A stretch of 58,864 bases of DNA, counting the filler. It is 24 parts of 24 records of this genome, joined end to end, with 100 filler letters (N's around TTAATTAATTAA, not from the genome) between each part and the next. Parts side by side here need not be neighbours in the genome. Positions count along the whole stretch, not along the records: positions 21,539 to 23,722 come from SRR36015645_453704; 23 more parts are not named here. One strand, given 5' to 3'. Position 1 is the first letter of the stretch. Each line of letters opens with the position of its first letter. The translations under genes and the position numbers were made by a program. Below, in pieces: positions 1 through 58,864 of the stretch. The notes beneath the pieces were generated by a model that searched no databases, was not told the origin of the DNA, and was given only the letters and a program-made list of their open reading frames with translations.

Positions 1-89
1 TACGATTCGTCTGCACAGGAAGGCAGAATACTGTATATAAATTTAACTCGGGAGCAGTTCCCGTGTAAAGTAAATAAGTGACGGACACC

Positions 90-1265
90 ATGAAGCGTTC
101 ATCGTTTGGTGAACATGATCTTCCATCAAAACAAAGACTTACTGCAAACAACGATCAATGTTTGGATGTGGACAAACAACCCTTAGAACGGCTACCATTC
201 CCGTTCTACAGACAACCCAAGGAAATTGGACACTTCTCTTTAGATTTCGATTGTGTGTATCACGCTGATAGAAGGGAGATGAAGTTCTTAAAACTTCCAG
301 TCGACCCAAAACGTGTGAGCTTTGACTTAAAGGAAGGATACAATGCATGCATTCTCAAGGACGATAGTGTAAAGGAGTATATAAATCATATGCTTAAGTG
401 GATTCTGGACAACAAGCAAGCATTTAATGTAAACAGCGGTGTTTTAAAATCCACCTACCAGAATTGTGAGAAACTCAAATCTTTAAACACAGATTTTGTA
501 TGCTGGAGAGGCTTGTTGACAAAACTGCTCTGCACACCATATGAAAATCGTGAAGGGTGGATTATAGCAGTTACCAGATTTAAAGGAACATTCTACTTAT
601 GCGAGTTTGATACGGAACAAAAACGTGCAGACCGAGAGTTAGCAACCGAGAGGCAAAAATTCATGTCATACTGGGGATACAGGTTTGAGCATTATGTAAC
701 TGCTGATACTAGCACGGGCGATGTGTGTCAAGAAAATATTGTGAATACTAACCAAGCATATTGTACTGTTATACGAACTCGGTTAAATACTCATTCCATT
801 GTTCTTTCGGGGGAGGTGGACTGTGTTAATCAGACTAGTCGATTAGACAAGCCTGGCAGCTATATCGAGTTAAAAACAAGCAGAAACATCGATTCCAAAA
901 GACAGGAGGAGAATTTCTACCGCTATAAATTGATCAAGTGGTGGGCTCAGTCATTTCTTGTTGGCCTTTCGACCATATATGGTGGCTTCAGGGATGACGA
1001 AGGCGTTGTAAACACACTGGAAAAGTTTGATGTCATGACAATGCCACAGTTAGTAAAGAACATACGGAATCCATGGGCTGCGTCGGTGTGTATGAACTTT
1101 TGCGAGAAGTTTTTGAGTTACGTGAAGAATGTTGTAACAGAAGACAGCTTGGATGTAGTGTATCGATTTGAATGGTATCCAGGAAAGAAAATAGTCTTCA
1201 CGAAAGAGGGTAGGCAGTCGCCACTTTCGTTCCTTCCCCAGTGGTACACGGATGAGTTCGTATGA
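90..1265 (+). CDS. DXO: Decapping and exoribonuclease protein (DXO/Dom3Z/Rai1 family), intronless ORF
   Basis: Rai1/DXO motifs DFVCWRGLLTKLLCTPYE, WGYRFE, GEVDC, YIELKTS and KWWAQSFLVG. First ATG is at 90 (accATGa); the ORF track starts at GTG 78. Confidence 0.93.
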   Translation: MKRSSFGEHDLPSKQRLTANNDQCLDVDKQPLERLPFPFYRQPKEIGHFSLDFDCVYHADRREMKFLKLPVDPKRVSFDLKEGYNACILKDDSVKEYINHMLKWILDNKQAFNVNSGVLKSTYQNCEKLKSLNTDFVCWRGLLTKLLCTPYENREGWIIAVTRFKGTFYLCEFDTEQKRADRELATERQKFMSYWGYRFEHYVTADTSTGDVCQENIVNTNQAYCTVIRTRLNTHSIVLSGEVDCVNQTSRLDKPGSYIELKTSRNIDSKRQEENFYRYKLIKWWAQSFLVGLSTIYGGFRDDEGVVNTLEKFDVMTMPQLVKNIRNPWAASVCMNFCEKFLSYVKNVVTEDSLDVVYRFEWYPGKKIVFTKEGRQSPLSFLPQWYTDEFV

Positions 1266-2624
1266 ATGTGTCCAAAGATTGTGAAGTAAGTTATTTAGTG
1301 TATGATATCAATTTAGTATACATTACATGTAGGTTAAAAATTTTGCTTGCTAATTAGCCTATTTCATGAGCCTATTGTCTCCAGAGTCTGCTAGTTACCT
1401 TTCGCTTCTATGCATAGTTTGCATACTTTAAATGACAGTTACGGTCATGTGATTCACACTGGGCCAAACACACTAGACAGACACTAGTTAGGTGGTTCTT
1501 CCTCTGTATCTTTCATAATTCTGTAATTAAGAATTTTTCTGCTCAGCCTGGCCCCACACCTAAAGTTGGATTTTTTCTCATTTGAGACTGCAATATTCGA
1601 TCTTGAATTCACAATGTTTTTGTTCAAATAATGCTAATTGTCCAAAGTTGTAATGTTTTTAATCATTTCACTTACTGAAATACAACTCATTTCTGTTATG
1701 TAGGCTCTTGATGGTATTATTGTTAAAAGATAATATGGCTATCGCACTCGTATCACTTTGACACAATTTTAAATTTGATTACTATGCTAACTTTTCTATC
1801 TCACTGTTTGTATAAGATAACATTGTTGTACTTTCACACATTGGGTGTGTTTAGTTATGTAGTATAGCTACAGTATATGACAGACCACATGAGCAAATTG
1901 CATTATTTCTTCGGATTGAATTTTACATTGTACGACAGTAAAGATGAAAGCAACACTGGATTGTGTGCTCCTTATTGGGTAAGTGTGGCAGAATTATTTT
2001 TCCAGGAGCGGGGGGCCCGTACAGGCANNNNNNNNNNNNNNNNNNNNNNNNNNNNNNNNNNNNNNNNNNNNTTAATTAATTAANNNNNNNNNNNNNNNNN
2101 NNNNNNNNNNNNNNNNNNNNNNNNNNNGGTACATGCATTGTATGAATGCTTACTGAACAAGTCTAAAGAACGGGGTCCGTGCCATGACTGTCACGATCAT
2201 AATGACGACAAGATAAATGGTCAGAAAGAAAGTATATTTATTCTCAAAATTCGCAACGGCGTACTTTATGTCTCGCTATATAGGGCTACATGGTTAGATA
2301 TATACTGTATATCCGTACTGAAGCACATACAGGTACAGTATATGGCAATTTGATTTAGCTGCTCCGCATACAATTGTATTATTTACAGTGAACTGCCCAG
2401 TTTGAACAGTTGCAAAAATTAAGTCTCAAGCAAAAGTCCAATGAGTGTAAAACATGCAGTAGATTAAAATATTACATAAAAATTGACGCCATGCTGTACA
2501 AAACAAGCATAATAGAATGGTGCGCAGTTCTAAAAACGAAAGCATCGCTTGGAGTGATTGCCAATTTGCTATTAATCAATACGCCTGTAGAACTGATCTA
2601 TACATTGTATATATATGTCACACT

Positions 2625-3611
2625 TTACAACCCCAGTGCGGCGGAAACCTCAAGGCGTTTGTGTAGGGAATCCCTAATATAGCCGTCACGCGCCGCTTGG
2701 GACTTCCATCGGCCTTGCTTGTTAAAAAGCCGATCCGAAATCCCAATCCCATGGTTGGCCAAGTGTGTGGCAGCACCTGCCCTGAGTGAATGCAGGCCGT
2801 AATCTTTTATAGCGGTTACGATACCGTCAAAAGCTTCTATGAACAATTCCCGCAATCTAGTGTATGTGATAGGTTTGTTACATTTCCGTAAAACGTAACC
2901 TTTGCCTGTACGTGTAAGGTTACTGAAAAGGTAGCTCTCCTTTTCCTGTACATTTGCCAAAGATATATACCGCTCGAGCATGCTTACTGGGCATAATTGT
3001 GTATTGGTTCTGACTACAAACACTACATCACCCTCTCTGTACTTATCCGTTTTTCCTTTTTCAATGTGTATAGTCATATAAGTGTCATAAAAGTGTATGT
3101 CACCTCTTTTTAATGCCAAGAGTTCTGAACTTCGAAGGAATGCAGCATATGCCACTAGGCACATGGTCATAGATCTAACGTTGTATAGTGTGTCTGTGAC
3201 CTGTAGTTTCGCAACCATTGTTTGTAAGTGTTCGATTGTGATAGGTTGCTTTTTGGTAACGTGGTGACAAAGTGTTCGCTTTATGCCTTCCAAAGTGTTT
3301 TTTACCAAACTGTGTTCGGCTGGATCCGGCAGTCCTGCAATTTTGTGTGCCCAACTGATACTATAGACAGCACTGGTGACGGGTGCCGAAGTCGTCGATA
3401 ATTCCATTACTTGTATCAGGTACAGGGCTACGTAGAAAGGCTCCGCCGGTAAAAACTCCACGTTAAATGCGTCTGCCCACGTGCACCACCGCTTAAAGCC
3501 ACCCGAGTACTTTGTCACTGTAGTTGCTGCTCTGCTTTGCAGTAAAATTGTCGGTAACCTCTGCGCCAGTTTCTCTATATGTCCACTCTGCGGTTGTGAT
3601 TTCCAAGCAGC
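2625..3611 (-). CDS. Tyrosine recombinase of a DIRS/PAT-type retrotransposon (probably a spliced 3' exon)
   Basis: Catalytic set R (LRSSE), K (GKTD), HxxR (HSLR), W (GRW) and Y (DGYI). N-terminal SRAATTVTKY..FKRW core-binding region is typical of DIRS-group YRs. Lies downstream of a pol C-terminus. Confidence 0.9.
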   Translation of the reverse strand, partial: AAWKSQPQSGHIEKLAQRLPTILLQSRAATTVTKYSGGFKRWCTWADAFNVEFLPAEPFYVALYLIQVMELSTTSAPVTSAVYSISWAHKIAGLPDPAEHSLVKNTLEGIKRTLCHHVTKKQPITIEHLQTMVAKLQVTDTLYNVRSMTMCLVAYAAFLRSSELLALKRGDIHFYDTYMTIHIEKGKTDKYREGDVVFVVRTNTQLCPVSMLERYISLANVQEKESYLFSNLTRTGKGYVLRKCNKPITYTRLRELFIEAFDGIVTAIKDYGLHSLRAGAATHLANHGIGISDRLFNKQGRWKSQAARDGYIRDSLHKRLEVSAALGL

Positions 3612-3819
3612 CTGCGAAAATATAAGTACAAAAAACAAGCATCAGTATACAATTCCTTCTAGATATTTACTCACGCATCCGTAGCTATATGCTATAAAAA
3701 TACGTTTCCATTTGTTGTTTACCTTACCGTGCCAACCAGCACTGCACACAGGAGCCCCTTTTCGGCTGAATCATATAGCATACACATTTTGCCCCATTAA
3801 GGCTATTCACACTGCACTT

Positions 3820-3920
3820 GTGCTCCATGACACTTTACTCTGGTGCTCCATGACACCCCTAGTGCTCCATGGCACTGTAACTTGTGCTCCACGGCACTGT
3901 ACGCTTGTGCTCCGTGACAC
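3820..3920. repeat. Five copies of 14-bp GTGCTCCRYGRCAC separated by 5-9 bp variable linkers
   Basis: Copies at 3820-3833, 3843-3856, 3862-3875, 3884-3897 and 3907-3920. Confidence 0.9.
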
Positions 3921-3926
3921 CGTACC

Positions 3927-4144
3927 CTATGTGTAATCAATTCTCACAGCATACATCGTAAATGTTAAATCTACTTTCCCAAATAAACCTCTTCCCGACT
4001 TGCACGGCATATAGTACTCTGCCTGACTTGGTAATGCATGCCAGCCTTTAATTTCTTTTATCCATTTCCCATCGATAAGCAACAGCGGGAAAAAAGGTGC
4101 CGAGTACCAAAACGGCATCACTAACGTTCCTACAGCTCTGCACG
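3927..4144 (-). CDS. C-terminal end of DIRS/PAT pol ORF (methyltransferase-like tail after RT/RNase H), 5'-truncated by the contig edge
   Basis: CRAVGTLVMPFWYSAPFFPLL matches the GTLVVPxWxSxxFWP pattern at the end of DIRS/PAT pol. Same strand as, and upstream of, the YR. Confidence 0.7.
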
Positions 4145-4859
4145 NNNNNNNNNNNNNNNNNNNNNNNNNNNNNNNNNNNNNNNNNNNNTTAATTAATTAA
4201 NNNNNNNNNNNNNNNNNNNNNNNNNNNNNNNNNNNNNNNNNNNNTTTTTTTTTTATAAAACGCAACAAGCCTAAAAAATGCAACGCAGTGTATACATGTA
4301 GGCCTACAATAAGGCTACGCGAGAGCGGCCGAATTTCCATAAATTTTGAAGTGCGGAAAACTAATTATGCATAGGCATACACACTACACAGGCATCGTTA
4401 GACATGAGTATGATTTTACCCACGATAAATTAATGTTACAATCTTTTAAATCAGAATCCGTAACAACAAGGCTCAGCTATAATACCCTAGCCTTAACAAG
4501 AGATGCTGTGTGAAATTGCAATATGCTGAGTAGGTAATTGCATGTCGTAGCAGGTGATTCATTTAGCTGCATTTGATATTTTCATGGTACAATTTAGCAG
4601 TGTAGTCTAATAAGATTGAAATAGTTGAATTGACAAGAAAAGCAACTATTATATTTCATAATTTTACTTATTATACACGTGCAGTTTACACTGTGCTAGA
4701 CAAATAAAGCCCTATGCTGGCTCTAAATTTTTACAACATTGAAAAAATGCAAAAGTACAAGTTTAAGAAAACAGCATTATCCGGGGGAGGGGCGATTCCC
4801 TCGCCGAGAATTACGCAACATATGCGCCTACTGAAGACACACTGTAGCTAAATATTTAA

Positions 4860-5822
4860 TTAGTTTTTTGCACGATTTTTCAAGTTTTCAATGTCATCAT
4901 GACTTTTTATTTGGACGATTTTCTCATTCATGTCCTTTACCAAAATCCGACCGTCTTTAGTCCATGTACCATGGATTATCTTCTGCTGCAACAGTCTGCG
5001 GCACTCATAGAAAAGGGCACTGCGTTGCCGGGTCAAATCTTCCGAAACGAAGACACCCTTGGTACCCTCAGTCTTCCTCAGATTGGACCGTGCTTCGTAC
5101 AAAAGCCTACGCTTGTTGTACGTGGAGAAATTAACGATGATGGCCCGCGGCTTCGTGGAATTTGGCAGGGGCTTTCCAACACGGTGCGAGCGTGAGATGT
5201 CGTTATTGGTGACGTCGATATTTAGGCCCTTACATATCTCAAGGACCTTAGTATCGGTGCTCTCGTTAGCACTCTCACGCACGCCCCAAATACGGACCGC
5301 GTTCCGACGGCCGTACTGCTCCAACTCTTCCGTGAGTTGAGCCTGGCTATGGATTTTCACCTCCAAATCCTTCACAGTCGCCTCCAGCTTCTCGTTTCGT
5401 GACTGCAGCTCAAAAATTAGCTGCTGTTGCCCCGCAACGATCTCGTCACACTTCTCGGCAACCTTGAGATCGATAGCCTTCTCACAGGTTTCATGTACTT
5501 TGCGGGAAACCATCTCCTCGATGTCAGCAACAAGCATTGCTTTTATATCAGCAGCAAGCAGATCTTTCAAACGGTCCGCAAGCGTCGAGATGAATTTTGG
5601 CTCAAGAATAGCTTCCTGAATATCAGCGTACGGCAAGTCACTACGTATTATTTTGTACTTAGGCAGCTCCTCATGAGGACTACCATCGCCTGAACTAATT
5701 GGGGATATGTTCTTACGCTTGTTTCTTTCTTCGTCAATGCCTTCCATTTCGTTATTGTCCACAGGTAATGGCGTATTCAACTCTAAACTATCGTGTAGGT
5801 TATTGTTTTCAGCAGACATCAT
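4860..5822 (-). CDS. LINE ORF1p (coiled coil + L1-type RRM + C-terminal domain)
   Basis: Heptad region followed by LEQYGRRNAVRIWGVRE, DISRSHRVG, PRAIIVNF, VFVSEDLT and WTKDGRI, the usual L1-like ORF1 motif series. Confidence 0.88.
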   Translation of the reverse strand: MMSAENNNLHDSLELNTPLPVDNNEMEGIDEERNKRKNISPISSGDGSPHEELPKYKIIRSDLPYADIQEAILEPKFISTLADRLKDLLAADIKAMLVADIEEMVSRKVHETCEKAIDLKVAEKCDEIVAGQQQLIFELQSRNEKLEATVKDLEVKIHSQAQLTEELEQYGRRNAVRIWGVRESANESTDTKVLEICKGLNIDVTNNDISRSHRVGKPLPNSTKPRAIIVNFSTYNKRRLLYEARSNLRKTEGTKGVFVSEDLTRQRSALFYECRRLLQQKIIHGTWTKDGRILVKDMNEKIVQIKSHDDIENLKNRAKN

Positions 5823-6672
5823 GGGATAGTTACACTAGTTACAGAAGATTCATAAATGCTGGCGTACATGTAATTTGCGCAAACTGTATCATTGAAAAAT
5901 CTTCAGGTTGCGAACATAAAAAACTTTCATCTAATGCACGTAAATGTACTCTGCATGTCTACACGTTGTCATCGGGTAGCTCACTCAAATACAAAGTGTC
6001 TACATCATACTGTATGATACAAAGTTCGGGGCCCGTTCACCAATGCAGGCGTACCAGCGACCAGGTAAGTGTGGATTTACACAGTTGGTATAGGTTGTTT
6101 GGGAATACACTACGTCGACATTTGTGTATTCTCCCTCCTGAAAAACCGTCAGCATCCAGGGAACGTGTGTAAATCGCTATGCTGACATGCAAAATACGGC
6201 TAAGTCACCAAAATGTATAACATGGACACCAATATAGCCATCAACGAACCATCAGTTTTCTGAAAGAAGAAATTGTTTGTAATAGGGCCTAGTCAAATTG
6301 CGATATTTCGGACCAACAAACCTTTAACGCCGGATCCCACAGTAACTGGTACTAACGAGGCTTTTTTTAGCAACTTAAGAGCAAATTTAACGAGAGAGCT
6401 CTAAAAGTGTCAACAATCCGTCGCCATGTTGTGACGTCACATTCCTGATAATTTCAGATAAAGGTTAGGTTTTCTAACGCTGATACTGACCTGCGATACT
6501 TTGCACGCAACTGCAGTTTTTCAAATTATCTGAATCTACTCAAAATCTATACCACTATCAGAATGGCCTGCTNNNNNNNNNNNNNNNNNNNNNNNNNNNN
6601 NNNNNNNNNNNNNNNNTTAATTAATTAANNNNNNNNNNNNNNNNNNNNNNNNNNNNNNNNNNNNNNNNNNNN

Positions 6673-9181
6673 ATGGACTTGAAGGAATTCAAACCAGGGG
6701 TGTACTTCCTCCATCTAATTGACTTATTCACACGTTACAGTAGATCCAAAGTCATCACGCGAAAGCTGCCAGCTGTCGTAATAAACAATGTCATTACTAC
6801 ATGGATTGGATCAGGTTTGGGGGCCCCCGGAAGATTCCTAACAGACAATGGGGGAGAATTTGCTAATGAGGAATACAAAGATATGTGTGCCAATTTCAAT
6901 ATTGAAGTGTGTAATACTGCGGCTGAAAGCCCTTGGCAAAATGGGATTTGCGAACGCAATCATGCGGTCATCGACACTTGTGTATCCAAGCTGTTGGAAG
7001 ACGATCCATCTTTGAACATCGAGGTTGCATTAGCATGGGCGGTAAATGCAAAAAATGCAATACAGAATCATAATGGATTCTCTCCGTATCAGTTGGTCTT
7101 TGGACAAAACCCGAATTTACCATCGGTGATGGTAGACAAACCACCTGCGTTGGAAGGTGTCGCTGTCAGCAACTCAGTGGCAACACACTTGAATGCGTTG
7201 CACAATGCAAAAAAGGCGTATGTGAAAGCAGAAAATGCTGACAGAATAAGGAGAGCCCTAAGACAACAGGTCAGATCTACAAATGACCAGGTATTTGATC
7301 ATGGAGATAAAGTATATTTTAAGCGAAACAATGACAACAGATGGCGAGGTCCCGGTAAAGTAATCGGGCAAGATGGCAAAGTAGTTTTTGTGCGCCATGG
7401 TGAACAGCTGGTGAGAGTAGCAACATGTAGACTGGTGAAGGCAGGCGACGAATTCCATAAAAATGTGGGTGATACCAGTCTCAATACAGGTGTTAAAAGG
7501 GTAGAAACTGATAATAACGGAATCGACGGTACACCAAATCAGAGAAGAAATATATATGTAGATAGAGATGATGCGATAGATCAGAACATAAATGATGATG
7601 ATCTTCTTGATGTGACAGCAGGTGATGAGCGACCCGCTGATCAATTGCAACAACAACCCGTTATTCCCCATGACAATGTACAGAATGATGATGAAAATGC
7701 TCGTCAAGCAGTTATAAACAATGCAAATATACCTGTACCCACACCGATCATCCCAAATAAGGATGAAAGGATACGATTTCGATTTCATGATAATGATGAC
7801 TGGGTTGAGGCCACAGTCTTAGGAAGAGGTGGTAAAGCGACCGGAAGGAACAAATTTTACGTCAATGTAGAAACAAAAAGTGACGAGACACAAATGGGCA
7901 TAGACTTGGAAAAAGTTAATTACGAAATGATTCGGGAGTTTACAGAAGACACACATGATGCAGAAGATGAAGCTCATGTCATGTTTGTTCCGAAAGATGC
8001 ACATGAAATCGACAGTGTTGTTGAAGCAAAGAATAAGGAACTTGAAAACTGGAATCTATTCGGAGTGTATAAAGAAGTTCCAGATTCCGGACAGAAAACA
8101 ATTTCGACAAGATGGGTAGTGACAGACAAACTGTCATCTGAAGGAAAGAATTGTGTAAAGGCGCGGTTAGTAGTACGTGGTTTTGAGGAAGAGGATAAGA
8201 CACAAGCTGATTCTCCTACAGCCTCTAAACCAACTTTAAGAGTTTTTCTAGGTGTTGCCGCAAGTAATGATTGGAAATGCGAATCTCTTGATATTAAGGC
8301 AGCATTTCTTCAGGGAAAGTCTATTGAGCGTGATGTATTTGTTAAACCACCTATTGAAGTAAGAGAAGAGGGTGTTATCTGGAAACTCGAAAAAGTTGTG
8401 TATGGTCTAGATGATGCGTCACGAAATTGGTACTTTAGTGTGCGAGAAGAGCTGATGCGATTAGGGTGCGATCAGTCAAAGTTAGACAAATCGCTGTTCC
8501 GTTGGTTCGATAACGGTAAATTACAGGGACTCTTTGTGATGCACGTGGATGACTTTCTTTTTGCTGGCACAGAAAAATTTCGGCAATATGTTATTGCAAA
8601 AATTGCGGCAAAGTTCAAGGTTGGTAAGCATTGCGAAGGTAAATTCCGATACGTGGGGTTGGATCTGAAGCAAGATCGAAATGGTATAGTAATGACCCAA
8701 ATGAGCTACATTGATGGTATTGAACCTATGGTCATTCCTGCTAAGAGGGCTTTGGAAAAATCCGCCTTTCTCTCAGATGAAGAAATACATAATTTGAGAG
8801 GGGTAATCGGACAGCTGAACTGGGTGGCAACGCAGACACGTCCTGATGTGTCTTTCGATAAACTTGAGCTCAGTGTTTCCACGAAACATCCGCAAGTTGA
8901 ACATTTGATTAAAGCCAATAAAGCTATCAAACGAATCAAATCTGAGAAAAGTGAAATACGATTTCAGAACGTGGGGAAATTCGACGAAATGATTCTAAAT
9001 GTGTACTGCGATGCTTCGTATGCAAATCTACCTGACAGTGTTTCCAGTGCTGGTGGACATATCATTTTGCTATCTGGTAAAAGCCACCAATTCTCACCAC
9101 TCACATGGAAATCAAACAAAATTCGACGTGTGGTAAAAAGTACCTTGGCGGCAGAAACCTTAGCCATGGTTGATGCCCTAG
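6673..9181 (+). mobile_element. Ty1/Copia (GalEa-like) pol fragment: integrase - RT - start of RNase H; open at both ends
   Basis: IN D (IDLFT), D (TDNGGEF), E (GICERNH). Copia RT motifs KARLVVRGF, DIKAAFLQG, YGLDDA and HVDD. RNase H CDASYA/STLAAE. IN-before-RT order is Copia. Confidence 0.93.
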
Positions 9182-9282
9182 NNNNNNNNNNNNNNNNNNN
9201 NNNNNNNNNNNNNNNNNNNNNNNNNTTAATTAATTAANNNNNNNNNNNNNNNNNNNNNNNNNNNNNNNNNNNNNNNNNNNNA

Positions 9283-11881
9283 CCAAAATATTGGCAGCAA
9301 AAACGATATGAACTTATCGCTAAATTAGAACAGCTAGGAGCATTCCAATTTTTTTTTACTCTGTCGTGCGCGGACAAACGTTGGCCCGAGATCTTCACAA
9401 CTATACTACAACAGAACGGTCAAACAATAGATATCACCAATCATGAAGACGGTTTTTCTGGAATAACTATTGGAGATGAAACCTTAGAACAATTCTTACA
9501 AACCAACAATATGCATGAAATGGTTAGAGAAAATGTTTTGACAGTGACCAGAATTTTCGATCATCGCGTAAAAGCGTTCATCAAACACATTGTGTGCGGA
9601 CCCAATAATCCAATGCATGTTTCAAACTATAACTACCGTGTAGAATTCCAGATGCGCGGAGCAGGTCACATTCATGGCGTACTATGGTTGGATTTGCAGA
9701 AACTTGAGTCTACGTATCCTGGATTACAAGACATAATGGATAAGCTAAGGTTACAAGAGAGATTGACTATAGAAGAAAAACAGATAATCATACAGTTCGT
9801 TGATATATACACCACATGCTCACTCGCAAATGAAGATGTGAAATATATAGTACAGGATGTTCAAATTCATAATCATACAAGAACTTGCAGAAAAAAAGGA
9901 TCTCATTGCAGATTTGGCTACCCAAAGTTCCCCAGTGAACATACAATCATCGCTCAGACATTGGATGCAGATGAATTTGAAACAGAAAGCGAATTAACTA
10001 CAACACTGAAACATCACCGAAATGTCCTCAATAAAGTAAAGGCAGTACTACACGATTTAGAAGAAAAAAAGCAATTCCCAGATTGGGATCTGAAAATGTT
10101 GCTTGCTAAAGCTAACGTAAAAGAGCAAGAATATTATTCTGCTTTGGCAGTTACTAAAACTGGTACAACTGTTATACTCAAGCGAACAATGCAAGAGATC
10201 TATGTCAATAACTACAATACTGAATGGATTAGAGCCTGGAATGGAAATATGGATATACAGGTTTGCCTAGATTTTTTTTCCATCATTACATATATTACTG
10301 ATTACTATTCCAAAGATGATTCTGGTACCTTGAAAATTTTACGTGAAGCTTCAAAAACATGTGACGACAAGAACCTGAAAGATAAAATGTTCTATCTCTC
10401 ACAAGTGTTCCTTACTCATCGGCAAATGGGTGAGTGTGAAGCATATTATAGGCTCTTTCCAAACCTGCACCTGTCAGAATCAAGTGTCAAATGCATATTT
10501 GTAGCAACAGGATTTCCACACCATAGGTCAAAATTTTTGTTACGCATCAATGAAGAAACTGCGAGTGCAGAGGACAATGAGCAAGCAATCACTATAGAAG
10601 GTAAAGAAGGGAAATTTTTACCAAAGACATCTATTCACTTAAAGTATGCAGTTCGACCAAAGTATCTTGATAACATATGTCTTGCACAATTTGCAATCAT
10701 GTATGATCCATGCACACCATCGGCAGTAAAGCACGCCAACTTCCAAGACAATATAAGTGGGCATCATGCACATATATCCATTGTATCCTGCAATGAGGAA
10801 CACGAAAGTCTACTGCCAAAAGTCATCAAATTACAAAAGAATCAAGGCTATTTGCAAGCGAGAAAATTCCCATCAGTTTTACGAACTCACAAATTCAAGG
10901 CAGATGGAGAAGCACATGAATTTTTTTTTCTCAGTTATTTCTCTATAGGCCATGGAGATCAGAAGAAGAATTGTACGCCAATGATTTCGAGAATTGTCTA
11001 AATCTGTATATGGAAAAATCCAATGATGATGATGAGCTAACAAAAATTGAGACTGTGAAAGAAAAATTATTCAAGCACAAAAATAATGTCGAAGAAGGCC
11101 GTGCAATCATAGAAGCAATGGAGGATTTTAGAACTGAACATATAGGAGACGAAATCGATGCAGAAGTAGAACAAGACAACGCAGATGCAGCTGAACTAGG
11201 CTTAGAAGAAGACGAAGAGAACTTAGTGAGACAGCCTGGTGACATATTTGCCACCGATGATTCATATCAGCCTGCAGAAAAATCAATTTACACGCGATTA
11301 GACATAACAAATATGGAAGCCATGCTTGAAGCTGCTAGAGCATTAGATGAAGACCAACAAATGGTCTTTTATAATATCATAAACTATTGCAAACAACTAC
11401 TAAAAGCTATCAACAGACATGGAAAAATGCCTAAAGCGCCACTTCTTATGATACATGGAGGAGCCGGTACGGGGAAGTCTTGTTTAATTAATACAATTGC
11501 ATTGTGGGTCGAAAAATTACTGCGAACATCGGACGATCGCCATCCCGATTGTCCACTAATAATTAAGTCTGCACATACTGGAACAGCAGCATTCAACATT
11601 GGAGGTGTTACCCTACATCGTGCTTTTAACCTGCCATTTGGCAACGCATATCTAAGCTATTCAGATAAACAACGCTCAGTACAACAAAATGTGTTATCAA
11701 AACTTAAAGTTCTCGTGATTGATGAGATATCCTTGGTGAAAGCAGATATGTTATACCAACTTAATCTGCGGCTTCAAGAAGCAAAACAAAGCAAAGATGA
11801 TTTTGGCGGCGTTGCCGTTTTGCTGTTTGGCGATCTTATGCAACTTCAGCCAGTCAGAGGCAAATGGATTTTTGAAGAACC
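9283..11881 (+). mobile_element. Helitron/Helentron Rep-helicase (HUH Rep + PIF1-type SF1 helicase), frameshift at the T9 run 10921-10929, both ends truncated
   Basis: Rep motifs FFFTLSCAD, EFQMRGAGHIHGVLW and YITDYYSK in the frame open from 9283. The second frame has LYRPWR, Walker A GGAGTGKS, Walker B IDEIS and GDLMQLQP. Confidence 0.92.
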
Positions 11882-11982
11882 NNNNNNNNNNNNNNNNNNN
11901 NNNNNNNNNNNNNNNNNNNNNNNNNTTAATTAATTAANNNNNNNNNNNNNNNNNNNNNNNNNNNNNNNNNNNNNNNNNNNNA

Positions 11983-13938
11983 CATCCTTGCCAGCTGATG
12001 AAAGTAAAAGGGCAAGCAAAAGAAGCAGGACACACAAATGAGCAGAATACAGGGCAAGGAAAGGAACAGAAGGCACAAACTCCTCAAGGTGGGGATAACA
12101 GTGATGATGACGATAATTTGAGAATGGAAAGAAACCCAACTATTGTTGAGTCTGAAGATTCGGATTCGGTTCAGAGCGATTCTGGAGAGGTTGATAACAA
12201 TGATGCGTCTTTGTTAGCTAACGATAATGCAACAAAACCGAAACGTAATACATTCATTAAGTTCAAGCTTGATGATCAAGATGAATGGCAACAAGGAAAG
12301 GTTCTTCCAGGGCAACCTAAGCAAACAGGAACGTATAAGAACTGGATGAATGTACAGTGTGAAAATTCGGATGATGCAATATGCGTTAACTGGGACCGCG
12401 TAGTATCTTGGAATGAGATACCTGAGTATGAAAATGCTAACATAATCCTGATGGCATCTAACAGTGAAGTCATTATAAAGGCTAAACAGAAGGAACTAGC
12501 CAACATGTCAGAAAATAATGTGTTTGAGGAAGTGACATACAGTGGTCAGCCTGTACTATCATCAAGATGGGTCATTACTGAGAAAGTTGTTGCAGATGGA
12601 ACGCAAAAGGTAAAGGCTCGGTTAGTTGCCAGAGGCTTCGAAGAAGATTCAAGTCAACTGCGAAAAGATTCTCCTACATGTAGTAAGGAGTGTTTACGTT
12701 TACTGTTTACTACAGCGTCGCTGATGCAGTGGGAACTACAGTCGATTGACATTACGGCAGCATTCTTACAAGGAGAATCAATAGAGCGGGAAATATATAT
12801 GCGTCCACCACCTGATGTTTGTCCAAAAGATACTGTTTGGCGTTTGAAACGATGTATTTATGGACTTAATGATGCTCCTCGATCTTGGTACAAGCGTGTC
12901 AAGACTGTGATGATTGAACTAGGAGCGACACTGAGTACTTACGATAGCGCTTTGTTTCTGTGGCATGATCAGAAAAATGGTGCACTTATGGGCATGTTGG
13001 CAAGCCATGTTGATGATTTTGCCTTTTGTGGGAATGAGAAGTTCCACTCTGAAGTTATCGGCAATCTAAAGAAGAAATTGAAAGTTGGTGTGCACGTGAC
13101 TGGATCCTTCAAGTACCTGGGTCTTAACGTTACTCAGTCCAGCGAAAAGGAAATTACTGTAGACCAAGAAAAATACATATCTACAATTAACAAAGTGGAG
13201 TTACCAAAAGGTCGCTGGAATCGGAAATCCGACGAACTTAATGTGGATGAGAAGAAAGAACTGAAGAGACTTAGTGGTCAGATGCTTTGGTCGGTATCTC
13301 AAACAAGACCGGATTTATGCTTCGATACATGTACTGTGAGTAACACCGGTAAACATCCCAAGATTAAGTTGGTACATGAAGCGAACAAAGCTCTTCTCAG
13401 AATGAAGTCTCAGAAAGTGGAGATAAAGTTTCCAAATTTGGGGGATCCGAGTAAACTTCAAGTCATTACATATTCAGATGCCACATATGCCAGTTTGGAG
13501 GATGGTTCCTCGCAAGGTGCACATATTGTGTTTGTGAAAGGAGAAAACGATCGTGTCATTCCTATTAGTTGGCAGTCCAAGAAACTGATCAGGGTTACCA
13601 AAAGTCCACTCGCTTCAGAAACTCTGGCTCTTAGTGAAGCTGCAGATACAGGACATCTTATGGCAACGTTGATTCAGGAGATATTCAGATTAGCGAAAAT
13701 TCCAGTTATTGAGTGCTACACGGACAACAAATCGCTAATAGAAACCTTGCAGACAACCAAGATTGTGAGTGACAGGCGTTTACGCGTGGACATTGCCAGA
13801 CTCAGGGAAATGGTTCAGCTAGAAGAGATTAAGGTTTTTTGGATAGAAGGAAAGTGTAACATCGCCGATTCTCTCACAAAACGTGGCGCTTCCACTAGAG
13901 GACTCCTGGAAGTGTTACACAACGCCACAAGAGAATAG
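11983..13938 (+). mobile_element. Ty1/Copia (GalEa-like) pol 3' half: linker, RT, RNase H to stop
   Basis: KARLVARGF, DITAAFLQG, YGLNDAP, HVDD; RNase H SDATYA, ASETLA, TDNKS, NIADSLTK. Continues the contig at 41822-44275 through a 30-bp overlap. Confidence 0.94.
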
Positions 13939-13944
13939 AGTGAC

Positions 13945-14093
13945 GGAAGATGTATATAAATAGTGTAAATACGTTGAAATGTGGAAGATGTAAATACGTT
14001 GAAATGTGGAAGATGTTAAATGGTGTGTAAATACGTTTTCTATCTCTGAAGATCAAGTTATATTATGTAAATACGTTTGTGCTGCCGCTGTTT
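13945..14093 (+). repeat. 3' UTR/LTR start of the Copia element with a 25-bp tandem duplication (TGTAAATACGTTGAAATGTGGAAGA x2); likely LTR start TGTT at 14014
   Basis: Copies at 13964-13988 and 13989-14013. TGTAAATACGTT recurs at 14026 and 14066. TGTT at 14014 follows purine-rich GGAAGA and mirrors the 5' LTR end ...AACA at 44269-44272 (minus). Confidence 0.6.
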
Positions 14094-14492
14094 NNNNNNN
14101 NNNNNNNNNNNNNNNNNNNNNNNNNNNNNNNNNNNNNTTAATTAATTAANNNNNNNNNNNNNNNNNNNNNNNNNNNNNNNNNNNNNNNNNNNNTTTATAA
14201 CGTTTTCCGGCTGGCCAGGACATGTATGGAATTAAGTTTATAATAGACAAGCGTTTTAGCCACATATTTATTTATTTATTTTTTGATACATATCGATTTA
14301 ACAGAAACTAAATATATAAATGAATTTGTTCGAAATAGTGTAAGAAAAATAACATGAGTTCATAGCTCTAAGTACTTTGTTACAATAAAGAAGAAGTAAT
14401 ATTCTATTTTCTTACTTTTTTCTTTACAGGTTTTCTGTTACTGACATTTCATCACGACAGTTAAACCACCAAAACCAGGCAACATCGGATCA

Positions 14493-16238
14493 ATGACTCA
14501 AGCAACAATGGCGACGAAGCTGGCACAAGAGATTGGAGACGAGTTTCTAACCTGCAAGATATGCTTCGACAATTTCACGGAGCCAAAGAGCCTGTCATGT
14601 CTTCACACATTCTGCGAGAAGTGCTTAGAAAGTCACATCAACTCCCAGCATCGGTACAAGTACAGCACAGCAGACTACAGAGAGATATCGTGCCCGTTGT
14701 GCAGAAAGAAGACCAGCATACCAGCCGGAGGAGTTAGAAAACTACCAGACAATTTTCTAGTCATGAGTCTCCACGATATGGTGGGACGACAGCGACCTTC
14801 GAAGCTACCATTTTGCGAGATATGCAAATTAGTGCACAAGAAGATAAGCGAAGCCACCTCCAAGTGCGTGGACTGTTCCAAGCTATTATGCAAATCATGC
14901 GTTGCCATGCACAGCAAGACGAGGGTCACGCAAGGTCACGCGGTATACGACGTGGAGAGCGAGAAGGAAATCGAGTGTAAACAGCACAAAGATGAACTGA
15001 TTCGATTCTACTGCGAGATTTGTGAAACGTGCGTCTGCGTGTTGTGCACATTTACAGATCACGCCGACCACGACGTTGTAAATTTTAAAGAAGGAGTCGA
15101 GAAGTACAAACCCGGAATCGAAAAACGTTTGGCAAGTGCCAAGGAAAATATCGACATCCTTAGCGACAAGCTCGACCAGGTAGTGAATTGCGAGGCTTCG
15201 ATGAAACAAGCCGAGAGAGAAATCACGGAGGTCTCGGCACAGTTTTGTCAAGCGATAAAGATCCAGGAACGCCAATTGATTGATCAACTTCACGATCTTG
15301 TCGGAACGGAAACCCTGGAATACATCAACAATAAAACAGAAATCAGAGAAAACGTGGAAAACCTGCAGAGCACGTGCAGTCTTGCAGAACTAGTTCTTGC
15401 GGGAAAAGAAATTGAGTTTCTTCTAGTCAAAAAGCAGCTTAACGAGAAATTATCTAGTCTAGGAGAGTCGGAGAACTTTAGATTGCCGGATACGGTAGAC
15501 AAAAGAGTGACATTTATTCAAGGTTCAGTTTCGTTAGGTTTTTTGGAAGTGGGGAAGCAAAAGAAGATCATACCTGGTAAGTCCGTTCGCTTCAGGATAC
15601 CGAGTGAAGAGGAAGATGAAGATGAAGATGATGATGAGAGTTCCTTCAAGGATGACGAGTTTGAGAGTGGATATCAGGAAGGTGGGAATAGAGACAGTGA
15701 TGAGGATTCGGATGAGGAATCCAAAAACGACAGAAACGGAGACGAATTCCACGATGCTGAGGACGTGATAAAGACACATGGAGAAGCGCAGACGGAGAAA
15801 GTAGCAACGAGCGATGCCAGTACCCTTACTGAGAGAATTGCCATGATCACTAAGGTTACTCAGACTGATACGATACCAACCGTAAAACCGTGCGTTAATG
15901 GACAGTCTGGAACCGGATGTGGAACGGATTCGAGCGAGGAGAGTGATGAAAGTGATGAGGATGAAATAAAGGTGAAGAAGAGGCCGACGAAAAACATTCA
16001 GCCGCCAAAAATGAAGGCCGACAAGGAGATCCAAACAGAGCTGTCTCTGTGTATGAGAAAGCGGACTAGGCCCCCAGAGCAAGCGGCGGTCATGATGCAA
16101 CCAAAACAGCAAAAAGCACCGGGAGAGGGTGTGCAGCAGCAAGGGCTACAGCAGAAAGAGCAGATCTTGCCTCCTAGTCAAAATCAACAGCCCACGCAAA
16201 ATTCTCAACCACCACTAAATAGGCAACATACTCTTTGA
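14493..16238 (+). CDS. TRIM-family E3 ligase (RING, B-box1, B-box2, coiled coil, acidic/disordered tail); TRIM2/3/56-like
   Basis: C3HC4 RING (CKIC..CLHTFCEKC..CPLC), B-box1 (CEIC..CVDC..CKSC..H..H), B-box2 (CKQH..CEIC..CVLC..HADH). Polypyrimidine/CAG splice acceptor at 14401-14429 just upstream. Confidence 0.9.
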   Translation: MTQATMATKLAQEIGDEFLTCKICFDNFTEPKSLSCLHTFCEKCLESHINSQHRYKYSTADYREISCPLCRKKTSIPAGGVRKLPDNFLVMSLHDMVGRQRPSKLPFCEICKLVHKKISEATSKCVDCSKLLCKSCVAMHSKTRVTQGHAVYDVESEKEIECKQHKDELIRFYCEICETCVCVLCTFTDHADHDVVNFKEGVEKYKPGIEKRLASAKENIDILSDKLDQVVNCEASMKQAEREITEVSAQFCQAIKIQERQLIDQLHDLVGTETLEYINNKTEIRENVENLQSTCSLAELVLAGKEIEFLLVKKQLNEKLSSLGESENFRLPDTVDKRVTFIQGSVSLGFLEVGKQKKIIPGKSVRFRIPSEEEDEDEDDDESSFKDDEFESGYQEGGNRDSDEDSDEESKNDRNGDEFHDAEDVIKTHGEAQTEKVATSDASTLTERIAMITKVTQTDTIPTVKPCVNGQSGTGCGTDSSEESDESDEDEIKVKKRPTKNIQPPKMKADKEIQTELSLCMRKRTRPPEQAAVMMQPKQQKAPGEGVQQQGLQQKEQILPPSQNQQPTQNSQPPLNRQHTL

Positions 16239-16409
16239 GTCTGTAAGCAAAATTAATAAATCCCAAATGTGTAAAGTATTAGATTTCAGACTCTGAGCTT
16301 GAGAGAANNNNNNNNNNNNNNNNNNNNNNNNNNNNNNNNNNNNNNNNNNNNTTAATTAATTAANNNNNNNNNNNNNNNNNNNNNNNNNNNNNNNNNNNNN
16401 NNNNNNNTG

Positions 16410-18227
16410 TCTGATACATCCAGCTGGATGACAGACAGACAGGAAACCACTGCTAGTTCTTACACTAGTGATACAAATCATGACCCAATTATAAATGAGT
16501 CAAAACACTGTGTAGGCCTATTGACCAATCAAATTAATGTGCCTAACCTCGATAAGCAGAACTTTCTGACTGACTTCTTGAGTTCATGCTCAAACTTGGA
16601 ACAAGCAAAATGCAAGCTTGCATGGGTTTTGAGGTTTATCGCAAACTGCCAGTTAAAACGACAATTGCGGAGACTAGATAGCAACCTCTCCCTCGATGAA
16701 TTGCAAGAAGCAGAAACTAAATTAGTAAAGCTTGTTCAAGAGTCTAAGTTCAGTCAAGAAATCAGTGACTTGAAAGGTTCTGGAAAGGTGCGCAAAACTT
16801 CAAGCATTTTCAATCTAGACCCTACTCTTAATGCAGATGGGCTCATTTGTGTACGAGGTAGATTGCCAGCTGCCTTTTTGGAACATCACCCCGTGATTCT
16901 GCCCAAAGGCACTGCATTAAATGCATTAATTATCTACTCGGCGCACACCCGCTTACTGCATGCAGGGGTCGAGCAAACCCTAGCAGATATAAGAAGGAAG
17001 TTTTGGATAGTAAATGCACGCTCGGAGATCCGAGCATTCAAGCGAAGTTGCACAATTTGTAACAGGGTTGAAGGTCAACCCTTAAATCAAGTAGCGCCCC
17101 CTCTCCCAACAGAGCGCGTAACACCAGGCACACCCTTTGACATTACTGGAATCGACCACTTTGGTCCACTATATGTGAGCGATATTCCAGACAAAGTATA
17201 TGTGACACTATTTACATGTGCGACGACTAGAGCTGTCCATTTGGAGGTTGTCAGGACTTTAAGTGCTGGACAAACTCGCATGAGCATTCAACGCTTCGTT
17301 AGCAGGCGCGGATATCCGTCCGTGATATACACAGACAATTCTAAGACATTCAAAAAGATGTCTCAAGATCTACATGCTAAGAAGTTCTTCCGTCAAAACA
17401 AGGTGGCTTGGAAATTTATCGTTTCCAGGGCTCCTTGGTGGGGCGGTATGTGGGAACGAATGGTTCGTTCAGTTAAGAATGCTACGAAGAAAACTCTAGG
17501 AAAACGAGTCGCAACTATGACAGAGCTTGAAACTATTTTAGTTCAAGTGGAGGGTGTAGTCAACTCCAGGCCATTAACTGCAAATAGTGCAGACGTTAAT
17601 GATCTGGAACCATTGACCCCAGCCCATTTTCTTATCGGCAAACCAATATCTGCCGTACCCTGGCCAATAAAGGAGACCAAAGAAGATCTCGTTGGCAAGT
17701 ATCGGAAAAGAATATCCTTGCTTAATAGTCTGTGGAAGAGGTTTTCGAAGGAGTACCTGTACAACCTTCGACAGCTCGTTCCCGGACATAAGCAGCATGG
17801 GCAACCACAAGTTAACCAAGTTGTGTTGATTCACGATGAGACTCCCAGAGCCACATGGCGTTTGGGTCGCATCGTCGAATTATACACTGGACGTGATGGT
17901 TTAGTCCGATCAGTTAAACTAAAGACTGATAAGGGCTACATAGACAGACCAGTCCAGAAGGTATCGCCCTTGGAAGGAAATATATCGCTTTCACCAAGGG
18001 GAAGTGGCGAGATCAGGCCCACTGCTAGTAAGGATTCTGATACTGATGCATGTCAACCTTCCGCTACGCCTAATAGTGTCAGTGATAGACAAAGCGCTGA
18101 CACAGATAAGTCCAGGTCTGTTGACCGTACTATAGAAGGTGCTAGCTCGAGCAAGGTTTTACCGCAGTCCAGATATGGCAGGCAAATAAGGGATCCATTT
18201 AATTATGGAGTGTTTAAGAAATTGTAA
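16410..18227 (+). mobile_element. BEL/Pao retrotransposon pol 3' part (connection, HHCC, integrase core, C-terminal domain)
   Basis: HPVILP, H..LLHAG, CTIC, GIDHFGP, FTCATTRAVHLE, TDN, APWWGGMWER, PLTPAHFL and WRLGRI..GRDG.VR are BEL/Pao signatures. Confidence 0.93.
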
Positions 18228-18421
18228 ATTATGTTATAGTTAAAAAGCATAATTTTTACAATTTATATTGTGAATAAGTTGTTATTATTGTAAATGAATT
18301 ATATTTATATACTGTAGGTTGACGGTAGATTTGTTTGACCCATTAGTCGTAAAGTTGGTCGCTGTAGTTTTTGTTTGGCTTCTTAGTTGTAAAAGTAAAA
18401 TTATGTAAAGTCAACTTTTAC

Positions 18422-18460
18422 AAGGGGGAGTGTTGCGAATCTATTGATTTTTGTTAGTGA
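18422..18460 (+). repeat. Polypurine tract (AAGGGGGAG) and start of 3' LTR (TGTTGCG.. from 18431) of the BEL element
   Basis: Purine run directly followed by TG, about 200 bp after the pol stop. Confidence 0.8.
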
Positions 18461-18568
18461 NNNNNNNNNNNNNNNNNNNNNNNNNNNNNNNNNNNNNNNN
18501 NNNNTTAATTAATTAANNNNNNNNNNNNNNNNNNNNNNNNNNNNNNNNNNNNNNNNNNNNAAAAATAA

Positions 18569-21394
18569 TCCATTAACGACTTCTTACATGCAGGTCCATC
18601 ACTAATCAACGATGTCTTTGATATTTGCATAAGACACCGCGGTGACCCTGTAGCTATGACAGCCGATGTTAACAAGGCATTCTTGATGATTGGAATTGAA
18701 GAAGCCGATAGGGATTACTTAAGAATTCTATGGAAAGGTAAACAGTACCGTTTCACGCGTGTTCCATTTGGGCTCAATTGCAGTCCTTTTCTACTCATGG
18801 CAGTAGAGAAAACGCACTTACACAATGAATCTAAAGAGAAAGAAGTGTTGGCTTCCCTCTACAAGAATATGTACATGGATGATTTGGTAACAACTGCTCC
18901 AAATGAAGAAGCGGCTAAAAAATTAGCAAAAGAAGCACAAGATTCATTCAAACGAGCTGGAATGAATCTCAGAAAATGGGCATGCAACAAACCATCTCTA
19001 CAGGAAGTGATTCCAAAAGAAAATTTCTCAAAAGTTGGTGAATGGCATAAGGTACTTGGTACAGAATGGTCAGTAGAATCTGATAACATTAGGATATGCA
19101 CTCAAGATATGTATAACCCAGAATTCACAAAAAGAAATATACTATCAGCAATTGCTCAGATTTACGATATTTTGGGATTAGCTTCTCCCTTTACAATCAA
19201 GGCAAAAATGCTTCTACAAGAATGCTGGAACAGAAAGTTATCCTGGGATCAAGAGCTACCGAGCGATTTGAGGGACAAATTTCATGTTTGGATTCAACAA
19301 CTTAATCAATTGAAACATGTGTTGTTTCCAAGGTTTATCTTAGATCAACGTTCAGCTGGACTACAAATACATGCGTTCTGCGACGCAAGTAAACAAGCTT
19401 ACGCTGCTTGTATTTACGTACGTTATGTTGACGATGTTGGACAAGTTCAAACACATCTTTTAGCTGCTAAAAGCCGAGTAGCTCCCGTCAAGACACAGTC
19501 ACTACCACGTTTAGAATTGTTAGGAGCATTATTGGCAGCAAGATTAACAAAAAGAATTAACGATGCACTGCAAGTTGTCCATGTGGACATTTTATATTGG
19601 ACGGATTCAATGATTGTCTTAAGTTGGTTAAACGGCGACCAAGGAAAATGGAAAACCTTCATTCAAAACAGAACTCAAAACATATTGGAAATATCAAAGG
19701 CGGAACAGTGGAAACATTGTCCAGGACATCTCAATGCAGCCGACCTACCAAGCAGAGGCTGTAGTATCAACCAACTAAACTGTGAAACATGGAAAAATGG
19801 TCCTTCATGGTTAAAATTGGATCCTGTCAACTGGCCAAATAATACCAATCCTCAATCAAATTCCGGTGCAGGTTCCGAAGAAAATCGTGAGTTGAAATCA
19901 ACATCAACAGTTCAACTAGTACAAACTAAAGATTTGAGTGTATGTGACACAATAATCGATTTGTCAAAAGTCAGCGAACTAAACAAAGCAATGAGAATAT
20001 TAACATATGTACTAAGATTTGTACATAATTCTAGAGGTAACAGTAAAAGAACAGGTCCCTTAAAGCTAGAAGAAATGACAAAATCCGAAAATCTAATTAT
20101 CGGTAAAATTCAGAAACACTACTTCTCAAATGAAAGTCGAGATTTGAAATCAAAGGGCAAAGTGCATAAGAGTTCAAGTATTGCTTCGTTAGACCCAGTG
20201 TTAATTAATGGATTGATTTGTATAAAAGGCCGCTTGCAACATGGTATGTACGATAGACACCCGATTATCCTTCCGAGAAAGACAAGATTTAACGAGTTGA
20301 TTATAACAAAATATCACAACAATCTGATGCATGCCGGTGTTGAACATGTACTTGCAGAAATCCGAAATAAATATTGGATAATTTCTGGTCGTACAGAAAT
20401 AAAACAGATAAAAAGAAAATGTGTCACGTGCAATAGACATGAAGGCAGACCATTCACTCAAACTTCTGGGCCACTCCCAGCTGACCGAGTCAATCCAGCA
20501 AATCCCTTCGAAGTGACAGGTTTGGACCATTGTGGACCAATGTTTTGCTCTGACAGCAACAACAAGCTATATATTGCCATTTTTACATGTGCGGTCATAC
20601 GTGCTGTTCATTTAGAGCTAGTCGATTCCATGAACAAAGATGACACAAGGCTTTGTATTCAGAGATTTGTTAGTAGAAGAGGTGTTCCTCGTGTGATCTA
20701 CTCTGATAACGCAAAAACTTTCAAGAGCATTTCAGAAGATACTAAATCAAATAACTACCTTCACGAAAACAACATAAAGTGGAAATTCATCGCTCCAGGA
20801 GCTCCATGGTGGGGTGGATTCTGGGAACGTCTTGTACGTTCGATTAAAGTTCCACTCAGAAAAGTTTTCGGAAAGGCTACGTTGACTAAAACAGAACTTT
20901 CTACCGCATTATGTCAAGTAGAGGCCATGGTCAATTCGCGTCCGCTCACACACAACAGTGACAACATAGATGATCTGGAAGTACTGACTCCGGGACATTT
21001 CTTGATCGGAAGAAGCTTAACAGCGTACCCAGACAACATAACCGAAAAAGACAATAATCTTGTCAAACTGAACAAAAAGCGTAAAGCTGACCTTAGTGAC
21101 ATCTGGAATAGATGGCAAACCGAATATTTACAAACGCTAAGGAAAACTGTTTATATCGAAAATAATAAGTCACCTAAATGTGATCAAATCGTTTTGATTA
21201 AAGAAAAGTCACCAAGGATGACATGGAAACTGGGAAAAATTGTCAGGCTAATCCCAGGCCGTGACAATGTCGTTAGATCTGTCGAACTTAAAACAAAAGA
21301 TGCCAACATTATAAGGCCTATCCAATTACTGATTCCACTAGAGGTGGAAACGGTAGTTCACCAAAGCATGCAAACATTATTGAGTAATGAATAA
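18569..21394 (+). mobile_element. Second BEL/Pao pol: RT - RNase H - integrase; in-frame TAA at 18566-18568 just upstream
   Basis: SINDFLHAGP, ADVNKAF, VPFGLNCSPF, YMDD, FCDASKQAY, PRLEL, WTDS, NAADLPSRG, GLDHCGP, SDN, WGGFWER. Confidence 0.94.
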
Positions 21395-21538
21395 ATGTAA
21401 CAGTAAATATGAATAAAATATCATTAAGCATGTAGTGANNNNNNNNNNNNNNNNNNNNNNNNNNNNNNNNNNNNNNNNNNNNTTAATTAATTAANNNNNN
21501 NNNNNNNNNNNNNNNNNNNNNNNNNNNNNNNNNNNNNN

Positions 21539-22164
21539 CAATGTGAGTCTGCCTCGCATAGGCCAAGCTCTATCATATCTTGCTCCAAATAATCAAACTG
21601 TTCCAAGCTAGAATATTTTGACCCTTCAGGGGGTATGTAAACTAAACCGCATGTTAGAGGCAAACCAAGAATATTTTCGTCTAATCTACACCATAAAATG
21701 AAATCTGTTTTTGAATTAAGAACAGTGATAAATTTGTTATATTTAGCTTTAACAAGTAATGCCACACCACCTGATTTACGTTTATATTTTTTTCTATTCA
21801 CACTATAAAATGTATATTCTTTCAAATCAATAGAATCACTGTCGAATTCATCCAGTTTTGTTTCCGTTAGCCATATGAAGTCATAACTTCTGATGTATTC
21901 CTCGAAATCAGGTGACTTTAGCTTACCCTGTAATCCACAAATGTTTAATAACAAAAAGTTAACATGATGGTGATTTTTTCCTGGGATACAATACGAATGC
22001 TCGTTAGTTATATTTAGACCAGGTGCTGTGCTCTGGTAGACCCTATCCGCGCCCCCCCTGGTATGCCCCGCAGAATGTATACCCCTCCGTGACACATCAA
22101 AAGGGGCGCCCACAGTGCCCGTCAAAGCACAGCCACCAACTAAATTCTGTCTTCCATGATTATG
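21539..22164 (-). CDS. LINE ORF2 N-terminus (APE endonuclease), no ATG before the domain, in frame with ORF1
   Basis: LLNICGL, WLTETKL, KSGGVALLV and VYIPP. The frame is open from the codon right after the ORF1 TAG. Confidence 0.88.
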
Positions 22165-23169
22165 CTATACACAATAATTTCCTAGACCAAGTTCCTTATA
22201 ATCCGGTATTAAACCAATCTTACGCAGATCCTCCGGTGATGAGATTTTTACCTTATCTGGTTGATTAGGGCGTTTTTTTAGCATGCACAATATTTCTCCA
22301 TCTCTGGTATATACATACTCTACTTTGTTTGATTTCTTCGCAGCATGTAACATTTTGAAACGTAGACTTGTTAGGTCCTCGTTTATGTACAGATTACTCT
22401 TGCTTACATTGTTCTTTGATTTTAATTTATGTTTGTTTTTCATAATCTGCACCTTATTTGAGCAGGAAGAAAGTTGGACAAAGACAGGTCTTGCTTTGTC
22501 CCCCTTCCTCCCCGCTCTGTAGCAGGTAGTGATATCATCGTTAGAAATTGTGACATTAATACTGTCACAAATGCTGATTATTTTAACTTTAAGTTCCTCA
22601 GCCTTTTCTCCCTCACCATCACCCTCCACACCATAAAATCTTAGGTTACACGCCAGGCGATGTTGATCGTTTTTATCATTACTAAGGTGTAGTAACAGTA
22701 ATTGACTTTGCATTGCAGTTATGGTATTGGATAAATCCTCCTTAATTTCACTGCTGGTACTGGTATTTGGTCTATTCTCAAGCTTTACAACTTTGGACTC
22801 GATTGTCTCGAGCCTTACATTTATTTCGGAAAGGTTATCATTTGTTTGTTTAATGAAGGTCAAGACCTTTTTCAAACCAGGTATTGCTTTTTGACAAAAT
22901 TTACAGCTCCATAGAACACCCATAGCATCAGCATTTTCTTTAAGCCAATTATACTGGTCCATGGTGACACCAGTGCACTCAAGACAAACCCATTCCTCAC
23001 ACAGATCGCAGAAGAGTGCCTTGGTGTCATCATGGACATTCTTTTCACATTCTTTACATGGATATTCATCAGACTTACCTCTTTGCTTCTTCGACTCTAC
23101 CTGCGGTGAATTTCCATCTGAAAGATTCCGTTTAGGCCTATTTTCTCCACTTTTCTCAGTCTGACTCAT
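22165..23169 (-). CDS. LINE ORF1p with N-terminal PHD-type finger, coiled coil and L1-type RRM/CTD
   Basis: CKEC..CDLCEEWVCLEC..WSCKFC finger; NLRFYGV, CYRAG, RPVFVQL, YINEDLT, YTRDGEI. Confidence 0.9.
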   Translation of the reverse strand: MSQTEKSGENRPKRNLSDGNSPQVESKKQRGKSDEYPCKECEKNVHDDTKALFCDLCEEWVCLECTGVTMDQYNWLKENADAMGVLWSCKFCQKAIPGLKKVLTFIKQTNDNLSEINVRLETIESKVVKLENRPNTSTSSEIKEDLSNTITAMQSQLLLLHLSNDKNDQHRLACNLRFYGVEGDGEGEKAEELKVKIISICDSINVTISNDDITTCYRAGRKGDKARPVFVQLSSCSNKVQIMKNKHKLKSKNNVSKSNLYINEDLTSLRFKMLHAAKKSNKVEYVYTRDGEILCMLKKRPNQPDKVKISSPEDLRKIGLIPDYKELGLGNYCV

Positions 23170-24123
23170 ATTTCCTTAAATATACGCACAAACTTTTGAT
23201 AAGTAAAGTGCACTTCGCGTCAAAAATTAGGCCATAAACTGTAAGCTTACATAAGGAAGGCCTATGTCTATGAGCTCCTTTGAATTCATGCAATAACAAG
23301 GGCTATTGTGGTAACAACAAATATTACAAGAATAAGAAATACAAGAATAAGAAAACACAGGGTATCACAAAGGCTAAGCTTAATGGTTACAAACAAATAA
23401 CGAGACTGGTTATTCTGGAGTTCTCTACCAACTTAACATGTTCTGATAAAACATAGGTAAGCTTTTACGCAGTTAACTAACAGTCGTAGGCAACATAGGC
23501 ATAGCAGGTGAGCATGGGCGTGGTAGTTCGAGTCAAGGATTACAAATGGCAATGAATGGCCCAGAGTACTTGTAAACTACAGAACTATAACTAAGTTAAA
23601 TAACACTGCGAATCACTGACTGCCACCGCTTAGCTAACGAATCGAGATTTCCTGTTGTACTAAAATGTTTGATCGTTGCACTAAAAATTAACATTTAGTC
23701 CATCGGCTAAATCGTCACTAATNNNNNNNNNNNNNNNNNNNNNNNNNNNNNNNNNNNNNNNNNNNNTTAATTAATTAANNNNNNNNNNNNNNNNNNNNNN
23801 NNNNNNNNNNNNNNNNNNNNNNCATTCATAAAACACGAAAATCAAACACTGCGGCGACACCCCCCAGTATTTACGCCCCTGAGAATAGCGGTGCCCTAAC
23901 GCAGTAGCATAACATCACCATCCCCTAGTATCGCCTATGCATGGATAATGACCGTGCCGCATGATCGTTGGCTGTTGCGTAGTTAAATGAATCATTGGCC
24001 ATTTGTATTATAGTTGTAGCTATAGTTATTCGAGAGCAGAAAACATTGAGAATGGCATTGTGGTTTCAATTAGACGGTGTTTCTAATATAAATACGCTTG
24101 AATAGGCCTACTGCTGCAGTATC

Positions 24124-25524
24124 ATGGGCGGCGGAGATTATTGCTGTGTCGCTGGGTGTAAAAATGATAGACGATATCAGGACAAACTTGTTAAGAGATC
24201 TCATGTCGAAAAAATGAGATGGCACGTATTTCCCAAGGATTCTGTTAACAGAGAGCATTGGATAAAACAAATTTCCAGAGGCTTAACTGATTTTGTCGTC
24301 GGAAAAGCTACAACTGTATGCAGCAATCATTTTGTTGATGGGCGGCCTACACGGGACAATCCATGGCCTACACTTTATCTTGTAGCTGCTGATCTAAAAA
24401 GAAAATCGCCCAAAAAAAGAAAACCCGCAGATCGAATATTTACACCAACGCCGAAAAGAAAACTGCAGGAAACAGAGGCAGGCCCTAGTGATGAGCCTAA
24501 AGAAACTGCTGAACCGCATTTAGATCATAGCGTGAAATGTGCCTTACAGTTTTGTCACTTAACTAAAGAGCATGACGTGCGGATGTATACAGGCTTGCCT
24601 TCGACCCGAAGTTTTCAAATGATTTTTGGTTGGGTGCAAGGAAAGGCAGCTGTCATGAATTACTGGAGGGGGGACGTCCAGACTGAGAAAGATATGGCAA
24701 CAAAAACTAATTTACTCGGTGAAATGTTTCCACAACATGCACAAGCGACTGCAAAACTAAAGCCTGGAACTCGAGGAAAACTGTCGCTAGAACAACAACT
24801 TTTGCTTGTGTTAATGAAACTACGTTGTGGTCTGACAACACACGATCTAGCATTTAGATTTGATGTTAGTGAAAGCACCATCAGCTCCATAGTTTTCACG
24901 TGGGTCAAACTTTTGTCGAAGGAGCTTGCATTTTTGATCATATGGCCCTCTCGTGAGGTGGTGAGAAAAAATTTGCCGTCAGTCTTTAAAGTGAAGTACA
25001 GGAAATGTGTTGCAATAATTGACTGTACCGAGTTCTTTGTCGAGAATCCTTCAAGTCTAGACATACATGCTACACTATACAGCGAGTACAAACATCACAC
25101 TACCGCGAAGGTTCTAATAGCCATTACACCGTGGGGATCTATAAGCTACAAGTCACAGGCATATGGTGGGCGAGCAAGTGACAAATATATTTCGGATGCG
25201 TGTGATCTTGTGAAGTATTTGCTCCCTGGCGATGAACTTATGGCAGATAGGGGCTTTAAAATACAAGACTTGCTGGCGTATACTGGGGCATCATTAACCA
25301 TACCACCTAGTTGCAGGTTTTCCCTGCCACATACAGAGTCACAAACATTGCAGACATCTCGAATAGCAAATGTTCGAATTTACGTGGAAATAGCTATTCG
25401 TAGGCTAAAGTGGTTCGGAATATTGAGCAAGGAACTGCACATTACGTTGCTCCCTCAGTTGGATGATATTCTCACAATATGCTGTGCTATAGTAAACCTC
25501 CATCCATCGTTTGTGAAAGATTAA
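24124..25524 (+). mobile_element. THAP-domain PIF/Harbinger-superfamily (ISL2EU-type) transposase, intact ORF
   Basis: THAP C2CH (CCVAGC..FP..W..VCSNHF..PTL), HTH (LVLMKLRCG..DLAFRF.VS.ST.S), DDE triad IIDCTE / MADRGF / RIYVE. Confidence 0.9.
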
Positions 25525-25963
25525 GTAAAAATTTAAAACATTTACAAATTGGTGAACGAGAAATAGCTGTGTTAATTATAACATTAATATTATTATTATA
25601 ACACTTTTCCTCTAGTTCATAAAAAAGTATTTCAAAATTGTTATTAAGTGAATAAAATTCGCCCAGATTATTCGCGTCGCTGCCCGGTGCGTGGGGTGCG
25701 ATGAATACGAGTCTTAACAGAGTGCGGCATTGGAATTCTCAAAATTGTACAGAGCCAATCACAGCCACGGATGCCGCGAAACCTACGATTACATTGCGGG
25801 TAATAATATTTTACGTTCTGTGTTCCAGAAATATCTTCGTAATTATTTCAATCTGAAACTTTANNNNNNNNNNNNNNNNNNNNNNNNNNNNNNNNNNNNN
25901 NNNNNNNTTAATTAATTAANNNNNNNNNNNNNNNNNNNNNNNNNNNNNNNNNNNNNNNNNNNN

Positions 25964-27890
25964 AGCTTACTGTGTTGGTGTACATTAGCTGGACGCATTT
26001 TATAATGAACGGTCCGAACCCAAAAGACTTCAAAACTGCTATGATGTATTTGTGGCTTATCCGATCAAAAGCCTTTTCTTGGTCTAATGCGAGCAATATT
26101 AGGTTGGTCTGTTCCTCATTGGCTTGAAAGAGTATGTCTCGTAGCAGATTTATGTTATCATGCATTTTTCGCCCCTCTATTCCGCAGGTTTGATCGGGAT
26201 GTACTATTGTCTGCATGACTTTTCGCATTCGTTGAGCTATCACCTTTGTAAAGACTTTGTAATCCGTATTGAGTAAGGATACCGGACGATAGTTTTTCAG
26301 AAACCTGTGATCTGCTTTCTTCTTTAATAGCAGTACAATAATAGCGATCCGTAACGATAATGGCAGCTCTGTCCCAGTTGATAAACATTCATTTAAAACC
26401 TCCACAAATGACTGTCCGAGAAGATTCCAAAAAACTTTATAGAATTCGTTGGAAATTCCGTCTGAGCCTGGAGACGTGTTGCTGCTGGCCTGCTTTAGGG
26501 CAATAGTGTATTCCTCAATCGTGAGCGGTGTTTCCAGTAACTCTCGTTGAGCTTCGGATATTTTTGGTATATCTCGAAGAATGGTATTAACTGCCTCATC
26601 TGATATTGCTTCTTCTTGGTATAGCTCGCTGTAGTAGGCAATGATATGGTTTCTGATACTCTCTTGGTTGTCTGTAGTAGTGCCATCTGGTAGTGTTAAG
26701 TTGCTGATGGAGTTTGATTTTGCGTTGTCTTTTTCTAATTGATAGAAGTAACGTGTGGATTTGTCTACTTCGTTGATGTGCTTAAATCTCGATCGAATGA
26801 GTGCACCGTGAGCTTTCTTTTTAAACATCTGGTTCAGTTGAGCTTTCTTTTCTTTGAATTGTTCATTCGTTTGTCTTGAATTAATCCCATCTTTAATAAG
26901 GTTATTGAGTTCCTCTTGTATTTGTCTTAGCATTAGTCTCTCGTCTCTGTTCTTTTTCCTTGAATATTGCACCGATATGCTCTTCACGTCTGCCTTGAAC
27001 ATCTCCCACCATTGGCCTAGCCGTCCCACGTAATTTGGCTTCTGACTTAACCAATAGTTAATGTAGTTCTCTATTATATCTTTATATTCCCGATCATCCA
27101 GCAACGAGTTATTTAACTTCCAACTCGAAAAAGCTCCAAATCGCTTTCTCCTCTTCGTGCCCTGTATTGATAAAACCACTGCGTCATGGTCCGATAGGCT
27201 GCAGGCTTCTATTTCGCATGTTCTTATGGTATTCTTTATCGCTTTGCTAACATATATCCTATCCAATCTGGCGCTGATGATGTTGTCGTTTCTTCGGTTT
27301 CTGTATGTATACTGTCTTTCATCTGCATGTGTGAGTCTCCAAATGTCCTTTAATTGAGTTTTGCTGACTACTTGTCTAAGTTTGTCTTGCAGCCGAGCGC
27401 GCCTTTCTGTTGTCCCATCGTGTCTGTCCAGGTTTGTTTGAAGTGTTACATTGAAATCTCCAATCAACATGAAATCCTCAATGCTGTTCTCGTCTCTATG
27501 CTTTATTAGCTTTTCCAGCGTTTCTAGAGCTTTTTGGTCATCTTGTGGCATGTAAATATTGTACGCACTATATAAAGTTCCTTGTATTTCATATTCCACG
27601 TACATCAGGTGTCCTTTGCGCAGCTCAACTACATTCTTCACATTGACTTCACTGTTCTTTTTAACGGCCAGTCCTACTCCTGAGAATCGGGTTGGGACTG
27701 AGAAAAAATAAAATTGGTATGGTAAAGAGCTCCAGAAGATTTTATCTGATGCTTGGTCGGCTGATATATTGGTCTCTTGCAGAAATACTATATCTGTGTT
27801 GTGTAAACTGATGTATTCAACAAATTGCTTTGCTCTTGTTTGCTGTGAGATTCCGTGAGTATTTATTGTAAGAATTATATGACTGGCCAT
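25964..27890 (-). mobile_element. L1/Tx1-clade LINE ORF2 (APE endonuclease + start of RT), 3'-truncated
   Basis: TINTHGI, FLQET, GDFN, RLDRIY, SDH, WKLN, SPGSDG, YRPVSLLNTDYK, DQEKAFD. Confidence 0.93.
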
Positions 27891-27912
27891 TATAATATTT
27901 TGTTAAGTCTTC

Positions 27913-28121
27913 TTACGCAAATCCATGTCTGTTTTCTTCCTTAATCTTTTTAAGGGATCTCAGTAAATAGTCAATCCTTCTTATAACATTTTTTGCATCT
28001 CCATTCTCACACATTAATCGATCTAGTCGTTTGTGGTTTCGCTCAAATGCAAGCTGTTCGATGAGTTGGTCTATGTCCGTTGGGTAATTCGACAATATAT
28101 TCTTTATTGTCACATTTTTGC
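27913..28121 (-). CDS. Probable C-terminus of ORF1 of the same L1/Tx1 element
   Basis: Open to the contig edge and ends 22 nt before the ORF2 ATG. Positional inference only. Confidence 0.55.
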
Positions 28122-28737
28122 NNNNNNNNNNNNNNNNNNNNNNNNNNNNNNNNNNNNNNNNNNNNTTAATTAATTAANNNNNNNNNNNNNNNNNNNNNNN
28201 NNNNNNNNNNNNNNNNNNNNNTCGCATACAGAGGAATTTTAGAGGTTCTCACAATCCAATTTAATCACAGGCACGCTGCGTCCATTATATGGGATCACTA
28301 CATGTATATAACCTCGAAGACAGGATACACCCGTAACTTGACATTCGAAATTATGCCAACCTCAAACTATTTTATACCACCCAGATAGCGTTATCTTATC
28401 TATGTCCGACCAAAGAAAAATAGCCAAAATCCGCATTATCTATCAAAAAGAAGGTATCCTACCAACCAAAGAAACGCAAATAATTAGAGCACAAGTGGTG
28501 CCACGTGTGAGCCGTTTATACACTATGTACAAAACTCAACATCACAATATCATGCTTACGCATGATGCAGCGGAAGAGATTACCTCTACAACAAGACAAT
28601 AATGAATGATGGACCCCTGTCCAACACAACACACCGTCGATCATTAATCCAAGAATTATGCATAAACCTAAGTACAAATTTACAGTGCTATACCATTGTT
28701 CACCACTCCCATATGTTTTGACGAACAGATGCCGAAT

Positions 28738-31686
28738 TTACAACCTGACAATGGCCCCTATCGAATTCCACTGCCGCGGAATAGGACAGACATCCGTCCT
28801 GTGTACTTTCCTACTTGGTCCGCCAGAACGTGGACAAATAGTGACCAAATCACCATGTTCATTTACACTCTGCACCACATATTCTTCCTCATGATAGTGG
28901 TTTGCTATCTTGTGGCGACCTGGAAATGCATATTTTCTGAATAATACCAGATCATGGACTTTTATTGGCTCTACATTCACTTTTCTTTCTCTCGTGTCCC
29001 TTGTCTTCTTGTTGATGGTTTCTTGTTGTTTTTCAGCCACATTCCTGGTACATTTCATGTACTCCTTTTGTTGATTCACAAAATCCGTTACTTCTTGGTC
29101 CTCTGAATCATGATCATTCAACAGGAAATCAATTGGCAATTTTGCTTCTCGCCCAAACATCAGCGAATACGGAGAGATGCTAGTTGATGCATGAGGTGTG
29201 GTGTTGTAAATGAAAACTAAATGAGACAGCATCCTTGGCCATTCTCTACGTTCTTCTTCACTCAATGATCGAATCAAACCACAGAGAGACCGATTGAATC
29301 GTTCCGACTGTCCATTGCCTTCAGGTCTGTAGGGTACCGTTCTTGTTTTACGTATACCATACAATTTACATAGTTGTTGGATTACATCACTCTCGAAACA
29401 TCTTCCCTGATCCGAATGCAACTTTTCGGGAATTCCAAACCTTGTAATCCATGAATCTCTCAAGACCTTTGCTACAGTTTCTGCGGTTTGGTCTTTGCAA
29501 GGAATGGCCTGTGAAAATTTTGTGTAAACATCCGTAAACACAAGCACATTGTCAATATTCCCTTTACCTTTGTCCATTTTTAAGAAGTCGGTGCATACCA
29601 TTTCTAAAGGTCTCGATGCCTTTATGTGTCTGAAAGGTGCGCGGAATCTGATTGTTGGTGGTTTTGATACTCTGCAATCATAACACGTTTTGACATATTC
29701 TTTTATATCTTTCTCCATTCCACACCAATAAAACCGCCTGAATATCAAATTGTGTGTTCGTTTTCCGCCCTGATGTCCCCACTTATCATGCAGTTCTCGG
29801 ATTACATTCAATCGCATGGAAGTTGGTACAATTATTTGTGTCAAGGCAATATTAGCACGATCATGTGCTGTCTTACACAATAAACCATTGTGTATGTGTA
29901 ATTGACCCCATTTCTGCAAGATTTTTCGTGTTGTCTTGGAACTTTCCCGAGAATGCACCCTTCGACCCTGTGACACTTGATCATAGACTACCTTTATGTC
30001 CTCATCCGCTTGTTGTTGTGCAATTATATCGTCCCTCGTCCAACAAGGCAGTACATCTGATCCTGACAAAGCATCTTCTGTTTCCATTGCCCCAGCATTC
30101 ACGTCCAGTCTGTTGTCCAACTGTTTCTTCATTGCAGAAGGAACAGGACACACTTTGGCTGAAAGACATACCATGTGATTGACTTCCACAGAACTCAGTG
30201 CTTTCTGGTCATCCCCTCTTCTGCTCAATGCATCGGCAACCTTGTTATATAACCCTCTCTTGTACTTTATCTCAAAGTTATAGGTTGCTAAGTTGGACAT
30301 CCATCGTTGTTCGCAGGCTCCCAGCTTAGCCGTATCTAGGTGTACTAATGGATTGTTGTCCGTGTATACTATGAATTTTTGTCCATACAGATATTCTTTA
30401 TATTTTTCCGTTATTGCCCATTTTAAAGCCAGGAATTCTATCTTGAACGAGCTGAAATTTGAGTAATTCTTTTCAGCTCCTCGGAGTGTTCTACTTGCAT
30501 AAGCAATTGGATGAAGGAGGCCTTCTTCGTCATACTGTGACAAACATGCTCCAAGCCCTTTTAAAGAAGCATCTGTTTCCAAGATAAATGTTTTGTTGAA
30601 GTCTGGATAAGCTAAAACGGGTGGTTTAGACAAAACCTCCTTGAGTAACCTAAATGCCTCTTCAGCTTCTGGTGTCCATTTGAATGGCATCGTTTCCTTC
30701 TTCCTCTTTTTGCTTTGTTCTTTGTGTGTCGAAGGTAACAATGCAGTCAACGGTGCAGCAATAATGGAAAAGTCTTTAATAAATCGTCTCATATATGATG
30801 CCAATCCCAAAAAGGATCTAAGATCATCCACTGTCTTTGGGGTGGGCCAAGAAACAATCTTCTGCACCTTATCAGGACTTGCCTGTATTCCCTGCTCACT
30901 GACTACGTGTCCCAAAAATGCAACTTTCTTTGTGAAGAAATGGCACTTTTTCCCTTTTATCTTCAGTCCATAGTCACGCAATCGTGAGAACACCTTTTCT
31001 AAAGTCGCTAAATGGTCCCAAAAATTTCCGTCATAGACCAAAACATCATCTAGGTATAGTATAAGTTTGTTCATGTGTAAATCGCCGATACAATCTTCCA
31101 TTGCCCGAGAGAACGTTTGACTTGCTGTAGACAAACCCATTGGCATTCTAAGCCATTCGAACAAACCAAAGGGTGTCCTAAAAGCCGATTTTGGAATAGA
31201 TGCAGAATCTAAAGGTATCTGGTGATAACCATGAGCCAGATCAATACTAGAGAAATATTTTGCTCCCCTCAATGCATCAAGACATTCATCTATTCTCGGC
31301 AACGGAAATGCATCTTGCACAGTTTTACGGTTCAGTAGTCGATAGTCCAAACACAGTCTGATTTTATTATCCTTCTTCCTCACCACAACAATTGGTGACG
31401 CATACGGACTAGTGCTTTTCCTTATTATCCCCTTATCTATGAGTCCTTGTACGTGCTCTCTCACTTCCTGAATCGCGTTAGGGTGTATACGCCTGTAAGG
31501 TAAATTTACAGGTATATCATCTTTTAATCGTATCTTATGAGAAATACGATTATATGTACCAATATCAAATTCATCTTTTGAGAAGACGTCATCATGTTTT
31601 TGCAACAAGTCGATTATTGGCCGCTTCAAACATTCCGGAAGCTCTTCCCATGTATACCCCTCAATCGAACTATCAGACATATTTAC
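28738..31686 (-). mobile_element. Ty3/Gypsy pol: RT - RNase H - integrase, 5'-truncated
   Basis: SPYASP, RLCLDYR, IDLAHGYHQ, MPMGL, YLDD; TDASLKGLG, TDNNPL; H..GH..CYDC; TDF, SDQG, GQSERFN. Confidence 0.95.
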
Positions 31687-31787
31687 TNNNNNNNNNNNNN
31701 NNNNNNNNNNNNNNNNNNNNNNNNNNNNNNNTTAATTAATTAANNNNNNNNNNNNNNNNNNNNNNNNNNNNNNNNNNNNNNNNNNNN

Positions 31788-34439
31788 TTGCTGGCATGTT
31801 GAACAGCTTTTAACTTTTTCCTCTAGGTCGCTGTCCATTTTCGGCCACCAAAAGTAGTTACGTGCGAGCGCTTTTATTAGGACAATACCCGGATGTCCTT
31901 CGTGTAGCTCACTCATTGTAGTTTTGCGGCAGCTTTCCGGTACGATTACTCGTGTACCCCACAAAACACAACCATCGTGCACACTTAACTCGTATTTTCG
32001 CACGAAGTAAGGTTGCAGCTCGGGCTCAACCTTTTCAGGCCAACCATGCAAAATATACTCGTGAACTTTGCATAGTACTTTTTCCTTTTTGGTTTCCCTT
32101 TTTATATCCTCACTTTTTATCGGCGTCGTGTTTAGGAACTCCATTAACAGCACATTTTCTGCTGTTTCACTATTTGCGCACACATTATCCGTATTTGTCA
32201 CCAGCGGCAGGCGACTTAATGCATCGGCATTCTGGATATCCTTGCCGGGTTTGAACACAAACACGTAATCGTAGGCGGCTAGCGTAATAGCCCAGCGTTG
32301 AATTCTGGCTGAAGCCATTGGCGGTACCTGTTTGCTTTCACCAAACAGGGTTAACAGAGGCTTATGGTCGGATATGATCACAAACTTTCGGCCATACACG
32401 TACTGGTGAAACTTTTTCACTCCGAAAATCGTAGCCAAACCTTCCTTTTCCACTTGGGAATATTTACGCTCAGCAGGTGACAACGTGCGCGAAGCATAGG
32501 CTATAGGCCTTTCGTCACCATTTTCCATTATGTGGGATAACACTGCCCCAACACCATACTGTGAGGCATCACAAGATAACACGAGATCCTTTTTTGGATC
32601 GAAATGCACAAGGAGCTTATCTGAAGACAACAACACCTTTACGTGATTTAGAGCTTTCGTTTGCTCTACACCCCAACGCCATACAACATCCTTACGTAGT
32701 AAGCGATACAGAGGAGATAACACGGTTGACAAACTCGGTAAAAACTTTCCGTAGTAGTTGATCATACCGAGCAGCGACTTAAGCTCAGTGACGTTTTTTG
32801 GAACCGGCACATTTTTGATAGCATCTACCTTATCCTCGAGTGGACTGATGCCATCTTTACTGATTTTGTGCCCAAGATATTCGATTTCATCCAACATGAA
32901 TGCACATTTTTCACGTTTCAGACGAAGACCTGCATCATTTACACGTGTAAGCACTTCCTGTAGATTTCGTACGTGCTCGTCGTCGTTTGGACCTGTAATC
33001 AGGATATCATCCAAAAACACAAGAACATTAGGAATTCCTTTTACCAGGTTTTCCATGGTACGCTGGAAAATCCCAGGTCCGGATTTTAATCCATAGGGAA
33101 CACGTGTATAGCGGTATAGGCCACGATGAGTATTAATCGTAACATACTGCTTCGAATTTTCATCTAGCAGCATTTGGTTGTACGCGTTACTCAAGTCGAC
33201 CTTCGAAAACTTTTCTCCGCCACCAAGCGATGAAAACAAATCATCTGTTTTCGGCACAGGATGATTATCCGGTTTGCACACTTTGTTAACTGTGACCTTA
33301 TAGTCACCACAAATCGTCACTTTGTCACTCTCCTTCACAATCGGCACAATTGGAGCAGCCCAGTCAGAGAATTGGACTGGCTCGATGATTCCTGCTGCCT
33401 CCAATCTATCGAGTTCCGCATCCACCTTCGGTTGAAGCGCGTACGGTAATTTTCGTGCCTTGTAGAAGATTGGTTTCACATTGTCATCAACATAGATTTT
33501 TGCTGTGACATTCTTGAATGTTCCGAGTTCTTTACGAAACACATCACTGTATTTATCCAGCAAAGGCTCAAGGTTAGCACGATCATTGCTCACAGTGAAT
33601 ATTTTGTTCCAGTCAAGTTTTATGCTTTCCAACCAGTCTCTACCAAAAAGACTTGGACCCTGTTTTACGATTAACAGCGGCAAACTGGTCTCGTGGTTGT
33701 TACACAACACATTTACTTGCGTTTTTCCGATCACGTCAATGTGCTCGCCAGTATATGTCTTCAGCACAGTTTCTGTATCTCGAATTTCTGGTGCACGTGA
33801 CTCACTAAACAACTGGTCGAATGTTTCTTTACTAATGATCGAAACAGACGCACCGGTATCCAGCTCCATTTTTAGCGGAATGTTATTTAGTTTCACATCA
33901 ACAAACAAAGGCTTTGCTGCTCTATAGCACGAGCTCACAGTGAACATACTCGCCTCGTTTTCAGAGTCACTTTCTCTCAGTACAGTTTGTTTGACGCTCT
34001 TAGCACTTTTTGCTCGGTCATATTTGTCCACATACTGTCTTTGGGGACTGCCTTTTTTAGCTCTACAGGCTCTGGCTATATGTCCTCGCTTCTTGCAGTT
34101 GTGACAAATTGCTTCCTTAAATTTGCATTGGCTCGGGTTGTGTGGCCCACCACACCGATAACACTCAGCTCTTTGCTTGTAGCTGCTGGAGTTTTTATGT
34201 CTGTCTACTTTGTTAACGTCAGACTGTTCAGAGTTTTTAAGATCTTCCGCATTTTTCACGGCTGTCTCCATGGCTATGCATATTTTCATAGCCCTCGCAA
34301 AGTCTAATGTCTGCTCAGCCAACAAACGGCGCTGTATGTGTTCGTCGTTTATACCACAGACCAGCCTGTCACGCAACATTTCCTCTACGTTTTGGAATTC
34401 ACAGTGTTCAGATAACTGTTTCAGTTCAGCTATGTACGT
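31788..34439 (-). mobile_element. Ty3/Gypsy (Mag-like) single-ORF gag-pol: gag, 2 zinc knuckles, protease, RT, RNase H, IN zinc finger; both ends truncated
   Basis: LRDRLVCGI, CYRCGGPH..C, CHNCKKRGHIARAC, LDTGAS, WAAPIV, ICGDYK, FLDD, CDASQYGVG, SDHKPL, HEGHPG..CSTC. Confidence 0.94.
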
Positions 34440-34540
34440 NNNNNNNNNNNNNNNNNNNNNNNNNNNNNNNNNNNNNNNNNNNNTTAATTAATTAANNNNN
34501 NNNNNNNNNNNNNNNNNNNNNNNNNNNNNNNNNNNNNNNT

Positions 34541-36626
34541 GACATCAAACGAGGGCCTGGAAAATGGATTTTAAATGAGTCACTCCTGAAGGATGAAGCA
34601 TATAAAACACAAGTCAGTCGTCTGATTGAGCATTGGAGAACGACCAAACTAGAGAACAAAAGCTGGATGGAATGGTGGGAAAAGCTAAAATACGATGTAA
34701 AAGAATTTTCTATAGGATATAGTGAACAAAAAACCAGAGCTGAGAAATCGAAACTTAGGAAACTTGAGAAGAACTATAAAAGACTCCAACTGAAAGTAAA
34801 TAATAGACATTCCGAGTATGCGGATCTCTTGAACAACACAGAACAAGAAATAAAAAGATTACATGAGAATACGACAGAAGCGTCTAGGGTCAGGTCACGT
34901 ATCCAATGGGAGGAGGAAGGAGAAGCGCCAACAAAATTATTTTTTGGTTTGGAAAAAGAAAGGGCGAGATCAAAACTGATGAGAGGTATAATTGGACGCG
35001 ACAAAAAGCTAAAAACGGACATAAACGACATAATAAAGGAGTGCTCGAGCTTTTATAAAGAACTTTATACCAGCCAAGCGATTGATCGAGATATGGCCAC
35101 CACTATACTAAGCAACATTGATAAAAAGCTATCCGAAGACGAGAAATTATCATGTGAAAAAGAAATAACTATAGGAGAATGCAAAAATGCGCTTCAAAAG
35201 CTTCACAATGGCAAGACACCAGGAGATGATGGAATAGGTGTTGCTTTCTACAAAGCATTCTGGGAAGAAATAAGGGAGCCATACCTTCAACTGCTAAATG
35301 AAATTTACAGATTAGAAGAAATGACGCCATCCATGAGAAATGCCTTGATAATCCTAATCTTCAAAGAGCTGGGAGTGCGTGAAGATTTGCCAAACTGGCG
35401 TCCAATAAGCCTACTCAATGCAGATTACAAGGTACTTGCTAAGATCCTTGCAAATAGACTCAAGAATGTAATGCCATCTATAATAGGCGACGCCCAATCG
35501 TGCGCTGTCACAGGGAAGGTTATTGGAGACAACATATCAATCCTTCGTGATGTCATATCCTATGCCCATAGTGAGAACAAGGAGCTGGCTTTAGTCAGTA
35601 TAGACGAAGAAAAAGCTTTCGATAGGATGGAACACGCATTTCTTCAAATGTGCTTGGACAAGTACAACTTTGGACCTAACTTCAAAAAGTGGATATCTAT
35701 CTTATACACAGGCATTACCAGCAGCCTAATGATCAACGGTTGGCAAAGTGCTCGCTTCAGCTTATCCAGGGGAGCAAGGCAAGGGTGTTCTTTGTCTATG
35801 TTCTTATATATTCTATCAGCCGAGCCTTTCATCAACATGATAATAAAGGACAGGGAAATGTCAGGAATAACTATCGATCAGATGTCTATGAAGATAGTAG
35901 CACACGCTGATGACAAAACAGTGATGATTACAGACACAAACCAAATCAAACGCTTGAAGGAACTATTGCTGATAAACGAAAGAGGAACCGGAGCAAAAAA
36001 CAATGCTGCCAAATTTAAGGGGCTATGGTGTGGAAGCTGGAATGGTAGAAATGAACGAACTGGGGATTTTAAATGGAGCAACACATCACTGACAGCGCTT
36101 GGTATTGAATTCCGGCATGATCAAAGCTATAGACCAACATGGGAAAAACGTATTGACAAGTATACGAAAACACTAAACCTATGGAACAAGAGGAAGTTAA
36201 CACTGTCAGGGAAAATGACGATTATAAACAATCTAGCACTGCCAATACTGCTTTACGTTGCTAGTGTCCTGCCAGTTGACGCCGACCACATAAAAAGAAT
36301 CGAACAAGCAACATGGAAATTCGTTTGGAGCTCCAAGCCTGATCTGATCAAAAGGACAGTAATGCTTAACGAGAAGAAAAGTGGAGGCATTGGAGCAATA
36401 GATATCCTTTCAAAGTTTGAAGCCTTGAAACTACAGTGGCTGAAGAGATATGCAACAACAACAGGCAAATGGAAAAATATTATGAACTTCTGGATACAGA
36501 AAGCTAGTGCGCGATGGTATGTGTTCAATGAGGGAAACACAATCACAGACTTGCCGCTATTTTATCAGCAACTGATCAAAGCATTCAGACAAACAGATGG
36601 AAAATTTGCACGCCCACAATTGGTTC
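34541..36626 (+). mobile_element. L1/Tx1-clade LINE ORF2, RT region; both ends truncated
   Basis: GPGKWILN, KTPGDDG, WRPISLLNADYK, DEEKAFD, GARQGCSLS, HADD, ALGI, GGIG. Confidence 0.92.
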
Positions 36627-36726
36627 NNNNNNNNNNNNNNNNNNNNNNNNNNNNNNNNNNNNNNNNNNNNTTAATTAATTAANNNNNNNNNNNNNNNNNN
36701 NNNNNNNNNNNNNNNNNNNNNNNNNN

Positions 36727-36902
36727 ACAGCACTGGCTATTGTCAGAAGGGGGCGCACGTGCGCGCAACCTGTGTGCCCTCTTCTGACGATAGCCAGTGC
36801 TGTCATCGAGGCCACCAAACATGGAAAATGTAATTTGAAAAGTCCATTATTCATGTTCTAGGTATGACGAGATAGTCTCGTCGTTCGCAGTGAAAGGGTT
36901 AA
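36727..36902. mobile_element. Right end of a piggyBac-type MITE with a long internal palindrome
   Basis: Ends ...CGCAGTGAAAGGG|TTAA (36899-36902). Subterminal palindrome GACGAGA..TCTCGTC. A 32-bp imperfect inverted repeat lies at about 36727-36803. Confidence 0.6.
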
Positions 36903-36993
36903 TACTTGGATGCATTTATCTTACTCGAGATTGGCCTACTGGTAATATCATGCATATTTTTTGTTTCAGACTGAAGTAATCTGATCCGACGGT

Positions 36994-39258
36994 ATGGCAA
37001 CGTCAAGCTTGCGAGGTGCGCCACAGAACTGGCTAATCGGCAAATCAATATCTGAACTGTCGTCCGCGAGACTACCACGTGGACTAGACGTATTACGTCT
37101 CGTGCAATTTCACCATGTAGATGAAGGAAAAACTCTGTCAGAAAGTTATAATTTGACTTGCAAATCGTTAATAGCTGTATGGAATCGAGCCAGAATTCCT
37201 ACTCAGAGAATTGATTCTTGTGTGAGACAACTTAAAAAACTTTACGAAACATACCAGTCACTGAAGAAGCACCGGACTAGGCAAAGAGACAGCGATCGAA
37301 TGAAGGAGGATGTGTTTAGCGCCGATCTGGACGAACTGTTTGATATAGCCACAAAAGATGCTATGAGTACAATTAAACTGGATGAAGATAAGGAATTCCT
37401 AGTAAAGCAGAGAGAAAATGTATTTTCGTGCAGCATGGGTAGGGCAGATATGGTGACGCACGATGCAGAGCGGAGAAAGAGACAGAGAGAAGAGAAAGAA
37501 AAGGCGACCAAAAGTAGATACGAAGAAAGACTGAAATCCACGGAAGCAGTATCGGAAGCACATGATATCTCGTCCACATCTTCAAACGAGTCTCAAAGTG
37601 AAGACGAATATAAACCTTATGCCTCGACATCTAAAGCAGGAAATGAAACTCCCGTTTCTAAGAAACCTAAAAACATTTTCAATACCCCTGAAGTGGTTGG
37701 CGCCTTGGATAGAGTAAATCTGCCAGATCGCGCAGCCGTGTTTGTTGCAGGAGCAGTAGCTCAGGCACTTGGACATGACCTTTCAGATATCACTCTTTCT
37801 CGTAGTTCTGTAAGACGGTCCAGAAGGGAAGGCAGGAAGAAAGCCGCGGAAGTGGAAGAAATAGAGTTTTCAATGGCTGGTCCTCTACTATTACACTGGG
37901 ACGGCAAATTGTTGCCAGATATAGACGGATCTAAAACTACAGTTGATCGTATTGCTATCCTTGCCACAGGAAACGGTCAGGAAAAGCTTCTTGGCATACC
38001 AAAAATAGGCAGCGGAACTGGAGAAGCTCAAGCCGTTGCTTGTACCACTGCAATTCAAAAATGGGACATTGCTGCACAGATTCAAGGACTTGTATTCGAC
38101 ACAACCGCCAGTAATACTGGACTTCACCAAGGAGCTTGTGTCAAGATTGAAGAAATGCTTGGTAAGGAGGTTCTCTGGATTGCCTGCCGCCATCATGTAA
38201 TGGAAGTAGTCTTATCCCATGTCTATAAAGTCATCTTCGGTGAATCTAGTGGACCAGACATCCCTGTATTCAAGAGATTTCAGAAAGCATGGTCTACTAT
38301 CAACACGGGAGCTTACGTTGCAGCAACAGACGACCTATTTAGTGACACGACCATGCGTAGACTTCGGCAGGAGATGCTGGAATACCTACCCAATGCTCTG
38401 AAAGACCAAAAACCTAGAGACGATTATCAAGAATTCATGCGCTTGTCACTGCTCTTCCTAGGTGGAGGAAGTGAAAAAGACAAGAAGTCATTCCGAGCTC
38501 CTGGTCCAACTCACCATGCCCGTTGGATGGCGAAGTCTATCTATGCTCTGAAACTCTATCTTTTCCGAGACCAGTTCAAGTTGACGACACGCGAAACCAA
38601 GAATGTAACGGACCTGGCCCTGTTCTCAAGTCTCGTCTACATCAAATACTGGAATGAAGCGCCGCTTGGATATCGAGCACCCCATAACGATATTGAACTT
38701 TCCTCTGTGCTCAGCACTTACCCTAACAAATCAGTTGGCAACAAAGCGTCGTCTGCATTCTCCAGACATCTATGGTATTTGTCCGAATCTCTTGTAGCTT
38801 TTGCCTTTTTTGACGACAGAGTCACTATAGACACTAAGCAAAAAATGGTTCAGAATTTGCAGCGCCCTCGATTGCCAGATTCTCCTCGACGTTACACACT
38901 TAAAGGCAAAACCACAACGGCAAAACTGAAACCTGAAGATATGGTGACCGAAAAAACCTACATCTTCTTCAGTGCGTTAGACGATGATGGTGAGGCAAAA
39001 GCTAGGTCGTTCATGCAGAAACCTCCGGCAGAGTGGAATGATGATGACAATTTCATTCAGTTACGTAAGAAATGCATGAGAATGAAAGTGGTAAATGACG
39101 TGGCAGAAAGAGGAATAGCACTAATTCAGAAGTATAATGCAAGCCTAACGAAGGATGAGGATCAAAAACAGTACATCTTGCGTTTAGTGGCTGGGCACAG
39201 GAAGCGTATATCACATCCCACCAAGAAAGTATTGTTGGAGAAAATGAAAGGAGAGTGA
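36994..39258 (+). mobile_element. hAT-superfamily (hATm-like) transposase, intact 754-aa ORF
   Basis: LHWDGK (D), FDTTASNTG (D), CRHH (CxxH), HHARWM, RHLWYL and VVNDVAERG (E). Splice acceptor TTTGTTTCAG ends at 36969. Confidence 0.82.
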
Positions 39259-39434
39259 TAGACATGTGACGACAGACACGCTTATGTATGTGACTAAATA
39301 GCTGCGCCTGTTTTTTGTTTTTTGTCAAAGTGGGGCGACCCCTAAATATAGTTTGTTTTCAATCAAATTTGGCATGTGTTATACACTTATATAGTGGACA
39401 AAAACAAGCATTGTGGAGCAGAGAAAATCTTGAA

Positions 39435-39456
39435 GAAAATTTTGTGGACCACCCTA
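39435..39456 (-). repeat. Probable right terminal inverted repeat of the hATm-like element (reads TAGGGTGGTCCACAAAATTTTC inward)
   Basis: The contig ends exactly at ...CCACCCTA, about 200 bp after the stop. TAGGG-type termini fit hATm as I recall it. The left partner is not in this contig. Confidence 0.55.
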
Positions 39457-39556
39457 NNNNNNNNNNNNNNNNNNNNNNNNNNNNNNNNNNNNNNNNNNNN
39501 TTAATTAATTAANNNNNNNNNNNNNNNNNNNNNNNNNNNNNNNNNNNNNNNNNNNN

Positions 39557-41703
39557 TCACTGATCGTTGTGCCATGAAGTGCAGGCGGCCTGTCAAACAA
39601 GACAGATGGTAGATTCGGATTGCGACCTAAGACCAGTTGATAAGGACTGTATCCTGACACCATTTGGAGAGAATTCTTGGCATTTATCGCCCAAACTAAT
39701 GCAGTTTCCAAATCTGTTTCGGGATTATCTTCTAACTGTTTCAAAATGCATTCATCAACTATGGCATGGTTCCTTTCACAGATGCCATTCTGCCAAGGAC
39801 TATGCGCTGCTGTATTCATGACTTCAATGTTCAAATTACCTGCAACATCACGAAAGACATCATTAGCAAATTCACCACCGTTATCACACAAGAATTTACG
39901 AGGCACACCAAAACCACTACCAATCCACAGCATCATGATTTTCTGCACAATAACTTCAGGCAGTTTTCGACGTATGATTGCAGCTAGACTAAATCTAGTC
40001 GCCAAATCAATCATGTGCAAAATGTGCAAACCATATCGCCAAAATTTCAAATCTAGTGCAACAACATCATTAAAGTCGGATGCAAGGGGTAGACAGACAA
40101 CAGACCTAGATGGACTTTTCTTGTATCTCTTACATGCATCACATGAATTTGTAACATCTTCCACAACTTTGTCATAAACACCCATTTGCAAGCCGGCATC
40201 TTGCATCAAAGATTTGAGACGTTTAACAGACGGATGGGCAAATTGTTTGTGTAATTTCAAGACAATTTGTCGAATGTTCTTATCTTGAACATCATTGTTA
40301 TCTTCTAGCACTGCTAAGCAATCTTGCACATGCAGATCATAATCAAAAATGGGTAAACAGTAATGTCCAGAAGAGGTACAACTTAAATCTGTCTCTACTC
40401 CAAAAATAGATGCTTTATCATTTTCCAAATCTAACTTTACCTTTGCCTTTTGCATGGCAGGTTTGCTCAAAAGAAGAGGTATTTCACATTCTATGACATC
40501 TGTTACTATGTCACAAGAGACACCTGCCATTTGGCAGGGCAATTTTACCTTCTTTAGAGATTGGTATGCATCACCACTTCCAAATTTAAATAACGTGTCA
40601 CTGTGTGACTCACTCACTTCTGCTCGCTTTTCATCTGATAAACTATCTACAAAACTGTCAACCCAAAATTTACCTGCTACTGTGGAGCTACACCCACTAT
40701 CTAGAATAGCTGAGTACATGCTCTCATGTAAAAGAGTGCGTTTTTCATTTGTACCACTACCTGTTAACAACACAACCTTATTAACGTTACTGTCATTATT
40801 GTCTGACTTATTCATCATGTTTTCATAAGAGTCTGGACATTCACGGAGGAGGTGACGAATGGATCCACAGCTTCGACACCGCAAAGGATTACCATCAGTC
40901 CCAAGCCGATTGATCCTCTTACTGCTATTCCAAGATGAAGCCGCATTATCGGAACCTGTTGCCGACCTGTTTGGATATCGTTGCCAGTTTCCTCTACCAC
41001 GGAACTGTTGTTGCGCATATCGTCCTCTGCCTCGGTACGGCCAATTACCAGAGCGATTAAAGTTAACTTCTTCTTCTGCCAAACAGACAGGTTCGACTTT
41101 TACGGACTCTAGTTTAATACTAGACAACTCGTTTGCATTTCTCGGTACGCTTTTCGCCTGCGCTCCCAAGAATTTCTTCAATGAATTACTCATCTGACTA
41201 AACAAAGTATCAGGCTTTTCGTAATCGACACCCGTAAGAACAAGCTGGCGATCTTTTGTTTCTAAGTGTGCACCATCAAGCAATTTAAACGCCTGAATTG
41301 CCTGAGGTAGCTTCATATTATGTTTCGCTGTTTTGTTGTAGAGACGTTCAAATTCTGCAATGTATTGGTCAATGGACGCTCCATTCTCACGCTTATATCT
41401 GTCGAAAGTCGTATAAACTTCGTACGCTTCTGCCAATGAATCTTGTTTGTAGATTTTGTCCATATACGCTATGACTAAATCAACACCACCATCCACATTT
41501 AAGGTGGCCACGCTAAGCTCGCTGAACACTTTGTCTCGAATGCCGTTGGCATCATTTTCGGGCAGTGATAACGCTAACGCAAGACCCTGTTTCTTCTTAT
41601 CCAAATCAGTAACGACTTGCCACGCTTTCACTTCTTCAATCCACCGTGAGTACGGCTTACTGTCACTGAACGCTGGTGGGGCTTTGTAGCTTGAACTACT
41701 CAT
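39557..41703 (-). mobile_element. Ty1/Copia (GalEa-like) gag - protease - integrase, 3'-truncated
   Basis: Gag PPAF..W..E..W, knuckle CRSCGSIRHLLREC, protease ILDSGCS, IN HKQFAH..CDAC, LDL, CDNGGEF, ICERNH. Confidence 0.92.
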
Positions 41704-41704
41704 G

Positions 41705-41721
41705 CTGCTACCATGAAAAGG
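41705..41721 (-). promoter_or_regulatory. 5' LTR end (...TTTTCA) and primer-binding site TGGTAGCAG (tRNA-iMet)
   Basis: Minus strand reads CCTTTTCA|TGGTAGCAG C ATG. TGGTAGCAG is complementary to the 3' end (..CUGCUACCA) of animal initiator tRNA-Met. Confidence 0.85.
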
Positions 41722-41821
41722 NNNNNNNNNNNNNNNNNNNNNNNNNNNNNNNNNNNNNNNNNNNNTTAATTAATTAANNNNNNNNNNNNNNNNNNNNNNN
41801 NNNNNNNNNNNNNNNNNNNNN

Positions 41822-44181
41822 CCTTTTACTTTCATCAGCTGGCAAGGATGTACTCGGTAAAATGCTCCCCCATGTCTTACTAGAACAAATTGCCCATCTT
41901 GCCCTAGAACAGTAGCAGGTCCTTTCCAGCCTTTAAAGTTCTTTCTGCGGTAAAAAACTTTATCTCCACTTTCATAGCGTTCATCTGAGTATGTTCTGAC
42001 TTTATGACGCAACGCTCTTGATATACGATCACTTGATTCGGCCTGAATATAACTTTCTCGCGCCTTATGTAAAGCCTCCATGTTCTTACGTATGATATCA
42101 CTTGAAGTGGTTGACTCCAGTGCTGGCAAATCATCCGTCAAGACAGACGGTGTATTAACGTTATGTCCAAATACTAACTGATTCGGACTAAACCCTCCGT
42201 GATTTTGCAAAGAATTCTTTGCACTAACAGCCCACGCTAGGGCAGTACTTGGATCGCATTTCACATCAAGCAAAGTTTTCTTCATCGTTTCAGCAATAAT
42301 CATGTTATGCCTCTCTACAATGCCATTGCTGAATGGTGATTCAGCTGCTGTTGTTGCCACTTCAATGTTTAGCTTTTCGCACATTTCTCGAAATGTTTCA
42401 TTGGAAAATTCACCGCCATTATCACTTAGAAACTTCTGTGGGCTTCCAAAATAACCCAGCCATATCTGATATATCTTACGAACAATTTCATCCTGATTTT
42501 TAGAAGTAACAAGACATGCAGCCGAGTATCTCGTTGCAGCATCGATCAAGTGAAATATCCACTCTTCATTATGAATGTGTTCCTTGAGATCCATGCAAAC
42601 GACTTGGTTGAAATTGTCCGCTAGAGGAACGCATACGATTGGACGCAAAGGTTGACGTTTAAATTTCTTACACACATCACAATTGTCACAACACTGTTCG
42701 AGTACCTTAAGAAAGTCGTCATCATTAAAATTCTTACTTTGTCTTACTAACTTACATAATTTCTCTTTCGACGCATGAGAAAATTGCCTGTGAAGCTTTA
42801 CAGCCTTCTTCACTTTATCTTCATGAGATAAATTCTGAACATGTGTCGCGTGCAGTATAAAATTCTCCCCATGTATGTCTTCATTGAGCAGAAATCTTGT
42901 TAGTGGCAGACAGTAATGTCCTGATGATGTACACTTTAGTTTCACGTCCTTGCCAAATACACGAACGGTGTCTGCTGAAAAATTAATCACCATACAGGCC
43001 TTCTTCATAGAAGCTTTGCTCAACAGTAGAGGAATGTCATTCGCGACAACATTTGCTTCCACCATGATATTTGTGCCTCCAATGGAAGCCGGGAATTTTA
43101 CGAGTTTTGTAGAGTGCACCTCCACTCCATCACCAAAGCGAAACATGGTGTCCGACGCCACAGTGTTGACTTTATCTTTATCCTTTTCATCCAGTGTCTC
43201 GAGAAACATTTGCAACCAAGTTTCCCCAGTCACTGATTTTGTACAACCGCTGTCTAAAATAGCCATGCCTAGAGTTTCTTTCACTAAGGTAGGAATATGT
43301 TCGTTACACTTCGAGTTGAACAAAGTAATGTGAACTTCATCTGTTTTGCCAGACGAACCTTGTTTATCATTATCTCGATGCGGACATTCTCGTGACAAAT
43401 GCTTCTTCGAGTCACAGTTGAAGCAACGCAAAACATTTCCGCTTCTATCAACAGGATTTAAAGATGATGATGACGGTTTCCTACTGTAGTTAGTGTAGTA
43501 TTTACCTCTTGGTGCACCACGAAATCCTCTACCCCGATTTTGACCACGCCAACTTCTTTGAAAGCCCGTAGCTTGCAGTGTTTCTTCTGCATGAAACGCT
43601 GTCTCATGTTCACTTTTAACTGATGGAGCAGCGCCGTTTTCCCCAGCTGATGGGTCACTGAAGATTTTCCGTATCTTCTCCTTCATGTTATCATACGTTA
43701 ACGTACCAACCGTTGCCCTTGCTAGCTTCTCATTTTCTTCGGATATATTAACCGCATTTAAAAGAAAGAATGCTTGCACACCATCTGGTAACTTCATGTC
43801 AAATTGTGACAGTTTGTGATATAAATATTCAAATCTTACAAAGAAATCAGTTATGCTCACTCCAGATGGCCTTTTGTACTCGTAGAACGCTTTGAAAGCA
43901 CAATACGCACGCGTATTTTCATCTTTCTTATAGAGTTTGTCGAGCTTATCAAAAATTTTCGTTATTCCTTCATCAGATCCAAGTTCTTCTGGAGTTATTT
44001 CTCGAACACACTCTCTTGCCCGTCCAGTGAGAGTCAAGTATAATGCAGGTCCCTGCTTTTTCTTCACTAAGTCCGTATATAACTGCCATATCTTTACATC
44101 ATTACACCACTCGACATAATTGTCTTCGTCTTCAAACACCGGCGGCGTCTTCATCTGCTGAGCCGTCATATTAACAGACAT
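41822..44181 (-). mobile_element. Ty1/Copia (GalEa-like) gag - protease - integrase; continues in contig 11982-14093
   Basis: CFNCDSKKHLSREC, ILDSGCT, HRQFSH..CDVC, MDL, SDNGGEF, IVERHN, WKGPATV. Confidence 0.93.
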
Positions 44182-44260
44182 ACGTTACTAGTGCCTCTGT
44201 TTGCTGACAGAACTTAATCCAAACTCCAATGAACTAGTCGCACCACGTTGTCCTGTTGTT

Positions 44261-44275
44261 TGCTACCATGTTGAC
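44261..44275 (-). promoter_or_regulatory. 5' LTR end (GTCAACA) and primer-binding site TGGTAGCA (tRNA-iMet)
   Basis: Minus strand reads GTCAACA|TGGTAGCA, 79 nt upstream of the gag ATG. Confidence 0.82.
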
Positions 44276-44375
44276 NNNNNNNNNNNNNNNNNNNNNNNNN
44301 NNNNNNNNNNNNNNNNNNNTTAATTAATTAANNNNNNNNNNNNNNNNNNNNNNNNNNNNNNNNNNNNNNNNNNNN

Positions 44376-44704
44376 TTCGTAACAACGGCGACGCTGGAAT
44401 GCGAGAAGACGGGGTGCATCTGAACAGGAAGGGTGTGGCTATGCTGGTACATAGCATAAAAACTACAGTGAATCCTATCTTAGGAATGAAACCCTATGAA
44501 CAGTATACCGAGAAGCTTGAACAGTACCAAGAAAAATCATATGAACAATATCCAAAGTGGCCTCAAACTACAGGCCGACCAGATACCAATTCACTTGTAT
44601 ATCAAAGAAATGTAAGGGACAATTACAACCGAAATAGTGATATCAAGCAATCCGTGCTCAGTACATTGCAAACTCTGTCAGCTCAGCTGAACTCTATACT
44701 ATAA
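44376..44704 (+). CDS. C-terminus of a LINE ORF1 with SGNH esterase domain
   Basis: REDGVHLNRKG matches SGNH block V (DxxH). Lies upstream of an APE-type ORF2 on the same strand. Confidence 0.7.
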
Positions 44705-44964
44705 CAATGAAACTATACCTACAGAAACTTATTTTTGTACATGCCAGGAAATTAAATTTACTAGGCCTACATATGAATTACTTTTTACTATTTTACAAAA
44801 TTTATATTGCACATAATGAATCTTAATTTAGTAGAGTAGTGAATCTACATAGTCCAGAAACCTAGTAGCAGATAAGCTTTTCCATATTTGTATCGCATCT
44901 TATTCTTATAATTTGTGTACAGCATACAGTACATTTATGATATTTTGATGTTGGTTATGGCACT

Positions 44965-45315
44965 GTGTAATTTGATATTAGCCTGATGATATTTGTGTTA
45001 ACAATTTGCTTTCGGCCTGATGATTTTTTTTTGTGAGTTGCTGATTTGCTGTTAGGCTGAGAATATTTGTGTTGATAGTTTGCCAAATGTCCGATTAAAT
45101 TTGTGTTGATAATTTGCTCTCAGACTTATGATTTGTGAGTTGCTGCATGATTGGCAGTTACGCTGAAAAATTCTGTGTTGATAGTTGGTTGAAAGCCCGA
45201 TTCCACTTGTGTTCATAATTTGCTTTCAGCCTGATGATTGGTGGATAGTTTGCTGAAAGCCCGATAATAATTTGGTTTCAGCCTGTTGATTCTTGTGTTA
45301 ACAGATTGCTGTTAG
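44965..45315. repeat. Degenerate tandem repeat (about 33-bp units, e.g. GCCTGATGATATTTGTGTTGATAATTTGCT) within the LINE inter-ORF region
   Basis: Recurrent TTGTGTT(G/A/C)A, ATTTGCT, GCCTGATGAT and GAAAGCCCGAT. Period estimated by eye. Confidence 0.7.
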
Positions 45316-45630
45316 TGCGTTTACCGGTATATTGCTGTTACATATAGTGTTGTTAGTGACGCTCTGGTATAAAGAAAGGCGTTTAATTGACATTTGGTCA
45401 TTGTAGTATTGCTTTTATTATATAGTCTGTTCATCAATATAGCCCTATATTGTAACGTGTAATTTACCCCCATAGTTTGTTACAGTTTTGTACAACTTAC
45501 TTTTGAATTTTTATATCGTATATATTTGCATTTTGTCTCGGTTTGTAATTGCTGTATATAGCTTTTTTTTCTGCAGCACACTGTATTCTTGTATTAGGCT
45601 TGTCTACTCGAAATTGAATAGTCTTAGTTA

Positions 45631-46930
45631 ATGAAAACTATTTTAAAATGTACCACGTGGAATGTGGATGGTTTAACAAACAAACTCGCTGATGACGACT
45701 TTCTCTCAAGAATCAAAGCTTTTGATATTGTCGGCCTAATTGAAACTTGGACATCACCCGAGGCACAACTTATTTTACCTGGGTATGCAGCAATTCATAA
45801 ATTTCGTAAAAGTAAACCAAATGCACGACGCAAATCTGGCGGCATTGTTTGTTTCTTCAAAGAAGAATACAAAAAGGGTGTCACGCATATCCCCAGTAAA
45901 AGTAATAATTTAATGTGGCTTTGTCTATCAAAAACCTTCTTCGGCTTTGATGAAAATATTTATTTATGCATCACATATATACCCCCCGCAGGTTCAAAGT
46001 ATCTTGAAGACACGTTTGAAATACTAGATAGTGAAATAAGCAAATTCTTCAGCAGAGGCCACATCGTACTAACAGGTGATACAAATTCTCGTACTGGTGA
46101 TCGTCATGATTTCATTGCCTCATCCAAAAATGACATCCACATTCCCAGTTTTAACTTCAACTTTCAGAGTAACCAAAGCGGCTCAACAAATATTTGTCAA
46201 AGAAATAACATGGACACTACTATAAATACTCATGGCAGAAAGCTCATAGACATTTGTATTAGCCAACAATTGCAAATTTTAAATGGCAGAACCCTAGGTG
46301 ATAGGCTAGGCACTTATACTTATTATTCACATAACGGAATGAGCCAAATAGATCACTGCTTAGCTACTACGGAGCTGATTCCCAAATTCTATTTTTTCCG
46401 TGTGCATGAGTTAAATATTTTATCACACCATTGCCAAATATCGTTTGGAGTTCAGTGCAAAATCAAAATGCAGCATAATCAAGAGCCTACGGTGACTACA
46501 AATCCACCCCCAAACAGGTTTGTTTGGGATCAAGAAGCTTCCGAAAAATTTGTTAATTATCTTCGAGGTGCTAAAATAGTAGACAAACTAGAAGAAATAG
46601 AAAGTACATGCAATAATCCAGAGCAAATAATAAATAATCACGTAGAAGCATTTTCAAATTTTCTTACGTCGGCGGCTAACACCTGCCTCAAATTAAAAAA
46701 GTTCACACCTTGTAACAAAAAGAAGCGCAAAACTTCACCCAAAAAACCTTGGTACACAAATGATTGTGATTCGGCTAAAAGAGAACTAAACCTATATGCA
46801 AAGCTACTGTCTCGGCATCCCTATGACAGATCGCTTAGTGTAGAATATCATTACAAGCTCAGGGCTTATAGGAAACTAATTAAGAAAACAAAACATGCCT
46901 ACAAACTAGAACTTATTCATAAACTAAACA
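45631..46930 (+). CDS. LINE ORF2 N-terminus (APE endonuclease and linker), 3'-truncated
   Basis: TWNVDGL, LIETW, KSGGI, YIPP, GDTNSRTG, ILNGR, IDH, SHH (for SDH), KPWY. Confidence 0.9.
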
Positions 46931-47032
46931 NNNNNNNNNNNNNNNNNNNNNNNNNNNNNNNNNNNNNNNNNNNNTTAATTAATTAANNNNNNNNNNNNNN
47001 NNNNNNNNNNNNNNNNNNNNNNNNNNNNNNGG

Positions 47033-48754
47033 TCTAACAACCATGCCTTATGGAAGTATTTTGGCTCAGAATTCCTGGGTCCTTGCAGTGCTGAGCATCT
47101 GAAATGCGGCCTGCAAAATGCAGTTTCGGATCTACCGGTGCACAAGAACATTCAGAATTCGATGGATGGTCCCAATGTGAATCTCAAAGTACTGAAGCTG
47201 CTTAAGCTGGACCGGTAAAAAGCAGATGCTCCAGCTTTGTTGGATCTTGGGTCATGCAGCCTGCACACCGTGCATGGCTCACTTCAACATGGCGCCAAGA
47301 AGAGTGAGTGGGATGTTAAGGGTTTGTTGTGGGCTACCTGGAAAGTATTTGACGACACTCCAGCACGGCGTGCCAGGTACACGGAAATAACTGGTTCCAG
47401 CACGTTCCCGCTGCAATTTTGCGTTCACCGTTGGGTTGAGAACAAGCCTGTCATTGAGCGTATCTTAGAGATTTGGCCGCATCTTCAGGTGTTTATTACA
47501 AGCTTCGATGGGGCGAAGAAGGCAGACATTCCAGCTACGCTGTCTTTTGGTACACTGAGAGAGGCAGTGAAGGGTGCCTTAGCTGTGCCTATGTTGAAGT
47601 TTGTCTTGTCTGTTGTGAGCATTCTCCATCCATTTCTAGTACGATTTCAAGCTGATAAGCCGATGGCACCGTTCCTTGGACAAGAAATAGGAAGTATTGT
47701 GATCACCTTGTGCCAACGCTTCATAAAGCCATCAGAGCTTGACAAGTGTGCGACTCTTTCCAAGCTTGTAAAGCTGGACTTTGCTGCCAAGGCATTGCAA
47801 GTGTCCATTACAGAAGTGGATATTGGATTCAGTGCTAAACAAGAGCTATCAGAAGCAAGAAAATCTAAAAAAGTCAGCGAGTTAGAAGTCATCAAGTTTA
47901 AACGGTCTGCCCTCAATTTCCTAGTTGGTGTTGTTCAGAAAATATGTGAGAAAAGTGCCATCGCATATCCTCTTGTAAGGGCTTTAACTAGTTTGGATCC
48001 ACGTTATATGACATCCAATGTGGATGCCTCTACCGAAAGCTTCACGAAGGTGCTAACTACTTTAAGGAGTGGAAGCTGGTTATCAGATGGCGATTGCGAC
48101 AAAGCCAAAGCACAGTATGGGAACTTTGTAACAAATCTGAAGGGAAGGCTCTCCGAGTATGATATAGATCAACATCGGCTGGATGAGTTTTATGCTGAGC
48201 ACTTGCGTTCGAACAACAAATTTGGTGAACTTTGGAAAGTAGTCCAACTATGCTTGATTTTATCTCATGGACAGGCAAGTATCGAGCGAGGTTTTAAAAC
48301 TAACAGCGACGTTCTCAAGGATAATCTGTCTGAGAATACATTAGTGGCTCTACGCGTGTGTCATGAAGCTATCCGTGAGCATGGTGGAGTGGCGACTGTA
48401 CCTGTGACGAAAGAAATGGTGCGAGCATGTCATTTAGCACGTGGCAGATACTCAGCTTTTCTTGATGCACAGGCCAAAACTAAGAAGCTGTCACAGGCAC
48501 AGAAAAGGCAGCGAGAGCTGAAAAGTGAAATTGATGTAAGAAAAAGAAAGAAGACAACCTTGGAGAACTCCATCAAGGACTTGATAAGCGAGGCTGATAC
48601 TCTGGCCTCCGAGGCACAGAAGGAACAGTGTTTTACCTCATTGGCAAAGTCCAATGCTTTGCGCAAGCAAAGCAAAAAAATGCTGGAAGAGTGTGAAGAA
48701 GTAAAAAAGGAAATGTTAAGTTTGGAAGGAGAACTGGCAATGAATATGTTGTAA
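47033..48754 (+). pseudogene. hAT-like transposase 3' part with an in-frame nonsense codon (TAA 47216-47218)
   Basis: SMDGPNVN (D) lies upstream of the stop. GSCSLHTVH (CxxH), FCVHRW and LSHGQASIERGF (E, hAT-dimerisation-like) follow in the same frame. Confidence 0.78.
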
Positions 48755-49401
48755 ATGAAGTACATATAATATTTTTGTTGCAACCGGTGACCATTTTGGT
48801 GGTTGAAATGTCAAGAGTAAGCATAACACACATCTCTGTTTAGTTTTAATTTTTTGTGATATTTCTCTTTGTAACACTGTTTATGTGCGTTAAAAAGGTA
48901 CCTACTTCACATTTTATGATAATTAGTTTAATTACAATTGCTATTCATTCATATTTTGATGTCAACACTCAGGAGCAAGACATAATTCGGTTTTGAAAAA
49001 TTGCGACACATAATTACGTATTCACTGCAATTTTTTTTGTTTACTGCCATCATCAAAAACCATTAAATCACACTTAGTTTTGTGCATTTAACAAAAATAG
49101 ACTCGTTTTATTGGATTTCAAGCTCTTCCCACCATTGTTTCAAAATATAATATGATATTTCAATTAGGTTTTGTTGTTTGCATCATAAGCGCCACCATTT
49201 TCTATTTTTGGACCAACACTATTGTTTATTTATGCAGACGTAATTATGACTTGTCTCCTGACTGGTCAATACATGTATATTGTTAATTCTAATAAAGCAA
49301 ANNNNNNNNNNNNNNNNNNNNNNNNNNNNNNNNNNNNNNNNNNNNTTAATTAATTAANNNNNNNNNNNNNNNNNNNNNNNNNNNNNNNNNNNNNNNNNNN
49401 N

Positions 49402-51951
49402 TAGATGTTCCAGAATCTTCATACTAGCACTGTAGTATTCTGGAACAGATATCGCGTCGAGAGTAAGCGTGTCGAAGCGATGCATCCGCCGCCGCAGCTG
49501 CCGTCGCTGCACGCTCGTCGCCAGTTCGGATTTCGAAGATGCACCACGTAAACTGAAGCGAGACCCAAAACGGCTATCAGCAAGCGAAAGTCTCGACGCA
49601 TTCCGACTGTCGCCAGTCGGTAACGAAAGTCTGGAAGTGGTCGAATAAGCATCGCGTTCCTCGCGCTCCGATGCCACAAAGTCGAGGATACACAGATATC
49701 GCTGACCCAGAGATTTATTGAACTTCGTATTGGCGTCAACAGTGTCGTCGAAATGAGCTACACGTTCTGTAGCAACTTCTAAAACAGACACAGCAGGTTC
49801 GGTATCGGTTAATGTCGAGGTGCTCTTACTCGAACCGTTCTTACTGATTGTGTCGTCGGACGTTGTCTGCGCATGATTGGTCGATTCCGAAAGCGCAGAG
49901 TCATCTTCTAAACTCAGCGACTTCGACTTTTGTGTCAAACGAATCTGCCCGAGTTTAATCGCCATCTGCGAAGTTAGCACTTCCGGTTTTGGTTTAGGAG
50001 GAAGAGGCGGTTTGCGAATGTCCGACACTTTGTTTGGCATGCGAGTTGGATGCTCCTTACTCTGATACGAGAGGTTCCGTTTCAGCGGTAGCGTCCTATC
50101 CTCAGAAAACGAGTTGGAGGTCTTATGCAAATTATTATCCGAACCACGCAACGCACTCACATTGTTTCCAATAAGCGGCGAAGAAAAGAGGGGCTCTTTC
50201 ACTAGTTCCTGGGTATCATTGCTCCCAGATTGTGCCAAAACACGTTGAAATCGAATTCGTTTATCCTTTTGCAGCTCTATCACGAGGTTGTGAGCTGCTC
50301 CACCGTCATTCACATACGGCTGTATCCGTTTATCCATAACCATGTCAACAGTTTCGGCACTACTATCCTTATCGTCAGGCACATTGCCATTGCGTTTAAC
50401 CTTGTCTTTTAACATATTTACTAGTGTTAGCGCACTGGCCTTTGGCACTTGCTTATTTGCAACAGCAAGGGCCATGCTGTGCTGTTGTATCGCGCCGATA
50501 TTGCTACGGTTCGAGTGCCTTGGCTTATGGCGTCTCGGCGGCCCAGGCTTACTATTTACGTCTTGCAGAATAGACTCACCTATCCCGTCATTGTGCGTGT
50601 CGGTATCCGAGTGCTTTATTCCATTTATGTCATTAGCGCCACTAACAACAGTGCCTGACGCACCGACGTACAGATTAGGCTTTTTAGGGCAACACGCCAT
50701 ATTAGCATTCGGCTGCTGCAGCAGTGACGGTGAATAATTATTACTAGCACCATTGATCGTCGGCTGCGGCAACGGCGGTGGGTCCATGGTTATTTCCGAG
50801 CCAACCGAAACAGTTGGAGCACGCTGCTTAACACTCATTGTGCTGCTTGGCCCGGCTTCACGTATAGCACCTGTGTGTTGTTGTGTACCTGGCGGCAACA
50901 CTGGCGCGTCAATAAAATGATCGACTGCCTTCGGTAATGGAGGAGACATGTCATTAACATGCGAGGGTGACGTCACGGGAGGCGGCGCTGCTGGCTGGGA
51001 GTCATTTTTAATGCTCGTTCCATGATTAGCCTCGCCGTCGGTGGCCGTCGATAGTTTTTTGTCAATAGGCCCAGGGTGCTGGATAGTGCCAGTCACCGGG
51101 CAGGCACTCGGAATGTAGCAATTACCACTGCTGGAGTTTTTATCCCCAAGAACACTCGAATAGCTTGGTAACATATTTCCCAGAACGCCAGACGCATGAG
51201 GAGTATTTATTCCCGTTTCCTGTCTCATTTCGTGAAGGCCGCCTCTTTTTCCCAGCCTGTTTTCGTGCACGACCACTACTAGCTGGTTATCGGGCTTAGA
51301 CGTGGCAGGCAGCCGTTTGTCAAATCGACCAGGTTCTGGTGTATTCTCAGAGGTATTAGCGGAGGACACTGTAGCGGGATTTTCCTTCAGACATTTGTCT
51401 TTGAGCAGCTTACCGATGTGGTTGCATTCCATCTCACTGGCGCTACGCAACAACACGGGAACGTCTTTCACAGAATTACGATTCTCTTTTGCATATCTCG
51501 CTGCATCCCTTTTTGCGCGTTTTCTCTCCTCAATGGACGCATGTCCATGATGATGCGATTTCTTCTTGGCTCTAGGCAGTGAGTTCGACTGATGCGTATG
51601 AGTGCACGCATCACGAAGGTGAAAGTCCCCATCCCTGTAGCACACCGTGTTGTTAATTCCATGGATCAAACAGTCCGTGATGGCCTTCCAGAGACGGAGC
51701 TTATCGGCAAGCGGGATCGGAAACTGATCGATATCTGGTTTACTCAGGAGCAAGAGACTTTCTTTGGTAGAAAAGTTCTCACGCTCCAAAAGACGCACAG
51801 TGTTCTTAGACAGTCCCATCGTGTGGAGCCAACCTTTGCTGCCGGACGGAAGAATGGCCAGATGCGCCGGACTTGTGCACGTAGTATGGTCGCTGCTCTT
51901 TGCTTGTTCTGCACGACGGCCGGGTACCAGGCGCTTAAGCATCGTAGGCAA
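49402..51951 (-). CDS. Large host exon: N-terminal SAM-like domain, long disordered region, 3'-truncated; product unknown
   Basis: About 850 codons open. WLHTMGLSKNTVRLLERENF..LLLLSKPDIDQFPIPLADKLRLWKAI fits a SAM pattern. Candidate acceptor TTTTTTCAG near 52189. No TE motifs seen. Confidence 0.6.
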
Positions 51952-52337
51952 TAGGGCACAACATGTCTTCTACGTTCCGGAACAAACAAAGTGATAGTGG
52001 TTTTTCAATGTCAATGTCAAACAAAGTCGCTTTTCCTTGGTAAAAGTAGTCCAGCATAAAGCGTAATATTGACATAGCGTATAACAGTATCGAAGAACAA
52101 TTTGTAAGTATCGCTGTCCATGCTTTGAGGTACTGTATCTGATCAAAACAGCTTCGCAATTACACCTAGCACTTTCACATATTTCACTCTGAAAAAAATA
52201 AACTGATAAAATCTCACATATTTTCAATGTGACATAANNNNNNNNNNNNNNNNNNNNNNNNNNNNNNNNNNNNNNNNNNNNTTAATTAATTAANNNNNNN
52301 NNNNNNNNNNNNNNNNNNNNNNNNNNNNNNNNNNNNN

Positions 52338-54462
52338 ATTCTTGATTGTGCTGCATTCTTGCTACGTGGTTCACTAGTAAATAGTATGAACATTGTTGAA
52401 AACCAGTATCGTAATGATCAATTACTACACAATCTATGTGCGAGTGCATACATACATTCTTTAGACGATACCGCTGTGAATTTTTTCAAAACTGTTCTGC
52501 TTTTACAAAATACTGAAATACCAAACCAGAAAATGTATGGTCTTGCCAAAACAATGGAAAATATTTTCTTTTTATTGGACTCTAAGTTTGTTGGACCTGT
52601 CAGCTTCAGGGAAGCTTTAGTCAATTACCTAATAAGTGGTAGTAAAACTGCTTTGCGCATCATTTCAGCATCTACTGCATGTGGCAGCTGGTGGAGTATA
52701 CCAAAGTGGATAGAAGATCATGCAACTAAAGTTGAATTTTCCAATAATGACATTATAGTTGTCATCGATAACAATCAAATTGTCGGTAAAACTTACCATC
52801 TCCATCACCAGCGCAGTGGTCTGCCACTATCTGTCGTCTGCTCTGTGATATCATATACTGTATCACCCAGAATCACAGTGCAGGCAGAACAGTTATCAGA
52901 GATTGATCTTTCCGGCTCTACCGGTACCGGTACTGTGGATGTCATGATAAATGACTATGTTAATCACTGTAGTCAGTTCTTTCGCAGTGCAAGAAATAAA
53001 TTTATTGAAGAGACAATAAAGATTGTCGAAAGTGAACTTGGTACATCTAACGACAATCGAGACCAAGTAGATGAATGGATTGCGGGGAATGAGCCCGCAT
53101 TTGACACTAGCCTAAAAGAAGAACATTATAGCTTAGTCACAGGTGAAGCACACAAAATAAAGCCTGCAGTTCATGATCCATATGATGTAAATCCATCCTC
53201 TTATCAGGCATGTTTTGATATTGTGGAAGACTTGCATGACAAGCTGATAACAAATGACCCTGCACGCAAATGGTTTGAGTTAGTAGTGGACGGCCGCCCG
53301 TATGTTTTGTTGCTGGATGCAATCGAAAACCATCCTGATTGGAAGGAATGGCTTGTGCTAAAACCAGGATGGGGTCATTTCCATCACACGATGATTAAAT
53401 CGGCATTTAAACTTACCTGGCCACTGTTCTGTAAGAAGTTTGCTACTGTGATGAACTTTACATCAGACAAAGCTCTTTTATATTTCATGAAGGCCAGTGA
53501 TCATCACAAGTCGGATGAAAGCATAGACGTCATGTTAGATGGCAATGCTCGTGAAATTGTGAGACTCTACATAATTTCATGCCGAGAGCAGAATATCCCG
53601 CCCAGTGTTGAGAACTTTGGCACGTGGGTACAAAATGTGGACAATCCAACACTGTCTCTGTATATCGACATTACATTCACATTGTTTTTGGGTATTCGGC
53701 TGTTTAAACAATCTGTCCGGCATAACAATTCTCTCGGAATTGATTCCGCGAGACTTAAGGTTGTTCCAATGTTCTATGTTATGAACAACTACCACTACCA
53801 ACGTATTGAGGCACACTATATCTCTCAGTGTTTGAAACTGTCAGATACCGGTAACATTAAGGAATTTCTTAGTGGTTTTGAGTCATTTGCCACAAATATA
53901 TCATATAGAGGGGAAGGGGCAGACTACGGCATAGAGAATGTTCACAAATTGCTAAAGGCCTTGATCACAAGTGGTGTTCCCCTATTTAGCAAGTGGGTTA
54001 GAGTGTATCGTGCACTAACCACACTGGATAAAGTTAAGGATTCCTTATATCAGGATATCCACATCTCAATGACCCCTGCCTCAGAGAAAATCACGCATCA
54101 TAGCCTAGACCCTGAAGTGCAAACATGGAGAAAAGTTTTGCGCGAGGCAAAGTGTCTGTCTAGAGAGAGTGATGTCGTGTTCGGACTCAGTGGCGAACGA
54201 ATAAGCGAGGATTTCAAACAGTGCGTTGCCATTGGCCATGAACGATTCATGGACAGCCTTCATAAAGAGATGAAGGGTCTGACCAAAGATAAGTTTAAAC
54301 AAATTGCTCTTACTGTACAAGATGAACTTCAGCAATCCAACATTGATAGCTGGTCAAAGGCTGAGATAAAGGTTCATGCCATGGCAATCATACGTGACAT
54401 GAGTGGCAGCATGCGAAAAAAAATTGACATGCTTTTAATGAAAGCAACCACTAAAAAGTTGC
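52338..54462 (+). mobile_element. Putative Academ-like (DUF6589-like) DDE transposase, both ends truncated
   Basis: Ordered motifs VIDNNQ, VNPSS, VVDGRPY, PGWGHF, NNYHYQ and GADYGIENVHK parallel the Academ series DN.D / DQ / GxxH / NY / DxxxE. Confidence 0.55.
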
Positions 54463-54562
54463 NNNNNNNNNNNNNNNNNNNNNNNNNNNNNNNNNNNNNN
54501 NNNNNNTTAATTAATTAANNNNNNNNNNNNNNNNNNNNNNNNNNNNNNNNNNNNNNNNNNNN

Positions 54563-55630
54563 GTTTGAGTATTCTCATCAGCAGATTGCACCACTGTTTG
54601 TGTGTCGCAATCGGCTAACTGGAACTCAGTTTGTGTGTCATTTGTTATCATCGGGATAACTGGTTCAGTGTCCATTCGCTCTTCTTCATTGTCCGTTTGG
54701 GCTTCATTGTCACGGAGCCTATTCCATCGTTCCTGTAGGATAGATAGTGGAAGGTCTTCTTCCGGTTCAGCTTCTGGATCTGGTATCGGAGCTGACTCCG
54801 AAGGCAAGCGTAATGGATCTCCTTCATCTTCAGAGCTAGAGTCACTAGTCGGGGCTTCATTCGGAGGAGCGTAGGCTAACCTGGCATTCCTTTGTGGTCG
54901 GCGTGGTTCTTCTGGTACATCTCCTTCTATGTCCCATTGCTGAGCAGGGCTCAAACGTTAGTGGCTCGCATGCACTTGATGTTCTTTGTCGGAATAATAA
55001 AGGTTACTGGACCTTTTCGTCCAACGATGCGATAGTAAGGTCACCAAGGGCGTTCAAACTTTTTCGCACTGGTTGTGTGCAGATTTAGCCAATACAGAGG
55101 ATCTACGATCCTGAGTTCTTGATGTCTGAGCTTTACATCGTGGTATGCCTTGTTCTCTCTCTCGGACCTGGGACTACGCCTTATGGAGTCGTTCGGTCGT
55201 GGTGGCCACGGGGTCATCAACATAGGTCTTCCGTCGGAGCTTTAACAGTGTCCATTGGTAGGACGGGATCTCTACCATAGACAAGGAAGAACGGTGTGAA
55301 GTTAGATGCTTGCTTCACACTTGTCCGAAGGGCGGACAACACCGGATTGATATTATCGTCCCAATCCCGTTGGTTCTTGTCTACCACACATGATAACATG
55401 TTTCCCAAGGTACGATAAAAACGATGTAGTTTTCCTGTGGTCTTCTTGGCGACACATGTTGTCATCACAACCTCACGGACATCCACCACTCGACCTCCGA
55501 CATCACCTGTGTCAAAGTCTCGGACACTTGAATTTTCTCGTACCCGTTGGCTACAGGACCACGTGCCGCAAAAGGCCACTAGTTTACCAATTTCGCGACG
55601 GTACCCATCCGATACACGATGTGACACAGC
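54563..55630 (-). pseudogene. Degenerate Ty3/Gypsy integrase core end and acidic C-terminal tail (multiple frameshifts)
   Basis: RFYRTLGNML..QRDWD..LSALRTS..FTPFFLVYGRDPVLPMD; the downstream part is broken across frames. Confidence 0.8.
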
Positions 55631-55743
55631 GAATGGCTGAAGACTTCGGACGGTATGTCAGAGACCTTGTTGACACGGAATATCAAAGCCGATATGGAGC
55701 CGGAAAGTAACATCACACTTACGCTCTCCCACATGTTTTGGAC

Positions 55744-56065
55744 TCGCACGAATAAGGATAGGAGAACAAAAGTACATTTCGTTCTCCCTCCCTACAGACT
55801 TGCCAATTGATCGCACGAATAAGGATAGGAGAACAAACATAGATTTTGTTCCCCCTCTCTGCGCACTTCAACATGAATCACACGAATAAGGATAGGAGAA
55901 CAAAACTACATTTCGTTCTCCCTCCCTGCAGAATTGCAAATTGATCGCACGAATAATGATAGAACAAACATAGGTTTTGTTCTCCCTCTCTGCACACTTC
56001 TAAATGGATCGATTAATCAACGCAAACAAGGATAGGAGAATAGAATTGCAATTCATTCGCCCTCT
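55744..56065. repeat. Tandem 67-bp repeat with A/B alternation (about 4.5 units), each with an internal hairpin
   Basis: Units start at 55744, 55811, 55878 and 55945, plus a partial unit near 56020. Shared head TCGCACGAATAAGGATAGGAGAACAAA; stem GGAGAAC..GTTCTCC. Confidence 0.92.
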
Positions 56066-56240
56066 ATAATATTTTTGGAATAATGCTGCGCCTCACGTTT
56101 GCACACTAAAATTGTCTTTCATTCTCCAAACACCATGATTTTTAAATGACAACGTACCTTTCAGTCTACATTGTTATATATGTAACTTACCCCTATCTTG
56201 GGTACCAGGACGGGTCATGTTCACCTACAGAGCATCTAGC

Positions 56241-56762
56241 TTACTGTTTTCCAGCGTAGTAAGTAGCTGGTGCATTAAACACGTTAAGGTTTTGAATCAC
56301 GACATTTTGTGGCATTCCACTAAGTAGCTGAGCAAGATTCACGTTGCTATTCACACTGTTGGTTGAAATCACTTGGCTGCTTGCTACACCATGTACACTC
56401 TCTGCTGCCGCTTCTGTAGTTGCCAGGACCAAGTCGTAGACCTGCGTTGCAGCAACTTCCGAATGCGACGCTTTCGCATTGGTCCGCGTAGGTTCCACAG
56501 TTTCGTGCTTTTCCACCGCCACTTCTTTAACATGTTTAGTTACAGGAACTAAATCATAGACCTGGGGTGCAGGAACTTCCACATTTGCCGCTTTCTCACA
56601 GGCCTGTGCACATTGCGCCGGGGTGTCGCACCTCACTCGTTTTGGCTTTGATAGTATCTTAGCCATTTGGCGTTGCTTGTGCATGTCAGCAACGACGTAG
56701 GAGTTTAAGCTTGCGACATCCTTGGCTACCACGAAGTTCAGAAACGGTGCTATTGTTATAAT
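56241..56762 (-). pseudogene. Probable C-terminus of a Crypton-type tyrosine recombinase (degenerate)
   Basis: KDVASLNSY...KQRQMAKILS resembles the GHK.xxSLxxY...QQRxMSxIL end of animal Crypton (DUF3504-like) YRs. It is followed by a low-complexity tail ending in an N-rich strand (IQNLNVFN). The GH motif appears frameshifted. Confidence 0.55.
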
Positions 56763-56927
56763 NNNNNNNNNNNNNNNNNNNNNNNNNNNNNNNNNNNNNN
56801 NNNNNNTTAATTAATTAANNNNNNNNNNNNNNNNNNNNNNNNNNNNNNNNNNNNNNNNNNNNTCTGTCGCTGAGGCATCATTGACAAATCTGAACCATGG
56901 CCATGACATCAGTCATTAAAGATGCTG

Positions 56928-58864
56928 TCATTCTTTAGTGCCCTTCTTGTTGTAATTTGCCAGTCGCCTTAGTGTTAATGGAGGTTTTTCCCTGACTGGG
57001 GTGTCGAGTGCGGTTGGACCTATGGCAGCCTGCGGGGATGCCCAGGTGAGCACCGGGGGCATATCTTGGTTATGTTGCAGTTGCGGGCTAGGAGTAGTCG
57101 ATGAGTTAACTATGCTAGCAGGGGTCGCTGGCTGGTTATTACATTCAGGTGGTGGTGGTGGTGGTGGTGGTGTTGGCAGTGACGGTGGTAGTTGTGTGCG
57201 AGCTGGTTCTGTTGGTGGGGTGGCTGTGCCATTTGGCCTAGTGAGGTATTGCAGATCATCATTGATTGTGCGTCTAGGACGCTGCTGTTGTACTGGGATG
57301 TATTTCCGCAAGAATTTGCGATTGCGGAGTGTGACCCTACCCGAGCCGTCAACACGCACTACGTATTGATCGAACTGTCGGACTTCAATGACAACGCCCG
57401 TCTTGTCCCACTTGGTTGGGTGTGGGCCTGTTTGATTCTGAATGCGTACGTGGTCGCGAACAGCCAGTGGTGGTAGTTTCTTGGTGTGCTCTGACCATCT
57501 CTCAGCTGCCCTCATGTGCCTATTCCTAAGGGCTTCTTCCCTGGCAGCTAGTGTGTCACTCCACGTGGGGTGGGGTTTATAATGGCCGGGCAGGATGGGT
57601 ATAAAATCCTTGATTGGCCTGCCAAAGACACATTGGGCGGGTGACAGCTTTGTGTTAGGGTCGGGGGTGTTGCGGTACTGCAGCATGGCACGCTGAAAAG
57701 CGTCAGTGTCCAGCTCACCATGTGGTCCAGTGTTGTCGGTGATAAGTCGTTTGACCGTCTTAACACCAATTTCTGCTCTACAATTTGAATGTGGGAATGC
57801 CACTGACGACAGTCGGTGGTGTACGCCCCAATCCTCTAAAAATTTGCGAGTAGCTGATGCGGTGAACTCAGGGCCACCATCTGTTGCACACTCATCAGGG
57901 ATTCCGTAGCCCACAAATGTGCGGCGCAAGTTGTTGATGAGGCCCTTTGCACCATCATGTGCCCGCTCAACGATTGGCCAGTTTGAGTAACGGTCCACTA
58001 TGATCAAGTAATTTTTTCCAGCGTACTTAAAGAAATCTGCACATAAATACTGGAAGGGGTAATCTGGTGATACTAATGGTGTGGGTGGGGCGCTGGGTTG
58101 TGAGGGTGCCATGCGGTTACATTGGTTACAGTTAGCACGTAGTGCCTTGATCGCTGGAGTTAAACCCGGCCAGAACACACTTGTTTCTGCTCTCGCTGTC
58201 ATGGAAGTCACACCCTGGTGTGCAGAATGTAGGGTGGCTAAGATGTCTGGTCTGAGAGATGGCGGTATCACAACGCGGTCTTTGTATAGGATGATGCCAT
58301 CTATGGTGTAGAGTTGGTCACGGAACTGATGGTACTCTTGAAGGGGGAGTGGGAGCTCATGCCGGAAAGTGGGGAAGCCAGATTCGATGATAGAGCTCAG
58401 ACTGACCATATCATCATCACTTGTAGTAGCCAGTTTTACCCTTTCCCACGTGATTGCCACTGTGTTCAACGCCGAGATAGTCGAGGATGAAAGCTGATCA
58501 TCAATGGTATGAGAAAATGATGTTGATGATACCTCTCTGCAGCGGATACCAGCAAGGAAGGAGCATTTGAAGAGTGTGAGATGGGCTCGCTCTGTGTCGC
58601 TGATAGTTGCCACATCATCGCATAGGGGAAGCAATTCTGGGTTTGTGGGTCCGGTTGGGTGGCGGGAAATAGCATCGGCAGCTTTATTTTTCACGCCAGG
58701 TATATGAACCATCCTGAATTTGTACCGCAGGGTCTTCTCCTTTAAGTTCCGAAGCCTTGAATTGGATATTTCGTCGAGGGACCGGTCACCAAGCACCTTT
58801 AGCAGGGGTTTATGGTCTACAGCCACTATAAGGTCACTGCAACCAAGGACAAAGAACCTTGCCT
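56928..58864 (-). mobile_element. Ty3/Gypsy (Mag-like) pol 3' part: RNase H end, integrase, Pro-rich tail
   Basis: [48 protein letters not shown]. Confidence 0.93.
57148..57171. repeat. (GGT)8 microsatellite encoding poly-Pro in the integrase tail
   Basis: Eight perfect GGT units; PPPPPPPP on the minus strand. Confidence 0.95.

Follow-up and report, generated by a model that had tools for sequence, protein, structure and literature searches.

For many years it has been asked how LINEs translate the second open reading frame (ORF2) of a bicistronic RNA, with most studies made on L1 and SART1. Mammalian L1 is bicistronic, with AUG-independent translation of ORF2 (PMC5009743, PMC5972666) and an inter-ORF spacer of 63 nucleotides (PMC5972666). 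In SART1, a telomeric LINE of the silkworm, translation of ORF2 is tied to what happens at the ORF1 stop and requires a downstream structure (PMC5972666). In the gag-pol of Moloney murine leukaemia virus, an ORF for a structural or RNA-binding protein ends in UAG and an enzyme ORF without a start codon follows in frame. The orf1 and orf2 of the Arabidopsis ATLN LINEs, described by Noma, Ohtsubo and Ohtsubo in DNA Research in 2000, are reportedly also in frame with an amber codon between them, and that study is said to have pointed to a possible downstream pseudoknot and to have proposed suppression. For Group 3 of the Paramecium non-LTR elements, readthrough of the ORF1 stop has been suggested from consensus sequences (PMC5405496). 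In the LTR element Tca2 of Candida albicans, gag and pol are separated by an in-frame stop, and a purine-rich tract of 8 nucleotides and a predicted pseudoknot are present, but according to a review no read-through was detected with a reporter of the junction (PMC7175516). Thus, readthrough need not occur even where such a layout is accompanied by a predicted structure.

The LINE analysed here is located on the minus strand of a contig of about 2.2 kb (SRR36015645_453704), which occupies positions 21539-23722 of the window, the whole stretch of 58,864 nucleotides of DNA that was analysed. Since the window is a chain of contigs of 2-3.5 kb joined via N44-TTAATTAATTAA-N44 linkers, the contigs flanking the element are not its genomic neighbours, and one of these linkers interrupts its ORF2 after 208 codons. 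The source is probably a marine invertebrate, and the element represents a young APE-type LINE copy, of which the 5´ part is present. Its 5´ untranslated region (23170..23722, minus strand) lies upstream of the first ORF1 ATG, reaches to the contig end and contains a TAA in frame with ORF1 at 23178-23176. A self-BLAST found no second copy of the element within the window, and a scan of the contig for tRNA-like genes with ARAGORN was negative. An independent DNA sequencing run (X1, with 0.05 of the sampled words) yielded one contig of 218 nucleotides, a 185-nucleotide piece of which matches 21873-22057 with three differences and no gaps. This match shows that the frame-critical site near the endonuclease is no assembly error and that the copy is young. 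The piece covers 21873-22057 only; outside of it lie the ORF1 stop and, of the hairpin described below, the loop and the 5´ arm. The sequencing-run search listed no RNA run as containing this stretch of the element.

ORF1 (22168..23169, minus strand) is an open frame of 334 codons with a PHD-like zinc finger, a coiled coil and an RRM plus C-terminal domain of the L1-ORF1p type. The N-terminus matched the PHD family PF00628 with an E-value of 4.6e-4 and 20.6 bits, which is under the Pfam cut-off of 24, and the coiled-coil matches were weak. A profile built from 31 ORF1 sequences matched the solved L1 ORF1p RRM chains 2ykp and 2yko (E 9.5e-6) and the RRM-only chain 2w7a (E 1.2e-5), and by this profile search ORF1 carries an L1-ORF1p-like RRM (Transposase_22 fold), homologous to the one of mammalian L1. 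The ORF1 homologues are 25-38% identical to the element. A word-based protein search with ORF1 returned 1468 candidates but none at E<=0.001, thus a near-identical family member is absent from that protein collection. An ORF1 composed of PHD, coiled coil and RRM/CTD is classed as type IIC in a survey of the Jockey superfamily and occurs there in the L2 and CR1 lineages (PMC4120745). Judged by its ORF1 domains alone, with the PHD match sub-threshold, the layout of the element would fit this type.

ORF1 ends with TGT GTA TAG, as the original prediction had it, and the UAG (22165..22167, minus strand) is followed by a C and lies in the frame of ORF2. Downstream of the stop this frame is open from 22164 to the contig end at 21541 and contains no ATG until deep within the endonuclease, both as predicted; the sole methionine is residue 533 of the protein P0001, which corresponds to codon 197 past the stop. 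In the stretch from the UAG to the endonuclease, the two other frames contain 4 and 5 stops. All 30 of the 30 ORF1 homologues terminate close to this site: their ends range from 1-2 residues ahead of the UAG of the element to no more than 13 alignment columns past it. This marks the UAG as the natural end of ORF1, as opposed to a nonsense mutation. The strong-context ATG announced seven nucleotides past the stop was also found (22157-22155, with A at -3 and G at +4). It lies +1 relative to the ORF2 frame and opens a five-codon ORF (MEDRI-stop, 22140..22157, minus strand), which ends within the base of the hairpin. Removal of the stop by splicing was rejected by eye, since the sole candidate acceptor, a CAG at 21983-21981, leads into the wrong frame and loses the codons E-H-S-Y described in the next paragraph.

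ORF2 opens with an endonuclease of the apurinic/apyrimidinic type, of which the N-terminal part is present (21541..21962, minus strand) before the contig ends. It matched Exo_endo_phos with an E-value of 5.6e-4 and 20.2 bits, below the Pfam cut-off of 24.5 because the domain is only partial on the contig. A total of 4396 homologues were found at E<=1e-3, mostly matching the endonuclease part (the best are 36-49% identical), and the conserved motifs align, which places the element among the APE-type LINEs. The codons E-H-S-Y (21991..22002, minus strand), which precede the endonuclease in frame with ORF2 and lie upstream of any usable ATG, form the motif [D/E]-H-x-Y, conserved at the protein level. 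In the alignment of relatives, H-x-Y is present in the same columns in 10 of 24 sequences and is preceded by D or E in 8 of these. Directly ahead of the endonuclease lies an ATG (21963..21965, minus strand) that is one base off the ORF2 frame and runs into a stop after six codons; its bases are identical and gapless in the contig from the independent run X1. Many called ORF2 proteins of relatives start with a methionine directly before the endonuclease. In one of them, P0034, this methionine corresponds to a GTG in the DNA. Since at least one such start is a GTG, the called methionine starts are uninformative in either direction.

A locus search of metagenome_contigs with a six-sequence alignment gave 566 pattern matches and led to three confirmed loci (L001-L003), and the locus searches of viral_contigs and genome_contigs found none. 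The comparison at the DNA level rests on these three relatives. Among the four lineages, the endonucleases are 40-48% identical and the C-termini of ORF1 30-46%. The layout of a coding frame, a single in-frame UAG and an ORF2 in the same frame was found in all four, so that it is no accident of this copy. In L003, an ORF1 C-terminus homologous to that of the element is terminated by TAG, and the endonuclease follows in the same frame 37 codons on without an in-frame ATG. L002 shows the same layout with a linker of 69 codons and an intact ORF2 of 1214 codons that comprises APE and RT domains (RVT_1, E 3.4e-36). In L001, a 41-codon open frame and a TAG precede an intact ORF2 of 1181 codons in the same frame. 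The [D/E]-H-x-Y motif has the counterparts EHSI in L003, EHSI in L002 and DHSSY in L001. The endonuclease of L003, from whose locus P0034 derives, carries an internal frameshift, L002 is 5´-truncated, and what precedes the stop of L001 is a frame without similarity to ORF1.

The linkers between the stop and the endonuclease (73 codons in the element, 37 in L003, 69 in L002 and 34 in the remaining lineage) are not alignable. None of the four contains an in-frame stop, and the two other frames contain 4/5, 2/5, 6/8 and 2/6. Since the linkers differ in length, the frame must have been kept through many indels. Thus, the region past the UAG is under coding constraint and has no start of its own, except for L002, where an ATG only two codons away from the catalytic Asn is the sole in-frame ATG ahead of the endonuclease among the relatives. 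The original prediction had named a sense codon in place of the family stop as counter-evidence; none was found in the three relatives. The predicted UAG-C context stood in part: the UAG is kept in all four, whereas the following C is present in the element only and is a G in each of the three relatives. Nucleotide blocks adjoining the stop are conserved within pairs only. L001 and L002 are identical over the first seven bases past the stop, and the element and L003 share 10 of 11 bases of the block TCATGGAAGAC (22149..22159, minus strand; +6 to +16 after the stop) at the same offset, with a permutation p of 0.0004 for that pair, uncorrected, among 6 pairs tested. Two gene models of annotated Mytilus genomes with a fused ORF1-endonuclease (P0002 and P0013) were set aside as evidence for a sense codon because a predicted intron may skip the stop.

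From this arrangement we lean, if only slightly, towards programmed readthrough of the UAG in the clade of the element, which would give an ORF1-ORF2 fusion. ORF2 has no start codon of its own in this clade and shares the frame of ORF1, from which a single UAG separates it. Most ribosomes would stop at the UAG and release the ORF1 protein; a minority would decode it via a near-cognate tRNA, cross the variable linker and yield the fusion, the LINE counterpart of retroviral Gag-Pol. Readthrough would in this way set the ratio of ORF1 to ORF2 products and would couple the enzyme to the particle of its own RNA. That readthrough occurs and that the fusion is the active form are what we infer here. 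The fusion would set the product ratio as in gammaretroviral gag-pol, and a purine-rich sequence just past the stop is found in the relatives of the element as it is there. In contrast to a gammaretrovirus, a LINE has no protease for cleaving the fusion. The original claim of a fusion was thus supported with respect to the in-frame UAG layout, which is kept in three relatives, but not with respect to the hairpin as its stimulator.

The hairpin itself was found as predicted, 134 nucleotides long and beginning 19 nucleotides past the UAG (22012..22145, minus strand), with all five listed stems in the minimum-energy fold. It is G+C-rich (0.57 versus 0.38 for the contig) and would be read in the ORF2 frame if the stop is passed. 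Folding of a 176-nucleotide sense stretch gave -74.1 kcal/mol (z -5.95, none of 200 shuffles as stable), compared with -42.8 kcal/mol for the opposite strand (z -1.25, 17 of 200 shuffles as stable). The 134 nucleotides alone reach -70.4 kcal/mol in sense and -40.6 in antisense orientation, and the fold has 52 pairs, 11 of them G-U. When the whole window was folded in sliding windows of 150 nucleotides, the hairpin ranked first in stability among 4240 window-strands, with -71.4 versus -59.1 for the next unrelated window and a G+C-corrected z of -5.08. Its 3´ arm (22012-22057) was recovered in the one contig of the DNA run. A G+C-rich hairpin on another contig (36727-36803) was rejected as a related copy, as it does not align with 22012-22145. 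Significant structure after the stop is absent in L001-L003 (z +0.04, +0.23 and -0.78), so that the conservation of the hairpin expected by the original prediction was not found. We conclude that the hairpin is a real structure of the sense RNA that was added to the linker in the family of the element only.

The position of the hairpin does not resemble that of known stimulators either. It starts at +20 after the stop and its G+C-rich core at +28, that is 19 and 27 nucleotides after it. According to a review (PMC13517186), the ribosome covers about 11-12 nucleotides past the A-site codon, and known stimulators lie about 8 nucleotides after the stop, where the gammaretroviral one, a pseudoknot, also starts. 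The structure of the element lies 19-27 nucleotides away and is unconserved; a 3´ stimulator at about 8 nucleotides after the stop was found neither in the element nor in its relatives. The claim that the hairpin drives readthrough is thus not borne out, since it is absent in all three relatives and too far from the stop to act like the known ones.

It seems probable to us that the hairpin acts at the RNA level in a way that has nothing to do with stop decoding, and that its location in a tolerant linker is incidental. It could serve in packaging, protein binding or RNA stability, or be a substrate for RNA editing or small-RNA pathways. This explanation would be compatible with either readthrough or reinitiation. 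The restriction of the hairpin to the family of the element fits this explanation, as does its spacing from the stop, which is unlike that of known stimulators (PMC13517186). A second sense-strand hairpin, with its core at 22460..22517 (minus strand), lies within the conserved coding sequence of ORF1. The 241-nucleotide region 22610-22370 folds with -68.3 kcal/mol and a z of -6.51 in sense, compared with a z of -1.79 on the opposite strand, and the homologous region of L003 is unstructured (z +1.36). The presence of such a sense-only structure inside ORF1 suggests that strong hairpins are a trait of this family and not linked to the stop. In addition, the pairs of the post-stop hairpin comprise 11 G-U versus 3 A-C mismatches (binomial one-sided p ~0.03), which is compatible with the sense RNA being under selection or undergoing A-to-I editing.

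Three observations speak against a hairpin unrelated to the stop. The ORF2 frame is stop-free across the hairpin, whereas both other frames have stops inside, so that translation, at the least, constrains it. Its start lies 3 nucleotides beyond the conserved 11-nucleotide block. A search of Rfam (E<=10) gave no family match, with only chance-level microRNA-like rows, the best of 16.2 bits versus a gathering score of 93. Our best guess, though a doubtful one, is that the hairpin affects events after the stop, for example by blocking scanning 40S subunits but not elongating ribosomes, or by pausing ribosomes that have read through. Otherwise, it would have another role at the RNA level, jointly with the hairpin inside ORF1.

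Instead of readthrough, ORF1 translation might terminate at the UAG and be followed by an AUG-independent restart at a non-AUG codon of the linker, yielding separate proteins, with the hairpin perhaps holding the post-termination subunit near the restart site. This is conceivable because the ORF2 of the element is without an AUG and a hairpin of -70 kcal/mol lies 19 nucleotides past the stop, and there are precedents: L1 ORF2 translation is AUG-independent and coupling in SART1 needs a downstream structure (PMC5972666, PMC5009743). Since the ORF2 of L1 is translated by unconventional, AUG-independent reinitiation, the lack of an AUG is no proof of readthrough. However, reinitiation needs no shared frame, which is why we favour readthrough. 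Going upstream from the endonuclease, the first in-frame stop in each of the four lineages is the very one that terminates the preceding frame, and by our own arithmetic the chance of a shared frame in the three relatives is about (1/3)^3. For L1, no requirement for a shared frame is reported, whereas such a frame is kept in each of the four lineages of this clade. Moreover, the hairpin is missing in the three relatives. The AUG of SART1 overlaps the stop (UAAUG), whereas the element has no in-frame AUG for 197 codons; the AUG nearest to its stop (+8) is out of frame (+1) and opens the five-codon ORF. A restart codon of the SART1/calicivirus type, at or near the stop and in the ORF2 frame, was thus not found as far as AUG is concerned. 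Taken together, we consider a restart unlikely.

It is highly improbable that the element is a dead copy or artefact in which ORF2 once started at the ATG at 21965-21963 and a one-base indel shifted the frame, leaving an open frame by chance: this ATG adjoins a T5 run just ahead of the endonuclease, one base off frame, and several called relatives begin with a methionine 6-7 residues before the conserved Asn, but the independent DNA run has identical gapless bases, V-N before the T run matches the closest relative P0004 with E-H-S-Y upstream in the same frame, three relatives are likewise AUG-less and in frame, and 73 stop-free codons face 4 and 5 stops in the other frames.

Among the LINEs with a comparable layout, the ATLN elements are plant elements of the L1 clade, unlike the element described here. 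The Paramecium Group 3 elements belong to another LINE clade and to a ciliate host with a variant genetic code. In view of the suggestion made for Paramecium (PMC5405496), the original statement that no LINE case is described was too strong. For animals, we found no description of readthrough of a LINE ORF1 stop in the literature searched, which mostly comprised sources other than subscription journals. A further-reaching scenario appears rather unlikely, in which an animal LINE clade makes its endonuclease and reverse transcriptase solely as ORF1-ORF2 fusions by readthrough of a conserved UAG, and in which the hairpin of this one family tunes readthrough from an unusual distance, for instance by halting scanning post-termination subunits but not elongating ribosomes, as the first structured recoding element of a LINE.

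If readthrough is indeed used, a Gag-Pol-like fusion would be a simpler and testable answer to the question of how LINE ORF2 is translated, and one that fixes the ratio of ORF1 to ORF2. The fusion could also explain cis-preference, as it would make the enzyme a part of the ORF1 particle to which it belongs. Annotation pipelines that require an ATG for ORF2 would call such elements dead. The strong sense-RNA structures in the family of the element, that is both hairpins, merit probing themselves. Readthrough has already been suggested for LINEs of ciliates, and the clade of this element would be an animal case.

The LINE copy is confined to contig 21539-23722. On its minus strand, ORF1 starts with an ATG at 23169 and its last codons read TGT GTA TAG, the stop occupying 22167-22165. 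ORF2 lies in the same frame, which stays open from 22164 until the contig ends at 21541; from the UAG up to the endonuclease, the other two frames contain 4 and 5 stops. The sole methionine of the ORF2 frame is codon 197 after the UAG, within the endonuclease, and an out-of-frame ATG in strong context, 7 nt after the UAG, opens the reading frame MEDRI-stop. The original prediction had described the single ORF1-UAG-ORF2 frame, the first ORF2-frame ATG deep in the endonuclease and the MEDRI-stop frame, and this observation was confirmed in full.

The window (1-58864, 58,864 bases) does not represent one stretch of chromosome: about 24 contigs, each 2.0-3.5 kb long, are strung together in it, with junctions consisting of 44 N + TTAATTAATTAA + 44 N. 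Gene order across the N linkers is therefore meaningless, and the sequences flanking the LINE copy are uninformative about it because they belong to other contigs. Nearly every contig carries a long transposon-like reading frame. Inspection of other contigs by eye showed a retrovirus-like pol that includes integrase, a frame combining THAP and transposase, and the beginnings of two further LINE ORF2; the frames noted lie at 18569-21394 (+), 24106-25524 (+), 25965-27902 (-) and 45628-46929 (+), and both of these further ORF2 appear to have an ATG just before the endonuclease.

ORF1 gave a PHD-like finger match with a score under Pfam's cut-off and weak coiled-coil matches, and a profile of ORF1 and its 30 homologues matched the solved RRM of L1 ORF1p (E 9.5e-6). 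The ORF1 layout is type IIC in a survey of the Jockey superfamily and occurs in L2 and CR1 lineages according to that survey (PMC4120745). The linker, meaning the codons from the UAG to the endonuclease, is followed by coding sequence for the N-terminal portion of an APE endonuclease. With the readthrough translation as query, an exhaustive profile search returned 4396 proteins at E<=0.001; few of the relatives are named and these are Mytilus gene models, thus the host is probably a marine invertebrate.

The UAG is where ORF1 normally ends, rather than a nonsense mutation that interrupted a formerly continuous frame, since all 30 aligned ORF1 homologues end between 1-2 residues before our last residue and at most 13 columns beyond it, and in all of them the end is preceded by the motif P-D-D-L-F-K-x-G ... 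L-G-L.

Scanning metagenome contigs with a six-sequence alignment gave 566 pattern matches, from which three related loci, L001-L003, were confirmed. In L003, an ORF1 C-terminus homologous to ours is followed by TAG and, after 37 codons in the same frame and with no in-frame ATG, by the endonuclease. L002 has the same layout with a 69-codon linker and an intact ORF2 of 1214 codons with APE and RT domains, in which the only in-frame ATG is located two codons upstream of the catalytic Asn. In L001, a 41-codon open frame without resemblance to ORF1 ends in TAG, and an intact 1181-codon ORF2 follows in the same frame. This comparison at the DNA level rests on three relatives, of which L003 has a frameshift in the endonuclease and L002 is 5'-truncated. 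In L003 the frame of the endonuclease is interrupted after V-Y-I-P-P at ~1190-1240 and resumes in another frame; L003 is therefore a slightly decayed copy. In the L002 linker (470-580), two similar copies of a stretch encoding T-D-[S/T]-D-G-P were seen by eye, which looks like a frame-preserving duplication.

The stop codon is UAG in all four elements, and the shared frame contains no stop in any of the linkers, which have 4 and 5 (ours), 2 and 5, 6 and 8, and 2 and 6 stops in the other two frames. Since the linkers vary in length (73, 37, 69 and 34 codons) and are not alignable, and the lineages have diverged (identity of only 40-48% in the endonuclease and 30-46% at the ORF1 ends), many indels must have passed through the linkers, yet the frame between stop and ORF2 was kept. 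In addition, going upstream from the endonuclease, the first stop met in frame is in all four lineages the terminator, as continued elongation through the stop would predict. The in-frame UAG is thus conserved as a design, and we lean towards reading it as a sign of an ORF1-ORF2 fusion made by readthrough. The main rival, AUG-independent reinitiation, is unlikely in our estimation: a non-AUG restart needs an open frame only from the restart codon onward and requires no relation to the ORF1 frame. On the other side, L1 ORF2 is translated without need of its own AUG according to published work. Tca2 of Candida likewise counts against deducing readthrough from layout: it has an in-frame stop, a purine-rich tract and a predicted pseudoknot, and its reporter gave no read-through according to a review (PMC7175516). 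A search of sequencing runs found the stretch of the LINE copy in no RNA run.

A copy-specific indel displacing an ORF2 start ATG would explain an ATG at 21965-21963, just before the endonuclease and one base out of the ORF2 frame, but is rejected because an independent DNA-run contig (another copy or allele, since it diverges beyond 21873) matches 21873-22057 gap-free with three differences, and the ORF2-frame residues before this ATG (V-N, and E-H-S-Y further up) match those of relatives. The initial M of relatives' called ORF2 proteins does not point to an ATG: P0034, one such protein, starts M-N-F-I-S where the L003 DNA reads GTG AAT TTC.

Two further features would also fit readthrough. 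A conserved peptide motif, [D/E]-H-x-Y, is located 12-20 residues upstream of the endonuclease in the ORF2 frame (window 21991-22002, L003 ~804-815, L002 ~569-580); H-x-Y is present in ours and in 10 of 24 aligned relatives, and the counterparts in the loci are EHSI (L003), EHSI (L002) and DHSSY (L001). Directly 3' of the stop, the nucleotide sequence is conserved pairwise: our element and L003 agree at 10 of the 11 positions from +6 to +16 (raw p 0.0004 by shuffling, one of six pairs tested), and the first seven bases are identical in L001 and L002.

The long hairpin favouring the coding strand, as originally predicted, was recovered at 22145-22012. The surrounding 176 nt fold with -74.1 kcal/mol in sense (z -5.95, 0 of 200 shuffles as good) and with -42.8 kcal/mol on the opposite strand (z -1.25); the 134-nt hairpin alone reaches -70.4 kcal/mol in sense versus -40.6 kcal/mol in antisense. 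When the whole window was folded in sliding 150-nt segments, the hairpin ranked first in stability among 4240 window-strands and also deviated most once G+C was corrected for (z -5.08). Its 52 pairs include 11 G-U, against 3 A-C among the internal mismatches (one-sided binomial p ~0.03), an excess that lends modest support to pairing that matters in the sense RNA. A second copy in the family, the independent DNA-run contig, confirms the 3' arm only. Another contig opens with a G+C-rich inverted repeat at 36727-36803 (two 32-nt arms, 91% complementary, with 13 nt between them), and a long reading frame begins ~180 nt further downstream; this repeat shows no alignment with the hairpin.

Structure in the 139 nt from the stop gave z +0.04 (L003), +0.23 (L002) and -0.78 (L001) versus -3.70 in ours; the hairpin is real but outside the shared design of the four elements. 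Set against L003, it resembles an insert of ~134 nt, separated by 3 nt from the preceding 11-nt block that the two elements share and by 9 nt from the E-H-S codons downstream. It preserves the ORF2 frame and has no stop in it, while each of the other two frames contains stops there. The entry channel holds ~11-12 nt past the A-site codon and known stimulators lie ~8 nt after the stop, according to a review (PMC13517186). The base of the hairpin begins 19 nt and its G+C-rich core 27 nt after the stop, so that a ribosome would not have reached the structure while decoding the UAG. The hairpin is thus too distant to act on readthrough as the known stimulators do, and it has no equivalent in the three relatives. 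Another sense-only structure is located in conserved ORF1 coding sequence at 22610-22370 (-), with -68.3 kcal/mol and z -6.51 versus -1.79 on the other strand and a core hairpin at ~22517-22460 located on the conserved R-P-V-F-V codons; L003 has no such structure in the homologous part (z +1.36). This LINE family thus seems prone to strong hairpins in its sense RNA. They might serve to hold back scanning subunits, to pause ribosomes, to bind a protein or as a substrate for editing. The readthrough originally proposed is supported in part: the in-frame UAG stands, conserved in four of four lineages, and the hairpin is a sense-RNA structure specific to this family, its putative link to the stop being unproven.

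Gag-Pol stop-codon readthrough is textbook knowledge for gammaretroviruses, and Arabidopsis ATLN elements reportedly have an in-frame amber codon with a proposed pseudoknot. For LINEs, a literature search covering few subscription journals and no supplements found only the suggestion, made from consensus sequences, of readthrough in Group 3 non-LTR elements of Paramecium (PMC5405496), and none for animal LINEs or L2/CR1. The terms 'stop codon', 'in-frame' and 'readthrough' do not occur in the ORF1-type survey of L2/CR1 lineages (PMC4120745). The conserved in-frame UAG bears on how LINEs express ORF2.
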